From: Podarcis melisellensis
Lineage: Eukaryota
NCBI GenBank assembly: GCA_964234715.1
Contig: OZ174283.1
Length of the DNA: 64,000 nucleotides
Direction: 5' to 3' (one strand)
Below are positions 1 through 64,000 of this stretch, one piece after another. A program made the position numbers and the translations under genes. A model generated the notes under the pieces. That model saw nothing but the letters and a program-made list of their open reading frames with translations. It was not told where the DNA came from and ran no database searches. Positions within the stretch are counted from its first letter, which is position 1. Each line of letters opens with the position of its first letter.

Positions 1-22
1 CCTAGTTGCCTTGAGATGTCTA

Positions 23-70
23 ATCATAGAACTGTAGAGTTGGATGGAACCATGTGGGTCATCTAGTCCT
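23..70 (-). mobile_element. CR1 LINE 3' tail fragment
   Basis: atcatagaactgtagagttggatggaacc...gggtcatctagtcc is the reverse complement of the typical CR1 3' end. Confidence 0.55.
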
Positions 71-3000
71 GGATGGCTTCAGACTTGCATGGGGTTGGAC
101 CATGCCAGTTTTGTCCTCACATGATTAACATCACATGAGAGAAGAGCAGGGGTGCACATTCAGACCCTGGCCTCTTTGCCTCATAGCCATCACCCAGTCT
201 CATCACTTTTCATCTGTTGGAGGTCTGCAGCAGGAAGTCTGTTGTACTAATGTAGGCTCCGCATATGACTTAGAGCCCTGCACCATCAGGTTTCTAAATC
301 ACAAAGGGAGCCTAGGTGCGCTGAGCAAGTTCCATGCTGCTAAATTCACCCTCTGACACCAGAAGGGCAATGGAGCTGGGCAAGAGACAAGCACAATCCC
401 ACTCTCACTTTCACACATTCGGCTCTGGGCACCTGAATAAGGGTTCAATTGATGAGAAAGTGCCGTAATTCACATGCACCTTCCATGGCATTGTCTAAAG
501 AGGAAATGCATGTGTTTCCTTTGAGTTGACAGATGTCTGAGCTGGACCCACATCTGGTGCCTGTGCCTTTCGACACCCGGAAGATGAATGCATTCCAGCT
601 TCAGAGAGTCATCGTACAAGTGCACACAAAAAGCTGAGGTTCAAAGTCATGTGTTCAACTTTCAAACCGAGACCAAATTGGACATTAAGGAAAAAATGTG
701 AGGTCCCAACACTGTCTTTCCTTTATAATGCTGGTAGAGGGAGGGTGAATTTTCAGTTGAGAAATAATAGGTGGGAGAGGATTCTTAACACTTCCCCAGA
801 TGCCAGACTTTCTCTGCAAACGTCTCTCCTTGGTGAATTTAAATGTAGTTTTGCTCAGCTGGGCTCAAAAACTAGAAGCGGGCAAAATGGTGTTTATGGG
901 GCATTTGGAGGGCCAGATAATTAATGTGGCCAGATTACTACTGATTATTTTGGTCATGGTGTCACTGGGTGATAACAGGAATTTTCTACTTTTCAGGCTA
1001 TTTCACTATTTGTACCATAAAATACTGTTCTGAAATTGAATGGAATAAGGGTCCAAAGAAAATATTGTTCCTGTGATATGTCTTTATGGACTGCCCTAGA
1101 ACATTCTGCTGCTTGAAGGAAATGCAAATTATCCGCTCCGCCGCCACCACCCAAGTTATTTTGGTATGTGGCCAGAAAGTTGTACAAATGTGAGTAAAAA
1201 TACTACGACTACTACAATAATAAACTAAAAACTAACCTTTTGCTGACCTTTCATGACACCTTAAATCCACTTCCTGAAGTGGCTGCCTCACTCTGCTAAC
1301 CATGAGAGGAACAGAAAATATCATGAAGGTATTCTGTTAATGCTTAGCTATCTATAAATATTCTAAATGAATGAATAAAGTGCAGCCCTTATGGATAACT
1401 CCAATGGACATTGTATTCCCCCTCTATTGTAGTTTCACTGTGCATACACTTGAGAGCAAATTCAGATTTGCTGCTGTACAGCACTACTCCTATGATTTAG
1501 CAGAGTGGGGTGTCCACCTCAGGCAGCTGATTTGGGTCATCATGAAATAGCTGCAAAACCTTAGCTATTTAATTTATTATTCTTGCATTTTTACTTCCAG
1601 AGAAAGTTCCTTTCTGGATTTTCTGCCTTAAAGGCTTCAATAACTTGTCTAGCCTTGGGTGATATATACTTTGGCTTAGGACAGGAAATATTTGCTCCCC
1701 TGCCTCAGGTGACAGAATGTCTTGGACTCACCCTGTTGTGGTAGAATGTGTGAAACGACAACCTAATAAGATGTTGGTCCTTTGCAAATTTGCATTGCTA
1801 GGCTTTCTTCTGACTTTTTGTTGCTTGGCCTTCAGAAGGAAGATTACAGAGTCTCTGGACTTTCATGGAGAGTGGCTTGGTTTTCCTCAGAACTCTTGTC
1901 AACAAAAAAATACTCTATAGCTATGAAATTTCACAACATTCCTCAACATTGATCATGCTGTTTTGGATTTCATCAGTTCCACTACAATGGAAATCAAGGG
2001 CATTGAGAGATACCCTCTTTATATATTAGAAACAAAAAACCCAGGTAACAATATATTTATCTCGCTTATTTTGAGTGTATTCAATGGGGACGGGTGCATT
2101 TTCTCTTTTTCATCTGATTTCAGCTACAATTGTGTGTGTGGATGTACTTGTAGCAACTTCTCTGTCAGTTCCTTTCCCATTCAAGCTTCACCAAGTTAGA
2201 TACATATGTGATCTCAACAACAGGTTATTTATCATGATGTTTGGTGATGGATGTTGTCGTGATTGCTTCCTATTCTTTCCTGACTGTAAAACTGAATTAG
2301 AAGCTACACCGTGGAAAGGGACACAATGCACATTGAAATGGCAGCTGGTGGGCTGTTGCTGGAGCCAATTCTGAGCCTTTTGCTGCTCACAACTTGTGTT
2401 TCTTGTCATCCTCTCCCCCACCCAGCACACATGCCAAAGAAAAAGCAAAAAAAGTACCAGGCATTAGCACCAGCTGGTCCTCTTTCCCTTTAAACAGATA
2501 TTCATTCTCTCTGCCATGCGTCTGAGTTGCTGAAATCTTCATCAATGCCGAAAGATTTCCATTTTCCCTTTCCATTACATTCAAATAGTTAGAAAACACT
2601 AGACACACACACAGACTCACGGTTTTATGTTCAATACCTTAGTCTGCTTTGCTATATTTATATAATATACTTTAGCTTTATCACTCATACTTACATGCAC
2701 ACAAACACTTCAGTGAGCAAAACCCAAGTTTAAAACTTCTGCATCTTTTCTCCAAAGTGACTAGTCTGCTGGGGAAGAATAAATCAATACCTGTTTACAA
2801 CTCAAAAGAGGTTTAAAAATAAGAAATCCTTTTCCTATTATGTATGTTTCTTGACACCACAGATGCTGCTAATTGTTATGCACATTTCAGACAGAGAAAG
2901 GAAATCACAAGGGGAGCAGATCAAGACTGTGAAACATATAAAAAACATGGTGCACATTAAAAGCAGCAGTCAAAATCCTTCCCTCCTTTGTATAGCCCCT

Positions 3001-3869
3001 TTTTGTTTGTTTTGAGTTTTTGTTTGTGTGTGTGCACACACACGTGCGCGTTACAGTGCTGAATAACTTCAAGGCTGATAACTCAAAAACTATTTCCAAG
3101 AAGGAAGTGAATACAGCAGTTCACTGTTATATACATTCCAGTTTTTAAAACATATGGGGTGCTTAACCCCCCATCCCCCAAAAAACACCCTTAAGTATTG
3201 GAACTTGGTATTTTGGCCTTAATTATCATCACTTAAATATACAACTGATAAATGCATTCTGCTACATGTGTGTATTTGTCTGTCTACATGATTGTCCTGA
3301 GGGATATTACAGATGATGACCAGTTTATTAATTTCCAACCCTTCTGCAAGAATCTAAAACCCCAAACTAAAACAGCCCTCCACTGAGATGCTATTTTGCA
3401 TTTTGTCAAGGAGACAGCAACGGAGCATGGTCTCTACACCTTTCCCCGTTTTCCCATTGAAATGACCTTTTCATTTGAGCATCGCAAATTGAAATGTATA
3501 TCTGAGCCCTGTGAGATTTTTGGACAGCTGTTTTATGCTACATTTGAGTAGCAAAGAATCCCTCTGTTCCACACATTCATTACTTATAATTGAAAGCACA
3601 TTTCCTTGAACTCCTTCGATGTCCAGAGCTTCTTAAATGGAATGCTACTTGCTCACTTTTTAAATACAGTGTTAACTTTCCCTGCACACTTAATGATCTG
3701 CATTATTTATGTACCTTCAGGGGAAGGTGCATAAACTGATGCAAGGGGAGTGGTCCCCAGTTGCTGCAACTGCTCCATAGAGCACAAACCTGGGAATAGC
3801 TGCCTAGATGCTACATTAGTGTGCGTAGGTCTCCAGAGCTATAGAATCTACCGTTATCTTTCACAATAA

Positions 3870-4740
3870 AGAGTTAACTTTCTGCCATGTGCATTCCTTG
3901 ACTGAGAAGCACCCTTGACGTCAGGACAGAACCCTGTGCCACTCGTCACTTTTTTCAGGATGATGAGGAACCATCAGAGAGCACTCTTTGGGTTTGGTCA
4001 GTCAACCAGCTACAAATCCACCTAACAGTTAGCTCATCTGCCCACATTTTACCAGCTTCTCTGCAAGAATATTAAGTGGGACTGACAAAAGCCTTACAGA
4101 AACCAAGATAAACTATATTCACAGCATTCCCCTGATCCACCAAGTTTGTAACTCTATCAAAAAGAGAAGTGTGATTTGTCTGGCATGACTTGTTTTTGAG
4201 AAACCCATGCTGGGATGTAGTAATCACATCATCCTTTTCTAAGTGCTTAAATACCAACTATTTAATTATCTGTTCTAGGACCTTTCCTGTATTGATGTCA
4301 AGCTGACTAGCCAGTAGTTACCTGGGTCTTTTTCAACCAAGGGATCTCACCTAGTAATTCCTTGAGCTTTTGAAAATCAAACTTCCTTGCCTTGTGTATA
4401 ATGGAATCCCAAGAGGACAGGATCACTTCCTTCCAAGGTTGCCAATACTTCCATTTTGTCAATCAGCTCCTTCTTGTTGGTGATGATCAGGTCCAAGATA
4501 CTGTATACGATCTCCTTGTTGCTTCTTCCACCTTCTGGGGAATGAAATTGTCAATGAGTTTGAGTTTAAACAGATATTGGGGTAGATGAAGTCTCCCATA
4601 ACTTCTATACCTCTTATTTTTGAATGTTTGGTAATTTCTCTAGGAAGGAATCATCCAAGTCTTCAGTCATGCTTGGCAGTCTATAGCAGACACCCACAGT
4701 AAGGTCACTGTTGTTTCCCTCTCCTATGTTTTTACCAGCA
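3870..4740 (-). mobile_element. Degenerate CR1 LINE ORF2 fragment (endonuclease and RT pieces, internally deleted)
   Basis: Minus ORF 4072-4257 reads SQHGFLKNKSCQTN...LVDQGNAVNIVYLGFCKAF (CR1 RT motif). About 3930-4030 gives WLTDQTQRV..VTSG. About 4520-4720 gives LTVGVCYRLP and GDF-like endonuclease motifs. Confidence 0.85.
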
Positions 4741-7700
4741 CCATGTCTTGCACAGGACTGCTTTTTATGCATGGGTGTGCAGCCATCTTCTTTGAATATG
4801 TAAATGACTATCTAGAGTCTAGTTGGGAGTCAGCTTCATGTCTTCAGTCATTATATTTACACAATTTTGCAGACAGTATGAGGGACCTGCAGAAGACATC
4901 TCATATCTTGCAAACATAATGCAAAAACAAAGCCTCAATAGCTATTGATCTGAAGAACAGAATTCTGATCAGCTAGGATCTGCAGCCCGTGGAAAGGCTG
5001 AATGACTAGGGCTATGCTCAATTTTATTGAACTCTTCTAATTTCTTCCCTTCTTTCCTTTTAACTTTCTGTTTGCTTTCCTAATTATTGCCAGGTACAAA
5101 GCTGATGGTTTCAATTTTGGGTTCTTCATCACTGCCAGATCTTTCTTCTCTTTCCAATTGGCATCTGGAATCTGATTTATTAGTTAACTTGGGGGAAAAC
5201 ACATAATTTTGCATTATTAATCCATCCAACCTGGGCTTGTTTGTTTTTAAAGGAAGTTTTAGGCAAAAGGCAACAAGACCTTTTTCTCTTGCATGTGATA
5301 TACTTTGTCCTTAAAAAAGCAGGATTCACATGTCATCAACCACAACAACAAAATGGTCTGATTTTCCAATGGAAAGTATTCTTTGTGCTGGTCTCTTGGT
5401 AGGGATCACAAAGATTTGAAGAAAGGTGAAACATGTAATCAGATGGAAGACTTGGAAAAGATAGCAAAAGAACAAACATGTCATTTTGCAAGCTTCATGC
5501 TGTAAGCTGTCTGTACATGTTTAAAATTTAAAGCAAGGGAACAAAACATTCAGAACACAGAAATAGTAGCAAGCATACTATTCTGTAAAGACAAGACAGC
5601 TGGGGACAGCAGTTCCAAAGCTATAATCTTCCCCAAGTATATCTAAAACAGTGTACTCGTTTTTTGGCTTTGACATTAACAAAGTGTAACAGTGATTCAC
5701 TAAAAGTCTAGGCTTTGTTCTGAACTTCATTCAGCAGATTTTGCTTCATAGTGACAACACAAGAAAGCAGTGTGCACAGAATATCAATCAGATAGTGACT
5801 TGGCACTTCTCATAATAGCTCAAAGATAAAAAATACTAAATTATAAACATATCCACTTTTGAAGAGCACAACCGATGCAGATTTTCAGTATGGCTCCTCG
5901 AATTCGACCATGTTCATGAAAAAATAACCATCTACCAGTTCTTAGATTTCATCAAATTCAGTGAAGGATATGGTCCTGCACTTAGTTCTGAGCTGCCTTC
6001 TAAGTCTTAAACCCAAGTTCTTTGAATTCATGCTCAGAATATTTCAGCAGGTAACCACCTTGAGCAAGGTTTGTTCTGCTCTCAGATGTTAAAACTTTCA
6101 TGCTGCTACTGGATTCTGGTTAGCCTTCAGCCAGAATCTCATAGTCATGCCTATGACATTCTCATTGAAATAGTTCATAGTCAGGCCCAGGCAACTACCT
6201 CGTCTTGAAGTATAGAATTTGATTACTTCTAGAATACATACAGCTCATCAGTCAATGTATTTTTCCTTCATTCACAAACATGCCCATGGAGAAAGTCCTT
6301 CCAGAAAGAATCAACACCTCATTTTACCTCTTTTCTCTTTCTTGCTGTATTATGTTCTTTGAACTCATCTGACCTTCTCCTTTGCTTTCTGTTTTGGGTT
6401 GCTAGCGTGTTTGATGGTTCTGAGATGGAAGCAGATTTTAAACTGTGCTACTCAGGGTTTCTCCCTCAGAGCCTCAGGACTCTTCTTCAAGCCCCATCCT
6501 TCTGCAAGATACACCCTTCACTGGCCCTGCTCCATGCCCTCCTTGAAAGCTTCTGCCTGGCTGGGATGGCTTGAAAATTATAATCCCTGGAGGGACAGGG
6601 GCAGGGAAATGTGTTGAAACTGTTGGATTTTGTAGCCTTTGCCTCTGGCCCCATCGACCAATGGCAAGTGGTCCCTAATGGAATGGGGGGGGGGTCCTCT
6701 GCCCTAAAAAACAACAGAAATAAAAGGGAATGGAGAGTGCTTATCATAGAAAGAATATTGACCTTTTTCTTGTTACTCCTTTTCCCCAGTCTCTGAATGT
6801 GAATTACTGTTGGTTTTGTAAAAAGAGGAGGGGATGAGGCTATTCCCACTGACTTCTCCAATAGAATACAGTAATCCCTGATCTTACACGAGGGTTTGAT
6901 GTCAAGGGTAACATATGCAGTTGTCTCCCCTACCACTTATGCATGATTGGCTCACAAACGGCCGTGTATACCTGTGGTGCCAGGAAATAAATCAATGATT
7001 CAATTCAAACCTGGAAATGGTGGGGGAAAGCTGGAAAGTCCTCATGACTCACAAGGAGACCCTCCCCAGGGCCTAAAGAGGACATCAGTGAGGCTGAGGA
7101 AGCCACAAAGAGACTGGAGGTGCATCAGGGCTTTGTTTAGGCTGCTCAGCCTCCCCACCTAACAGCTGATGCACATGGTAGTGCCACCGCAATAACCACG
7201 CATACTCCAGGCTCCAGAGCTGTGGAAAATTTTGGATGCAGGGTTTTTGGTCTGGATTGGAGAGAGAGCAGCAGAGAGGGCAATTAATGGGTGTTTAGGG
7301 GGTGCTCCCCACTTACAAGATTTCCACTTACGTGCACAGAGACCCAGAACATAACCCCTGTGTAAATCAGGGGACACTTATACATGCAAAAATCATCTAT
7401 GGTCAAACCCTTGGAAGCAGTTAGTGGGTGAAGGTGAGAAAAGCAGTATACCTGGCAATCCCCTGGAAAAGCAAACAAGGTGAAGAGCTTTAAGGCTCTT
7501 TTTGCATTGGAGCTACTTGGGTTAGCTGGCATGAAAGAGCTTTTGAGCAATCAGCCTTGTTTGGGCACAGGGCAAGCTCAACATGCCAGCTCTGGAAGGC
7601 TAAGGATACTCACGCAATATTTCATGGGAAGGTACATTGAAGTCATGGAAGGAGACATGGAAGTTTTATCTGTGGGTGGGTGGTTTTTCACCTGTGATGG

Positions 7701-9231
7701 GCCATTCACAAGCGATGGCCATGCTTGTGTGAACAGTCAACCAGGCAGGCCTTTGCATTCCATATTTTCAGGACAACCACAGTGGGGTCAGCACCTTAAC
7801 TCTGAGTCTAGCTACTAAGTTTTTGCTTCCCCACACTGTCCCTGCATATATTTCATTGCCCGGACTCATTAAAATGTGAATGTCATTTCAAATCTAGAAT
7901 ACTAGTCACTTGCAATCTGTTTTGCCACACACAAATAAAAAGCCTTGCCCTTGAAATCCTGTGAGACTGAAAGCTTTTATTTTTTCCTGATAACAAGAGT
8001 AATTGGTGCCACCCATGGAACTCTCTGGGGAGACTTGTAGGGATAAGGGAAAAGATAAAACATTCTACTTAATAATAAAAAACATACTTGGAATGTAATG
8101 AAAAACACGATTATCACGGATACTGTACAGATAATTTACAACATAAGCAAAAATGTGTACATCATCTCTCTTTGTTGTTGTTTGGAACAAAATTTAAATA
8201 AACTGCATTTTCAAAGGAGTAATTGGTTACAGAGTGACAAGGAAGCACTTTTTCCCTTTTCTTCTCTTCATTTAATTGTGGGGAACTGCTGGGAAAGCGT
8301 AGGTGTCAATGTCTGCCTAACAACACTAGGGCATGATTCTAAAAACCTGCTTTTGCAGTGTCTGAGACTGCAAGGGTTAAAGTCCTTAATTTTGCCAGTT
8401 TTATTGACAGCCCCTTTGAATGTGAAAAGGCAGCATTATTTGGTGGAAAGGAGGAGATGGGATCAGAAACAGTACGAGGTTCCACTTTCAAATGAACTGT
8501 GCTGGGATGAAGCTCCAGACTGCTAACGTCCTCTCTGTGGTTAAGCATCATTAAAAAGAAGTCATGTCTGTGTGAAAGGCAGCAGCAGCAGTGGGAGGGA
8601 AGCTGGCTGAATACTCAGCAGCAGATTCCATTCCCATAGATATGGAAATAGAAAGAAAACATGACACAGGATGTTGTGGGCTACTCAGATGATTTGAGGC
8701 TGCTCAATTCACAGGACTGTGGGCTCTGGTCTTCTAATAATATGCACTTAGAATGTATTTATCAGGAAGTCCATTTTGCCAAAAACATGAGCTGCCAATC
8801 TGCTTCTGCTTGCCACTGTCATAATATTATGATATTATGACAGTTTGGAATGTATTCTGTATGTAGTAAAACAGATGCACACTAAGAAGCTTCTTACATT
8901 TGTGGGGGGCACACACACTATCAGTTTGTTGTTCTTCAGGAACAAAAACAATGGGTCTGGCCATTTCTACACCATTAGCAGGCAAGTTGCTGTCCCAGGA
9001 TCCCAGAAAGTATGGCTATTGACCAGGGATAGTAAGAGTTGTAGGTCAGCAGCATCTGAAGGACCAAATGTTCCCCACACTTGATGTAATGTACACTTCA
9101 TTCCATGTCCCTGCCCTATGCTTTCTTTTCCTTACTTTCCTATCTTGATCTGAAGGGGGTTACTTTGCTTGCAGTCAATACTATAGCTTGAGCACAACCC
9201 AGCAGCAAAGCATAATGTGCTGCTCTTCTTC

Positions 9232-9657
9232 TTGTTGTTGCTGTTTAGTCATTTAGTTGTGTCCGACTCTTCGTGACCCCATGGACCAGAGCACGCCAGG
9301 CACTTCTGTCTTCCACTGCCTCCCAGTTTGGTCAAACTCATGCTGGTAGCTTCGAGAACACTATCCAACCATCTTGTCCTCTGTTGTCCCCTTCTCCTTG
9401 TGCCCTCCATCTTTCCCAACATCAGGGTCTTTTCCAGGGAGTCTTCTCTTCTCATGAGGTGGCCAAAGTATTGGAGCCTCAGCTTCATGATCTGTCCTTC
9501 CAGTGAGCACTCAAGGCTGATTTCCTTAAGAATGGATAGGTTTGATCTTCTTGCAGTCTATGGGACTCTCAAGAGTCTCCTCCAGCACCATAATTCAAAA
9601 GCATCAATTCTTCGGTGATCAACCTTCTTTATGGTCCAGCTCTCACTTCCATACATC
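9232..9657 (-). mobile_element. BovB (RTE LINE) 5'-truncated 3' fragment
   Basis: ORF 9249-9488 reads KLRLQYFGHLMRREDSLEKTLMLGKMEGTRRRGQQRTRWLD, the BovB RT C-terminus. A (CAA)n-type tail lies at the left end. Confidence 0.95.
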
Positions 9658-9723
9658 TGTTGCATACCATACACCTGTGTTCTTAAGCATACCTAATTCT
9701 GGATGCATTTGGATGTGGGGAAT

Positions 9724-9798
9724 ATTGTGTTCACTTTCCTAATTATAAAGTTAGCTCCTCTAATTGCGTTCACTTTCCTAATTATAAAGTTAGCTCCT
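9724..9798. repeat. 39-bp tandem duplication
   Basis: attgYgttcactttcctaattataaagttagctcct occurs twice with period 39. Confidence 0.9.
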
Positions 9799-10958
9799 TC
9801 CATTTTCTGATATTCCTTTCACACTGCAGTACCTTTTGTGTTGCAGAACTGCAGCTTCTTGACTCATATTTCATGCTAAATTTCATTCACACCAGTAGGT
9901 ATGGTATGCTACAACAATGAAGGACATCGGACCACATTGATACTCCTCCTCCCTTTTCACACATGCATGTTTCTGCTCCCCCATGGTTGCCCCATAAAAA
10001 CAGCAGGAAGGAACCTTATACCACCCCAAATATTGTCACTTTACTCCCACAATCTTCTGGGTTAAGGGGGCTGCAAATGATTTTTTTTCTGGAACCAAAT
10101 AACAAGGACACCCGTGCTAAACATGCACTATATTCTATTAGCATTCTAGAAGTGGCTTTTACATTGCATGAAAGTTCAAATATAATGCAGAAATTTACAG
10201 TTGGGGAAATGAAACAAACTGCCATGTGAATGCAGCTTATGTGCAGGAATGTGGCATTAAGGGGTTTTGAAAGAATTCAAGAAAGCAAACTGATAGCATC
10301 TCTTCTAAATTCATCATTGGAGATGCTGGGGGTGAGATGCAGGATCACGTTAGAGGCATACAAAGTTGAAATTTTGCAGCCACATTTGAGTTAGGTGAAT
10401 TTTGCTTTATAGTTTTTCCTGCCAAATTCATTCATCTGCACTTTGAATCTATTCTGTTGGAAGTATAAATAATGTAGACCATTTTGTGACATCTTTGGCA
10501 CTTTGTTGCTCCGAAAACACAGCCAACAAGCATCAACTTTCTGCATGGCAGACATAATTGTTTTTGTTGCTCTTTTTCTCATCATCATATGCACAGGGCA
10601 GCTTCACATCTGTACAGGCATATTGCCTTATTTATTCCACCTAAGTAACTGGAATAAATATCACTTGAATACATTGCCCAAAATAAATGATCTAATTGCA
10701 GGCACTAAGTTGTTTTTCCTGTTCCCTTGCAGAAATGCCCTTTTAAAGTCATCATTGGTCAAACTTTAGGTTACTACCCAGCTAGTCTCTTTAGGTATAT
10801 GTCAGTGCTTCAGGGACCTCAATATGATATCCTGGTGCTCTACTGACTGCAATTCCTTGTGCTAAATTAGAGACCACTCCTAAGATTATCCTACGTTTTG
10901 AGAGCAATTTCTCAGCTGTCAGATGGAACTGCTCTTGGAAGAGGGTCCACAGAGTTAG

Positions 10959-11203
10959 AAGGGCCAGCTCAAGACATTTGGGCACCTGAGGCAAACCACA
11001 AAATGGCACTCCCTACCCACCAGAAAGAAGGGGTAAGTGAAGACCTACATCGGGAACAAGAGGGGAATAAAGATCTAAACTGGAAACAAGAGGGGAGTGC
11101 AGTGGCAACAACAGCAGATGAAGCATTCCTTGGAACTGCTGCCTCTGTGGATCCTGCCACCTAAGGTGGCCGCCTCACATTGCTCATTGGTGGGACAGGC
11201 CAT
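10959..11203. mobile_element. Degenerate non-autonomous DNA transposon (GGGCC...GGCC termini)
   Basis: Termini and internal motifs (cacctgaggc, tgcctcac...tggtggg) resemble the element at 24019-24334. No TSD is recognisable. Confidence 0.45.
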
Positions 11204-11619
11204 TTCACATGCATATTTCCACACACAACCTTTGCATCATACCTTTGATTTTGAAAAAAAGAGTTCTCAAGAACACAAACAAGATGCATTTTAAGCTAAT
11301 GAAAAAAGGAAACCAGTGGCAGTTGGGGGTCACTGGACCTGGGGGTGGGCTTGGTCACTCAGAAACTCTCATAGGCAGGACCAAGAAGGTCAAGCTAGGA
11401 TGTATGAGAAAATGACATCAAGCCAAAGTTTCTATCCCTGACAATGGCCAACTTGATGCATTTGGACAGCTTACAAACAGAGCATAATGTTGACCATTGT
11501 TCCCTATGGTTCATCCAAGGCTTTTAAAGGTAAACACAAATATGCTTTTTCTTATTGGAGCCCTTTCTAGCTGTCATGGCTAGTAGCCATAATTATATAT
11601 ATCTTTAATGAATTTATTT

Positions 11620-11850
11620 ATATTTATTACTTCTATATACTCTCTTTCCCCCAAACAGTTCAAAAAAATGTGCATGCTAATCATCCCCTACCTTCATTTT
11701 ACCCTTAAAACAATGCTGTGAGGTATGTCAGGATAAGAAGGTAGTGACTATTCCAATGTCACCCAATGAGCTTGCCCTACATGGCTGAGCTGGGATTTGA
11801 ACCTAGGTTTGCCCAGTCTAAGCCTTTCACTCTGACCAGGGCACTTCATT
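11620..11850 (-). mobile_element. MIR/CORE-like SINE remnant
   Basis: aacaatgctgtgaggtatgtcagg...gtcacccaatgagctt...gctgggatttgaacctagg gives an antisense B-box plus core-like segment. A similar remnant lies at about 25585-25765. Confidence 0.55.
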
Positions 11851-14797
11851 ACACTTTGATAAGCCCCCTGTGCTACTGGCTGACCATTATGACAGCAAAT
11901 ATTTTGTCTTTCATAACCCACTTCTAATCACCCTCACTGAAAAATTCCAAATTCAGGAATTTGCCTCTGAGAAATTACTAAATTGCACTCTTACTGGTAC
12001 TCTGGTTACAATAAACCCTTTCCACATGGCCTTTAGTCACCCATGCATGTGATGTCTATTACAAACTACACTACTAATGCATTGGAGGAAGACAGAGGAA
12101 GTACGCCATGCACACACTTACATAATTTTTTGTGAAAGCAAGCCACAATGACTTTTAAATTAATCCCAACACTAGGCAAACAGTAGAATGGGACATATAT
12201 GTTGGTTGGAATTCTGGCAGCAGAAGCATTCTGCTTACCCAACCGAATTACCTTTCCTCTCTCTCCATACACATACATGCACACTGTTCTGGGAGATCTC
12301 CCAACCCTTCTGAGAAAAATTGGGAGGTGACAGAGGGGAGAAGCATACGGCACTAGCAGGAGTCCTTGAGCCAATGGAACAGGGTAGCTGAGTCTGGCCC
12401 GCTACCAGTGAATGTTGTTAAGGTACATAACACATCTTTACAGCTTCAGTGGGTGACATTCCACTGTGGCAAACCATTTGCACAATAGTAATTTTTTTCT
12501 AGTCTTGTTCATAGTTTAGGGCAACAGCTGAACCCTAATCTTGAGCTTGCAAGCAATGTTGTGCAACCCCTAGCACCACTACTACTACTACTATTCTCAG
12601 TGGCAGTTAAATCTGTGCACTACCACTTGCTCAAATACTTGTGCAACTCTGACTCCTTGCACTAATGTTTCACTGGATCTTGCTTAGTGGGTCCAGACCT
12701 GTAAACTGCCCAGATAGATATTACCTGAATGTATGAAGTTGATTGATATTTACTTATCTGGCCCACTGGTCTATCTAGTCTAGGATTGTCTATTCTGGTT
12801 GGTAGTTGCTATCTGCAATTGCTCTACAAGATTTTTCTCAGCTCCACTACCTTTTAACTAGAGAAGTTGGTAACTAAACCTCCATGTACAACATGAACTC
12901 TGCCTCTGAGACCAGAACTAGACAATCACATGAAAAGTGTGATTACATTTCATATATCTGTTGTTATTCAAAATGAAAATAACAACCAGATCATGACTCT
13001 CTCGCCCCACCACACAAGCACACACATACACCATAGTCCTCCCCTGCCAAGCTGCTATTTGCCTTGGGAAGCTTCCCGAAGGTGTTTCTGGGAGCTTTCC
13101 TCCCATGAGGGAACAGTGGCTTCCTTGAGATTACAGCATGGAAGAAAGGTTTAAATCCTGCCTCTCAATACAAGTGGTGGCTGCCCCCACAGATTCAGGT
13201 GCCCCCCTTCCTATGGCTGCTATTTTTGTTCAAAAACAGCAGATGCAAAATAAAATATGCACTTCACGTATCATTTAGCTTGGCCCTGCGCTATGACTGA
13301 CAACCATATGCAAAGCTGTTGAAGGAACAGTGGGGAGGATCTATGGTAAAATGCATTCAAATTTTCAAAATAACTGACTGACTATTTGAAAAGAGGGAGC
13401 CTAAAATCATACAAGCCAAAAAAAGAAATCATTCTTCCCCCAACCTGTAATCATCTGCTTACAATGTCTCGGGATTCACACTGCATCAGCTATTAACCAT
13501 ACCATGATCAGATTTGGGCCACATCTGTGTTCAAGTATTATTATTATATTATATCATTCAAGATGAAATGGATGCATGTCAAGAGGAAATACTGGGCCTC
13601 ATGAACCAAATTCTAGTTGGGTGTACAGAATTGTGTTTTTAAACTATCATGTTAACAAAAGTTTGCTGTACTTGATGGGTTGGATCCAGCCTCTGTTTGC
13701 AGAAGGGGCTGAGATCCAGTGGAGACAACTGTTGGTGGAAGAAAATGTTATCCACCAGTTCCCCATTTCACACTAGCAGAACTCCCAAGCCTCTGGGTCA
13801 TTTTTTCAAGGGTCAATTGGGCCAGGGTGGGGTTAAGGAGTTGACAATAATTCCTTTCCTCTCCTTTCTCTGGTAGTAGGGTCTACACATGGAAACTCTA
13901 TTTCCAACTCATTGCGCTTAATTGCCACCAAGCACAGCAACATATTTGGATAGATTTTGCAACAGAAGAAAGCATTATAGAAGAAATGACAATTTTTTTA
14001 AAATTAAAAAATAGCAATTTCAATCACGACTTTGTACCCAATATCCCTATGCAGATGAGACAGCAAAATCAAACCAGTATCCCAGCTCTTCAGGTAGAGA
14101 TGAGGTACCACGCTGTTTCATTTTGACAGAAAACAGCACTTTTCTATTTTTAGTGGCAAGTGTCTTTAAATGAATCATTAACATTGGAAAGCTGATGTGA
14201 ACCGAGCTGAAAAGCATACTAAAATGTGCCTCAGGCATGTTTTTAAATTAAACAGATTATTTTCTCATCCTCATTTTCTCTAGTGTCTGGCAGTTATGGA
14301 TGAAGTGATAAAGGAATTGTCGCTAAATTCTTTAAAAAGAAGGAGGAAAAAAACCTGGCCACTAAAGCAATAATGTGAAACTCTGCTCTGTAGCTATGCA
14401 TTGCCATCTCAAATCCCCCCCCCCCAATTCCATGCTTTGTCTAGGGCGCTATTTCACAGCAAAGGGTATGATGAAGAGATAATAGACCCTCTGAGGAGTG
14501 GGGGAACCCTAAGAATGCCCTTTCTACAGTACTAGTCCTTTTTAATTTCATGGCTGTTGTATTATTGCATCGAGTTCTCACCACCAGCCATTGATTGCAC
14601 TCACAGGAGTGCACCATTAATACTGGTCACTCCTGTATGCAAACAATAAGCACACACATTCTGCCTACAACTGAGCAGCTCCTGTGAGTCATTTGAGTGT
14701 TGTTCTTTTCTTATTACATGAAGTTTGCATTCATAGCAATGTGGCAAATCTATTTCAGGTCAAAGTTTGGGTTTCACCACAGCAAACACCTCAGCCA

Positions 14798-14899
14798 TTG
14801 TTGTTTGTTGTTGTTTATTTTGACTCTTCATAACCCCATGGGCCAGAGCATGCCAGGCACTCCTGTCTTCCACTGCCTCCTGCAGTTTGGCCAAACTCA
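14798..14899 (-). mobile_element. BovB 3' terminal fragment (~100 bp)
   Basis: Near-identical to the 3' ends of the copies at 9232 and 50362 (gactcttc..accccatgg.ccagagca.gccaggcac..ctgtcttccactgcctcc). Confidence 0.85.
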
Positions 14900-14974
14900 G
14901 CCATGGAGCGACTCAAATGATGTAATAAAATGACCAAGCTTTCAAGCTGGCCAGAGCTTTTCACCTGGGGAAGG

Positions 14975-15124
14975 ACTGAAGCTCAGTGGTGGAGTTTTGT
15001 ATGCAGAAGGTCCAAAGACTTAGAAAAGACCCTTTGCTTGATGCCCAGAGAGCCACTGTCAATCAGTGTGGATAACACTGAACTAGATGGTCTGACTCAG
15101 TCTATGGCTGCTACCTGTGTTCCT
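14975..15124 (+). mobile_element. tRNA-derived SINE (Squam3-like), degenerate
   Basis: gctcagtggtggag A-box-like head, gagccactgtcaatcagtgtggataacactgaactagatgg body; same family as 51298-51470. Confidence 0.6.
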
Positions 15125-17439
15125 ATCAGACTGCATATTAAGCAGAGTGGAGGCAGAGGCTGCCCTGTTGAAGCCTTTATGGTTTCAAGATCAAGCTAGC
15201 ATTTTCAACTCTTTCCATCCTCTGCTTTGCTTAACGACTAGCCTGCTGTAGCAGCATCAGCCAACAGGAAGGATAAAAGTGTCCAAAAGAGATGGGGCAG
15301 AAGGCACAAAAGGATAAGGAGAAAGGAAGAGCTGTGAGGATCATACCCAGTGCACATATACTTTGGACATATACTCAGAAGTTCAATGTGGCTTACCCTG
15401 AACCCTATTTGGATGTATTCCCTTATGTGATTACAGACACATAATAGGGAGAAGCAGGTTAGTCCTTCCTGGCTCTGCATCCTACTCATTGCTCAGTCCA
15501 TTTCTCATACTAGAAGGTTTTCTTTTTCTGGGTCTGTGAGTAATTACCCCTACAGTCAAGCACTGGAACTGATCCCATTAGTCTGTGCTCATTATTCCCT
15601 TCCTGGGTATAAATTCCATAGAGGTAGCATTCTGCCAAGGCAGAGCAGAAACGGAATGCCACCCCTGTGGTGGGACTCCGTAGGCCAAGACGAAGGAAGA
15701 CATTCACTACGGCACATCTCTGTTTGTGAGGTGGGTCTAAAGGCCCCAGACCAATAATAAATGCAGCAATATGAGATATGAATCAAGCCATCAGTGCTTT
15801 AAAAATAAAGCATGACCAAGTTGTTTTGAAACAACATTGGCAAATACAGCTTTAACAGGCACATTTCAGGGTGTGTTTGCCTCAGCTGACTTTTCTGCGA
15901 TCAGTCAGTCTTTATTAAGGCCATACTTTTCTTGCTGTATATCCCAATAACAGAAAGTGAAGTGTAGACTTGGACCAAAGGACAGCCTTTCCAAAGGAGG
16001 ACTTAAAGGAGGACTCTGTAAAGAAGGACATGTGACCACCACAGTTTAAAACAATTTACATAAATGCTGAATTTATAAAACATGATAACCTCACAGCTAC
16101 ACTTCTACTCTGTTATAAGAAATGTTTCAATTACAAGGCTCATGGCAGCACAATTCTTTGGGACTAGAAATAACCTGAAACAACTTGACTCACAGCATTA
16201 AAGAAATGTCTTTATCTTTTCTCATTCTCATCTGCAACTAATAACCATTGCTGAATTCCCCCTCCTGTATTCAGTGCTTAGTTTCATGTTGGTGCTTATG
16301 GACCCTTACTTATGAATAGGGATGTCAGAGAATTCCAATGGAAATGGAAGTAAAAGTTGGCAATGTTTACTTATTCATCCCCTATCAGGAATGGAAATCA
16401 ACCCAGTAGACATGGTGGCTGCTTTCAGTCCACAAATGATATATAATTGATTCTCTTTCCCTCCATTTGCAGTGTGTTTCCTTCATATTAAAATGAATGG
16501 GATGGAGTAACATATTGACAATTCTGTTTATGTAACTGACATAATTAATGTTGAAAATTATGTAAGCAATGCCACTTTGTCACAATAGATAGAAAAAATG
16601 GGGTGGAAGATGAACTGCAGCATAACAGAATCAGTGATGCATGCAACAAATACATGGGGGAATGAAAAATGATGCTGTCTTACATTCCTATGTATGAGTA
16701 AGCCCTATTGAAAACAGTGGGACTTCTTTGAGTAAAAATGTGTAATGGTGCAATGGCTGTTCCTGAGGCTTTTCTGTTGCTTTCTGATATATATATTTAA
16801 AGGTGGTGATAGAAGAAGCTCAGGAAGCAGGATCAGAAAGAAACAGCAGAGGTGTTAAGAATTCTCTAATGCCTCTCAGAAGTTTAGCCTAGTATTGGAC
16901 CTGCTATCCTCTTCCATTCTGTCAATCTTTGCCAATCCATTTAAACTGTCAGACTTCAAAAGATTAAAAGCAGGGAGTCTTAAAGTAGGGTTCAGTTGTC
17001 AGCACACAGGGTACTGTCATGAAAGTTAAAAGAAGAAAGATAAATTCATGGTCCAAAATGCCAAGAGTGACTGGGCCATTTATGGTTAATCTTTCCATTT
17101 GACAGTTGCATTAGACAGGAAAGATGAATCATACCTTTTCCCTTCATTCTAATGGACAGTCTTCAGCTGTCTGAGTGCATTAACTGACCAGACTGTGTCT
17201 CCTGCCCACTGTAAGAAGTGAATGAAAATGTTTAGGAGCTTCTTCTTCTTCTGCACATAGCTTTGAAATTCATTTATCATGTTGTATAACAAATATTTTG
17301 TAACCCCATTCTAAACTTTTAAACTCAAGTCTGATCAATTTGATCATTTCCAAGTATAGGTAGTGCTTTCTTGTGCCGTAAATGCTGGCAGCTGAATTCT
17401 TTGTTTGTTTAATACAAGCATTTTGTCCTTCAGTCATAT

Positions 17440-17700
17440 TCCTAGGGCAGTTTGCAAAAAGAATAAAACAATGAAGAGGAGGTAAATACAACACAATAAA
17501 AGCCACAAAATTGCAAAAGCAGCATAAAAGAGTCATCAGGTTTAAAACTAAATATAAGAAGCTCAGGAGAAATGAAAGGTCTGTGATGCTAGAAAGGCAA
17601 GACAGTAGCTACCAGGCAAACCTTTCTCTGGGCAGAGCATTCTACAAATGGGGTGAAACCTCTGAGGAGGTCCTCTTCCTAGGAGCAGCTACCTCAACAC
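17440..17700 (-). mobile_element. L2-type LINE 3' remnant
   Basis: ggcaaacctttctctgggcagagcattctacaaatggggtg..acctctgag is the typical antisense L2 3' region; heavily decayed. Confidence 0.4.
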
Positions 17701-18156
17701 AGGTGAAGGGGCACCAGCACAAGTGTTTGTCAGTGCCAACACACAACTGGTGCTCTTCCTTCAAATTCACCTCATATTATTGACCAACACTGAGTTATGT
17801 GCTGCCACTTAGTTTCCACTGAACATGAGTAATACACCCCCAGGAAGACCTTGCCTACAACCTCTCCAGACAGTGGACTGTACAACTTTTTGGGCAATAA
17901 GACCAGATAGGTTTTTCACATGTCCTCCTCTAATTTATTGACTTTTGGTGCAAGATTTTTCCAACAAAAATATATTTCTGCCCATGAACTGCTTGAACTT
18001 GCTTTGAGAGCTTTGTCAGTGCTTCTGGGGGAAAATAATATTAAGTCCCATTTTCACCAGCTGGAAGGTTCTTTCAGCTTCATTAGCAATTTTAAATGTA
18101 TGTACTTCACATAATGCTTTTTGAAGGTTGGCTGGTGTACTTTGGGCTACCTTTAG

Positions 18157-18220
18157 TAAGAACATAAGAAGAGCTTTGCTAGATTAGACTAAAGGTCTAC
18201 CTAGCCCAGCCTTCCACAGA
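18157..18220 (-). mobile_element. CR1-type 3' tail fragment
   Basis: taagaacataagaagagc..tgctagattagactaaaggtc...ctagcccagc. A similar fragment lies at about 45027-45090. Confidence 0.6.
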
Positions 18221-18289
18221 TGCCAGGTGTCCCGCTTTTAGAAACCTACAACCTAAGGAAAATCCATTGTTAAGAAGTAATTATGTCCC

Positions 18290-18900
18290 TTCTATCAGCT
18301 TAGGCTGGTGACCCAACTATGACAAGGAAAACTTGTCTGTTTGGTAACCTCAAGGTTGAACTATAGCAAAGCATGTTACACAGGGCGGCCCTTGAAAATG
18401 GTTTGCAAGCTTCAAATACTACAGAATGCAGCTGCCCAACTGCTTGTAAGTTTGAGGTGAAACATCATATAAGACCAATTATTTTACAACTACACTGGCT
18501 GCCTATATGCTTCTGAGTGCAACTCAAAATACTAGCTTTAACCTATAACACTCTTTACAGCTCACAACCCTAATATCTTCTGGAAAACCTCTCCTGAAAT
18601 GAATATACCCAAACACTTAGATATTCTTCTGAACATCTTCCTTGCTGTGGAATGCTTTCCCCAGCAAGATCCTCCTGGCATCTTTGCTAATGTCTTTTCA
18701 GCCCCAGCTAGGCTTTTCTTTTCCACAGGCTTTTGATAGATGAAGTATACGTCTTGTCACAAGTATCCTGTCACAGCTTCCTGTAACTATTATGGGGGTT
18801 GTTTTGTTCTGTTTTTATGGCATAATGTGTTGATATTTATCTTTTAAATGTCAGTCACCTGGAGAACTTCAGGTAACAAGTGACTAAGAATTCCAAATAA
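18290..18900 (+). mobile_element. L2 LINE RT C-terminal remnant
   Basis: Translates with breaks to PLKMVCKLQILQNAAAQLL...HIRPIILQLHWLPICF*VQLKILALTY, which contains the L2 motifs LQxxQNAAARL and LHWLP. Confidence 0.8.
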
Positions 18901-20956
18901 CAACAGCAGCAGCAATAATATGCACAGTGTAACCAGAAATTACTCAAGAAGCCTCTAGTGTTCCCAACTGCAAAAGGTATACAACAGGAGTGAAGAAACT
19001 TGAAGAGATAAATATTGATACGTTCCCTCATGGATAACCTTCAAGGGCCCTATGTGAGTAGAGGGTGTGGACAGAGATGAAAGTGGGTGGAGCAATGCAT
19101 GTGACTCTTACATTTGTACAGTAGGCTTCATTTCAATCATGCAAAAGTCATTACACACACCCCTTTTCATCCTCCATCCTGGCAAACGAGGCTGAAGAAC
19201 ATATTCCAATCAAGCAAAAGCACTTTAAGAAAGTGAGGAACACAACCAATGAGAGGTGTGAACCCGGAGTGTGAGCCGGTTTGCAAACTTGGCCCTGGGA
19301 GAGTATTGAGGTTCAGACTGAGGGACCTGAAGGGCTGCATTTGACTCCTGGCTCTGAGGGTCCCCACATATGATATATTGAAATTCCATTTCTGAAAGCA
19401 TGTACTCAAATTGTTTGAAAATATAGCTGCTATTTTTCTCACTCTAAGAATACAGCTGGAGACTTTTATGTGTGAGAACCCAAAATGTGAATGCGTAGGT
19501 GTCTTGCTGGAAGTAAAACTTGATATGAACCCACACTGAAAACTATGCAAATGTGTATTTATTTCCATTTTAACTTAATATATGGATGAGGAGATTTACA
19601 TTGCGTGTCAATTGCAGCCAAAGGAGCCAAAAGTCATTCCAATCCAACATAAAGCACAACCAGATTTTAACATGCATCCAGATGAGAATCGATTTATAGC
19701 TCAAAGCATTTCAAAATAACTCTGTAAAGTAAGCTGCTATTATTATCCCAATATTGCAGATGGCAGCAACAAAAGTGACAATATAATGGCTTGACTAAAG
19801 CCATCTAGTGAGTGTACTGTTGTGGGTACACTCATTGTATACCCACAATGTTGTGTTGTGGGTACACTTGCCAGCTCATCTGTAAAACTGTCATAAATCA
19901 AGCAGCATGTACAGCAACTAGATGAGTGTTTAACACAACTTGTCTCAAATTAAGCACCCAGTAAGCATCTTTCTGAAACATATCTACTGTCTAGCCCCCT
20001 CCTGTGTTACTTGCATCAGGAAGCATGTGAAATGGACTTAAAGGGGCGTACCTTTGGCCCTCCCACCCTGACAACATGTAGCTCCTCCTCTCATCCCTTC
20101 CATCTACACTTTAGGATGGATTCCTGAGGTGAGGAAGCCCTTGTGTGTAGACCTCTGTACGTTTAGGCTTCCCATGAAGTTGAAAGCCTTTATTGCTCAA
20201 TATTCCAGACCAAGTGAAGGTTCTACACAGGAATGGTGGGTTGTAGAGGCAGCAGACACAATCCTGCTTTCCCTCCCTGTGTTCAGTGTGCACACAATAA
20301 TCATAGGAAATTTCCACACAAGAAAGCTGAAATTCTTTGCACATGTACCTGGGAGTAAGTCTCATTGTGTTTAATAGCAGCAGCAGCTGAACAGGCAAAG
20401 AAATGTCTGGCATTTTACTTGCCAGACATTAAGAGAGCTCATGGCAGTTTCCACTATAATATTAGGCAATTATGTTTCTATTCAAGAAGGGGCACTTTCC
20501 TTACTACCTCAGCAAATGATTCATTCATTTATTTGTTTTAAAAGGGCTGCCTCTAATATCGTGCACACAAATGATGTTGTTCCTTCACTTTCAAAATGTT
20601 TATTTCTGTTTTGCCTTCCCCCAACTTCTTTCTGGCACGCAAAAATAAAACAAAACTGTTAGTCATACCCTCAAACATGCTTCTCTGTGGTTTTATTCCA
20701 AGCAATTTAGTGAAGTGGCTTCACTGCTGCCTGACTTAAGCCAACGTTTACCTCAAGTTAAAAAGGAGGAAACCAAATGTCATATGAAGAGAATGTAGCA
20801 AAATATCAAATGTAGCAAACATGGATGGTTACCGGCAGATCTGGGGAGCATCTTTTTAAAGACTTTACATTTTGAAAAAGAACCCCCTATCACCTCCTGG
20901 TAACATTAAAGCAGCCTTTATTTATGCTTTTAAAAGAAAACTTTCATCACTTGGTT

Positions 20957-20966
20957 CCATATATGG
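20957..20966. promoter_or_regulatory. Perfect CArG box (SRF consensus CC(A/T)6GG)
   Basis: CCATATATGG inside a repeat-poor block. Motif match only; function untested. Confidence 0.35.
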
Positions 20967-23525
20967 AGCATTCCATTTCATATAAATTTGCCTCTGTTGC
21001 GAGGCTAAACAATGGAGCTTCTATTTTCTGCCATGTTATTTTGTTTAATGTCTACCAGAGCTGTCATCTGAGCAGCCTCTTGGCCTGCACTCGAACAGGT
21101 TTATATTCCAGAAAGCCTCTCGCCCGGCCCCCCACCCTCCTTCCCAATGGTGAAAATAAATCAATTTCATCTGCTAGTAGTTTGGGTTTCTTTTTTCTTC
21201 TCCTCCTTTTTCCTTACCCCCCCCTTTCTCTCCCTCCTTTATGTGGGCCTCTTTCCACAATGCCATATGGCAGCTGAGAGAAAGCTAGGGCAATGATCTG
21301 CATTTTCATCTCTTAACAAAGGATGCAGTAGTGTCAAAGAACCTCATGAATGCATGAGACACAGTCATGTATAGAGAAGTGCCTCTAGCCCTGTCAAGGA
21401 GTACTAAAAAGAAACCTGATAGACCTGACATCGCTTCAGAGTACAGAAAGGCAGCCGTTCTCTCGCTGGCTCATCTCGCTCCTATCCGTCTTCCCCCAGC
21501 TCCCTCCTTCCCGCCTTCCCCTTTGGTTCCATGCCAAAATCCCATTAGCTCTATTAATGACATGTGGTCCAAAGTAAAAAGCGTGTGGCAGAACAAGAAA
21601 GGCACAAGATCAACCATCTAATCTATTCGTTTCTGATATATGTATCACGAGATAGAAATATTTCAGGAAGATCTGTGTCACACAGCCCAGCCTTGGGAGC
21701 TCAGGCAGCTACACAAACTCTCCGAGGGGTGGAGAAAGCAGCCCAAAATGCTGCAAATGTCTTTTCGCCTGTCTCCATTCTCCTCCACTTTCTTAATCCA
21801 TAAAGCAAGATGGAGAACAATAATTATGAAAACCGGCAAGACTTCTTATACTTCAGTTTGAATTGCAGCTTTGGGCTTTGCTCCCCACCCCCTTCGTTCT
21901 TGACAGATTTTAGATATATTAAATAGTACCAAGGAAACCACAATTTAGTAAAGATAATGTACAAAGCACTATTCAGACAGTTGGATTCTTTTTCCTCCTC
22001 CAAACTTCCCTCCTATTTAAAGAAATATGACCAATCTTACAGTTTTATACTAGTCATATTCAAATATTTGGTTCTGTCAGTGAGAAGCTACCTAGTGTCT
22101 TCAAAGGCTGGCGACTGCTTCAGAGAAAAGTTGCTTTGTTTCTGAACATTCTTCTTCCATTTTCGCAAGCTTACAAAATCTCCTGCTTGCCAAAGTAGTA
22201 TTCTTGAGGGTGGGGAGACATAGTAGCCACATAAACAATTACTTCATTGTGGAACTGACCCAAAATGCTTCATCAATAGGCACACTGGTGCTTTAATCAT
22301 CTAAAAGTTTCAGAAACACAATCTTGCAAATATTACAATTTTTTTAAAAAAATGTGTTTCAAATTAGCACTGTAACCAGAACGTTAAGCAGCAAACGTAT
22401 CTGCAGTTTATGTTGTTGTTGTTGTTTCTTTAAAAAAAAAAGAAAAAGAAACATCAGAAGCTGACTTTTATAAGAAAGGAATGGCCTCTGTCTACTCCTG
22501 CTTTATAATATGTTACAGAGCTCCTTTTTTTCAACATCTGGACATTTGCTTATGTCTAACTCCAAATAATTTGGGGGGCGGGGAGCTGCTGTTGATTTCA
22601 AAGCGTCTCAAGGGCGAAAGCATGGAGCTGAATCATTCTGATGGAGCCCGTGCTCCAAAAGGCTGGATGTGTTTCTTGGTCATGGCAACCACTCTTCAAA
22701 ACGTTCAACTGTCAGTTTGAGCTGAGCTGCACCAGAACAATCCAGCTATTCAGCAATTCCCTTTCTCTTTGTGAACATCTGTTTACATGGCCTATGTCCA
22801 CTCTACAGGGTGTGGACATTTTATCAGCTACGCAGCCGTGGAGGGCAGCTTTAGGGCCCAACATCTTTTGTCCTTCGTGATCTTTAGCATTCATGTGACA
22901 CACAAGTTTGGGGATTATTTAACCATGGCATTAGGTCTTATGCAGTCTGGCTTTTGAACTGTTTTTGAAGGTCACGCTGTAGTCAGAATAAGCGTGAACT
23001 GCCAAGAGAGTCTATAACAAAACAAGATGTGCCAGAGCGCTTGTCTTTTACTACCTAGTGTTCCTCTCAGACAGACTTAGTACTTACTGTGATTGTGACA
23101 TTTCCAATTGGTTTTAAATTTTAAAGACTGTAGTACCTTTGAGGGTCAGACAAAAAAATCAGTTTGAAAGAATCCCTCCTTGAGGCACTTTTTTGCAAAC
23201 ATGGCTGTGCCAAATTTTATGTGAAAACACCCCCCTTCCCTTCCTTTTTAGTTCTTTGTGGGGGTTTTTGACCTTTATGAACAACAGTTTTCAATTACTA
23301 AATAGTATTCTCTTATCAGCCAGATAGTGATCTCAGTTCAATCAGGATGAGAGCAATAAATTTACTAGTGCTGCTCTGAATGTTCTCCAATAAACATTTT
23401 GCTGCAAAAAGGGGGAGAGTTTTAGTGTTGATGTTCCTCAGAAATCCCTAATGTTCATCTTCTTCATACTCAATTAATGGTATTCGCAGCCCTTCTTAGC
23501 TGCTGCTCCAACATTATTAGCTAAC

Positions 23526-23528
<3 letters not shown>

Positions 23529-23575
<47 letters not shown>
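23529..23575. repeat. (TTA)n microsatellite
   Basis: Direct inspection. Confidence 0.95.
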
Positions 23576-23576
<1 letters not shown>

Positions 23577-24018
23577 CTGTGACGGTGATTCCAGTTTGCC
23601 TGGGGTCAATTTGTGAACACAACAAGTTGGCTACATGAAGACATCAAATGATCTAAAGCAAAGTAAAGATAGCGCTCCTTTCCTCAGTATGAATTGACTT
23701 CAGGGTGACACCACATGGCCAATCAGATTTGGCTATGTGATTATGACAAAGGCAATTCGGAGTGAGGACAGAAAGAGAGGGACAGGGAGCGTGGCAGAGT
23801 GTGGCATGTGGCATGGGACTGCACCACACTCCCTATGTCTCACGCCTCTCAGTAAGCAGCAATGACCTGTTGCACTGGGAAGCCAAGGAAGCAACAAAGC
23901 CCCACCCACACTGCTTCACCAGCCACAGCTGTTTCAAACACTGCATTTCTCCCCGCTCATTCTGAAACATGCATAGGGAGGCACACACACTAATTCATAA
24001 TGTTGGAATGAATGGTCA

Positions 24019-24334
24019 CAGGCCAGCCCCAAGGTATTCTTCTGCCTGAGGTGGACGAAAAGAAGCTCCCCAGCATTCCATGTGCGGAAGCCAACAGGAC
24101 TGGCTGTTGAAGCTTATCTTAATACTGGCAGCAGGATAGTGTCCCCCACCACACCTGAGAGCAACAGGCTTGTTATGAGAATGCAGGGTGGGTCATGTGG
24201 ATGCAGTACACTGCTCTGTCCTCCAACAGAAGGGTAGAGCTAGACAGCTCATGAGGAGAAGCCATGAGATTGCTGCTCCCTAGCATCTACTGATGGACAT
24301 AGTACTGCCTTGCCTAATGGTAGGGCTGGCCCTG
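24019..24334. mobile_element. hAT-type MITE
   Basis: TIRs CAGGCCAGCCC / GGGCTGGCCCTG, flanked by an 8-bp TSD aatggtca (24011-24018) / aatggtta (24335-24342). Confidence 0.8.
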
Positions 24335-25043
24335 AATGGTTAAGCACAAGTATTAAAGTACTTGCATCTTCTCTTACAAGGTTCATGGAATCTTTTCCGT
24401 GATTCTGGCATCTCATCTCATTAAGTAGCACATAGACAAAGCTGTTTTCTGGATGGTATTCTGTAAGATTTTTCACAATGCAGTGGGTAATACACAGTAG
24501 CAGAACAGCCATTAGAACTTGGGGCATGCAGGATTCAACTTCTGTTCCCTCTGTGTCCTTTACTAATCTTTGTTGGTTTGCATTTTCTCAATAACTGTGC
24601 TGTTGTAGTCACAATCATGGCCGTGATTGTGATCACATGCGCAGTTGCAGATGTCAGAAGCTGGGTTCATGCTCACCAAAGATAGCTCCTGCAGTCTAAT
24701 CTTGTTGACACTAGCTATTAACATTCTCATGGCTTTTCATTAGCAGCTAATATTTGCATTTTAAAATAGTTAATTACTTAGGGGAGCTTCCCATGGTGTG
24801 AGTACTGTGGAGATGGTCTGGGATTTAAAAAATAGTAATAAATTCCTGTAGACATCACATTGCACTGTAAAAGATGGGGGGGGTGAGATGATGGAGAAGC
24901 TTCAGCTAGAATATGTGAAAGTAAAATGAGACAATGAGAATTCACCCTTTGCAGAAGGACTGTGCTCACCATAAAAGTATGACAGGATTTGGGGCCCAGC
25001 ATAATTTTGGGGGGTTTTAAGTCAAAAAAGAGAATGACAAGCA

Positions 25044-25092
<49 letters not shown>

Positions 25093-25195
25093 TAATACCC
25101 TGCCCATCTGGCTGGGTTTCCCCAGCCACTCTGGGAGGCTTCCAACAAAATATTAAAAATACATTAAAACATCAGTCATTAAAAACTTCCCTAAG
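25044..25195 (-). mobile_element. LINE (L2-like) 3' terminal fragment with (TAA)n tail
   Basis: (TAA)n followed by ataccctgcccatctggctgggtttccccagccactctgggaggcttcc. A shorter copy lies at about 29737-29790. Confidence 0.6.
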
Positions 25196-28100
25196 TAGAC
25201 TAAGTTGCTACAGATAGATCCACAGTGTTAGGTAAAAAGAACAGTGATGTCAGACAGATATCAGTAAATAGGCTTTTTTAATATTCACTGTTGTTAAGCT
25301 ATCTTAAACCACATTTTCTTGAAAACTATAATAGTTAAAGCAACAATTCTTGTTCTTCTGCTTATTTAGTATGTCACTGAATGCAATAACGGGACTCATA
25401 CTGAGAATTAGGGGGAACTCTGTTCCAAATCAACCTCATCAATAGTTTTGGGCTGGGGTCTGAAGAAGGGAAAGTGATATAATTCAAATCCCTGTAACTG
25501 ACTGTGACCAGACCTGACTAACTGTGGAATGCATTGCCATCCTTTCATTGTGATTAGTAGCCTCTACAGCCTCTGCCAAAACTAATTTATTTATCAGTTT
25601 TAGCCTGCCCTTCCTTCAAGGAGCTTAAGGAAGCATACATGGTTTCCCTGCTCACATTGTGATTGGGGTTAAGGCCAAAAGATAATTACTCTGTGTGCCA
25701 TGGACTGATGATTTCAATCAATGTCCCCTTGCCACTGGCCCTCGCTCTAACCACTGCACAACACTTACTCCCAGTGCACCTCCCATTATATTGGGCTACT
25801 TCCCATACTTGGTTGTGTCATGAATTGACAGCATGTAGTGGTGGCAGTCTAGAATGATTCCTGGCATAGAATTACTCTTTCCAGGCCTTTGGTAGCATGT
25901 GAAGGGGCCAGTGGGAACATAGGGAGCTGGCCCTGTCCCCTCAACAATGACACACATGCTGGCCGTGCTCCCAGCCAACACATAATCGGCATCAGTCTGA
26001 AGGGTTGTACTATGTGAAAAGAGATTCCAGCACATCAGGTGAAGTCCTATGAGCATAGAAGCAGCCCCTTTCAGACTGCTGCTGATCATTCACCAGCTGG
26101 AGAATATGACCTATATTCTCAGCAGTGTTTATGAGGGTTAGGACTAGCCCCATATATTCCCAATGCTCCCTTCTGGGATTCGTGGGTGCCAAATGCCCAA
26201 GGCTAATATGTTTTCTTTTTATTCATCACTGCCTATTCCTCTTGGACAAGCCCGCCTAAGTGATTCAGAAGCAGTTGACTCTGTTTTTCCCCTATAATTA
26301 CTACTGTGAACTCAGCAGTGGTTAGAGCTGTGACTATCCCCTTCTTTTCTTCTCCCCACATTTATTTCTATTTTGGTGCTGCTGATGAGCAAGTTCGCTG
26401 CTTTTTATGCAGGCCTGTATTGTTTTCTTGCTTTCTTTTACTGTGTCTGGTTTTGGAGGGGTATGACTTTTGCAGTTATAGTGTCTTGAGATTTGAACGT
26501 TCATATTTTGTTGCCATTGCTATTCACAGTCAACTAAAGCCTTTCTTCTTTGTGCAAGAATTGTATGTGTGACTTTGGGAAGCAGCATTCACAATGTACT
26601 TTTCAAGACAATTTCCCAAAGCGACGTGCTTTCATTGATTTATGCAGCAGTCCAGTTCTGATGCAGGTATAGCTATTGTTATGTGGTCACTGGGAAAAAT
26701 CAAGCTTCTGGACTGAATCCCATGCCTGCCCTGAATCCTTAGTATGCGCTGATGTCTGGTGAATTTCATTTACTCGGTACATGACTTGAATGTCTGCATG
26801 ATGCACTCTGGGTCCTTTCCAATTCTACTTTTCTATGAGTCTATGTGTGGATGTGTATCAGTGTAGTCTCTGATGGAGCATGGTTACAACTGCATCTCAG
26901 ATTTGTTCCAGAATTGTATTGGCAAATAACACTGTGACATCCTTTTCTCTAGCATGGTTCCATGTGTTCATGTGCAAAGCCAAATGTATTTTTGGTCTCT
27001 GTGTTGTGTTTCTGCTTGTCCAGCTCATAGCTTTATTCTTGTTCATTTCATGTATCATCTTGCTGTCATGATACAGCTCAATTAAGCAAGCTCTAAAACT
27101 CTTAAGGACAGGGTTAAATCTGGACAAATGTAAGTGCGCCTTCTCAACAACAGCAACAAAACTCATACTGAGTCATAGACAAGCAAGCCTTGCTGCACAT
27201 TCTGAAGGCCAGCCTACTCTTGCATACACACAATCATTTATAATCTTTAGCCCCCTTTCTCCAATATATTAATCCAAGGTAGGCTACTTCATGTTGTCAA
27301 AGTGTGAATATTGGAATGGAATCAAAATTGTTACAATGCTTTCTAAAAATATTCCTATCCTACAGATAAGCATCAATGTTTGACAGTGGCACAAAAAAAA
27401 CTCAAGCCAAAAAAGCCCAGTCTTTTATTTTTCCTCCTGCTACTAAACCAGTTGGTGAATTCAGACTTTGAAGGTTGTAACCAGCCACTGTCTTTCTGCC
27501 TTTTACTGAAGCAGCCTCTTATGAATCTAAGCAGACAGAAAATGCATTGTCAAAGAAGCAAGTAAGATGAAGTTTTAAACTAATAAATGAGAAGGTGTTA
27601 GCTTCATGCCGTTGCACTGCTAGGGTCTCCTTCTTCTTTGTATTCTCTGCTTTTCCTCAGTCTCCAGGTTTGTTTCAGGGAGCAGAGTGCTCTGCTCTGT
27701 CAAAAGTGGCAGACTGGCATAAAATAGCAAACTTCCTTCTCATTGTTTGGATTAGCAGAGTGAAAGTGAGACCTCAGTGTGAAGTGACTTGAAAGAGGTT
27801 CATTGCCTGCCCGCGTTAATAACTGCTGGAGAGGAACTATCTGAGAGAGACTGAGATGAGAGCAAATCACAGGGGTTTTAAGTTTTGGATTATAGAAACT
27901 TTCTTGCAATATATCGCTCCCACCCCTTTCCGTTCTTAGTCATAATTTCATACCGCACGGTCAAAATTGAAAGTATGGCACCTCAGGTCTGTATGGCTAT
28001 AGCAATTTTCCCCTTGCTGGTAACAGATTCATTTCTGTTAAAATTCTATTACTCGGAGCTATTTCTCTCAAGGATTGTACAATTCTTCTGAAAACAGATC

Positions 28101-28578
28101 AGCAGCTTTCAGTATAATCTCACTTCGTGAGGTCCACTTCGAGTAAATCCTGCAACTAGATGTGACTAGAATAGAAAACTCCATTCCATTTCCTCCTTGC
28201 CACCCAGTCAGGTTGTAATGAAAGACATTTGAAAGTTTTCTGACTCCAGGCCTAGTGTTAATCACCAGCTTTCTGTGAAAGAATGCAGTTAATGTTATAA
28301 ACTTTTTTTTTCCTGGCCATGTCAGCCTGTGATATTAAGCAGAAACAGCAGGGGAAGGGTTATTTCTCAGATTGTTGGCTAAGAAATAAAATGGAAGAGG
28401 GAAGGAGTACAGCACGACTACAAGGATCTTAACACACAGTTTAATTAAAAATGCTTTTTTCATTAGCTTTCATGTTTGTGGAAAACAGACATTGTGCTCT
28501 GGAAAGTTCAAAGCAGGATGGAAAATGTACATTTTGTGGGCAATTTTGGAAATGTACATGTATGCCACATAAAACTAA

Positions 28579-28960
28579 TGTTATGAATCGGAGAGGGAGG
28601 CTGTATGTGAGATCCTTCTAAACCCTGAATCCAATAAGTGTTAACATATAAGCTTGGTGATAGCCTGGGTGATGGGCCATTAAGGGATACAAAGGAAAGA
28701 GGCTCTGTGTGAGACAGCAAATGAGTGAGGCTCCTTCATCAACTCAGAGATAGTTAGAAGGACAAAGCCAGAGTCTGGAGTTGAGTTGTAGTGATAGGGG
28801 TCATAAGCAAATTAGCAAGCTGGGGAACTCAAAAGACAGAGCAATGTTTGATGTCTGCTTGAATCCAAGGCTGTGGCTATGAGAGAAATAAGGCCATTTT
28901 GGGTTGTTCATGATGTGTACCCCTCCATCGTAGGCTCTAATTGTATATATGTGCTATTTT
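28579..28960 (+). mobile_element. LTR-like element (related to 60621-61160)
   Basis: Starts TGTTATGA and shares blocks with the 60621 element (ctaaaccc.tgaa.ccaa.aagtgttaa.atataag; gaatccaagg; tccatc.taggctct). The 3' end is unclear. Confidence 0.55.
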
Positions 28961-29022
28961 TCTAGAAAAAGCTATGCGGAGTTCACCATGAGCTTCTCCC
29001 CTGTTCTCTTAGAATGGTAATT

Positions 29023-29168
29023 TAGGGTTACCATATGTCCTCTTTTCCCAGGACACATCCGCTTTTTCATGGGTATATAAAGCGAGAATCGTCATAACAA
29101 TCCATAGTTAAAAGTAGAAGTCGCCAAATGTGTCCTCTTTTTTTGCTCTTCAAAATATGGCAACCCTA
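29023..29168. mobile_element. hAT (Tip100-like) MITE
   Basis: TIRs TAGGGTTACCATAT / ATATGGCAACCCTA with internal gtcctctttt repeats. The TSD is not recognisable. Confidence 0.7.
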
Positions 29169-29953
29169 GCAATGGTGCCCATCTGAGAGGTGCTGGAGCT
29201 GAGCTCCTGTGAGCACTGACTGAAGAAAAAAAAGCCCTGAATATGTATATATAATAAAGAAACCACTGTCTCTGCTGTGCCTTGTTCCCCCTGGAATCTC
29301 ACACTGCTCAGAGACAGGGATGGTGTACAACAGCAGGGTTGAAGGACTGTGCCAATTACAAATGCTGCTCTGGGGTAGAGGGCTGAGGATTATTAAAGTG
29401 AAAATTCTGTGACCTGTTTCACCAAAGAAAAAAATGAACCACCATGTTGAAGTAATGCAATCATCACTTTTTACCAGGACTGGTTCCAATGATATGCCAG
29501 TGGCTGAGCTATGCAAAAAGCCTCCTCATGAACAATGTAACTTCAGAAATCACAAGATTACAGCTATGATGTTGCATGTAGCATAAGACTAGACTTGGCA
29601 GAAGAACAGACTGCTTATATGAGCTGCTTGCTTAAGCAAGTGAGCTGATAGTTGTTCCAGATAAAGCATGTGAAGTATTTTAAAACTGTGGAAATGCTAG
29701 GATGAATGCTCCCAGATTGGCAACAGGATTGCACTTAATAATAATAATAATAATAAATTGTTTATACCCCAACCCATCTGGCTGGGGAAACTCAGTGGCC
29801 CCACCACTCCTCCTACGCTGATTCAGTATGACTACTGCAAGAGCCTATTTGTGTAGAATCTGAAAATGCAAATACACTGTAAGCACGATCAGTTATCCTG
29901 CACTTTTTAATTTTGGAGGTACACAGGCTTTTTCAGAACTTACACTAAGCAAG

Positions 29954-30395
29954 TGTCAGGTGCTGTTGCAGTTGCTCGTGAGTAAGCAAGCAGGACTCTG
30001 ACTTGTGTTTTACAGGCTTTATTTTGGTGCAAACTATTTACAGTGAAGAGCCCCGAGGCTCATGTCTGGCTCAATCGCTAGCAGAATTCGGGAGTGGTCT
30101 TTTTTTGTACCTCCTCCAACATAAAAGTTTTGTTACCCCCAACCGTTTCCGCCCCTCCCTGCGCCCAAGACTACTGTGCAGGATGGGCAATGGCAAGGGC
30201 GTGCTTCCCCCCTCTCCAGCTTGCTCAGGAGCAGCGTTAAGGCTCTCACTAGCATCCTCTGGTCCTTGAACTTCTTCCCCACTGGAGGTGGGGCTTTCCT
30301 CCTTTCCGGAAGAGGAGCTGCTTCGCAAGATTTTTGGAGGCTCCCTGTAACACAACTGCCCTTTACGCCTATGAGCCAATGGCAGTTTCCTGACA
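29954..30395 (-). mobile_element. Solo LTR copy A (probably Gypsy/Ty3), with open frame 30394-30071
   Basis: Ends TGTCAGG...CCTGACA; 5-bp TSD gcaag/acaag (one mismatch). Homologous to copies B and C. Confidence 0.85.
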
Positions 30396-31104
30396 ACAAG
30401 TAACAGTGAAGAGGTAACAGGGCTGATTCTCTTCCTCCCTGCACATCCTGCTTCCTCTGTTTACATACATACTGAAAACTAAAATACCACAATCGTACTG
30501 CCACTGCTACTACAACTACTACAAATAGCAGCATTATTATTATTAGACTGCCACTGTTTTACTGAGGCGGAGACGTGGCAGCTGAAGAGTGTATGGGATA
30601 TCACATTGATAAATGTGAAAGCCAGGCAACCTGGAAAGTCTGCTCAATCTGTTCACACTTGGCTGAGTTGCTGCAAGTACAAAATAAATAGCATTCTTCT
30701 AGAGCTGAGCTTGTGTGCTTGGACTAACAAATTTTGTTGGGCAGAAGAAAGGGCATACATTCAATAAACGCTTTCCAAACTCTTAATTCAGCTTTCTTAC
30801 TGCGACGCCAAGGCTGGTGCTGACACAACGATCACTAATGACCCCGCCACAGTCACAGTGTGACCATTTGAAATCTGGCTAATGACTATCGTAACAGCCA
30901 GGGTTCTGCTTGTGTACTGATAGGGTTTAATTTATTATGTGTCTCCTTGCACAAGATTGGAAATTGTACCTGAAAATTATGGAGGAAGGCAAATTCTTTG
31001 CTGTCACGAAATATCAGGAAAAAGTTGACCAATTGGACCTGGGGATACAGTTCTCCGTTAGTTCCCGCATTGTGTTGGAGCTGATAAGCAGACCTGAAAA
31101 TTAA

Positions 31105-31396
31105 TTTGTAAAAATCACTGCCACAGGATGGGGTAATGGCCACGACCTTAGATGACTTTAAAGGGGGGTTAGAGAAATTCATGGGGAACAGGTCTATCCA
31201 CTGCTATCAGCCATGAGAGCTAAACAGAACCTCAGAAGTAGCCTGCCACTGAAGACTAGTTGCTAGGTAACAGACAATGAGGGACAGCTATTGCTTTCAT
31301 GGTCTCCTAGAAGCATTTAGCTAGCCAGTGGGAGAAAAAAGGATGCTAGACTAGGTGAACCTTCAGCTGATTCAGCAGGTCTCTTCTAGCATTCTT
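31105..31396 (+). mobile_element. CR1 LINE 3' end
   Basis: tcactgccacaggatgg..atggccac...gactttaaaggggggttagagaaattcatgg (SLPQD..MAT..DDFKGGLEKFM) followed by the CR1 3' UTR. Confidence 0.8.
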
Positions 31397-32929
31397 GCCT
31401 CTGGTTTAAGACACATTACCATTATTTATTCAGGTGATTTTGTGTGAGATTAGGGTTGGAATCTATCAGTTTTAGTACTATCTGTTTCACATTTCCCCAG
31501 TCTTAAATTCAATTCCCCCATTATTTCACATCAGTTTGTACTTTTAAAAAGTCATCATGAAAATTAAACAGCATTTCAATGGAAATTTCTCCTTAATAAA
31601 CACATTTTTGTATGCCGTTTTGATTAATATACACATTTTTGCAAGCAATTTCCCCTAATGGATGCACTGCCACTGAGTGCCAGTTCCCATACAACACCCC
31701 CAATTTCACCCAAGTTTACTCCTTCCATGAAAAGATCCCAGTAAGTTTTAACAAGAATGACAAAAATGTTTCCAACAACACGTTTGTGAGATCTGAATGA
31801 CCCATATTGAGACCCTCATCTTGAAGCACCACTAATGAAGGAGAGTTTTCCTAAATGTACAACCACTTTCTTCCATGCAGGCAAGGAAGATGAACTGTGA
31901 CAAATGAATATGTCACCTACAGGGAGTAATTGGAAAAAATTCTCTGTGCAGGAGGGAAGCAGGTAACTTGCATGTCAAGTACACTTGCTGAAATCGCCTC
32001 TTCTGAACAACTATTATTGCTGCAGGAACCCTGTCCTCATTTTTCAGCTGGCCACCCTAGAAGCAGAATAATATGTATTCATAAATGTACATTCCCCCCA
32101 GCATATACTATTTCATAATCTATCACTGTATACCTCCTGTGTCTACAAAAACAGCCAATTGATTTTAAAGTTATCTCAAACTCTTTTTTTAATCCAATAC
32201 TGCTACCCCAGCAAAAGCACTGCTTCACTGAATGACCCAGGTCAATTCAATTAGTCTCCTGACAATGGATTCATTCTCCAGTTCCTGTAAAACTGGAAGG
32301 GAAAAAAGGAACAAATCACTGTAAATAAGATGCTTTATCGCAGATAAGCTGTCCTGAGTGTATATAAAATTTAAGATACCTTTTATGTCCACAGTACTGT
32401 TGTTTACTTTGGGGAAGTAATAAAATTCAGGGCTTGTTTAATCATAAAGAAACCACACCAGGAAAGCTCCAGAGCACAACTCTGCTGATAAAGAGATTGG
32501 AAATTAAAATAGAAGAGGTCAGGATCTGCACCACAGGTTGGCAACCTGAGGCCCTAAAGCTGCATGCATCCATCAGCCTAATTTTATGCAGCCCTCCTTG
32601 GCTTAATTTCAAAAGTTATCTGTTTCAAGCAATCAGTTCAGGGAGATCTGAATTGAGCAATTTGTCCCTCCCTTCTCAGACTACTGGGCTGGAGGAAGAG
32701 AGGGTAAGAGAAGGGCGTGGAAAAGAGATTTTAAAAAGAGGTGTTGGAAAGAGTAAGGCAGGCAGGGTGGCAGGAGCAGCTTGCTCCCATCTCTCTATCA
32801 TGAGACAAAGGTATTTGAGAGCGGAAGCAGTAAAGGAGTCTAGAAATGTTGTGAAATGCTGAAAAGCTGCAGAATCATTTAGCATGCTGAATCACTGTGA
32901 CTCATCTTGTATCTGCTTGCAGGCAGGCT

Positions 32930-32932
<3 letters not shown>

Positions 32933-32962
<30 letters not shown>
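32933..32962. repeat. (GT)n microsatellite, inside a possible LTR remnant (~32700-33185)
   Basis: Repeat seen directly. Downstream AGTAAA and a terminal ...gataACA are LTR-like, but no 5' end or TSD was found. Confidence 0.8.
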
Positions 32963-32969
<7 letters not shown>

Positions 32970-33765
32970 AGAGCCTGTGGTCTGTGAGGCCTGTGCTCAA
33001 TGGTGACTCTGTGTGACTCAATAACTCTGTGTATGCTCCGAAGCTAGTTTAATTTTCTGTTCACTATGCTGTTATTTGCAAACAAGTTTATTTTAACTCA
33101 GTAAAAGTTTTATGCTTTTACTAAAGAAGACTCTGTTATTAATTTATGTTATGCATCACTCTTTAGATAAGAGATGTTGATAACAGTCTTGACATTGAAT
33201 GGGCAAACGAGGGAGGGACTCACAAGGAACACCACCATCACCCCAAAACCTGGAGCCAACACTGAGGACAGTCAATCATAACACAGCCACTGTTTATGCA
33301 GGAGCAGTTCCTATTGTGAGGCTTCCATTTTCTTCTCAACCTTCCCTCCATCACATTTCAGGATTTATTCTCCCCACCACCACCCTGTTTTAGATAGCCT
33401 TGCTCATGCCCTCTCTCATGTTGAGAAATGTTTCTGTTGCAGTCTTCCCTCTGCTGCTTGCACAGTCTTTCCTCTCTGGGTTTGGTGTGTGCTTGATGCC
33501 TCCCTCTTTCCATCTCTAAATTTTGATTGCTGACTCTGTAATTCACAAAGGTCTGCTCCAACATCTGCTCAGTATAAATCACAACAGCCTGCCCAAACAC
33601 CAGTATGAATATTATATGAAGCATGAGGCAGTAAAGCATGAAAACTACAAATCACTCAGAATCTGTCAATAATTTTAGTCTCAGGGATCCAGCCAGGGAG
33701 AGGCATTCAGAGCTAGTCTGTGGAGCTGTAGCCAGATTTGCAAATAAACATTGTGTTAAGCATCA

Positions 33766-33828
<63 letters not shown>
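33766..33828. repeat. (TTA)n microsatellite
   Basis: Direct inspection; explains the poly-Leu ORF 33638-33877. Confidence 0.95.
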
Positions 33829-34532
33829 TACCTTTCCTGAGCAAATTTGCCTTTCTTTGGTCACCTCAGTGCATTGAAAGGTCACTATCCTGCTGGTACA
33901 GATGGTAAAATATCAAGTATTGCATGGTATTTTGGGTTCCAAAAAGAGTTGGAAACAAGTGAGAATGTTAAAAACCTTTACTGGCTAGACCTCTGTGGTG
34001 TAGTCCACATTGCAGAATTTGCTAGTGCTTCTATTACATTTCATCAGGGAATACATTGTAGTGGATTACAAAAGTTTCTTGAAACCCGTTATAAGGCATT
34101 TTTGTGTGTGCTTTTAGTGCTTTTGAAGCTTAAAATGTATTATTCAGCCTGGACTCCTGCCTCTTTTCCTGACAATGTTCTAGCCCAGGTATGGGAACAT
34201 GTAGCACTCCAGATGTTCAGACCACAACTACTAGCATTCCTGACCTCTGGACATACTGGACAATTTTGATCCAAATGGAAACAGGAGCAAAAAGTGCTGA
34301 TTTTCACTTATCTGTTCCATGTCTGGAATGGAAATCAATCCAAGATGGGATCCAGTTGTTGTTACTTTTAGTCTGCAAATGTTACGTAATTGATTGCAAT
34401 CTGCCTCCTCCCAGCTTTGCATTTTGTTTCCTTTACACTGAAATGAATGGGGTGGAATAACATAATAACAATTAATTACATAAAATGCATGTTACATAAT
34501 TGCATCATGGTGGACAGCTAGATGAGTAACAC

Positions 34533-34652
34533 AGGGTGATAGTCAACTAAGTTTTACTCAGAGTAGACCTAGTGAAATTAGTGGATATCAATAAGTTAGG
34601 TTAATTAATGTCAGTAGGTCTACTCTCGAGTGATACTTGTTTGAATACCACC
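34533..34652. mobile_element. Short palindromic MITE
   Basis: Arms actcagagtagaccta / taggtctactctcgagt. A second copy lies at about 52629-52740. Confidence 0.6.
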
Positions 34653-34655
34653 AAT

Positions 34656-34659
<4 letters not shown>

Positions 34660-34702
<43 letters not shown>
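34660..34702. repeat. (TA)n microsatellite
   Basis: Direct inspection. Confidence 0.95.
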
Positions 34703-34708
<6 letters not shown>

Positions 34709-35059
34709 AAAACTGCCATGAATTGGAAGCAGTGCTGCATGTGGTGAATATAAAGAAGAATGAAAAGTGATGCGTTCTTACATCCCTAATGGAAGTTCGG
34801 ACATTTGGTGGGTCAGAGGTTCTCTGTTCTCATTCTGGTTCCTTATTAATTTGCGAGATTTATACCATGCCCTTCAATAAAATTATCAGAGCAGCTTTCT
34901 ATCTTTCCTTCAAATGCATCATGGAGAGAGGGACCAGCTCATACCCACTGGCTCTTGCCCACCAGTATCTGTGTGTTCAGCAAGACATTAGAAGAGCTCT
35001 ATATGAATAGGCATTTCATGCAATCAGGAGCTCTATTTGTTAATTCTGGATATATATTC

Positions 35060-35955
35060 TTGCTAAATAATCACAATACCCCCTAGGTAAGATCACACAA
35101 TGACCGCTCCCCGCTTAAAACGGGGGGCGCCCTTTGCGTGGACGCGTGCAGCCCCTAGATCTGGAGCGGCTCCAATAGCATAGGCTTGGCTTTGCCTTCC
35201 CTCAGGTGGGATACCTGGAGGTCTCCACCTACCTCAGTCAGTTGTCCAATCCCACCTGGGGGAAGCGTTGCCAAGGAGACCAGGCCAGGTAGGGGAGGGA
35301 TTACCTGCCCATACAATAGAGGGAGGATCTTACCTGGAAATCCTCACTTGGCTCCAGAGCTTCTCCCACCCTACCCACCCTCAGTTAATGTCTTATTTTG
35401 CAGGTTAACTTTTCTTCACAGGTTTTGCAGGTTAACTTTTCTTCACAGGTGTGCGGGCGCTGCTACGTTAAGGTCACTGTTAAAGGGCCGGAAAGGAATT
35501 TCCCTGCATTGGCAGGTTTCGCCTTTCCCGTAGCAAAACGTCACAACTTTGGCGGTATCAGACCTTGGGCGGAATCCTTTAGTCCATCTTCCTCTTTGTG
35601 GCGGCGATACCAGGGTTCCCCGTTAAAGGGGTTTTCTGAAGAGAGGCTTTGACCATACGCCGAAAGGTCGTCATTGCTCTCCCCTGCCTCGTAACGGGGG
35701 CGGCTATCTCTGCTTGAACATATGTTCTCCAGAGCCGGCCCATCCCCCCCACACACACTGGATAACCCTGATGCTCCCTAGGTCCCCGGCTGGGGACTGG
35801 GGAGGGAGAACGCTCAATGCCTGAGCCAAGGTCTACCCACATTTGAAATTTAATAAAGTTGTGGCCAATTTAATCCCATAGCACGTTGTCTTGAGTCGTT
35901 ATTCCACATGACGAGGGGACCGCGCGGGATCTGGGGACTCCGCCTGTCCATGCAA
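35060..35955 (+). mobile_element. Young CpG-rich element, DIRS/Ngaro-like terminal or non-autonomous fragment
   Basis: Sharp GC/CpG island bounded by TTGC...GCAA. Internal TTGCGTGGAC...agatc (35134-35160) is complementary to the right terminus. AATAAAgttgtggcc lies near the 3' end; no clear TSD. Confidence 0.5.
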
Positions 35956-36049
35956 TTTGATTTTTATAAGTTCAGAAATTTAGCAAACTAAGTCTCCAGT
36001 ATGGTTTATAATAAATTTTAGATGATCACTATATATGTATTTAGATGAA

Positions 36050-36105
36050 TATATACATATACATACATACATACATACATACATTCCATATATATATGTA
36101 TGTAT

Positions 36106-36154
<49 letters not shown>

Positions 36155-36156
36155 AA
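36050..36156. repeat. Compound (TACA)n/(TA)n microsatellite
   Basis: Direct inspection. Confidence 0.9.
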
Positions 36157-37011
36157 CAAACATTCAGAAATAATATGTAAGTGCAGAGCCTAATTTTCTC
36201 TCTCTCATTCTTCGGACTGAAATTACCTGTGTTTGTTTTCCTCTAGACATTACAGGAAGTGAATGGGTTTTTCATTAACTCCATCTGGCTTGCAGATGTC
36301 ATTTATGGTTACAGCCAAAAATATGTCTCTCTAAAATCTGCTATCAGGATACTTAGTCATTTTTACAACTGGTCCAGAAAATTCCTGCATACATTGGTGA
36401 TGTTCTTTTTTCTCTTCATTTCTCATGGAAAGTTGTTTTGATGACTTATCCTTCCTTTCTGCTGCAAGTTCACTGATGATATAAGAAAGAAGTCAGGTGG
36501 GGAAGACCATTAAAGGTACTGCTGAACTTTGCATGAATGCATACTGAGGCCATAATAAAAATATTGTGTTAGAACAGGCTAAAACAAAGGTAAAACTCAA
36601 TAATTGTAAGATCTCTTGTGATGGATCTAATTTCTGCAAAACGGATTCAGCAGCCTTGCTTGATGCAAAAATCATCTTTGGGCTGAACATCAGTTATTCA
36701 GCAGCCCTAGATTTGCACTTGGTGTAAAATTAATCATAGCACTGAAAAAAGTTACTGTATTCATAGCCATGCAGTCCTACTGGTTAATGTTCTCAGATTA
36801 GAAAACAGAAAGTTTTCTAAGATGTAGGCTTCACCCTCTCACCTTTCAGACTTGTTGTTTTCCACCAAGGTCTAGCTGCTGAAATTTGAACAAGAACATT
36901 TGGCCTTGCAGTGGAGAAGAATTAATAGTGCACCTACCATTACCTGGTATTTTCATGTGGCATTGGTTCTACCTCTTTCTTTCTGGAAACCTAACTATGA
37001 TTGTTGGTAAC

Positions 37012-37465
37012 TGTCAGGGAACTGCCATCGGCTCAGGGAGGAGAGGGGAAAAGCCGGATGGATTACAGAGAGCCCCCAAAGATCGTGGGAAGCAGCACCT
37101 CCTCAGCAGAGGAGAGTAACCACGCCTCCAATGGAGAGGAGCTTCAGGGCTCAGAGGAGGTGAGGTGGTGCCAGGACACCTTGCCTGAGCAAAGTGGGGA
37201 GGAGAGAGGTCCTCCGTTACCCACGCCCTCCCTGCGCAGTAGGCTTCCGTGCCAAGAGGGGAAGTGCAGATTGGGCATCAAGAAACTACTCTGCTGGGGA
37301 AGGTTTAAGGACCGCCCACTCTCAGATTCTGCCAGTGAATGAGCAAGCCACGGAATAGAGGTGCTCTGCATGGTGAAGGGTTTTTGGCATCAATAACAAG
37401 GCTTTACAGCTGACCAAGGAGGCATTTGCCTGATTGCTCTCGAGTAGCCCCCTGATATCATTACA
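37012..37465 (+). mobile_element. Solo LTR copy B, with open frame 37013-37342
   Basis: TGTCAGG...CATTACA with a perfect 5-bp TSD GTAAC (37007-37011 / 37466-37470). Confidence 0.9.
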
Positions 37466-37649
37466 GTAACTGATAAGAGAGTGCTCCATCTGAGAGTTCG
37501 ACATGTTTGGAGTATCTGGGTTTGTCAGCTTAGCAGGCAGAAAAAAGCAGCAAATAGCCAGACAATGACAGGCAAGGAGTGGAACTGGAAGACAGATCTG
37601 TGTTGAAGTTAGACACAACATCTCAATATACTGCAGTTTGAGGGCAGGA

Positions 37650-37925
37650 AACATAAGCTGCCTTATATTGAGTTAGACTATCAGTTCTGACTACACCAGT
37701 AGCAGCTGAGGTGGTGCCCTCCAAATGTTATTGGACTACAACTCTCATCACCCCCAGCTTTTAGCCATGTTGGTTGGGGCTCATGGAAGCTGGAGTACAA
37801 CATCTGTAGGGTATCACAACATCTTCCCCTGACAGTGACTCTCCAAGATTTCAAACAAAGTTCTTCTTCTGCCAGGCCTACCTGGAGATTCCAGATCTTT
37901 TGCATGCAGATCTGCTATGGGCTCT
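37650..37925 (-). mobile_element. Squam3-like SINE interrupted by a hairpin MITE (~37705-37830)
   Basis: Tail ggaaacataagctgccttatattgagttagac and head ttttgcatgcagatctgcta flank a ccctccaaatgtt..ggactacaact...gagtacaacatctg hairpin. Confidence 0.55.
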
Positions 37926-39654
37926 GGGTCTGTCCATTTTGGAGGAGAAACAAAGAAAGAGGAAGGACTGTTCACATGACCACTGAGAGAGTGGCAACAA
38001 CATTCTGTATGTGTCAGCTTCTAGTGTTTGTTTTGTATGCTGAGGAGGGAACCAATTGGGAGAAAATTTTGAAGTATATTGAATCTTCAGGATGAACAAG
38101 TTATAGATTTCCAGAAATCAATTAACCATTACTTTCCAGGTATTAATGCAGCATTATCAACACACCACCACCAATTGTATAAAAGCAAATCAGCTTTTCA
38201 TGCTCCTCTCCCCAAGCTGGGCTGCAGCATTCACTTTTCTAATTCATCTTTATATAGTCATCTAGAATTCACAGCCTTGCACTGTAAGTTAGCAAGTCTT
38301 GGTTGCTTGGTAACACAATCCTCTCAGTGATTTGTTACAGACAAAGCTCTGATGGGGAAAGCACTGAATATTTTGAGTCCATCCTTGCACAGCAGTTTAA
38401 TATCCAAATGCTCTGTTTGCACATTGATAGGTTGCTACCTCTAAAATCACACATGTAAATCTGAATGTCGCCATCCAAATTACTTTTATGGAAGGTACAA
38501 ATACATTGGAAATGTGAATTTTTGAAAATTCAGCCCTTTCTATAAACAGGTAATTAATGATCCTTAGAATTTATGTATTTTAATCTGTAAAGAATCATCC
38601 TTTTGGATCTAATGCCTGGAAAAAAAGTGTCTGTGTATAGCTTGCACACTGTGCCGTAAATGTTTTGTTGCCAGCAAATAGAGCCAGCCATCCAAGCACA
38701 ACTTTACAGATTGGATGGCTTCTGAATAATCAAGATTATCTTTTATGCTCTGCCAATATGTGTTTGCACATGTAAATAAACTACAGTGGCAGTCAATGAG
38801 CACCACAGGAGTGTATGAACGCAGTCCTAAAGATAAGATTAAACAGACACAAATGGCCAAACACAACACAACAAGCACTCCTGTCAAATTATTAAATAAC
38901 TAATTCATTAAGCCACACAGCCAAGCTGAGAAGCTGGCTATTTGTGTGTGTAGTCTCAGTGTGGTTTGGATAATTGGGACCAGCTGTAATACAGTTTTGG
39001 TTTTGGAAGGAATCCAACATTACTTGAAGGCGACATGGCTATACGGATATTGACTGCAAAGTGGACCGTGCGTGTGTAGGGCTGAGTTCAAGCTGCCTTT
39101 CCACATGCAGTTTTTTTTTGAGATGACTCAAGCACTGACCAGCTTGTCGAACAATCACAAACCAGCTGCAGCAGGCTGGAACCAGAATAGATTGGTGCAA
39201 GCAAATCATTTTAACTCCTTCAAACAATTCTTCTTTTGTGAACAGGCTTCATCCCACCAAAATCTCTATGCTTAGTTTCTAAAGGATTCTTTCAAATCTA
39301 AAAGGGGTTCATTACAAACATAAAAGAAAGACGAGATGATATGCACAACATTTCCAATTGTTTGTTTTTAATCAGATGTTTTTGTATGCCTCCCATTGCA
39401 TTTTCATAATTCAAACCCTTTTCTTTTCCTGGTGAGAGAGATTCTGTGGTGGAGAAATGCTACTTGTTTTAGCTAAGCCAGGACAGAAGGTGCATGTGTG
39501 TGTGGAGGGTTCGACTTTCATGGCTTTTTTCTTTCTCTTGCACTGACCCCAAACAAACAAGGAAACAAACGAACAATTAGCAGTATAGCACAATTTGCAG
39601 AACTTTGATTTGTTTGATGCCTGTCCTCAAAATACTGGGGATAGAAAGAACACA

Positions 39655-39825
39655 GAAACACAGGAAGCTGCCTTAAACAAAGATCACTAATATATTGGTC
39701 TGCACTGCACAGCAGTGTCTTCCCCAGGTTTCAAACTATGGACACTGCCAGCCCTACCTGGAGGGGCTGGGGGTTGAAACTGGGACCTTCTGCATGCAAG
39801 GCAAGTGTTCCACCCTAGAGCAATT
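39655..39825 (-). mobile_element. tRNA-derived SINE (Squam3-like)
   Basis: caggaagctgcctta tail, antisense B-box ggggttgaaactgggacc, and tgttccaccctagagc A-box region. Confidence 0.65.
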
Positions 39826-39959
39826 ACTCTTCTCCTGGAGAATAGTTAAAGTGTCCAAAAACACATTAGCTTTTCAGCTTTCACTGGATACATATTAGCA
39901 ACTACTGGCTCTCCAATGCATTGATGGAGGCATGGGGAGGCAATGAAGTAGGTGTATCC

Positions 39960-40410
39960 CATAGCTGCTGTTGCCTCATCTTTCAGAATAATTTGATGAA
40001 TAGGAGAAGTAGAGGCCACACATTGATGATGTCACATACCGACTCTCCTGGTGATCCCACTTGAAAGTCTGATGTAGATACTTACAAATATCAGGGGCCT
40101 TGAGGAACATAACAGTGTATAGTCCTTCAGAACACCATTGCAGGGTTGCTATGGACAAAGTTAAAAAGTTTCCATCACCACTTTCTGGAAACGACTATGA
40201 AAATAAGAACAGAAGGCATCTGGTTCCTCTTCCAGAAATCTTGTCCAAAAGTATACAATGGTTAATAATATCAAATGCTGTGAAGAGGTTCAGAATTATT
40301 GCCCCAGGAGAAGGACCCAGTCATGACGTTCTTCTCTTAGTGTTCATCAGGAGAACCAAGGCCAAACATAGGCCTGAAATCAAACTGAAATTGATCTGGT
40401 AGTCCCATAA
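39960..40410 (-). mobile_element. Old L2 LINE RT remnant
   Basis: Minus translation gives LNLFTAFDI (from LDLSAAFDT), RFQKVVM, a decayed GVPQGS region and HQC..LYFS (from HQYADDTQLY). Confidence 0.7.
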
Positions 40411-41286
40411 TTGTAGAAATACCATTATAAATTTCTGATATGGGAGAGGCATTTTCCTGGAGAAATGAGTCTGTATCTACTCAGGTGGATTCATCAAAGG
40501 GCATGTAATCACCAACTTATGCGAATTAAATAGCCACCTTTTAGGAACTACTGTTTAATCAAAAGGTTGTGTTTCCCTCATTACATGCTACATTAACCAT
40601 ATTTGAAAGAAACGACACACAAAAATCCATTGGAGAAAATGGTATCTAGACTATATATCCTGCTCTTGCTGCTAGGCTTGGACAAAAGCTTCCAGGGTTT
40701 AGAACTATAGCTGTTACCATGGCATGGTACAAATGCCCCTGTTCCCTTTCGTAAGAAATTGTAAGATACTAACAGTTTGCCCAATGTGAGAAGTGAAATG
40801 GCAATACACGCTGCACAGCACTGTCATATTAGGAGGACATTTCCTATGTCATGCTGAGCTCAAACGTGAAATGAGCATCCTCATCACTTGATTCAGCATA
40901 TGCCTCAGGATTTTCCATTTCCTTCAACCAATGCCAATATCCTTGCCAGCTGTCCTAACCCCTAAGTCACAATGGAGTAAACCTGTTTCAGCCATTTTGT
41001 GTTGTTTTTGAGTTGTGAATATTGTTTTAGAGACTGTTCAGACAACATAGGGGAGTCCAAAATTCAGCCCACAAAACTGGGCCTTAAGAAGAAACTGAAA
41101 CCTAAGGATAATAGGAACAGAACTATATGGGTTTTCTGAATGGCTGGTAGGCTAGATGGGGGAGTAGAAATGATGTATATAAATGAGGCAGATGAGTAAA
41201 GTGGGCATTGTTGTGGGAAGAAGTTGTAATTTGAAGAAAAGATGCAAAATTTGATCTTTTCTGAGTCACCGAAAATGGAAATGTAG

Positions 41287-41721
41287 TGTCAGGGAACTGA
41301 CATCGGAGCCAGAAGTGGAGGCAGGGCTCCCAAGCGATGCCGGAGAAGGGCCAAGCAGGGAGAGAGGGGACTCAGCAGCTGGGGAAGGAAATCAGCGTAA
41401 CACCAGGGATAAAGGGGGGCGGATGGGGAAATCGGAGAGAGGGCTCCAGGACTCTTCACTGGAGACCAGCGGGGAGAGCACAGTTCCTCCGCTACCCACA
41501 CCCACCCTGCGCAGAAGACTTCCGCGCAGGGGAAGTAGGCGTAGATTAGGCATCAAAGAACTTCTTTGATGGAAGAAGTTCAAGAAACGCCCACTGACGG
41601 ATTCTGCTAGCGACTGAACAGCCACGAAGTGAAGGGCTGTCCAGCCAGGAAAGGTTTAACCAGGCTACCTAGCCAGGAGTGGCGGCAACTTACACACGAG
41701 CAACCCCATATAACCATTACA
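41287..41721 (+). mobile_element. Solo LTR copy C, with frame 41288-41617 (one internal TGA at 41567-41569)
   Basis: TGTCAGG...CATTACA with a perfect 5-bp TSD TGTAG (41282-41286 / 41722-41726). Confidence 0.9.
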
Positions 41722-43399
41722 TGTAGTTATGTTTAACAACACAATACTCCACATCTAAATGCAACAAATTCCATTAAAAGTATAGTATAACATATGTTTA
41801 GAAGTGCATACACTGAGATGAAATGCATATGTTAAATGCATATATGTGATAAAATATGGATTTAAATATGATTTTTTTGTTCTTTTATAAAATGTAGATT
41901 GATGTCAAAATGGGAATGGACTTAAGAATGAGCTCATGGAAAATGGATACAGACTAGTTGTCTGTATAATGTATTTCTCTCACTTTGGACTGGGTAACTT
42001 GAACTTCCTGCTCTATTCAGGTATGATTGTATGCTTGGCAATAGCTAATCATTGAGATCTGGCAAGCTTTATGTAACTCTATCGATTTAACATTCCTATA
42101 TATGCAACAAAAACTTCCAGCAGTTTTCAACTTTCATCATAGCAGCTTTATGGATGCCTGAAAGAAAGACAAGCCTATCAATTTTCATTTATCACAGTGG
42201 TATATTACCTGCCATTTCTTCCTGAATATTGTTGTAATAATGGCACTCAGTTTTGAATAGCAGATTTAGCATGTCTTCTCTTTGGGGATTATGGTAATCA
42301 AACAGTATAAAATGATTGGCTTCCATTGTCCTGTAAAAGTTGCAGAAAGTATATGACTCCTTCATTTGCTGAACATGTGCTGTGGAAATATCTCTAGTGA
42401 TTATAAACAAGGAAATAAACTAAACACTGAACTACATAATCAATTTTTTCCAGGATGCAAAGATAAGTGTGATTCTTTTAGTTATTTTAAAAATAAGATT
42501 ATTTGCAGTTAAATTAGACAAAGCAGCTAGAAAAAAGATGTAAATAATTCATATCCACATAGCCTCCATTCAGCAAATATGCTTCCTTTGTAACCTAGTA
42601 TCAATGTTGGAAGACAAAAGTGGTATGGGTTGTTTGTGTAGGGGCATTTGGTTTTGTTTTCCCCTCCCCAACTGTGGCAATTGCTTTGCCCAACCTTTCT
42701 TTGTATCATCTTAAGACATTTTCAGTCAAGTGAGTTCATTATCTACACGCCAAATATTAATGTCCACTGATTCCAAACCAAAGTCTTTTGACCGGTCTGT
42801 GTGAATCTCCTGGGGGGAAAAGTGTGAATTAACATCCTTGGGCATAAAAACGGTTTCTAGCATAAAAATGACAAACTTAAATGCTTTGCCTTTTTTTGTT
42901 ATATTTACAGTCTGCCTCTACAACTCTGAAAATAAATTCATTTTCAGGGCTCTGCAGTAGAATCTCCCTGTTTTGGAATTTTAATTGTTACTGACAGAAT
43001 GGATCAACTCAAGGAAACTTTAAACTACAAATCTGAGAAGCCACTGTTTTGTTGTTGACAACACAAGAGGAACTTAAAGATAGCTCCACTGCTATCTCCA
43101 GCCTAACCTATGACTTATTCCCTCCTGTCCTTATTGTATGGGACATTTGTAGAAAGGAGAGTCAAAGGAAAATAGTGTAGTGTAGGCTAGGATGGGTGGA
43201 TGCCACAGAGGAAGTTTCTGAATGCACCTGGGGACTGAGCTTCTTCTGGAATTCCTTTCCAAACAGAGACTGAGAAAATTGGTAAATGGATCTAATCCAC
43301 TACAGCTTCTGCATTTGTTGATTCTAGTGGACTTTTTAAAACAGGATAAGATAAACAAAATAAATATGAATGTTGCCTTTGAACATGCTGTTTGAAATA

Positions 43400-43710
43400 T
43401 GCGGTCCCCCAATTTAATTATCTAGCCATGGAAGATATTCATAGGTTGGGATAAAATCCAAGGGTAGCTGGCCCAGCAAATAAGGTTTCTGTTATGGGTG
43501 AGGAAGCACAATTGAGAAGATTGTCTCCACAGTTACAACCCATCTCACATCTGACTGCCAGGACACCTGAAATGAAGGCCTCTGATGGAAATCTTAACGC
43601 ACAGGCAGTTTGGTGTAGGGTAGAGGCAAACGTTATTTCAGGCACCATGGCCCCAAGCCATATAGGGCTCTGATGTAAGTACCAGCATTTTGAAGTGTGC
43701 TTTAAAGCAG
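43400..43710 (-). mobile_element. L2 LINE 3' remnant
   Basis: ggccccaagccatatagggctct..tgtaagtaccagcattttgaagtgtgct is antisense L2 coding sequence (FKMLVLT..ALYGLG). Confidence 0.65.
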
Positions 43711-44124
43711 ACCATGCTCTCCAAGCCAGGCAAGGATTTGGAATTGCTCATGTGAAAGGCAGCTGCTTCTCTTCTTTTCCTTTTCTTTTCCTGCCTCCTG
43801 CACCTGCAAAGGCAATTTTCATTTTTAACACAGCTGTTTTCTGTAATACCAGTTCTGTGCAGTAGAGCTGTTATAAAAATAAATATAGCTGCATCCTTTC
43901 ATTCTGGCTGATGGGAACAAAATGGTGTAGCAATACAGGGTATCCAGGGAAACATCACCACATATGTGTTCATTGTGGGTGATTTTTTTTGTTTGTTTTT
44001 GTTTTGCTAAATACACACTAAATTTGCTTCAGTGCATCCACAATTGGGTAACATCCATCCTTCTTGGAGGAGTGTGCCAGTGCAGGTTCCCCAATGCCCT
44101 CAAAGATACATCCAATGTTTCCTT

Positions 44125-44480
44125 GGGACGTGGGTGGTGCTGTGGGTTAAACCACAGAGCCTAGGACTTGCTGATCAGAAGGTCGGCGGTTCGAATCTCC
44201 ACAACGGGGTGAGCTCCTGTTGCTCGGTCCTTGCTCCTGCCAACCTAGCAGTTTGAAAGCAAGTCAAAGTGCAAGTAGATAAATAGGTACCACTCCAGCG
44301 TGAAGGTAAATGGCATTTCTGTGCGCTGCTCTGGTTCGCCAGAAGTGGCTTAGTCATGCTGGTCACATGACCCGGAAGCTGTATGCTGGCTCCCTTGGCC
44401 AATAAAGCAAGATGAGCGCCGCAACCCCAGAGTTGGCCACAACTGGACCTAATGGTCAGGGGTCCCTTTACCATTACCTT
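44125..44480 (+). mobile_element. Full-length Sauria SINE (lacertid type)
   Basis: tRNA-like head gggacgtgggtggtgctgtggg and B-box ggttcgaatc, conserved body gtgcaagtagataaataggtacc, (ACCTTT)-like tail, and a perfect 11-bp TSD AATGTTTCCTT (44114-44124 / 44481-44491). Confidence 0.95.
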
Positions 44481-45644
44481 AATGTTTCCTTGCCATCTTA
44501 ACAAGACTGCAAGAGTCAGACATATATGGAATAGAAGACGAAGCATCACAGTGTGTATAACTGACAAGATGCCAATTACCCCCCCCCAAAAAAGCCCACA
44601 TTTCTTTATGCAAGATAATTTAAGACCTTCAAAAGAATAGAAACGTGTCAAGGTGCCTCTGCGGTACACCCAGCAAAGCCACTTAGAACAATCCTTTCAC
44701 TAACATGGGCAATTAAGATCCATTTCCTTTTGGTTCCATTTATCTGAGAAGATAAGTAGGAAATTAGCACAATTAAATGCCAGAAATCCATAATAGTCCT
44801 TCCAAAATGAATTTCCTCTCACCACATCCCTTCATGCAAATGTAAATAAAATACAAAAACCATTAAGTGTGGAAAGCAGCATTAAAATAATTTCAGGTCA
44901 CATAATACATTGGAAGAACAAGTATGTGCTAAAATGGCTAATCCTTGTGATCTCATAGTATCTGGTGGGTGCGGGTGGAATCCATCAGTGTAGCTCAGCA
45001 TTTCAGTTAAAGGTGAATTTTACACCTAAGAAGAGTCCTGCTGGATCAGGCAAAAGGCCCATCTAGCCCAGCATTCTGTTCTCACAGAGCACAGCACACC
45101 CAGGAGATCATAAAAATGCAAGTGCTTTGAGTGTGGTTAGCAGGACCCCATATTGAAAACACTCATGTATAAAAGCTCTGAAAGATGAGCTGTTTGTCTC
45201 CTTGGTCTGCCCTTGCTTCAAAGCTGGAGACCAGATGCAGGAAGATTCCCCCCCCCCCCCCCGCATTTGTTTATGGCCTGTTGACACAGTCATCTCCACA
45301 TGATCCCATACCCAGGGACATTCAGGAGAAATCACATGGGGTGGGGGGATTGACTGCATCTTTCAGGTTAAGAATGGTATGTATTACCTCCTTGATCTTA
45401 TGACTTCAAAGATTGGCAGATGGTTTTCTTCTGTAAACCAGGACTGGAATAGTGAGATCTGCAGTGGAAAAGCAATAGGTAGGAGGATGGTGGTGCTTGA
45501 GTCATTCCCTTTCGCCTATGTCACCCCACAATCCCCATCAGCTGCTTTTCATTCAACTCATTTTCTAGATTTGTGATTGGGAACATGGGGTGGGAAAAGC
45601 TGATGGAGTGTGGAGATGTTAAAGAGGAATGGAGCATAGCAGCC

Positions 45645-45830
45645 TAGGAAGCTAGCTTCTACTGAGTGGAATCCATTGGATCCATTGGTGGATCAAGCTC
45701 AGTATTATCTGCATTAACAAACAATTGCTTTCCAGGATTGCAGACAAAGATCTCTTCTAGTCCCACCTGGAGTTGTGAGGGATTGAACATGGGACCTTCT
45801 CTATACCAAGCATGTGCTCTACCACTCAAC
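45645..45830 (-). mobile_element. Squam3-like SINE (target of an L1 insertion)
   Basis: taggaagctagcttctactgagt tail, antisense B-box gggattgaacatgggacc, and A-box tgctctaccact. Confidence 0.65.
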
Positions 45831-46415
45831 TTTTTTTTTTTAAGAATATTTATTGAAGTTTTCAAAAAAAAATATAACATAAAAACAACCAAAAAAGAGA
45901 AACAAAAAGAAAACAGAAATAACAATAAGATAAACATACATACAAAACAAAAAACAGGTATAATTTCATTCCCTTATGGTCGTATAACTTACTTTCCCGA
46001 CCTCCTCATACCTCCCCTCTCTGTATTCCAATCTCTAATCAAGCCAATTCAGCAAATCCTTCCCCTAATTTCTGATTTAATTTTTAATCTTTCTTTTCTT
46101 AATTACATAATCATTACAGCTAGAAACCCCTTAAATTCTAGGTCAGCATCGTTCTAACATTCAATAATCTTGCAATGCTTCTTAAGATAGTCCTTGAATT
46201 TCTTCCAATCTTCTTCCGCCGTCTCTTTTCCCTGGTCACGGATTCTGCCGGTCATTTCTGCCAGTCCCATATAGTCTATAACCTTCATCTGCCATTCTTC
46301 CACGGTGGGTAATTCTTGTGTCTTCCAATACTTTGCGATAAGTATTCTTGCTGCTGTTGTGGCATACATAAAAAATGTTCTGTCCTTCTTTAACACCGAT
46401 TGATCTAACATACCA
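45831..46415 (-). mobile_element. 5'-truncated L1 LINE (ORF2 C-terminus, 3' UTR, poly-A)
   Basis: ORF 46154-46411 reads ...YATTAARILIAKYWKTQELPTVEEW...WKKFKDYL, the C-terminal motif of non-mammalian L1 ORF2. A poly-T tract (tail) starts at 45831, and the TSD is CTCTACCACTCA (45817-45828 / 46416-46427). Confidence 0.9.
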
Positions 46416-46785
46416 CTCTACCACTCATCTATGGAAGAGGAAGGGGCAAATGGCTTTCCACTTGCCATTCCCCCTGCTCTGCAGATCACTTCTGACCCTA
46501 ATGTGTTCTGTAGGCACAGCAGCTGAGTGTTGCTGATGTGAACACTGATCTAAAATTGAATGGTTTAGATGGCATTTCACTTAGGGCAAGTCTCAGCCAA
46601 AGTCTAAAACATCTTTGGGTACATGAATTGGGACTTAAGTACATGTCTAATACCTTTGTCCCTTGAAATAAAGAGGAGATAAGAGTACTTAGCTTTGGCT
46701 GGATCATGTCACCCTTGTGCCTGCCTCTCTGGATATAATAGATCAGTGAGGTAACTTAATCATTTACTAGGTGGGCTAATATTCT

Positions 46786-46840
46786 GACTATATATATATA
46801 TATATATAGTCTGACTATATATATATATATATAGCATAGT

Positions 46841-46892
<52 letters not shown>

Positions 46893-46901
46893 ACTATGCT
46901 A
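46786..46901. repeat. (TA)n arrays forming two perfect palindromes
   Basis: gac(ta)n gtc at 46786-46811 and tagcatagtgcgc(AT)22 gcgcactatgcta at 46832-46901. Confidence 0.95.
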
Positions 46902-48907
46902 GACCATAGTGTAAGTTTAATTCATTTGCAACTGGCAACAACGCCATTGTGCTTCTGGAAATGTAGTTATGACCTGAGCTTTGGGGAATGTTTAAAAAGC
47001 CAGACCCAGACTCAAGAGGCAGGCCTTCACACAGAAGCCTTGTCTTCCAGCATACTTAATTGAATCGTGTTCCATGAAAATGTATGTTTATTAATAAATA
47101 CATGTTTTTGAATCATCATAGCAACTTTTAGATATTAATGGAAACAGAAAGACTTTTTCAAAATTGACAGCATTGTAATTTGATGCTATGGATCACTGTC
47201 TCACTTGGAAATGAATTGATATTATAAAATACGCTTTTCTCACATCAATAATGATTAATAATGAGAGCTGTGTTTTCTTGCGGGCTGGAGTATTTCAACT
47301 TTGCTTTACGAGCCATCAAGTTTCAGACTGATGGAATGCAGTGCCTTTGTAAAACTTTATTTTTATGGTGTGTTACTCAAACCACTGCAATCCACATGAC
47401 CTAATGTGTTACAGGACAAAGGTATGAGCACAGACCACTAGCTGAACAATGAAAGCTAAGACTGCAAATGCAAACCTCATGTTAAGGAATCAGATGATGG
47501 GAACATGCCACATAACATGCATTTCTCATATTATGTTAAATTGCTTGCTGCTCACACAAAAAAGCCATGGGTTCTGAGCTGCAGTTGGTAAGAATGAAAA
47601 CCTCTGCTAATGTAGCACTCTCTTAATCACAGGGTTGAAAGGATCACATATGCTATTCCCTGCAACTTTTGAGCTTTTACTCCATCCCTAGAAAGGTGTT
47701 TGCAGAGGGTAATTTACAGGGACTTGATCCACACAGACAGATATACCCCTAGCAGAATTGTTCAGTGAAATCTATGCCTTGGCCAGCAAACCAGCTGCTT
47801 GAAATCCCACCCAGTCTGTTGATTTCCAGCTCATTTTAGTTCCACCCCCAAAGATCCTATATGCTTCATCCAGATTCGCATAGCAATAAGGCAACTGCAA
47901 TCTTAAGGTGCCACATAAACAGTCAGGGCACTTACAGCCTTGTTTTGTACCCCCAAGAAGAATTGTTTATGAAGCAACGATGATACAGTGAATCTGTGAG
48001 CAAAGGGTATATATGTTGAAATATATATTCTAGTTTTAGAATCTTAAACATAAGCAAGTATTGTAAAATAAATGAGATCAGCTATAATCTAGCAGAAATT
48101 ATATGGATCCTAGGTCTACAACTTCACCAACAGGATTCCATCTTAACTAAGCCATCTGTTATATTTTGGGTGAATTTTATGTCAACCACACTTTAGTGTA
48201 TCACATCTCACAAAACATGATGACTTTTATCAGCTGCTTTCCCCCATCATCCTTATGTATGGCAGATGATAGCATGATGGCTGAGCACTGGCTCTATAGG
48301 CAACAGACAGGAAGGAGCCATTTTGACAGAGGGAAAACACACACCACATAGCATTTGGTTTTATTGCATAGCCAAGGAGTATGGAATGTTACTTGAGACG
48401 ATACACTGTAAACAGGATAATGCTTTGTTAATGCTAGAAGAACAGATACATGTACAGCCTTCTATATTAAAGTAGCACACATAGCAAATATCCTTACCTA
48501 AGCATTGAGGAAATGGTATGGAAACATTCATTTCTCCAAGATTAAAAATAATGATAGTAATTCAGCACTCTTGCCCTACAAATGTATTTGGAAGAGGAAG
48601 TCTGACATCTTGTCATGGTCATTTAAATCAACAATGCCTAAGTGCTCGTCAGAGTTCATAACATGCCAGAAGGATGTAATATCATCACAATGGTGCTCTT
48701 CCCTAATGACTATTTCACCAAAGAAAATTAAAGTACCACTGAGCAGCTAGTGTAATGAGTATTTAGTATTTATTTCCAACTCCAGTGAGTAAGCTAAAAC
48801 ATCACTTTAGCTTTGCACTGTCATGATGAATCCAGAGCATGGTGACTTCCCAGGTATCCTAATCCTAAATTAGATTTCCTGTCTCAAAGCTTGTCTTGGA
48901 GCACAGA

Positions 48908-49095
48908 AACATAGGAAGTTGTCTTCTGCTCAGTCAGACCATTGACCAATCACACTAAGTAAGTCTATGCTGACCAGCATCAGCTATCCAGGGTTGCAGG
49001 CGAGAGACTCTTACAGCCCTTACTGGAGCTGTGAGGGATTGAACCTGAGGCTGTGTGCCTGCAAAACAGATGCTCTACCACTGAGCTACAGCCCA
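48908..49095 (-). mobile_element. tRNA-derived SINE (Squam3-like)
   Basis: aacataggaagttgtc tail, gggattgaacctgagg B-box, and tgctctaccactgagctacagccc A-box/head. Confidence 0.75.
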
Positions 49096-50314
49096 GTAGG
49101 TTCCATCTTATGAAAAGGGGATTTCTATGAAAATGCAGATCAAGTGAACCATGAAAGCAATCATACTGCAAACTGTTGGTAATCATTATGGGTGAGGGGG
49201 GTGGATACTATTAAAGTTGTGTCAAAAGCAAATTAGTTACAGTTGTTGAAAATTATTTGGAAATGTCAAGAATGCAGGTCTTTTGTTGACTCTGAAAAGG
49301 CATTTTCCATCTGGCTCCAAGCATTAAAATATCCTGAAGTGACCTGCATATGTGAAGGCTCACTTGAATAAATGATAATACAGTACTGCTATGGGATAAC
49401 ATAAGCCCATTCACGGTGGGCTCCATCCAATAGAAAATTCCATCTGAAGTTGGGACAGAATCCCAAGTCATTGAAATGTAATTATGCCTGCTAGAAAGTT
49501 CCTGCAGAGAATGTAGATGCAGAGCAAATGGCACTGTTAATGAAATTGGGTCTGCTTTCTCCATCATAATTTGTTTTGCACTAAGAATAAAAGCTAAAAT
49601 TGCTAAAATTAAATCCCAGCAAAAGATTAACCAATGCAATGCAATAAGCTGTTTATGTGAACTAAAGTTAATGAAACTGATACTTACCAATAGCAGTAAA
49701 CAGGAGAAAGAGGGAAAAGCAGCAGCATCAAGGCATATTTTTGCCTCATTGTTGTATTAAATTGTTTAAAGCCAAGACATATAATCTCCTAAACAGCATA
49801 TATAGTAAACACCTATAAAAAGCAGCATTTAATAAAAGCCAAGAAATATAGTTATGGCTTTCATAACTGATTTTAAGACGCCTCCAAGAAAATTAAATAC
49901 TTGTTGTTCATTATTGTATAATAGCGGTGTTGCACATAGCTGGAACCCTGCACAATTTTTAAGAAAACTGAACCAACTATTTCAGCCCAGTATCTACAGT
50001 CCAGCATCCAGTAACTTTTTGGGTCTGTTGATATCTAACTCAGGTTAGATATTATGTGTCATCCTGGAAATTTTGTGTCTTCTGGAGAATAGTCAAACAT
50101 TGCATCTAATGACAATGGATGTAAAGGTCAGTCATGAAGAGAGAGGGAATTCTCAAACTTTTGATATAAACGCATCTGGTATATTGATAATTCATTGACT
50201 ACAGCTTTTCACGGTTTTCTAAAAATGTTTTATATCTTTGTGCATTGATAGCTTATCTGAGGACAGTATATAAATACTTCTATAAGTAAATGAATAAAAT
50301 ATTAAGGAATATCC

Positions 50315-50361
50315 AGTGCTTTCTTCCCTAAAAAAATGTTTAAGGGGTACTCTCATTTTCC
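50315..50361. mobile_element. Truncated MITE left end
   Basis: cagtgctttcttccctaaaaaaatgtttaaggggtactctcattttcc resembles a lacertid CAGTGCTTT-terminal MITE (from recall). It is cut off by BovB. Confidence 0.45.
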
Positions 50362-51241
50362 TGTTGTTGTTGTTAAGTCATTTAGTTGTGTCCGACTCTT
50401 CGTGACCCATGGACCAGAGCACATCAGGCACCCCTGTCCTCCACTGCCTCCCGCAGTTTGGTCAAACTCATGCTGGTAGCTTCAAGAACACTATCCAACC
50501 ATCTCATCCTCTGTCGTCCCCTTCTCCTTGTGCCCTCCATCTTTCCCAACATCAGGGGCTTTTCCAGGGAGTCTTCTCTTCTCATTAGGTGGCCAAAGTA
50601 TTGGAGTCTCAGCTTCAGGATCTGTCCTTCCAGTGAGCACTCAGGGCTGATTTCCTGAAGAATGGATACGTTTGATCTTCTTGCAGTCCATGGGACTCTC
50701 AAGAGTCTCTTCCAGCACCATAATTCAAAAGCATCAATTCTTCAGCGATCAGCCTTCTTTATGGTCCAGCTCTCACTTCCATACATCACTACTGGGAAAA
50801 CCATAGCTTTTACTATACGGACCTTTGTTGGCAAGGTGATGTCTCTACTTTTTAAGATGCTGTCTAGGTTTGTCATTGCTTTTCTCCCAAGAAGCAGGTG
50901 TCTTTTAATTTCGTGGCTGCTGTCACCATCTGCAGTGATCATGGAGCCCAAGAAAGTAAAATCTCTCACTGCCCCCATTTCTTCCCCTTCTATCTGCCAG
51001 GAGTGGGACCAATGGCCACGATGTTTTTTGTTTGTTTGTTTTTTTGATGTTGAGCTTCAAACCATATTTTGCGCTCTCCTCTTTCACCCTCATTAAAAGG
51101 TTCTTTAATTCCTCCTCACTTTCTGCGATTAAGGTTGTGTCATCTGCGTATCAGAGTTTGTTTATATTTCTTCCGGCAATCTTAATTCCGGCTAGGGATT
51201 CATCCAGCCCAGCCTTTCGCATGATGAATTCTGCATATAAG
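50362..51241 (-). mobile_element. BovB (RTE LINE) 880-bp 3' fragment, pseudogenised
   Basis: Same-frame ORFs read DFTFLGSMITADGDSSHEIKRHLLLGRKAMTNLDSILKSRDITLPTKVRIVKAMVFPVVMYGSESWTIKKADR* ... LRLQYFGHLMRREDSLEK. The YAE/YAD RT region lies at about 51130-51240, and there is a (CAA)n tail. Confidence 0.97.
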
Positions 51242-51297
51242 ATGGAGATAGAACAGCAGAAATAATCATGAATGTGCAAAATACAGTAATGGGGGGG

Positions 51298-51470
51298 GGC
51301 AGAGCATCTGCTTTGCATATAAGCATCCCAGGTTCAATTTTTGGCATCACCAGGTAAGGCTAGGAGAGTCCCCTGCCTCAAACCCCTGGAGAGCCACAGC
51401 CAGTCAGTGTAGGTAACATTGAACTAGAAGGACCAATGGCCTGACTAGGTATATGGCAGCTTTCTATGTT
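51298..51470 (+). mobile_element. tRNA-derived SINE (Squam3-like)
   Basis: gcagagcatctgctttgcat..cccaggttcaat B-box and tail ggcagctttctatgtt. Confidence 0.75.
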
Positions 51471-52287
51471 CCACTTGCTCAGTGAAGTTTACTGTTTGAA
51501 TACTTTCATAGAAGATGCATTGCAGGAAATCAAGGGACTGCTACTTTTAAGAAAGAAGTGTGCAACAGGATATTTTCTTACATTGGACCATTAACATTTG
51601 CCTCAGGAAAAGCTCATAATGAGTATCTCCTGGAGAATTAGTTGAATGGCTGACACCACAGCAGGCAATGAATTCTCCTGCAGATATCCTTCATGGAATG
51701 GTCCGGGAAACCACTGTAGATTGCTACTCAAAATCAATAGGATCCGAAATGTAATATTGGTTCCAGGTGTTGGTTAGCAGGTGTTGAAGCCTTATCCCAT
51801 AATGGATTTTTGTACACAAATCCTTTTTATTTCAGCATTTGACTACTTGAATAGCTCAGAAAACAACATGAAGTGTGATTTTCAAAAGAGAAACAAAGAC
51901 AGTAGCTAATGCAGGGATATTGCAAAGACATAAATGGGTGCACTTTCCATGAATATAATCTTGATATGCTCGTTGGTTGTATCCAGTTGGTGTTCCTCTA
52001 CTGACAGAAGGCTCTTTAATCAAGCAGAGGCTGGTTAGCAGAAAGGCAAGAGAAGCAATCTTCTGTAATTCTTTTACCCCTCTTAGAGTTGCCCCTAAAA
52101 TATATATAGATACTCCAAAGAAACGGGGGGCTTTGGAACACTATGGGAGGTGGCAAGGGGTTTGTAGAAGGGCATAAAAATTATAATTCCACTTCATTCC
52201 TTCCTCCTGATTCAACTGCAGAAATGCTCTGCTGGGTCAAATAACCTTCTGGCAGTAGATGGACACCAATTGGATTAAAGCTCAGTA

Positions 52288-52529
52288 CAGTGGTACCTCA
52301 GGTTACATACGCTTCAGGTTACATACGCTTCAGGTTAAAGACTCCGCTAACCCAGAAATAGTGCTTCAGGTTAAGAACTTTGCTTCAGGATGAGAACAGA
52401 AATCGTTCTCCGGCGGCACGGCGGCAGCAGGAGGCCCCATTAGCTAAAGTGGTGCTTCAGGTTAAGAACAGTTTCAGGTTAAAAACGGACCTCCGGAAGG
52501 AATTAAGTACTTAGCCCAAGGTACCACTG
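52288..52529. mobile_element. Tc1/mariner (pogo/Tigger-like) MITE
   Basis: TIRs CAGTGGTACCT / AGGTACCACTG, TA duplication on both sides, internal gcttcagg(tta) repeats including a tandem 16-bp unit. CpGs are retained. Confidence 0.9.
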
Positions 52530-53856
52530 TATAATGAAACTACACTAAAATCACACAAAAATATTAAGCACATTTTCTACTTTTGGATTTTATGGAGCTA
52601 AACAGACACCATTCAGTGTAACATATTGAGTGATAGTCATCTGTTACTCAGAGTAGACCCATTGAGATTAATGAACATGATTGCATCAAGTCCATTCATT
52701 TCAGGTCTTCTCTGAGTAAAACACAATGGAATGCTTCCCCTTCTCCCCAACAGATAAATAAATACTGACTGATTAATTGCCAGATAATAGGGGTAAAATA
52801 AAGTTTTCCAAAGGTGTGATTCATTGTGGGAAGCTACAACCACTCCTTTCTTTTAAGGATCTGCTTACAGTAGATCTTATGACACCAGCCATTTTCATGC
52901 TCCCTTCCTAAAACAAACCATCACTACCCATGGTATGTAAAGATCCAGGATAACTGTGTGGCCAGCTGTACAGCTCCAAGTCATGCTATCCACATGCTAT
53001 GCACCAGGTTCAGACCCACAAAAGAATGCTGAGGCCTCATCATTCTAAGGATGATGGGAGCTGTAGTCTGACAATACCTGGAGGGTCACAGGCTCCCCAA
53101 CCCCGGTTTAGTGGATCACAAACAGTGCTGATAATTTTGGGTAAGTCAAGTGATACAACAAATCCATAATATCTATGGATAAGAAGTTTCTTAGACCTTC
53201 AGCTTTGTAATCAACTGTGGGTAATGGAACACTACAGTAGGCTGTTGTTTTTTAACTCCCAGAGTGATGTAGTGGCGGTTTACTATAGTGTGATCCCATT
53301 AATACCAAGGACTGCACAAGTGTAACTGGTCATTGTATAGGTGTCAAGACAGCATAATTTATTTTTGATAATACCCCATTTTCCACTGCCTAGTCACTTG
53401 GCTGTTGGAAAGATCAATAATGGTATATAATTTTTATGAGTGGGTTTTCTTATTATCTAGTTAAATTCAAAGAGAAGTTAACTCAGGCTTGAAACATTAT
53501 AGTGGTGCAGAGTAAGCAATACCAGGAGGGAAGAAAATCCTAGTGAGTGTGGAGAACAAGCTCTCATGAATACACATCTACAAAAAGAGCACAATTTAAC
53601 ACTGATTGCTATGATGGCTCAAGGGTACGCAGCAATGTTGAATTATTATTACACATTGTGGAATTTTTATTTGGCTTGCCAAAGTCTGTAGAGCACAGCT
53701 GATCTCCCTAATGTGAAACTGTCTGGCAGGCATATTTTTATTCTTACAAAACTTTTACTACTTAAAATGTCATTTCTTTTCCTTTGTTCCAAACATTCTG
53801 CCATTGTGCCTTATTTGATGACGTAGACCAACCTGGTACCATTCAAATGTATAGAC

Positions 53857-54108
53857 CAGGGCTCAGCAACCTTTTTCAGCTGTGGGCCGGTCCACCATCC
53901 CTCAGACCATGTGGTGGGTCGGACTATATTTGGGGGGGGGAAATATGAACAAATTCCTATGCCCCACAAATAACCCAGAGATGCATTCTAAATAAAAGTA
54001 CAAATTCTACTCATGTAAAAACATGCTGATTCCCGGACCATGCACGGGCTGGATTGAGAAGGTGATTGGGCCGCATCTGGCTCCCAGGCCTTAGGTTGCC
54101 TACCCCTG
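53857..54108 (+). mobile_element. hAT (Charlie-like) MITE nested in an older hairpin MITE
   Basis: CAGGG...CCCTG termini with a perfect 8-bp TSD GTATAGAC (53849-53856 / 54109-54116). Confidence 0.9.
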
Positions 54109-56299
54109 GTATAGACTGTAACTTTGATCAGCCCCAAGGGGACACCATTTGGAGGACACCAGCTTGGGTAAGACTGGAGTAGACCATGTGGATAGCTGCA
54201 GGATGGAAACAAAGGGCATCAAGTTACTGACTAGTTCCCAAAAGTGAAGTGAGATGCCTTCCGTACATGTTCCATAACTCCTATTGCATTGACATACTGC
54301 ATCCTGTACAACAAGGGTGGGGAACCCCAGACCCAGGGACAAAAAGTGGCCCTTCCCTCTATCTGGCCCTCAAGATTCTCCCCATGCCACACACCCCTCT
54401 CCAGACAGAGGAGAAGGGCTTTCCTGGCTTTTCCACCAGTGGATGGGGTTGGCAGTGTGGTAGGCGCTGGCTTGCAAGGGAGGAAGCCTCACACGGAGGT
54501 CTTTCATGTCTATCTGCTGTCTCCGGATATAATTGGATTTCATGTCCCATTATCCTTAGGAAGTATGCATGGTGATCAGGGAATATGGGATTTGTAGCCC
54601 CAAACCATATGCAGGGCCATAGGTTCCCCATCTCTCTTCTGGAGAAACCCACTAGCTTTTCTTCCGTTGAAATCCGACTTTCTGATTCTGGGCACAAAAA
54701 GGCTTGTTGATCATCACAAAAGGATAAAAGTATATAGAATAAGAGTAGTCAGCAAGGACCATATAACTGAAGGCCTATAGTCCCCTTGTCTCAGGGTGTG
54801 AAAACTTGGCAGACAAAAAAGTGCTGCTCATCAATTGGATGATGTTGCACCAGTTTAGCAGGGAACTTGCACATCCTCTTATGCAGCCCTGTACACAATG
54901 TTGCCAAATGTTGAAAAGATGAATAGCAGCCTTTATGGAGAATTCAAGTGAGAGGGGCTTATGAAGTACAATGTTCATTTTCAGAGACAGCCTAGTTCTG
55001 ACAACCAGATGCTAGAGAGGAATTATAGGGAAAGGATGTCTTCATCATGCCTCCTTTGTGGACCTAGTTGGGACATCTTGTTGGCCCCTGTCAATGGATA
55101 ATCCTTAGAAAATGTAATATCTCTTGAACAGAAGTGTTACCTTGAAGGAAGACATCTGGACTCTCTGCAACAAAGGGAGTAACAGTTGCATATTTATTGC
55201 ATTAAAAGAAACAGAAATTTGTTGGGGAAAGCTCCTCTGGGTTGAAAATGTGAAGGAGTGTTGATTATTTTTTCACCTGTGAATATATGTCACTTATTCA
55301 GTTTGTAGCCAGGAACTGAGAGATGCAGCAAAGCAGAACACATTTCAGGGAAAGGAAGGGGTGAAAGAGAATATCTGTTGTTGACATCTGTCTGTCTCAA
55401 GAGACAATGAAAGAGTGCACCTTTGGCAGTAAAGTTGGAGAGTAACAGTGCCTGCTGTGGCTGTGGAGATTGATATGGGAGAGTGATATGAAGGTGACCG
55501 GTTTTCCTGCTAAAGCTGCACCATGACATTTCTTCTCTTTGTGCTCCTCCCAACAGTCATTCCTTCTCTAATCATTGCTGTGGATGGATACATGAACAGA
55601 GTGATTGTCTCCAGACATTGCAGTCATCTACAAGGGATTTTCATACAATGGGCTTAATGTTACCAATTTTCACATCACATTTGCAGACATCTTTGTAATG
55701 CACAATTGGTCTGCCAACAGGCTTAGTGCCTCTCTGCAGAGCACGTCTTTGGGGATCCTGCTATCTTCCATTCTGGGTACATGATCAAGCCAACATAGAG
55801 CAACAGGGAGATGAATATGCCAAAGACAGCTGGAGCAAGAACACAGTCCTGTTTCACACTGATCTTTATAGGGAAGACATCTGAGGATGAACTGTCATAC
55901 TAGACAGAGCAATGCATGGGCTCGAGGAAGGACATGGAGCATAGGTGGGCATCCTATCTTGTTAAGCAATGTGAAAAGTCATTTTTGGCTCACAAGGTCA
56001 GACATCTTCATCAGGACTTAGTTGAACATATCCAGGAGCCCAATTCAGGCATTCAGCCTACTCATTTGATTCTGAATAACCTTGCTCTGAATCTGACAGG
56101 AGGGAAGTATGGTGGCTCCTCATTGCAGTGCTCATGGAGGAGAGTGTGCAATGGAACAGTGACGCAATGCAGTGGGTGGGACTAGACAATACATCCCTGC
56201 CTTCCTCATGGGTTTTAGTGTCACATGAGTAAACTGAATGCCAAATAGAACTAGGGTCATCCAAAGAACCTGATTGGTGGGAGACAAAATGAATTACCT

Positions 56300-56532
56300 C
56301 ATGGGTAGGGAAACTAAGGCACAGGGGCTGGATCTGGTCCAATCGCCTTCTAAATCTGGCCCATGGATGGTCCGGGAATCAGTGTGTTTTTACATGAGTA
56401 GAATGTGTCCTTTTATTTAAAATGCATCTCTAGAATTCGTTCAATTTTTTTCCTTCAAAATATAGTCTGGCCCCCCCAAAGGTCTGAGGGACAGTAGACT
56501 GGCCCCCTGCTGAAAAAGGTTGCTGACCCGTG
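56300..56532 (-). mobile_element. hAT MITE, same family as 53857-54108, inverted
   Basis: Reverse-complement homology (gggaatcag.gtgtttttacatgagtagaat, ggtctgaggga, gctgaaaaaggttgctga) and a perfect 8-bp TSD AATTACCT (56292-56299 / 56533-56540). Confidence 0.9.
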
Positions 56533-58391
56533 AATTACCTCTTCACACAATACAAAGTCAACTTACAAAATTTGCTGCAGGTAGAATTGATGAGCTCTTG
56601 GAACAATGTCTCCCTTTTGATAAGTCTCCCCTTTCCTGCCACTGCCCCCATTTCCAACCTGATCTTGCTTCTATTACCCCCCCCCCAAAAAAAGAGCCTT
56701 TACCTTGTAGGCAGATTTTTACCCTTATGTATATGTGAGATTGGGACCTGGCATTTGCAGAATTCCTAATCACCTGCATTGAAAGGGAAGGGATTAGGTT
56801 GCTAGAACCTGTGTCAGAATGAGCTGAGTTCAGCAGGCACAATCACCACTCGAGGCATTCACTAGATATGGCCATGTCATGAGAATGTGGCTTGTGTGCA
56901 TGTGATACAGGCCTGCTTTGCATTATACATGCTGTCTTGAGACTCCTATAGACTTCTACAGCGGAACAAGCAAAACCACAAACCGTCTTGCCGAATAATT
57001 TTTCTTATATCTGTTGCCTTTGCTTTCAATATTTACGAAAAAGTATTAAAGTGGTGGTGAAAAGTATTTGCAATTTGGTTCTCTATGTTCACATTGTAAC
57101 TTTAATATTTCTAATCAGTAGTCCGAATAAGGCAAATTATTATAAGGAAAAACTTTCAATCAGGGGGGGAGGTCATCATAATTTTTAAGTTTTCCTACAG
57201 TTGTCTACTAAGCTTTCATTCTATGTTGCAATGGTCCATAAGGAAATGTCTCTCACCCTTTCATTAGTTGGCTTTGCCTGAGAAACAAAATCGATGCAAT
57301 TTTACCATGTCTTCTCATATGTCAACTTTTGCCTCTGCTGTTCTTTACTGCAGTTTTTGTTAATTGATCTGCACACCTTTCATTTTCCGAAACTCAACTC
57401 AGTTATAGTCAAATGTCTGTAGCCACAACATCCTCTTTTTATAGAGGAGGCACTATGGGAGGATCAATCTGGAGCACAGCAGTGATGGTGGGCATTTAGT
57501 CCTCTCCCCATCTGCTACTTCTCCACTTTCCCAGGCCATCCACCTTTCACCTGTAGGGTCCCAAGAAAGGCTTTAGGAGAGCAGATGTGCATTTGGGCTC
57601 CACAAGGGGAAAAGCAGCTTGGGAGTGGCAATTTAGGAGCTGGAAATGCTGGACAGGGGAAGTGTTAAGCACTCTCTCTGCTGCTTCTCCCTTCAATTTA
57701 ACCTGCTTCTAGATAGGTTTTCCAGCAAAAACAGGCATTTAGTTGCACACAATTAATAATTTGGCCACAATAACCAGATTTCAGGCTACTGCACAAAAGG
57801 CTGTTTGAGAAATGCCTTCTATTTAAGATTAGATTGCAATAAATGTTATTACTAATTCCCACAACAAGGTTGTTTTTGAATTTAGACAACAGTATTGGAA
57901 TCAGGAGCCACAATTTCATACTGAAGAGTCTGGATGAAGTAGGAACCTGTTCACTGGTCCAATGGAGCACGTATCATAGATTTAAAGTTTCTCCTGAATA
58001 GTTTCTATCAGAGAGATCTAAGCATGCATAATATATTTTGAGCATCTGATCTCTGGCTATACTTAATTCTGAAGTAGACTTGAACAGAATATTCACAGCC
58101 TGCAAGATATGTTGGCGGAAAAAGAGATAACAGCACCCAATCCATGGAACCCTGCCCACTAATCCAAGAGGTTCTGCATCATAACTTTTTAATCTGCTGG
58201 TGGAAATGTAATAACTGACTTCCACAGTTAGGAAGTGTTGCAGTAACTTTTAAACTTTTGCTAACTATTCACAAAGTTTTGACATACTTTCCCCATTTTT
58301 CCTGAGACTAGAGAGCCTTCCATTTTGTAGCATTTGTTTGCTAACCAAATTTCTAGGGGTGGGCTTTCTTCCCTATCAAATTAATACTCTT

Positions 58392-58708
58392 GAGCTACAT
58401 CACACCATGTTTTAAAGCATCTGTTTAACAGTCACAGCTTCCTCCAAATAATCCTTGGGACTGTAGTTTGTTAACGGTGCTGAGAGTTTTTAGGAGACCC
58501 TAGTCCCCTCACAGAGCTACATTTCCCAGAATTCCCCGGGAAGGAGGATTGTTACACCACTCAAAAAACTGTAGCTCTGTGAAGGGAATAGTTGTCTCCA
58601 AAAAAACTCTCAACACCCTTTACATACTACAGTTCCCAGGATTCTTTGGAGGAAGCCATGATAGTTAGTGGTATAAGATTGCATTAAATATATGGTGTGG
58701 ATGTGGCC
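58392..58708. mobile_element. Long foldback MITE (PIF/Harbinger-like)
   Basis: Imperfect palindrome over about 315 bp: gctacatcacaccat / atggtgtggatgtggc, gggactgtagt / actacagttccc, cacagagctaca / tgtagctctgtg. Confidence 0.7.
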
Positions 58709-60029
58709 TTGATGCCACAACACATATGTCAGGAGAAGCTGGCACAGCAATTATGGGCAAAGTGTTCTCCTTCAGCCTCCTTACAGATCTTAATTGTTTT
58801 GATATTGTTGGGGTACACAGAACAACCGCCTAAAAAGAAGAATTGAGGGTAGGAATGCTTACACATAATTAATGGCAGCCTGCTTCCTATGAATAAATGC
58901 TTTCTCTTCCCAGCAGCTCATGGCGGGGGGAGGGGGGGAGAATCTAATGAGAAGTTTGAGAAGTTTACAAAATGGATTCCAGGTTTTTAAGGGTCTGTAT
59001 CAGTAGGACTGAATAATATGAACATGGCCTTGAATAATTCATTTACAGAGGTTTGTTGTTTCATCAGATTGTAGACCGAGCAAAGAAGCTTGTCTCTGTT
59101 CTTCAGCTGGCTAACATTACGTTTTGCAGCTTCTCTCTCCAAAAGTATGTTTCTAATTAAGACCTATAATAATGTTTTCCTATGCAGGAAGAGATGGGGA
59201 GGGGGAAAATATTTTTAGAATTCCTTTTTAGGCTTATTCAAAACAAGTCCCTCTCTGTTCAAAATCCATAATAGGCTACATGGCTTTGAGAAAGACAATT
59301 AAAAGTGTGCCATCATTAAAATGATACGAGCTTTCGTTTTATTTGTGGGAACAGACAGAAGCCAACAACTTGAAGAGGTTAAGTTGTGCTTGTGCAATTT
59401 ATATCCTTGTAATGAAAGATTGGGAGGCAGGGGGAGAGAATTTAGCAGAACAGGAATGTATTTGTAAAAGGACAGTTTTTCATGCTGCTTGTAATAAAAA
59501 TTTATACTTGTGTTTGAGTTTAGTGATCCCCTATGTCTAAGAGCCTTTCAGAATGTTAGAGAGGAATAAATACTTAATTGCTTTTATATTGGCCTATCTG
59601 CTGAGGCACTTCCTATTAATACTCTTAAAAACTTTATTCACCATTTCAATTCCACATAGAATAATAGGCATTTCCCTGTTATAGCACTGAGCTAAGAAAC
59701 ATATTCCCTTGTTCAGGAATGGACTACAGCTGCTATTGTTCCTGATCCTGTATCATAATAATTGGAGCTAAAGGGCATTGTCTTCCACCAACATCTAGAG
59801 GACCACAGGTTCTCCTACTGTAGTTAGTAAATACGGTTAGTAAAATACAATTTAAATACATGACATCAGGCATGGCTCTGCTCACCTCAATATTGGAGGA
59901 ATCAGCATGAGCCAAGTGTAAACCACACTAAGACCCTGGTTATAGAGTTACCTGCACATAAAATAATTGCATTAAAAATAATCGGTGAGAGGAAATAAAG
60001 GTGGCTCCAACACCTTTACCCCTTTATCT

Positions 60030-60500
60030 CTTTATTTATTAAATTATTTATAGGCCACCCTCATGCAGAAATACCAGGGCTGTGTACAAGATCCCCAAAC
60101 ACAGAAAGCATAAAACATGAAAGCAATACAGAATAATAAAAATGACTGGCTCATCTGAAAAGTGTAAACAGCTACTATGAGCATTAAAAAAAAAATTCAT
60201 CTGAAGTTGGACCAGTGACAGTAAATGCCCGACTTGAAGCTAGTCAGACTTCTCAAACTAACAGCACTCCTCCAGGGGATCTAAATGATTGAGCTGGGAT
60301 ATAAGGCCTGAGGTTGATCCTTCAGATATCCTGGATCCAAGTTGTTCAGAGCTTTGTATATTGAAACTTGGCTTGGTAGCATATAAGCAGCAAATGTCAC
60401 ATGCTGTCAGTCGCCTGCCCACTGCATTCTGCAGTATCTGGATAGAGTGCACTGCAGTAATCCGTTCTCAAGGTCACCAGTGCATGGATATCCTACAGTG
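60030..60500 (-). mobile_element. L2 LINE 3' remnant
   Basis: ORF 60258-60452 reads IQILQNAVGRRLT (L2 LQxxQNAAARL motif). A (TTTA)n tail lies at the left end. Confidence 0.65.
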
Positions 60501-60620
60501 ACTAGGATATCCTGATTTAGCATACTGGTAAAACCATGTTCCAAAACTCCTAATGAGCCAGCAAAGTCTTCACTGAAGTCCTCTCCCCTCCATAGGCAAC
60601 TGTGCTTGCAACCTTTATAC

Positions 60621-61160
60621 TGTTATGAGTTTGTAGGTGCCAGACTCCTCTAATCCCCGGATCTAGCAAGTGTTAGAATTTTTCAAGGCTTGTGGTGTTA
60701 AGCCGGGTGCTAGACTCCTCTAAACCCCTGAACCCAACAAGTGTTAAGATATAAGACAGGCTACCTGTGTTGAGGTGATGGCCTAGGTGATGGACTATTA
60801 AGAGAAAAAAAACAAAAAGATTGAGGGGTTTGGTGTAAAAAAGGCAAATGGGTGGGGCCCCTTTCTCAACAGACAATGCCAGAGTTTGAACTAGAGTTTT
60901 GAGGCAGTGATGTTACTGAGAAGCAAAACAACAAGCTGGAAAGCCAGAGAGGCAACACAATGGTTGATTTCTGTTTGAATCCAAGGGAGAAACACCACCC
61001 TTTTGGGGTGTTAATGCTGTGAACTCATCCATCATAGGCTCTTAGCTTTTATACATGTGTAAATAAACCAAATATCAGAAAGACACCACTACAATTCCCA
61101 TAGTCTCTTACAGTTGACCAGAGGGACTGAGGCTGATGGTATTTCAGGAACATTTGGAGG
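60621..61160 (+). mobile_element. LTR-like solo element
   Basis: TG start, internal duplicated unit (ggtgc.agactcctctaa.ccc.g.a.c.a.caagtgtta), AATAAA at about 61061 and homology to 28579-28960. TSD not confirmed. Confidence 0.6.
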
Positions 61161-61819
61161 GCATGCCATTGGCTACATTAAGGAGATATCAGACTGAAAA
61201 TCCAAAATTAATTCCTGTCTTTGCCCAATGACATTCACATAAAAAGACACATGCAAACTTGCCGACTCCAACACTGTAATTTCTTGACAAATTATTTTTG
61301 TTGTAGAAAGCACTAATAACACATTTCCTGCAAAGTAAAAATTCCATTTAGCCACAATCAGCAGGGTTTAATTAGAGAGCATGAATTATTGAATATATGC
61401 TGTTGTTTTCCATAAGCTTTAAACCCAAAGCCACGTCAAATTAAATTGTATGAAAGCAAAGTAGCATGTAAAACTAAATAATTTTTTTAAAGGTTTAGTT
61501 GCTCCTTTTGACTGCAACTGCATTTCAGCAACAATTTTCAAGTTCCATATCATATTTTTGAATGAAGTCATTTGTACGTAAAGAATTTCATCCATTCTGT
61601 CAAGGTCTTAATTAACCAATTACAGGAGCCACAAGCCCCACCCGTGGGATGCTGCAAATAAATGGTCAGTTGGCTGCAAAGAACACTGTGTTAGCATAAT
61701 GTCATGGTCTTTACTATAAGATGAACCAGGAGATCACTGGGGTGGGGCAGCAACCAGATGATTAGTTCTTCAAAGCCATACCTTAACTAGGGAAGGAGCT
61801 GCTGGAAGACGGCAGCCAT

Positions 61820-61962
61820 GGGGTATAATCTCAGTCAGTAGAGCATAAACTCTTAATCTCAGGGTCATGAGTCTGAGCCCTATGTTTGGCAAAAGATTCC
61901 TGCAATGCAGGGAATTGTATTTAGATGATCCTTGTGGTCCCTTCCAACTCTATAATTCTATT
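61820..61962 (+). mobile_element. tRNA(Lys)-like SINE with CR1-type 3' tail
   Basis: Head tctcagtcagtagagcat..actcttaatctcagggtcatgagt and tail gatgatccttgtggtcccttccaactctataattcta. Confidence 0.75.
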
Positions 61963-62329
61963 AGGATTCTAATCACTTACCTTGGAGTAAGCCTCACCGT
62001 ACTCCATAAGAGTTACTTCTGAGTAGACATGTTTAGGCTTGCATTGTTAGAGCAGAGGCCTATATATATTTTGAGAAATTGCTCCCAGAAATCCAGAAGT
62101 CTCTTTCACCACTTGCTTCACCTCTGATGGTGGTGGTACTTGGAAGACCCCTCAGAAGATATTAAAATACTTGAGTAGGAATAGGATCATGTGAGAAAAG
62201 GCAGTCTTTAAGATAGCCAGTCTGGGTACAGAAATGGACTAGGAGCAGTGCACCTGATTTAAGATTGGAAAAGACTTGAACCCAGTCCCAGGCTATAGTC
62301 TAGAGCAGGGGGTAGCCAACATGGAAATG

Positions 62330-62920
62330 CAGCATTGGACTGAAAGAGTTTTTTCCATCCCTGCTGTAGAGCTAGAAAAGATGTAGAAAAGGACAACAAA
62401 AATGCTGGATCTGGAGTAGGCTACCTGTGAGAGAAAAGGATACAACATTTGGGGCTTTTTAGTCAAGTATAGAAAAGAGGGGATGTATGAGATGTATAAA
62501 ATTATGCATTGTGTAGACAAAATGGATAGTTTTTCACCTTTTTGTGTAATACCCAAACGATGGTTATTCAATAAAGCTGAATGGTGGAAGATCCTGCACA
62601 AATTTATATATATATTTAATTTATTTACTGAATTCCTATACCATCCTATGTCTCATACGGGGCATAAATTATATGAAACCGTATGAAAGCCCATAAAGAG
62701 GTAGTGGTAGCTGGCAACTTGGATGGCTTAGAAGGTGATTAGACAAATCCATGGGGGGATAAGACTTCCATGTACCTAATCTTCCATGTGAGGAGAGTAC
62801 AATTGCACTCATGTCCTCTTTGCTGGCTTCCCATAGGCATTTGCTTGGTCGCTATGAGAACAGAATGCTGGACTAGATGAACCTTTGATTTGACCTGGCA
62901 GGGTTCTTCTTATGGTGCTA
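62330..62920 (+). mobile_element. CR1 LINE 3' remnant
   Basis: ELEKM*KRTTKML...GDV*DVYKIMHC-like segment, ggcaacttggatggctt..gattagacaaatccatgg, and CR1 3' UTR cagaatgctggactagatg. Confidence 0.75.
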
Positions 62921-62990
62921 TGATGTACCAATTTACTTCTGAGAGAATATAGGCTCAGAGCACCATTTTAAAACTCTTAACTGCATAGTA

Positions 62991-63126
62991 CAAGCATGGC
63001 CAAACTTGGCCCTCCAGATGTTTTGGGACTACAACTCCCATCATCCCTAGCTAACAGGACCAGTGGTCAGGGATGATAGTAGTTGTAGTCCCAAAACATC
63101 TGGAGGGCCAAGTTTGGCCATGCCTG
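62991..63126. mobile_element. Near-perfect hairpin hAT MITE
   Basis: 58-bp arms (62991-63048 / 63069-63126) with about 3 mismatches and a perfect 8-bp TSD GCATAGTA. Decayed relatives lie near 9000-9085, 34185-34260, 37705-37830, 53050-53105 and 59700-59820. Confidence 0.92.
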
Positions 63127-64000
63127 GCATAGTACAATGTAACACACATCATTTGAATTTGCTTGGCACAGATGCCTTTTTATACATGCCATATTTTCCA
63201 AGTTTAAGCAAGACGACCCTTAAAGCTTCTAATATTTTCTGAGATGAACTAGGTCTCTTTCTCTGGAGTTTGTAAAGAAAGTTTCACACAGCTGAAGATT
63301 CAGATAGAATGGTGTTTCCATCTAGACCATTGAAGGATAGGCTCAATCATACCTGAATGCAATGGATAGAGATTTGAAATAGACAGGAGTTCCATAAAGC
63401 AAGAGGGAAACTAGGAGAAACAGCTACCTGATATATTTGTCCCACGGTGGGCACTTAAGATAGCAAAGAACCCCTCAGAGATCTTTAGCATGAAATTTAG
63501 TATTTCATTAAACAAGTACTTTGTCTCATTTAGCTCAACCCGCTCTACAGTTACAGTTTTTTATTGTCCTTTTAAAGGCATTTTAAATCTGTTTATGCAC
63601 TGTGTCTACTTGCTTAGCAATCTTTACTATATACCTTTCTTTCCTCCCTCCCTTCCTCCTCCCCTCCATTTTTTTGCAGTCTTCACAAAATGGGAAGCAC
63701 GCAGCTGTCTATATGAATATTAAGCACATTTTCTCTTTAAAAATATCCTGAACAGCTTACCAAGAGTAGAAACCAAGAGTACCAAGAGTAGAAACCTTAC
63801 AAAGCCATGTTACTAAGATTACTATAATAGTATTTAATTAGCACTTCTTTCCTGTGTCAAAAATAAAGACAGCTTCATATATATACATATATATATAACA
63901 TCCAGGAAATGGATGAAGAACAGCATAGGCACATCAAGCAATAAGGAGAAGAAATAAAAATGTAATTTTCAGGAAGCATCTGGCCGGCCACCGTTGGGAA

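Follow-up and report, generated by a model that had tools for sequence, protein, structure and literature searches.

The window, a 64-kb stretch of the genome of the lizard Podarcis melisellensis, contains three solo long terminal repeats (LTRs), A, B and C, one from each of three subfamilies. Their lengths of 442, 454 and 435 bp and their differing target-site duplications (TSDs) were as first described, except that the TSD of copy A matches at only four out of five positions. The features are as follows.

29954..30395, minus strand: solo LTR of subfamily A, TG...CA, 442 bp, TSD matching at 4/5
29949-29953 and 30396-30400: TSD of LTR A, GCAAG/ACAAG on the plus strand
30071..30394, minus strand: LTR-encoded end of pol/integrase, copy A, 107 codons plus TGA, open, no start codon
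30074..30202, minus strand: 43-codon constrained motif, copy A
30085..30095, minus strand: predicted self-primer 11-mer, copy A (likely start of R), complementary to the A-type primer-binding site
37012..37465, plus strand: solo LTR of subfamily B, 454 bp, TSD GTAAC
37013..37342, plus strand: LTR-encoded end of pol/integrase, copy B, 109 codons plus TGA, open
37211..37339, plus strand: 43-codon constrained motif, copy B
37318..37328, plus strand: predicted self-primer 11-mer, copy B
41287..41721, plus strand: solo LTR of subfamily C, 435 bp, TSD TGTAG
41288..41617, plus strand: LTR-encoded end of pol/integrase, copy C, 109 codons plus TGA
41567-41569, plus strand: premature TGA of copy C, at codon 94
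41486..41614, plus strand: 43-codon constrained motif, copy C
41593..41603, plus strand: predicted self-primer 11-mer, copy C

In each copy, a frame runs from LTR base 2 to a TGA after 324, 330 and 330 nt (A, B and C, respectively), in agreement with the preliminary description. A length of 330 nt is the commonest in every subfamily (12/29, 9/28 and 22/30 copies), and the shorter frame of copy A is a private 6-nt deletion. Copies A and B are open, and C carries the single premature stop reported for it. The frame had also been said to lack an ATG; this is true of copy A, and no ATG is common to the three, but B and C have in-frame ATGs at codons 16 and 46, respectively. Over the last 43 residues, B and C are identical at 28, of which 11 have synonymous differences, exactly as counted earlier by hand; A shares 25 residues with B and 24 with C, with 12 synonymous differences in each comparison.

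Copies that retain internal sequence identify the element. Genes in Gypsy order (RVT_1, RT_RNaseH, Integrase_H2C2 and rve in L111) lie between paired TG...CA LTRs with TSDs, and SH3_Tf2-1 is followed by Chromo above cut-off in L111, L113 and L066. The elements are 5.1–6.1 kb long, their LTR pairs are 86.5%–98.2% identical, and seven out of 11 have a perfect 5-bp TSD. The solo LTRs in the window are dead remnants of a Ty3/Gypsy chromovirus of lizards.

The internal copies also show where the frame comes from. Their pol runs through integrase, SH3, chromodomain, acidic linker and polypurine tract, enters the LTR in frame at base 2, and ends at the same TGA. One copy (L113) is unbroken for 682 codons and ends at the motif, its matches to Integrase_H2C2, rve, SH3_Tf2-1 and Chromo all exceeding the Pfam cut-offs; L051, L066, L070 and L074 are open from SH3 through to the motif's stop. 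Among 30 copies examined, 28 had a junction, and LTR base 2 was in phase with SH3 in 15 of them; the commonest SH3-to-LTR spacing, 644 nt, is in phase. Most of the 13 out-of-phase junctions are just 1–4 nt off this value, and we therefore read them as post-insertion indels. For subfamily A, the chromodomain is linked to the LTR only through an A-like copy with a one-base shift (L054), so that the continuity of the frame in copy A is presumed from its relatives. The proposal that the frame forms the C-terminus of pol/integrase in an LTR retrotransposon of lizards, read in frame through the polypurine tract, thus held up, with no intervening stop in the unbroken copies, and the accessory ORF offered as an alternative is not needed. 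We regard it as nearly certain that the pol frame continues past the polypurine tract and spans the predicted U3 of the 3' LTR. About 220 residues follow the chromodomain, 109 of them within the LTR.

The arrangement extends beyond this family. Four sister families in the same genome (D, E, F and G; integrase 57%–69% identical) read through in the same phase for 102–232 codons, and one outside protein joins them in a clade (99/97) that shares this read-through. In a tree that contained no named Sushi-ichi or Amn elements and from which the short B_L034 was excluded, the window's family grouped with vertebrate chromovirus proteins (97/96).

The family is predicted from its sequence to self-prime in the manner of the Tf1/Sushi group (V-clade). 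A primer-binding site follows the 5' LTR in 17 out of 42 loci, pairing with the LTR 11-mer at 11/11 positions in 12 and at 10/11 in five (one spurious match, in the 3' flank of L034, was left out). Between B and C, the pairing is maintained by three compensatory changes. A search for the A-type site expected from the LTR sequence gave two matches, and a mismatched control gave none. Transcription would start near LTR base 307, where the 11-mer complementary to the primer-binding site would prime reverse transcription; with such a start, the U3 of the 3' LTR and the stop codon would lie within the genomic RNA and be translated as the end of Pol.

We asked what the conservation of the last 43 codons reflects. 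For 87 copies selected by their non-coding 3' LTR (L162, L201 and L209, which lack the 5' part, were dropped from 90), dN/dS in these codons was 0.16, 0.18 and 0.21, far below one, in the three between-subfamily comparisons, which as pairs of only three subfamilies are not independent. The same 87 copies gave 0.83–1.79 in the other two forward frames and 0.23–0.39 in the reverse-strand mirror frame, which has third positions in common with the tail frame. Shared variants had a pN/pS of 0.26 and private variants 0.76, with post-stop controls at 0.71–0.99 (Fisher P 0.002–0.009). The linker (codons 1–66) showed weak or no constraint (pN/pS 0.57–0.91, not significant). Since private changes are neutral, selection worked on the source elements and not on the solo LTRs. 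The earlier claim of protein-level purifying selection therefore stands for the last 43 codons in source elements and fails for the solo copies, which decay neutrally.

A different account would attribute the conservation to DNA or RNA signals (promoter, transcription start and self-primer), with the open frame as tolerated read-through. The self-primer does overlap the last codons of the frame, in the A/B/C, D and E families about ten codons at most separate it from the stop, and a short read-through past the polypurine tract seems present in Xenopus (P0041) and stickleback (P0062) chromoviruses, as inferred from protein only. Such signals fit poorly with between-subfamily differences of 30, 14 and 65 at codon positions one, two and three, with low dN/dS confined to the tail frame and its mirror, or with a pN/pS that stays at 0.26 (P 0.006–0.04) once the primer codons are removed; moreover, five families in the genome keep >100 open codons in sequence that is otherwise unalignable. 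The dN/dS and pN/pS results largely refute this account, which we consider very improbable.

It is likewise improbable that the frame encodes an accessory protein of its own, expressed by splicing or from an internal start in the manner of HIV nef or MMTV sag, or that solo LTRs act as host exons. The in-frame ATGs of B and C would suit the former, and a P4-ATPase gene model of Podarcis muralis (P0001) that ends in the same tail would suit the latter. Against both, the three subfamilies have no ATG in common, no stop separates integrase from tail in unbroken copies, solo copies decay neutrally, and P0001 is one automatic model. In addition, with transcription predicted to start where the frame ends, the LTR's own promoter would not transcribe it. 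The P0001 model illustrates a practical point: the open frame is available in thousands of solo LTRs and can end up joined to host genes by gene-prediction software.

We return to the frame as the end of Pol and to the peptide itself. The preliminary description did not recognize the motif, and no annotated domain matches it: Pfam gave no match, the ESM Atlas no usable match, and the only solved structure retrieved, CKS2 (E 0.68–0.77), was treated as noise. A tail profile run against 1.84 billion representatives found three matches, each a version of the same tail; word-indexed searches returned one and two matches, which is weak evidence of absence. To call the motif a domain was an overstatement, given structure models from shallow alignments (19 and 10 rows). 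SH3 and chromodomain are both predicted to be folded, while the tail in context has pLDDT <50 over most of its length, and the motif alone yields one 12-residue helix (pTM 0.23). According to these models, the motif forms a short helix within a disordered tail and is no independent folded domain.

Within the sister clade, three tails share an ending of the form hydrophobic-hydrophobic-Cys-Trp-basic (LFCWKR in F, FHCWKK in G and LLCWKR in P0006). The tail profile scored 21.2 bits in F and 8.5 bits in D, with none of 300 shuffles as high; G and E were not clearly above shuffles (13/300 and 18–34/300, respectively), and their likeness is therefore by eye. All seven tails checked have 12–19 Lys/Arg in their last 60 residues. 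In P0122 and P0123, LLCW is kept and the second basic cluster is lost. A classical bipartite nuclear localization signal (NLS) consists of two basic residues, a 10-residue spacer and three basic residues out of five. This strict spacing occurs in 23 out of 30 open copies (A, 7/7; C, 15/17; B, 1/6); scored for the 10-residue spacer only, the tails of F, D and P0006 all lack it. The poor fit weakens a strict bipartite NLS as a conserved feature.

In the chromodomain upstream of the tail, the window's family has other residues in place of the first and third aromatics of the group I cage, as do P0006 and families D, E and F; family G retains both aromatics, like the Anolis, Xenopus and fish proteins compared. 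Both are present in 56 out of 70 scored proteins, and 11 of the 14 exceptions belong to the families with replacements. Loss of the cage is not required as a trigger for the tail, since family G has both. A broader scenario, in which a squamate chromovirus clade made its whole U3 coding and a new integration-tethering peptide with a host partner replaced a chromodomain deprived of its methyl-lysine cage, as the CR motif did in centromeric retrotransposons of plants, is possible but doubtful.

Thousands of candidate copies occur in the genome. With their density taken as a lower bound, three copies within 64 kb have a Poisson P of about 0.006, a clustering that is mild at most. Every large contig carries solo copies; elements that retain their interior are concentrated on C19 and at the ends of contigs. 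No tRNA gene was found within about 1.5 kb of any of 90 loci, which rules against tRNA-gene targeting, nor did we find an insertion preference; targeting of special sites is thus without direct support.

These observations bear on a reading in which the tail, although a genuine part of Pol, acts inside the particle without a host partner, binding the element's own RNA or cDNA or aiding packaging, processing or reverse transcription. In Ty3-type elements, the C-terminus of integrase can influence cDNA synthesis; here, every tail is rich in Lys/Arg without sharing an exact NLS spacing, and the 90 loci show no insertion bias. Yet the hydrophobic Cys-Trp core conserved in four families looks more like a protein-binding motif than a generic nucleic-acid patch, and the degenerate cage in most tail-bearing families leaves room for another chromatin contact. 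We think a purely particle-internal role unlikely.

Our preferred explanation, a read-through integrase tail likely serving nuclear import and chromatin tethering, is as a whole slightly more probable than its negation; the import or tethering role of the terminal peptide, argued from analogy, is evenly balanced. The tail would remain on integrase after protease processing, with the acidic linker as a flexible spacer. The terminal peptide (a basic patch, a short putatively amphipathic helix with Cys-Trp, and an acidic Ser-rich end) would bind a host factor, for instance an import receptor or chromatin protein, like the CR motif or the Ty1 integrase C-terminus. LTR–LTR recombination would then leave the tail behind without a start.

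A conserved, uncatalogued peptide thus ends a vertebrate retrotransposon integrase, and its coding DNA would double as promoter and, at its end, self-primer. In Ty1, Ty5 and CRM elements, integrase tails so placed are described as determining both entry into the nucleus and the site of insertion, and the Ty1 tail is reported to be transferable to another element (PMC7459421). The new tail therefore gives a modest but testable way into the question of how vertebrate chromoviruses locate chromatin. The cage-less chromodomains of the lizard families are a second point worth checking, having been described as plant-only in 2013 (PMC3605345). We found no literature report of read-through in vertebrate chromoviruses, and Repbase, Dfam or GyDB entries may already record it. 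The general design is known from plants, which limits the surprise.

Among known systems, HIV nef and MMTV sag are retroviral genes whose coding overlaps U3; they are separate genes, whereas the lizard frame is the uninterrupted end of pol. Another close system, the Tf1/Sushi group of V-clade vertebrate chromoviruses, includes the Sushi-ichi and Amn elements (PMC6317226, PMC2774666). Related proteins stop a short way past their chromodomain (a median of 42 residues later, for 71 of 128 proteins with the motif), with Anolis P0016 stopping 34 residues past it compared with ∼220 in the window's family, and, unlike them, the window's family and most sister families lack the first and third cage aromatics.

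Ty1 offers a functional analogy only, in that its long integrase tail likewise finishes in a short basic peptide whose hydrophobic linker is conserved. Its integrase C-terminus is described as carrying a bipartite NLS with an AC40-binding targeting domain, and Ty5 as having a targeting hexapeptide; Ty1 is Ty1/Copia and not Gypsy, has a 29-residue linker and, as far as the available text of that paper indicates, is apparently not LTR-encoded in this part (PMC7459421). The lizard copies also differ from Ty1 in having no tRNA-gene association at 90 loci. A Trp residue in the Ty1 linker, considered as a further likeness, was dropped, as the same available text does not contain it.

The LTR read-through arrangement itself is already known from plant CRM elements. 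The CR motif, or putative targeting domain, of CRM group A chromoviruses sits in the 3' LTR (PMC3059260, PMC3605345), as does the tail of the window's family, and beet Bingo elements with an ordinary group II chromodomain are described as extending their ORF into the LTR (PMC3605345). The likeness between the lizard tail and the CR motif is one of layout, and the tail has no Pfam match. In CRM, as those papers describe it, the CR motif stands in place of the chromodomain and is linked to a centromeric position, whereas the window's family keeps a chromodomain upstream of its tail, its solo copies are dispersed, and its host is a vertebrate.

The LTR-borne frame is well supported as the real, selected end of a chromovirus integrase. 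The three LTRs that carry it in this window lie where the preliminary description placed them, with TG...CA ends and 5-bp target-site duplications (TSDs; four of five bases for copy A), and in each a single frame runs from LTR base 2 to a common TGA. They are listed here with other repeats seen in the window.

29954-30395, minus strand: LTR copy A
37012-37465, plus strand: LTR copy B
41287-41721, plus strand: LTR copy C
9223-9623 and 50352-50753: two copies of an interspersed repeat of more than 300 bp, 95% identical
53857-56532: long inverted arms with 2.2 kb between them
62991-63126: hairpin element with 58-bp arms

The earlier count of 28 identical residues between B and C, 11 of them with synonymous differences, was exact. 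The window contained no internal part of the element they come from; A, B, and C (letters that also name subfamilies) are therefore solo LTRs. A first look with the motif formed by the last 43 codons gave about 8,600–8,800 hits in the 1.57-Gb genome, which are candidates and not copy counts.

Copies with intact interiors were 5.1–6.1 kb long, with LTR pairs 86.5%–98.2% identical (11 elements). They encode, in order, Gag with a CCHC knuckle, RT, RNase H, integrase, an SH3_Tf2-1 (GPF) module, and a chromodomain, which makes the element a Ty3/Gypsy chromovirus. Its nearest named proteins are from Podarcis (74%–92% identity among the ten best named matches), which makes a lacertid the probable host, and its LTR ends agree with the Sushi motifs listed in an excerpt of PMC3601003. 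About 113 of the best 150 SH3–chromodomain matches (hand count) fell on contig C19, which makes up 2.5% of the assembly, and many of these were identical copies inside larger repeats; most others lay at most a few Mb from contig ends, and solo LTRs were everywhere. Our guess is that C19 is a non-recombining (W-like) chromosome. Among 90 loci (L161–L250), 58 had perfect TSDs, rich in G/C at positions 1 (42/58) and 5 (45/58) and in A/T at position 3 (40/58).

The suggestion that the frame is the tail of pol or integrase was borne out. One copy (L113) stays open for 682 codons between the integrase zinc finger and the stop that ends the motif, and four more (L051, L066, L070, and L074) are open from the SH3 module to that same stop. 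We chose 30 copies by SH3–chromodomain similarity, 28 of which had an LTR junction. Pol reads in frame through the polypurine tract into the LTR in 15 of these 28, including those with the commonest spacing (644 nt); most of the other 13 are off by a few bases, as expected from decaying copies. Translated, the tract is rich in Gly and Glu, and the junction gives Asp-Val. Subfamily A is linked to pol by a single A-like copy, L054, that is shifted by one base, and by a purine tract preceding an A-like LTR (L328). The chromodomain-to-LTR linker is acidic in L066, L113, and the related database protein P0006; by eye, it seems to hold two acidic-Phe-x-Gly-Phe motifs in the window family and apparently one in sister families D and F.

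Because protein likeness must not pick the copies, each LTR's non-coding 3' part served as the query against the genome, and 87 of 90 loci, those with a whole LTR, were kept. Between subfamilies, dN/dS over the last 43 codons was 0.16, 0.18, and 0.21, not near 1, against 0.83–1.79 in the other forward frames; among reverse frames, the signal was echoed only in the one that shares third positions. Column-wise differences at codon positions 1/2/3 numbered 30/14/65. Variants common to at least three copies had a pN/pS of 0.26, whereas private variants had 0.76, within the range of post-stop controls (0.71–0.99). Private variants also departed from between-subfamily differences (Fisher P 0.002–0.009, indicative only because the three pairs are not independent). 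The protein was thus constrained during element replication, and solo LTRs decay neutrally. Purifying selection, earlier ascribed to the whole ∼108-codon frame, holds for the last 43 codons in the replicating element but not for the solo LTRs; linker codons 1–66 show little sequence constraint, yet in each of the three subfamilies the distance to the TGA is most commonly 330 nt.

No tRNA-type primer site was found downstream of the 5' LTR. The bases there complement an 11-mer near LTR base 307, within the frame's last codons, a signature of Tf1/Sushi self-priming as described in excerpts of PMC4600332 and PMC6317226. The site was found at 17 of 42 loci (11/11 pairing in 12, 10/11 in five), with three compensatory changes between B-type and C-type elements. 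The A-type site, which had been predicted solely from the LTR, turned up twice, behind A-like LTR ends, and the search pattern found no such ends with B- or C-type sites. From the primer's position, transcription likely starts at the end of the frame, which would then span the predicted U3. The protein signal persists with the primer codons left out (pN/pS still 0.26).

Podarcis proteins led to sister families also present in this genome: D, E, F, and G, with 64%, 57%, 69%, and 62% integrase identity to L113. All four keep the same phase across this junction, reading on for 102, 205–232, 103, and 115 codons, respectively, a boundary confirmed by paired LTRs in D and E and taken from one copy each plus the junction sequence in F and G. 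In a midpoint-rooted tree of 38 rows (no clade test), the window family, the sister families, and the unnamed P0006 formed one group (13 rows; support 99/97) that excluded two Anolis proteins. Relatives typically stop shortly past the chromodomain (median 42 residues), and some seem to enter the LTR briefly. At their ends the tails of the group have a basic patch and a Trp, and elsewhere they cannot be aligned; F, G, and P0006 share a core of hydrophobic-hydrophobic-Cys-Trp-Lys-basic. Against 300 shuffles, the tail profile was significant for F and D and not for G and E. The first and third residues of the chromodomain aromatic cage are replaced in all read-through families but G; family E has lost the central Trp too. 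Copies of E (L306–L313) whose frames run unbroken for 1,526–1,569 codons, with LTR pairs reaching 99.9% identity, point to recent spread, and in this family the predicted self-primer overlaps or abuts the stop codon.

Solo LTRs also turned up in other settings. A gamma-like endogenous retrovirus (G000:C11:52122865-52134599; L031, L256, and L257; Pfam Gag_p30, RVP, RVT_1, RNase_H, rve, MLVIN_C, and TLV_coat) has two terminal repeats of 2.24 kb that are 99.6% identical to each other and both contain a B-type solo LTR 88% identical to copy B; this LTR probably entered one retroviral LTR and was then copied to both ends. At two loci (L035:470-1729, minus strand, and L050), a B-type solo LTR directly follows a vomeronasal-type ANF_receptor exon in frame, giving a 420-codon open frame that is probably due to chance; such arrangements give rise to spurious gene models. 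In Podarcis muralis, the model of a phospholipid-transporting ATPase (P0001; UniRef A0A670JKR6) ends in a C-type tail, through either annotation artefact or exonisation.

The peptide matched nothing in Pfam families, solved structures, or Atlas clusters, and its profile, run against 1.84 billion representatives, recovered three proteins, each one a version of this tail. The preliminary description had called it a domain, which AlphaFold2 did not uphold: The peptide alone was modelled without a fold (pTM 0.23) apart from one 12-residue helix across the Cys-Trp core, and in context the SH3 module and chromodomain fold while the other 200 residues do not. On these models, the best reading is a short linear motif carried by a long spacer. 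Genomic RNA would most likely be translated to the TGA within the 3' LTR, leaving the integrase to carry the tail. By analogy with known integrases, we give roughly even odds to a role in nuclear import and chromatin tethering. Two results speak against this role: a strict bipartite-NLS pattern is present in 23 of 30 open copies of the window family and absent from three sister tails, and no preference for insertion sites was detected. The main rival is that the tail works inside the particle.

For plant chromoviruses, the extension of pol into the 3' LTR is already published. We found no description of it in vertebrate chromoviruses, or of this peptide, in the papers searched, which were mostly open-access; excerpts of the vertebrate Metaviridae accounts by Henriques et al. 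(PMC11011659) and Llorens et al. (PMC2774666) mention neither. As far as excerpts of the sources describe them, the closest parallels are the CR motif that the 3' LTR encodes in plant CRM group A elements (PMC3059260, PMC3605345) and the NLS with embedded targeting peptide at the C-terminus of Ty1 integrase (PMC7459421), both of which the window peptide resembles in position and make-up.
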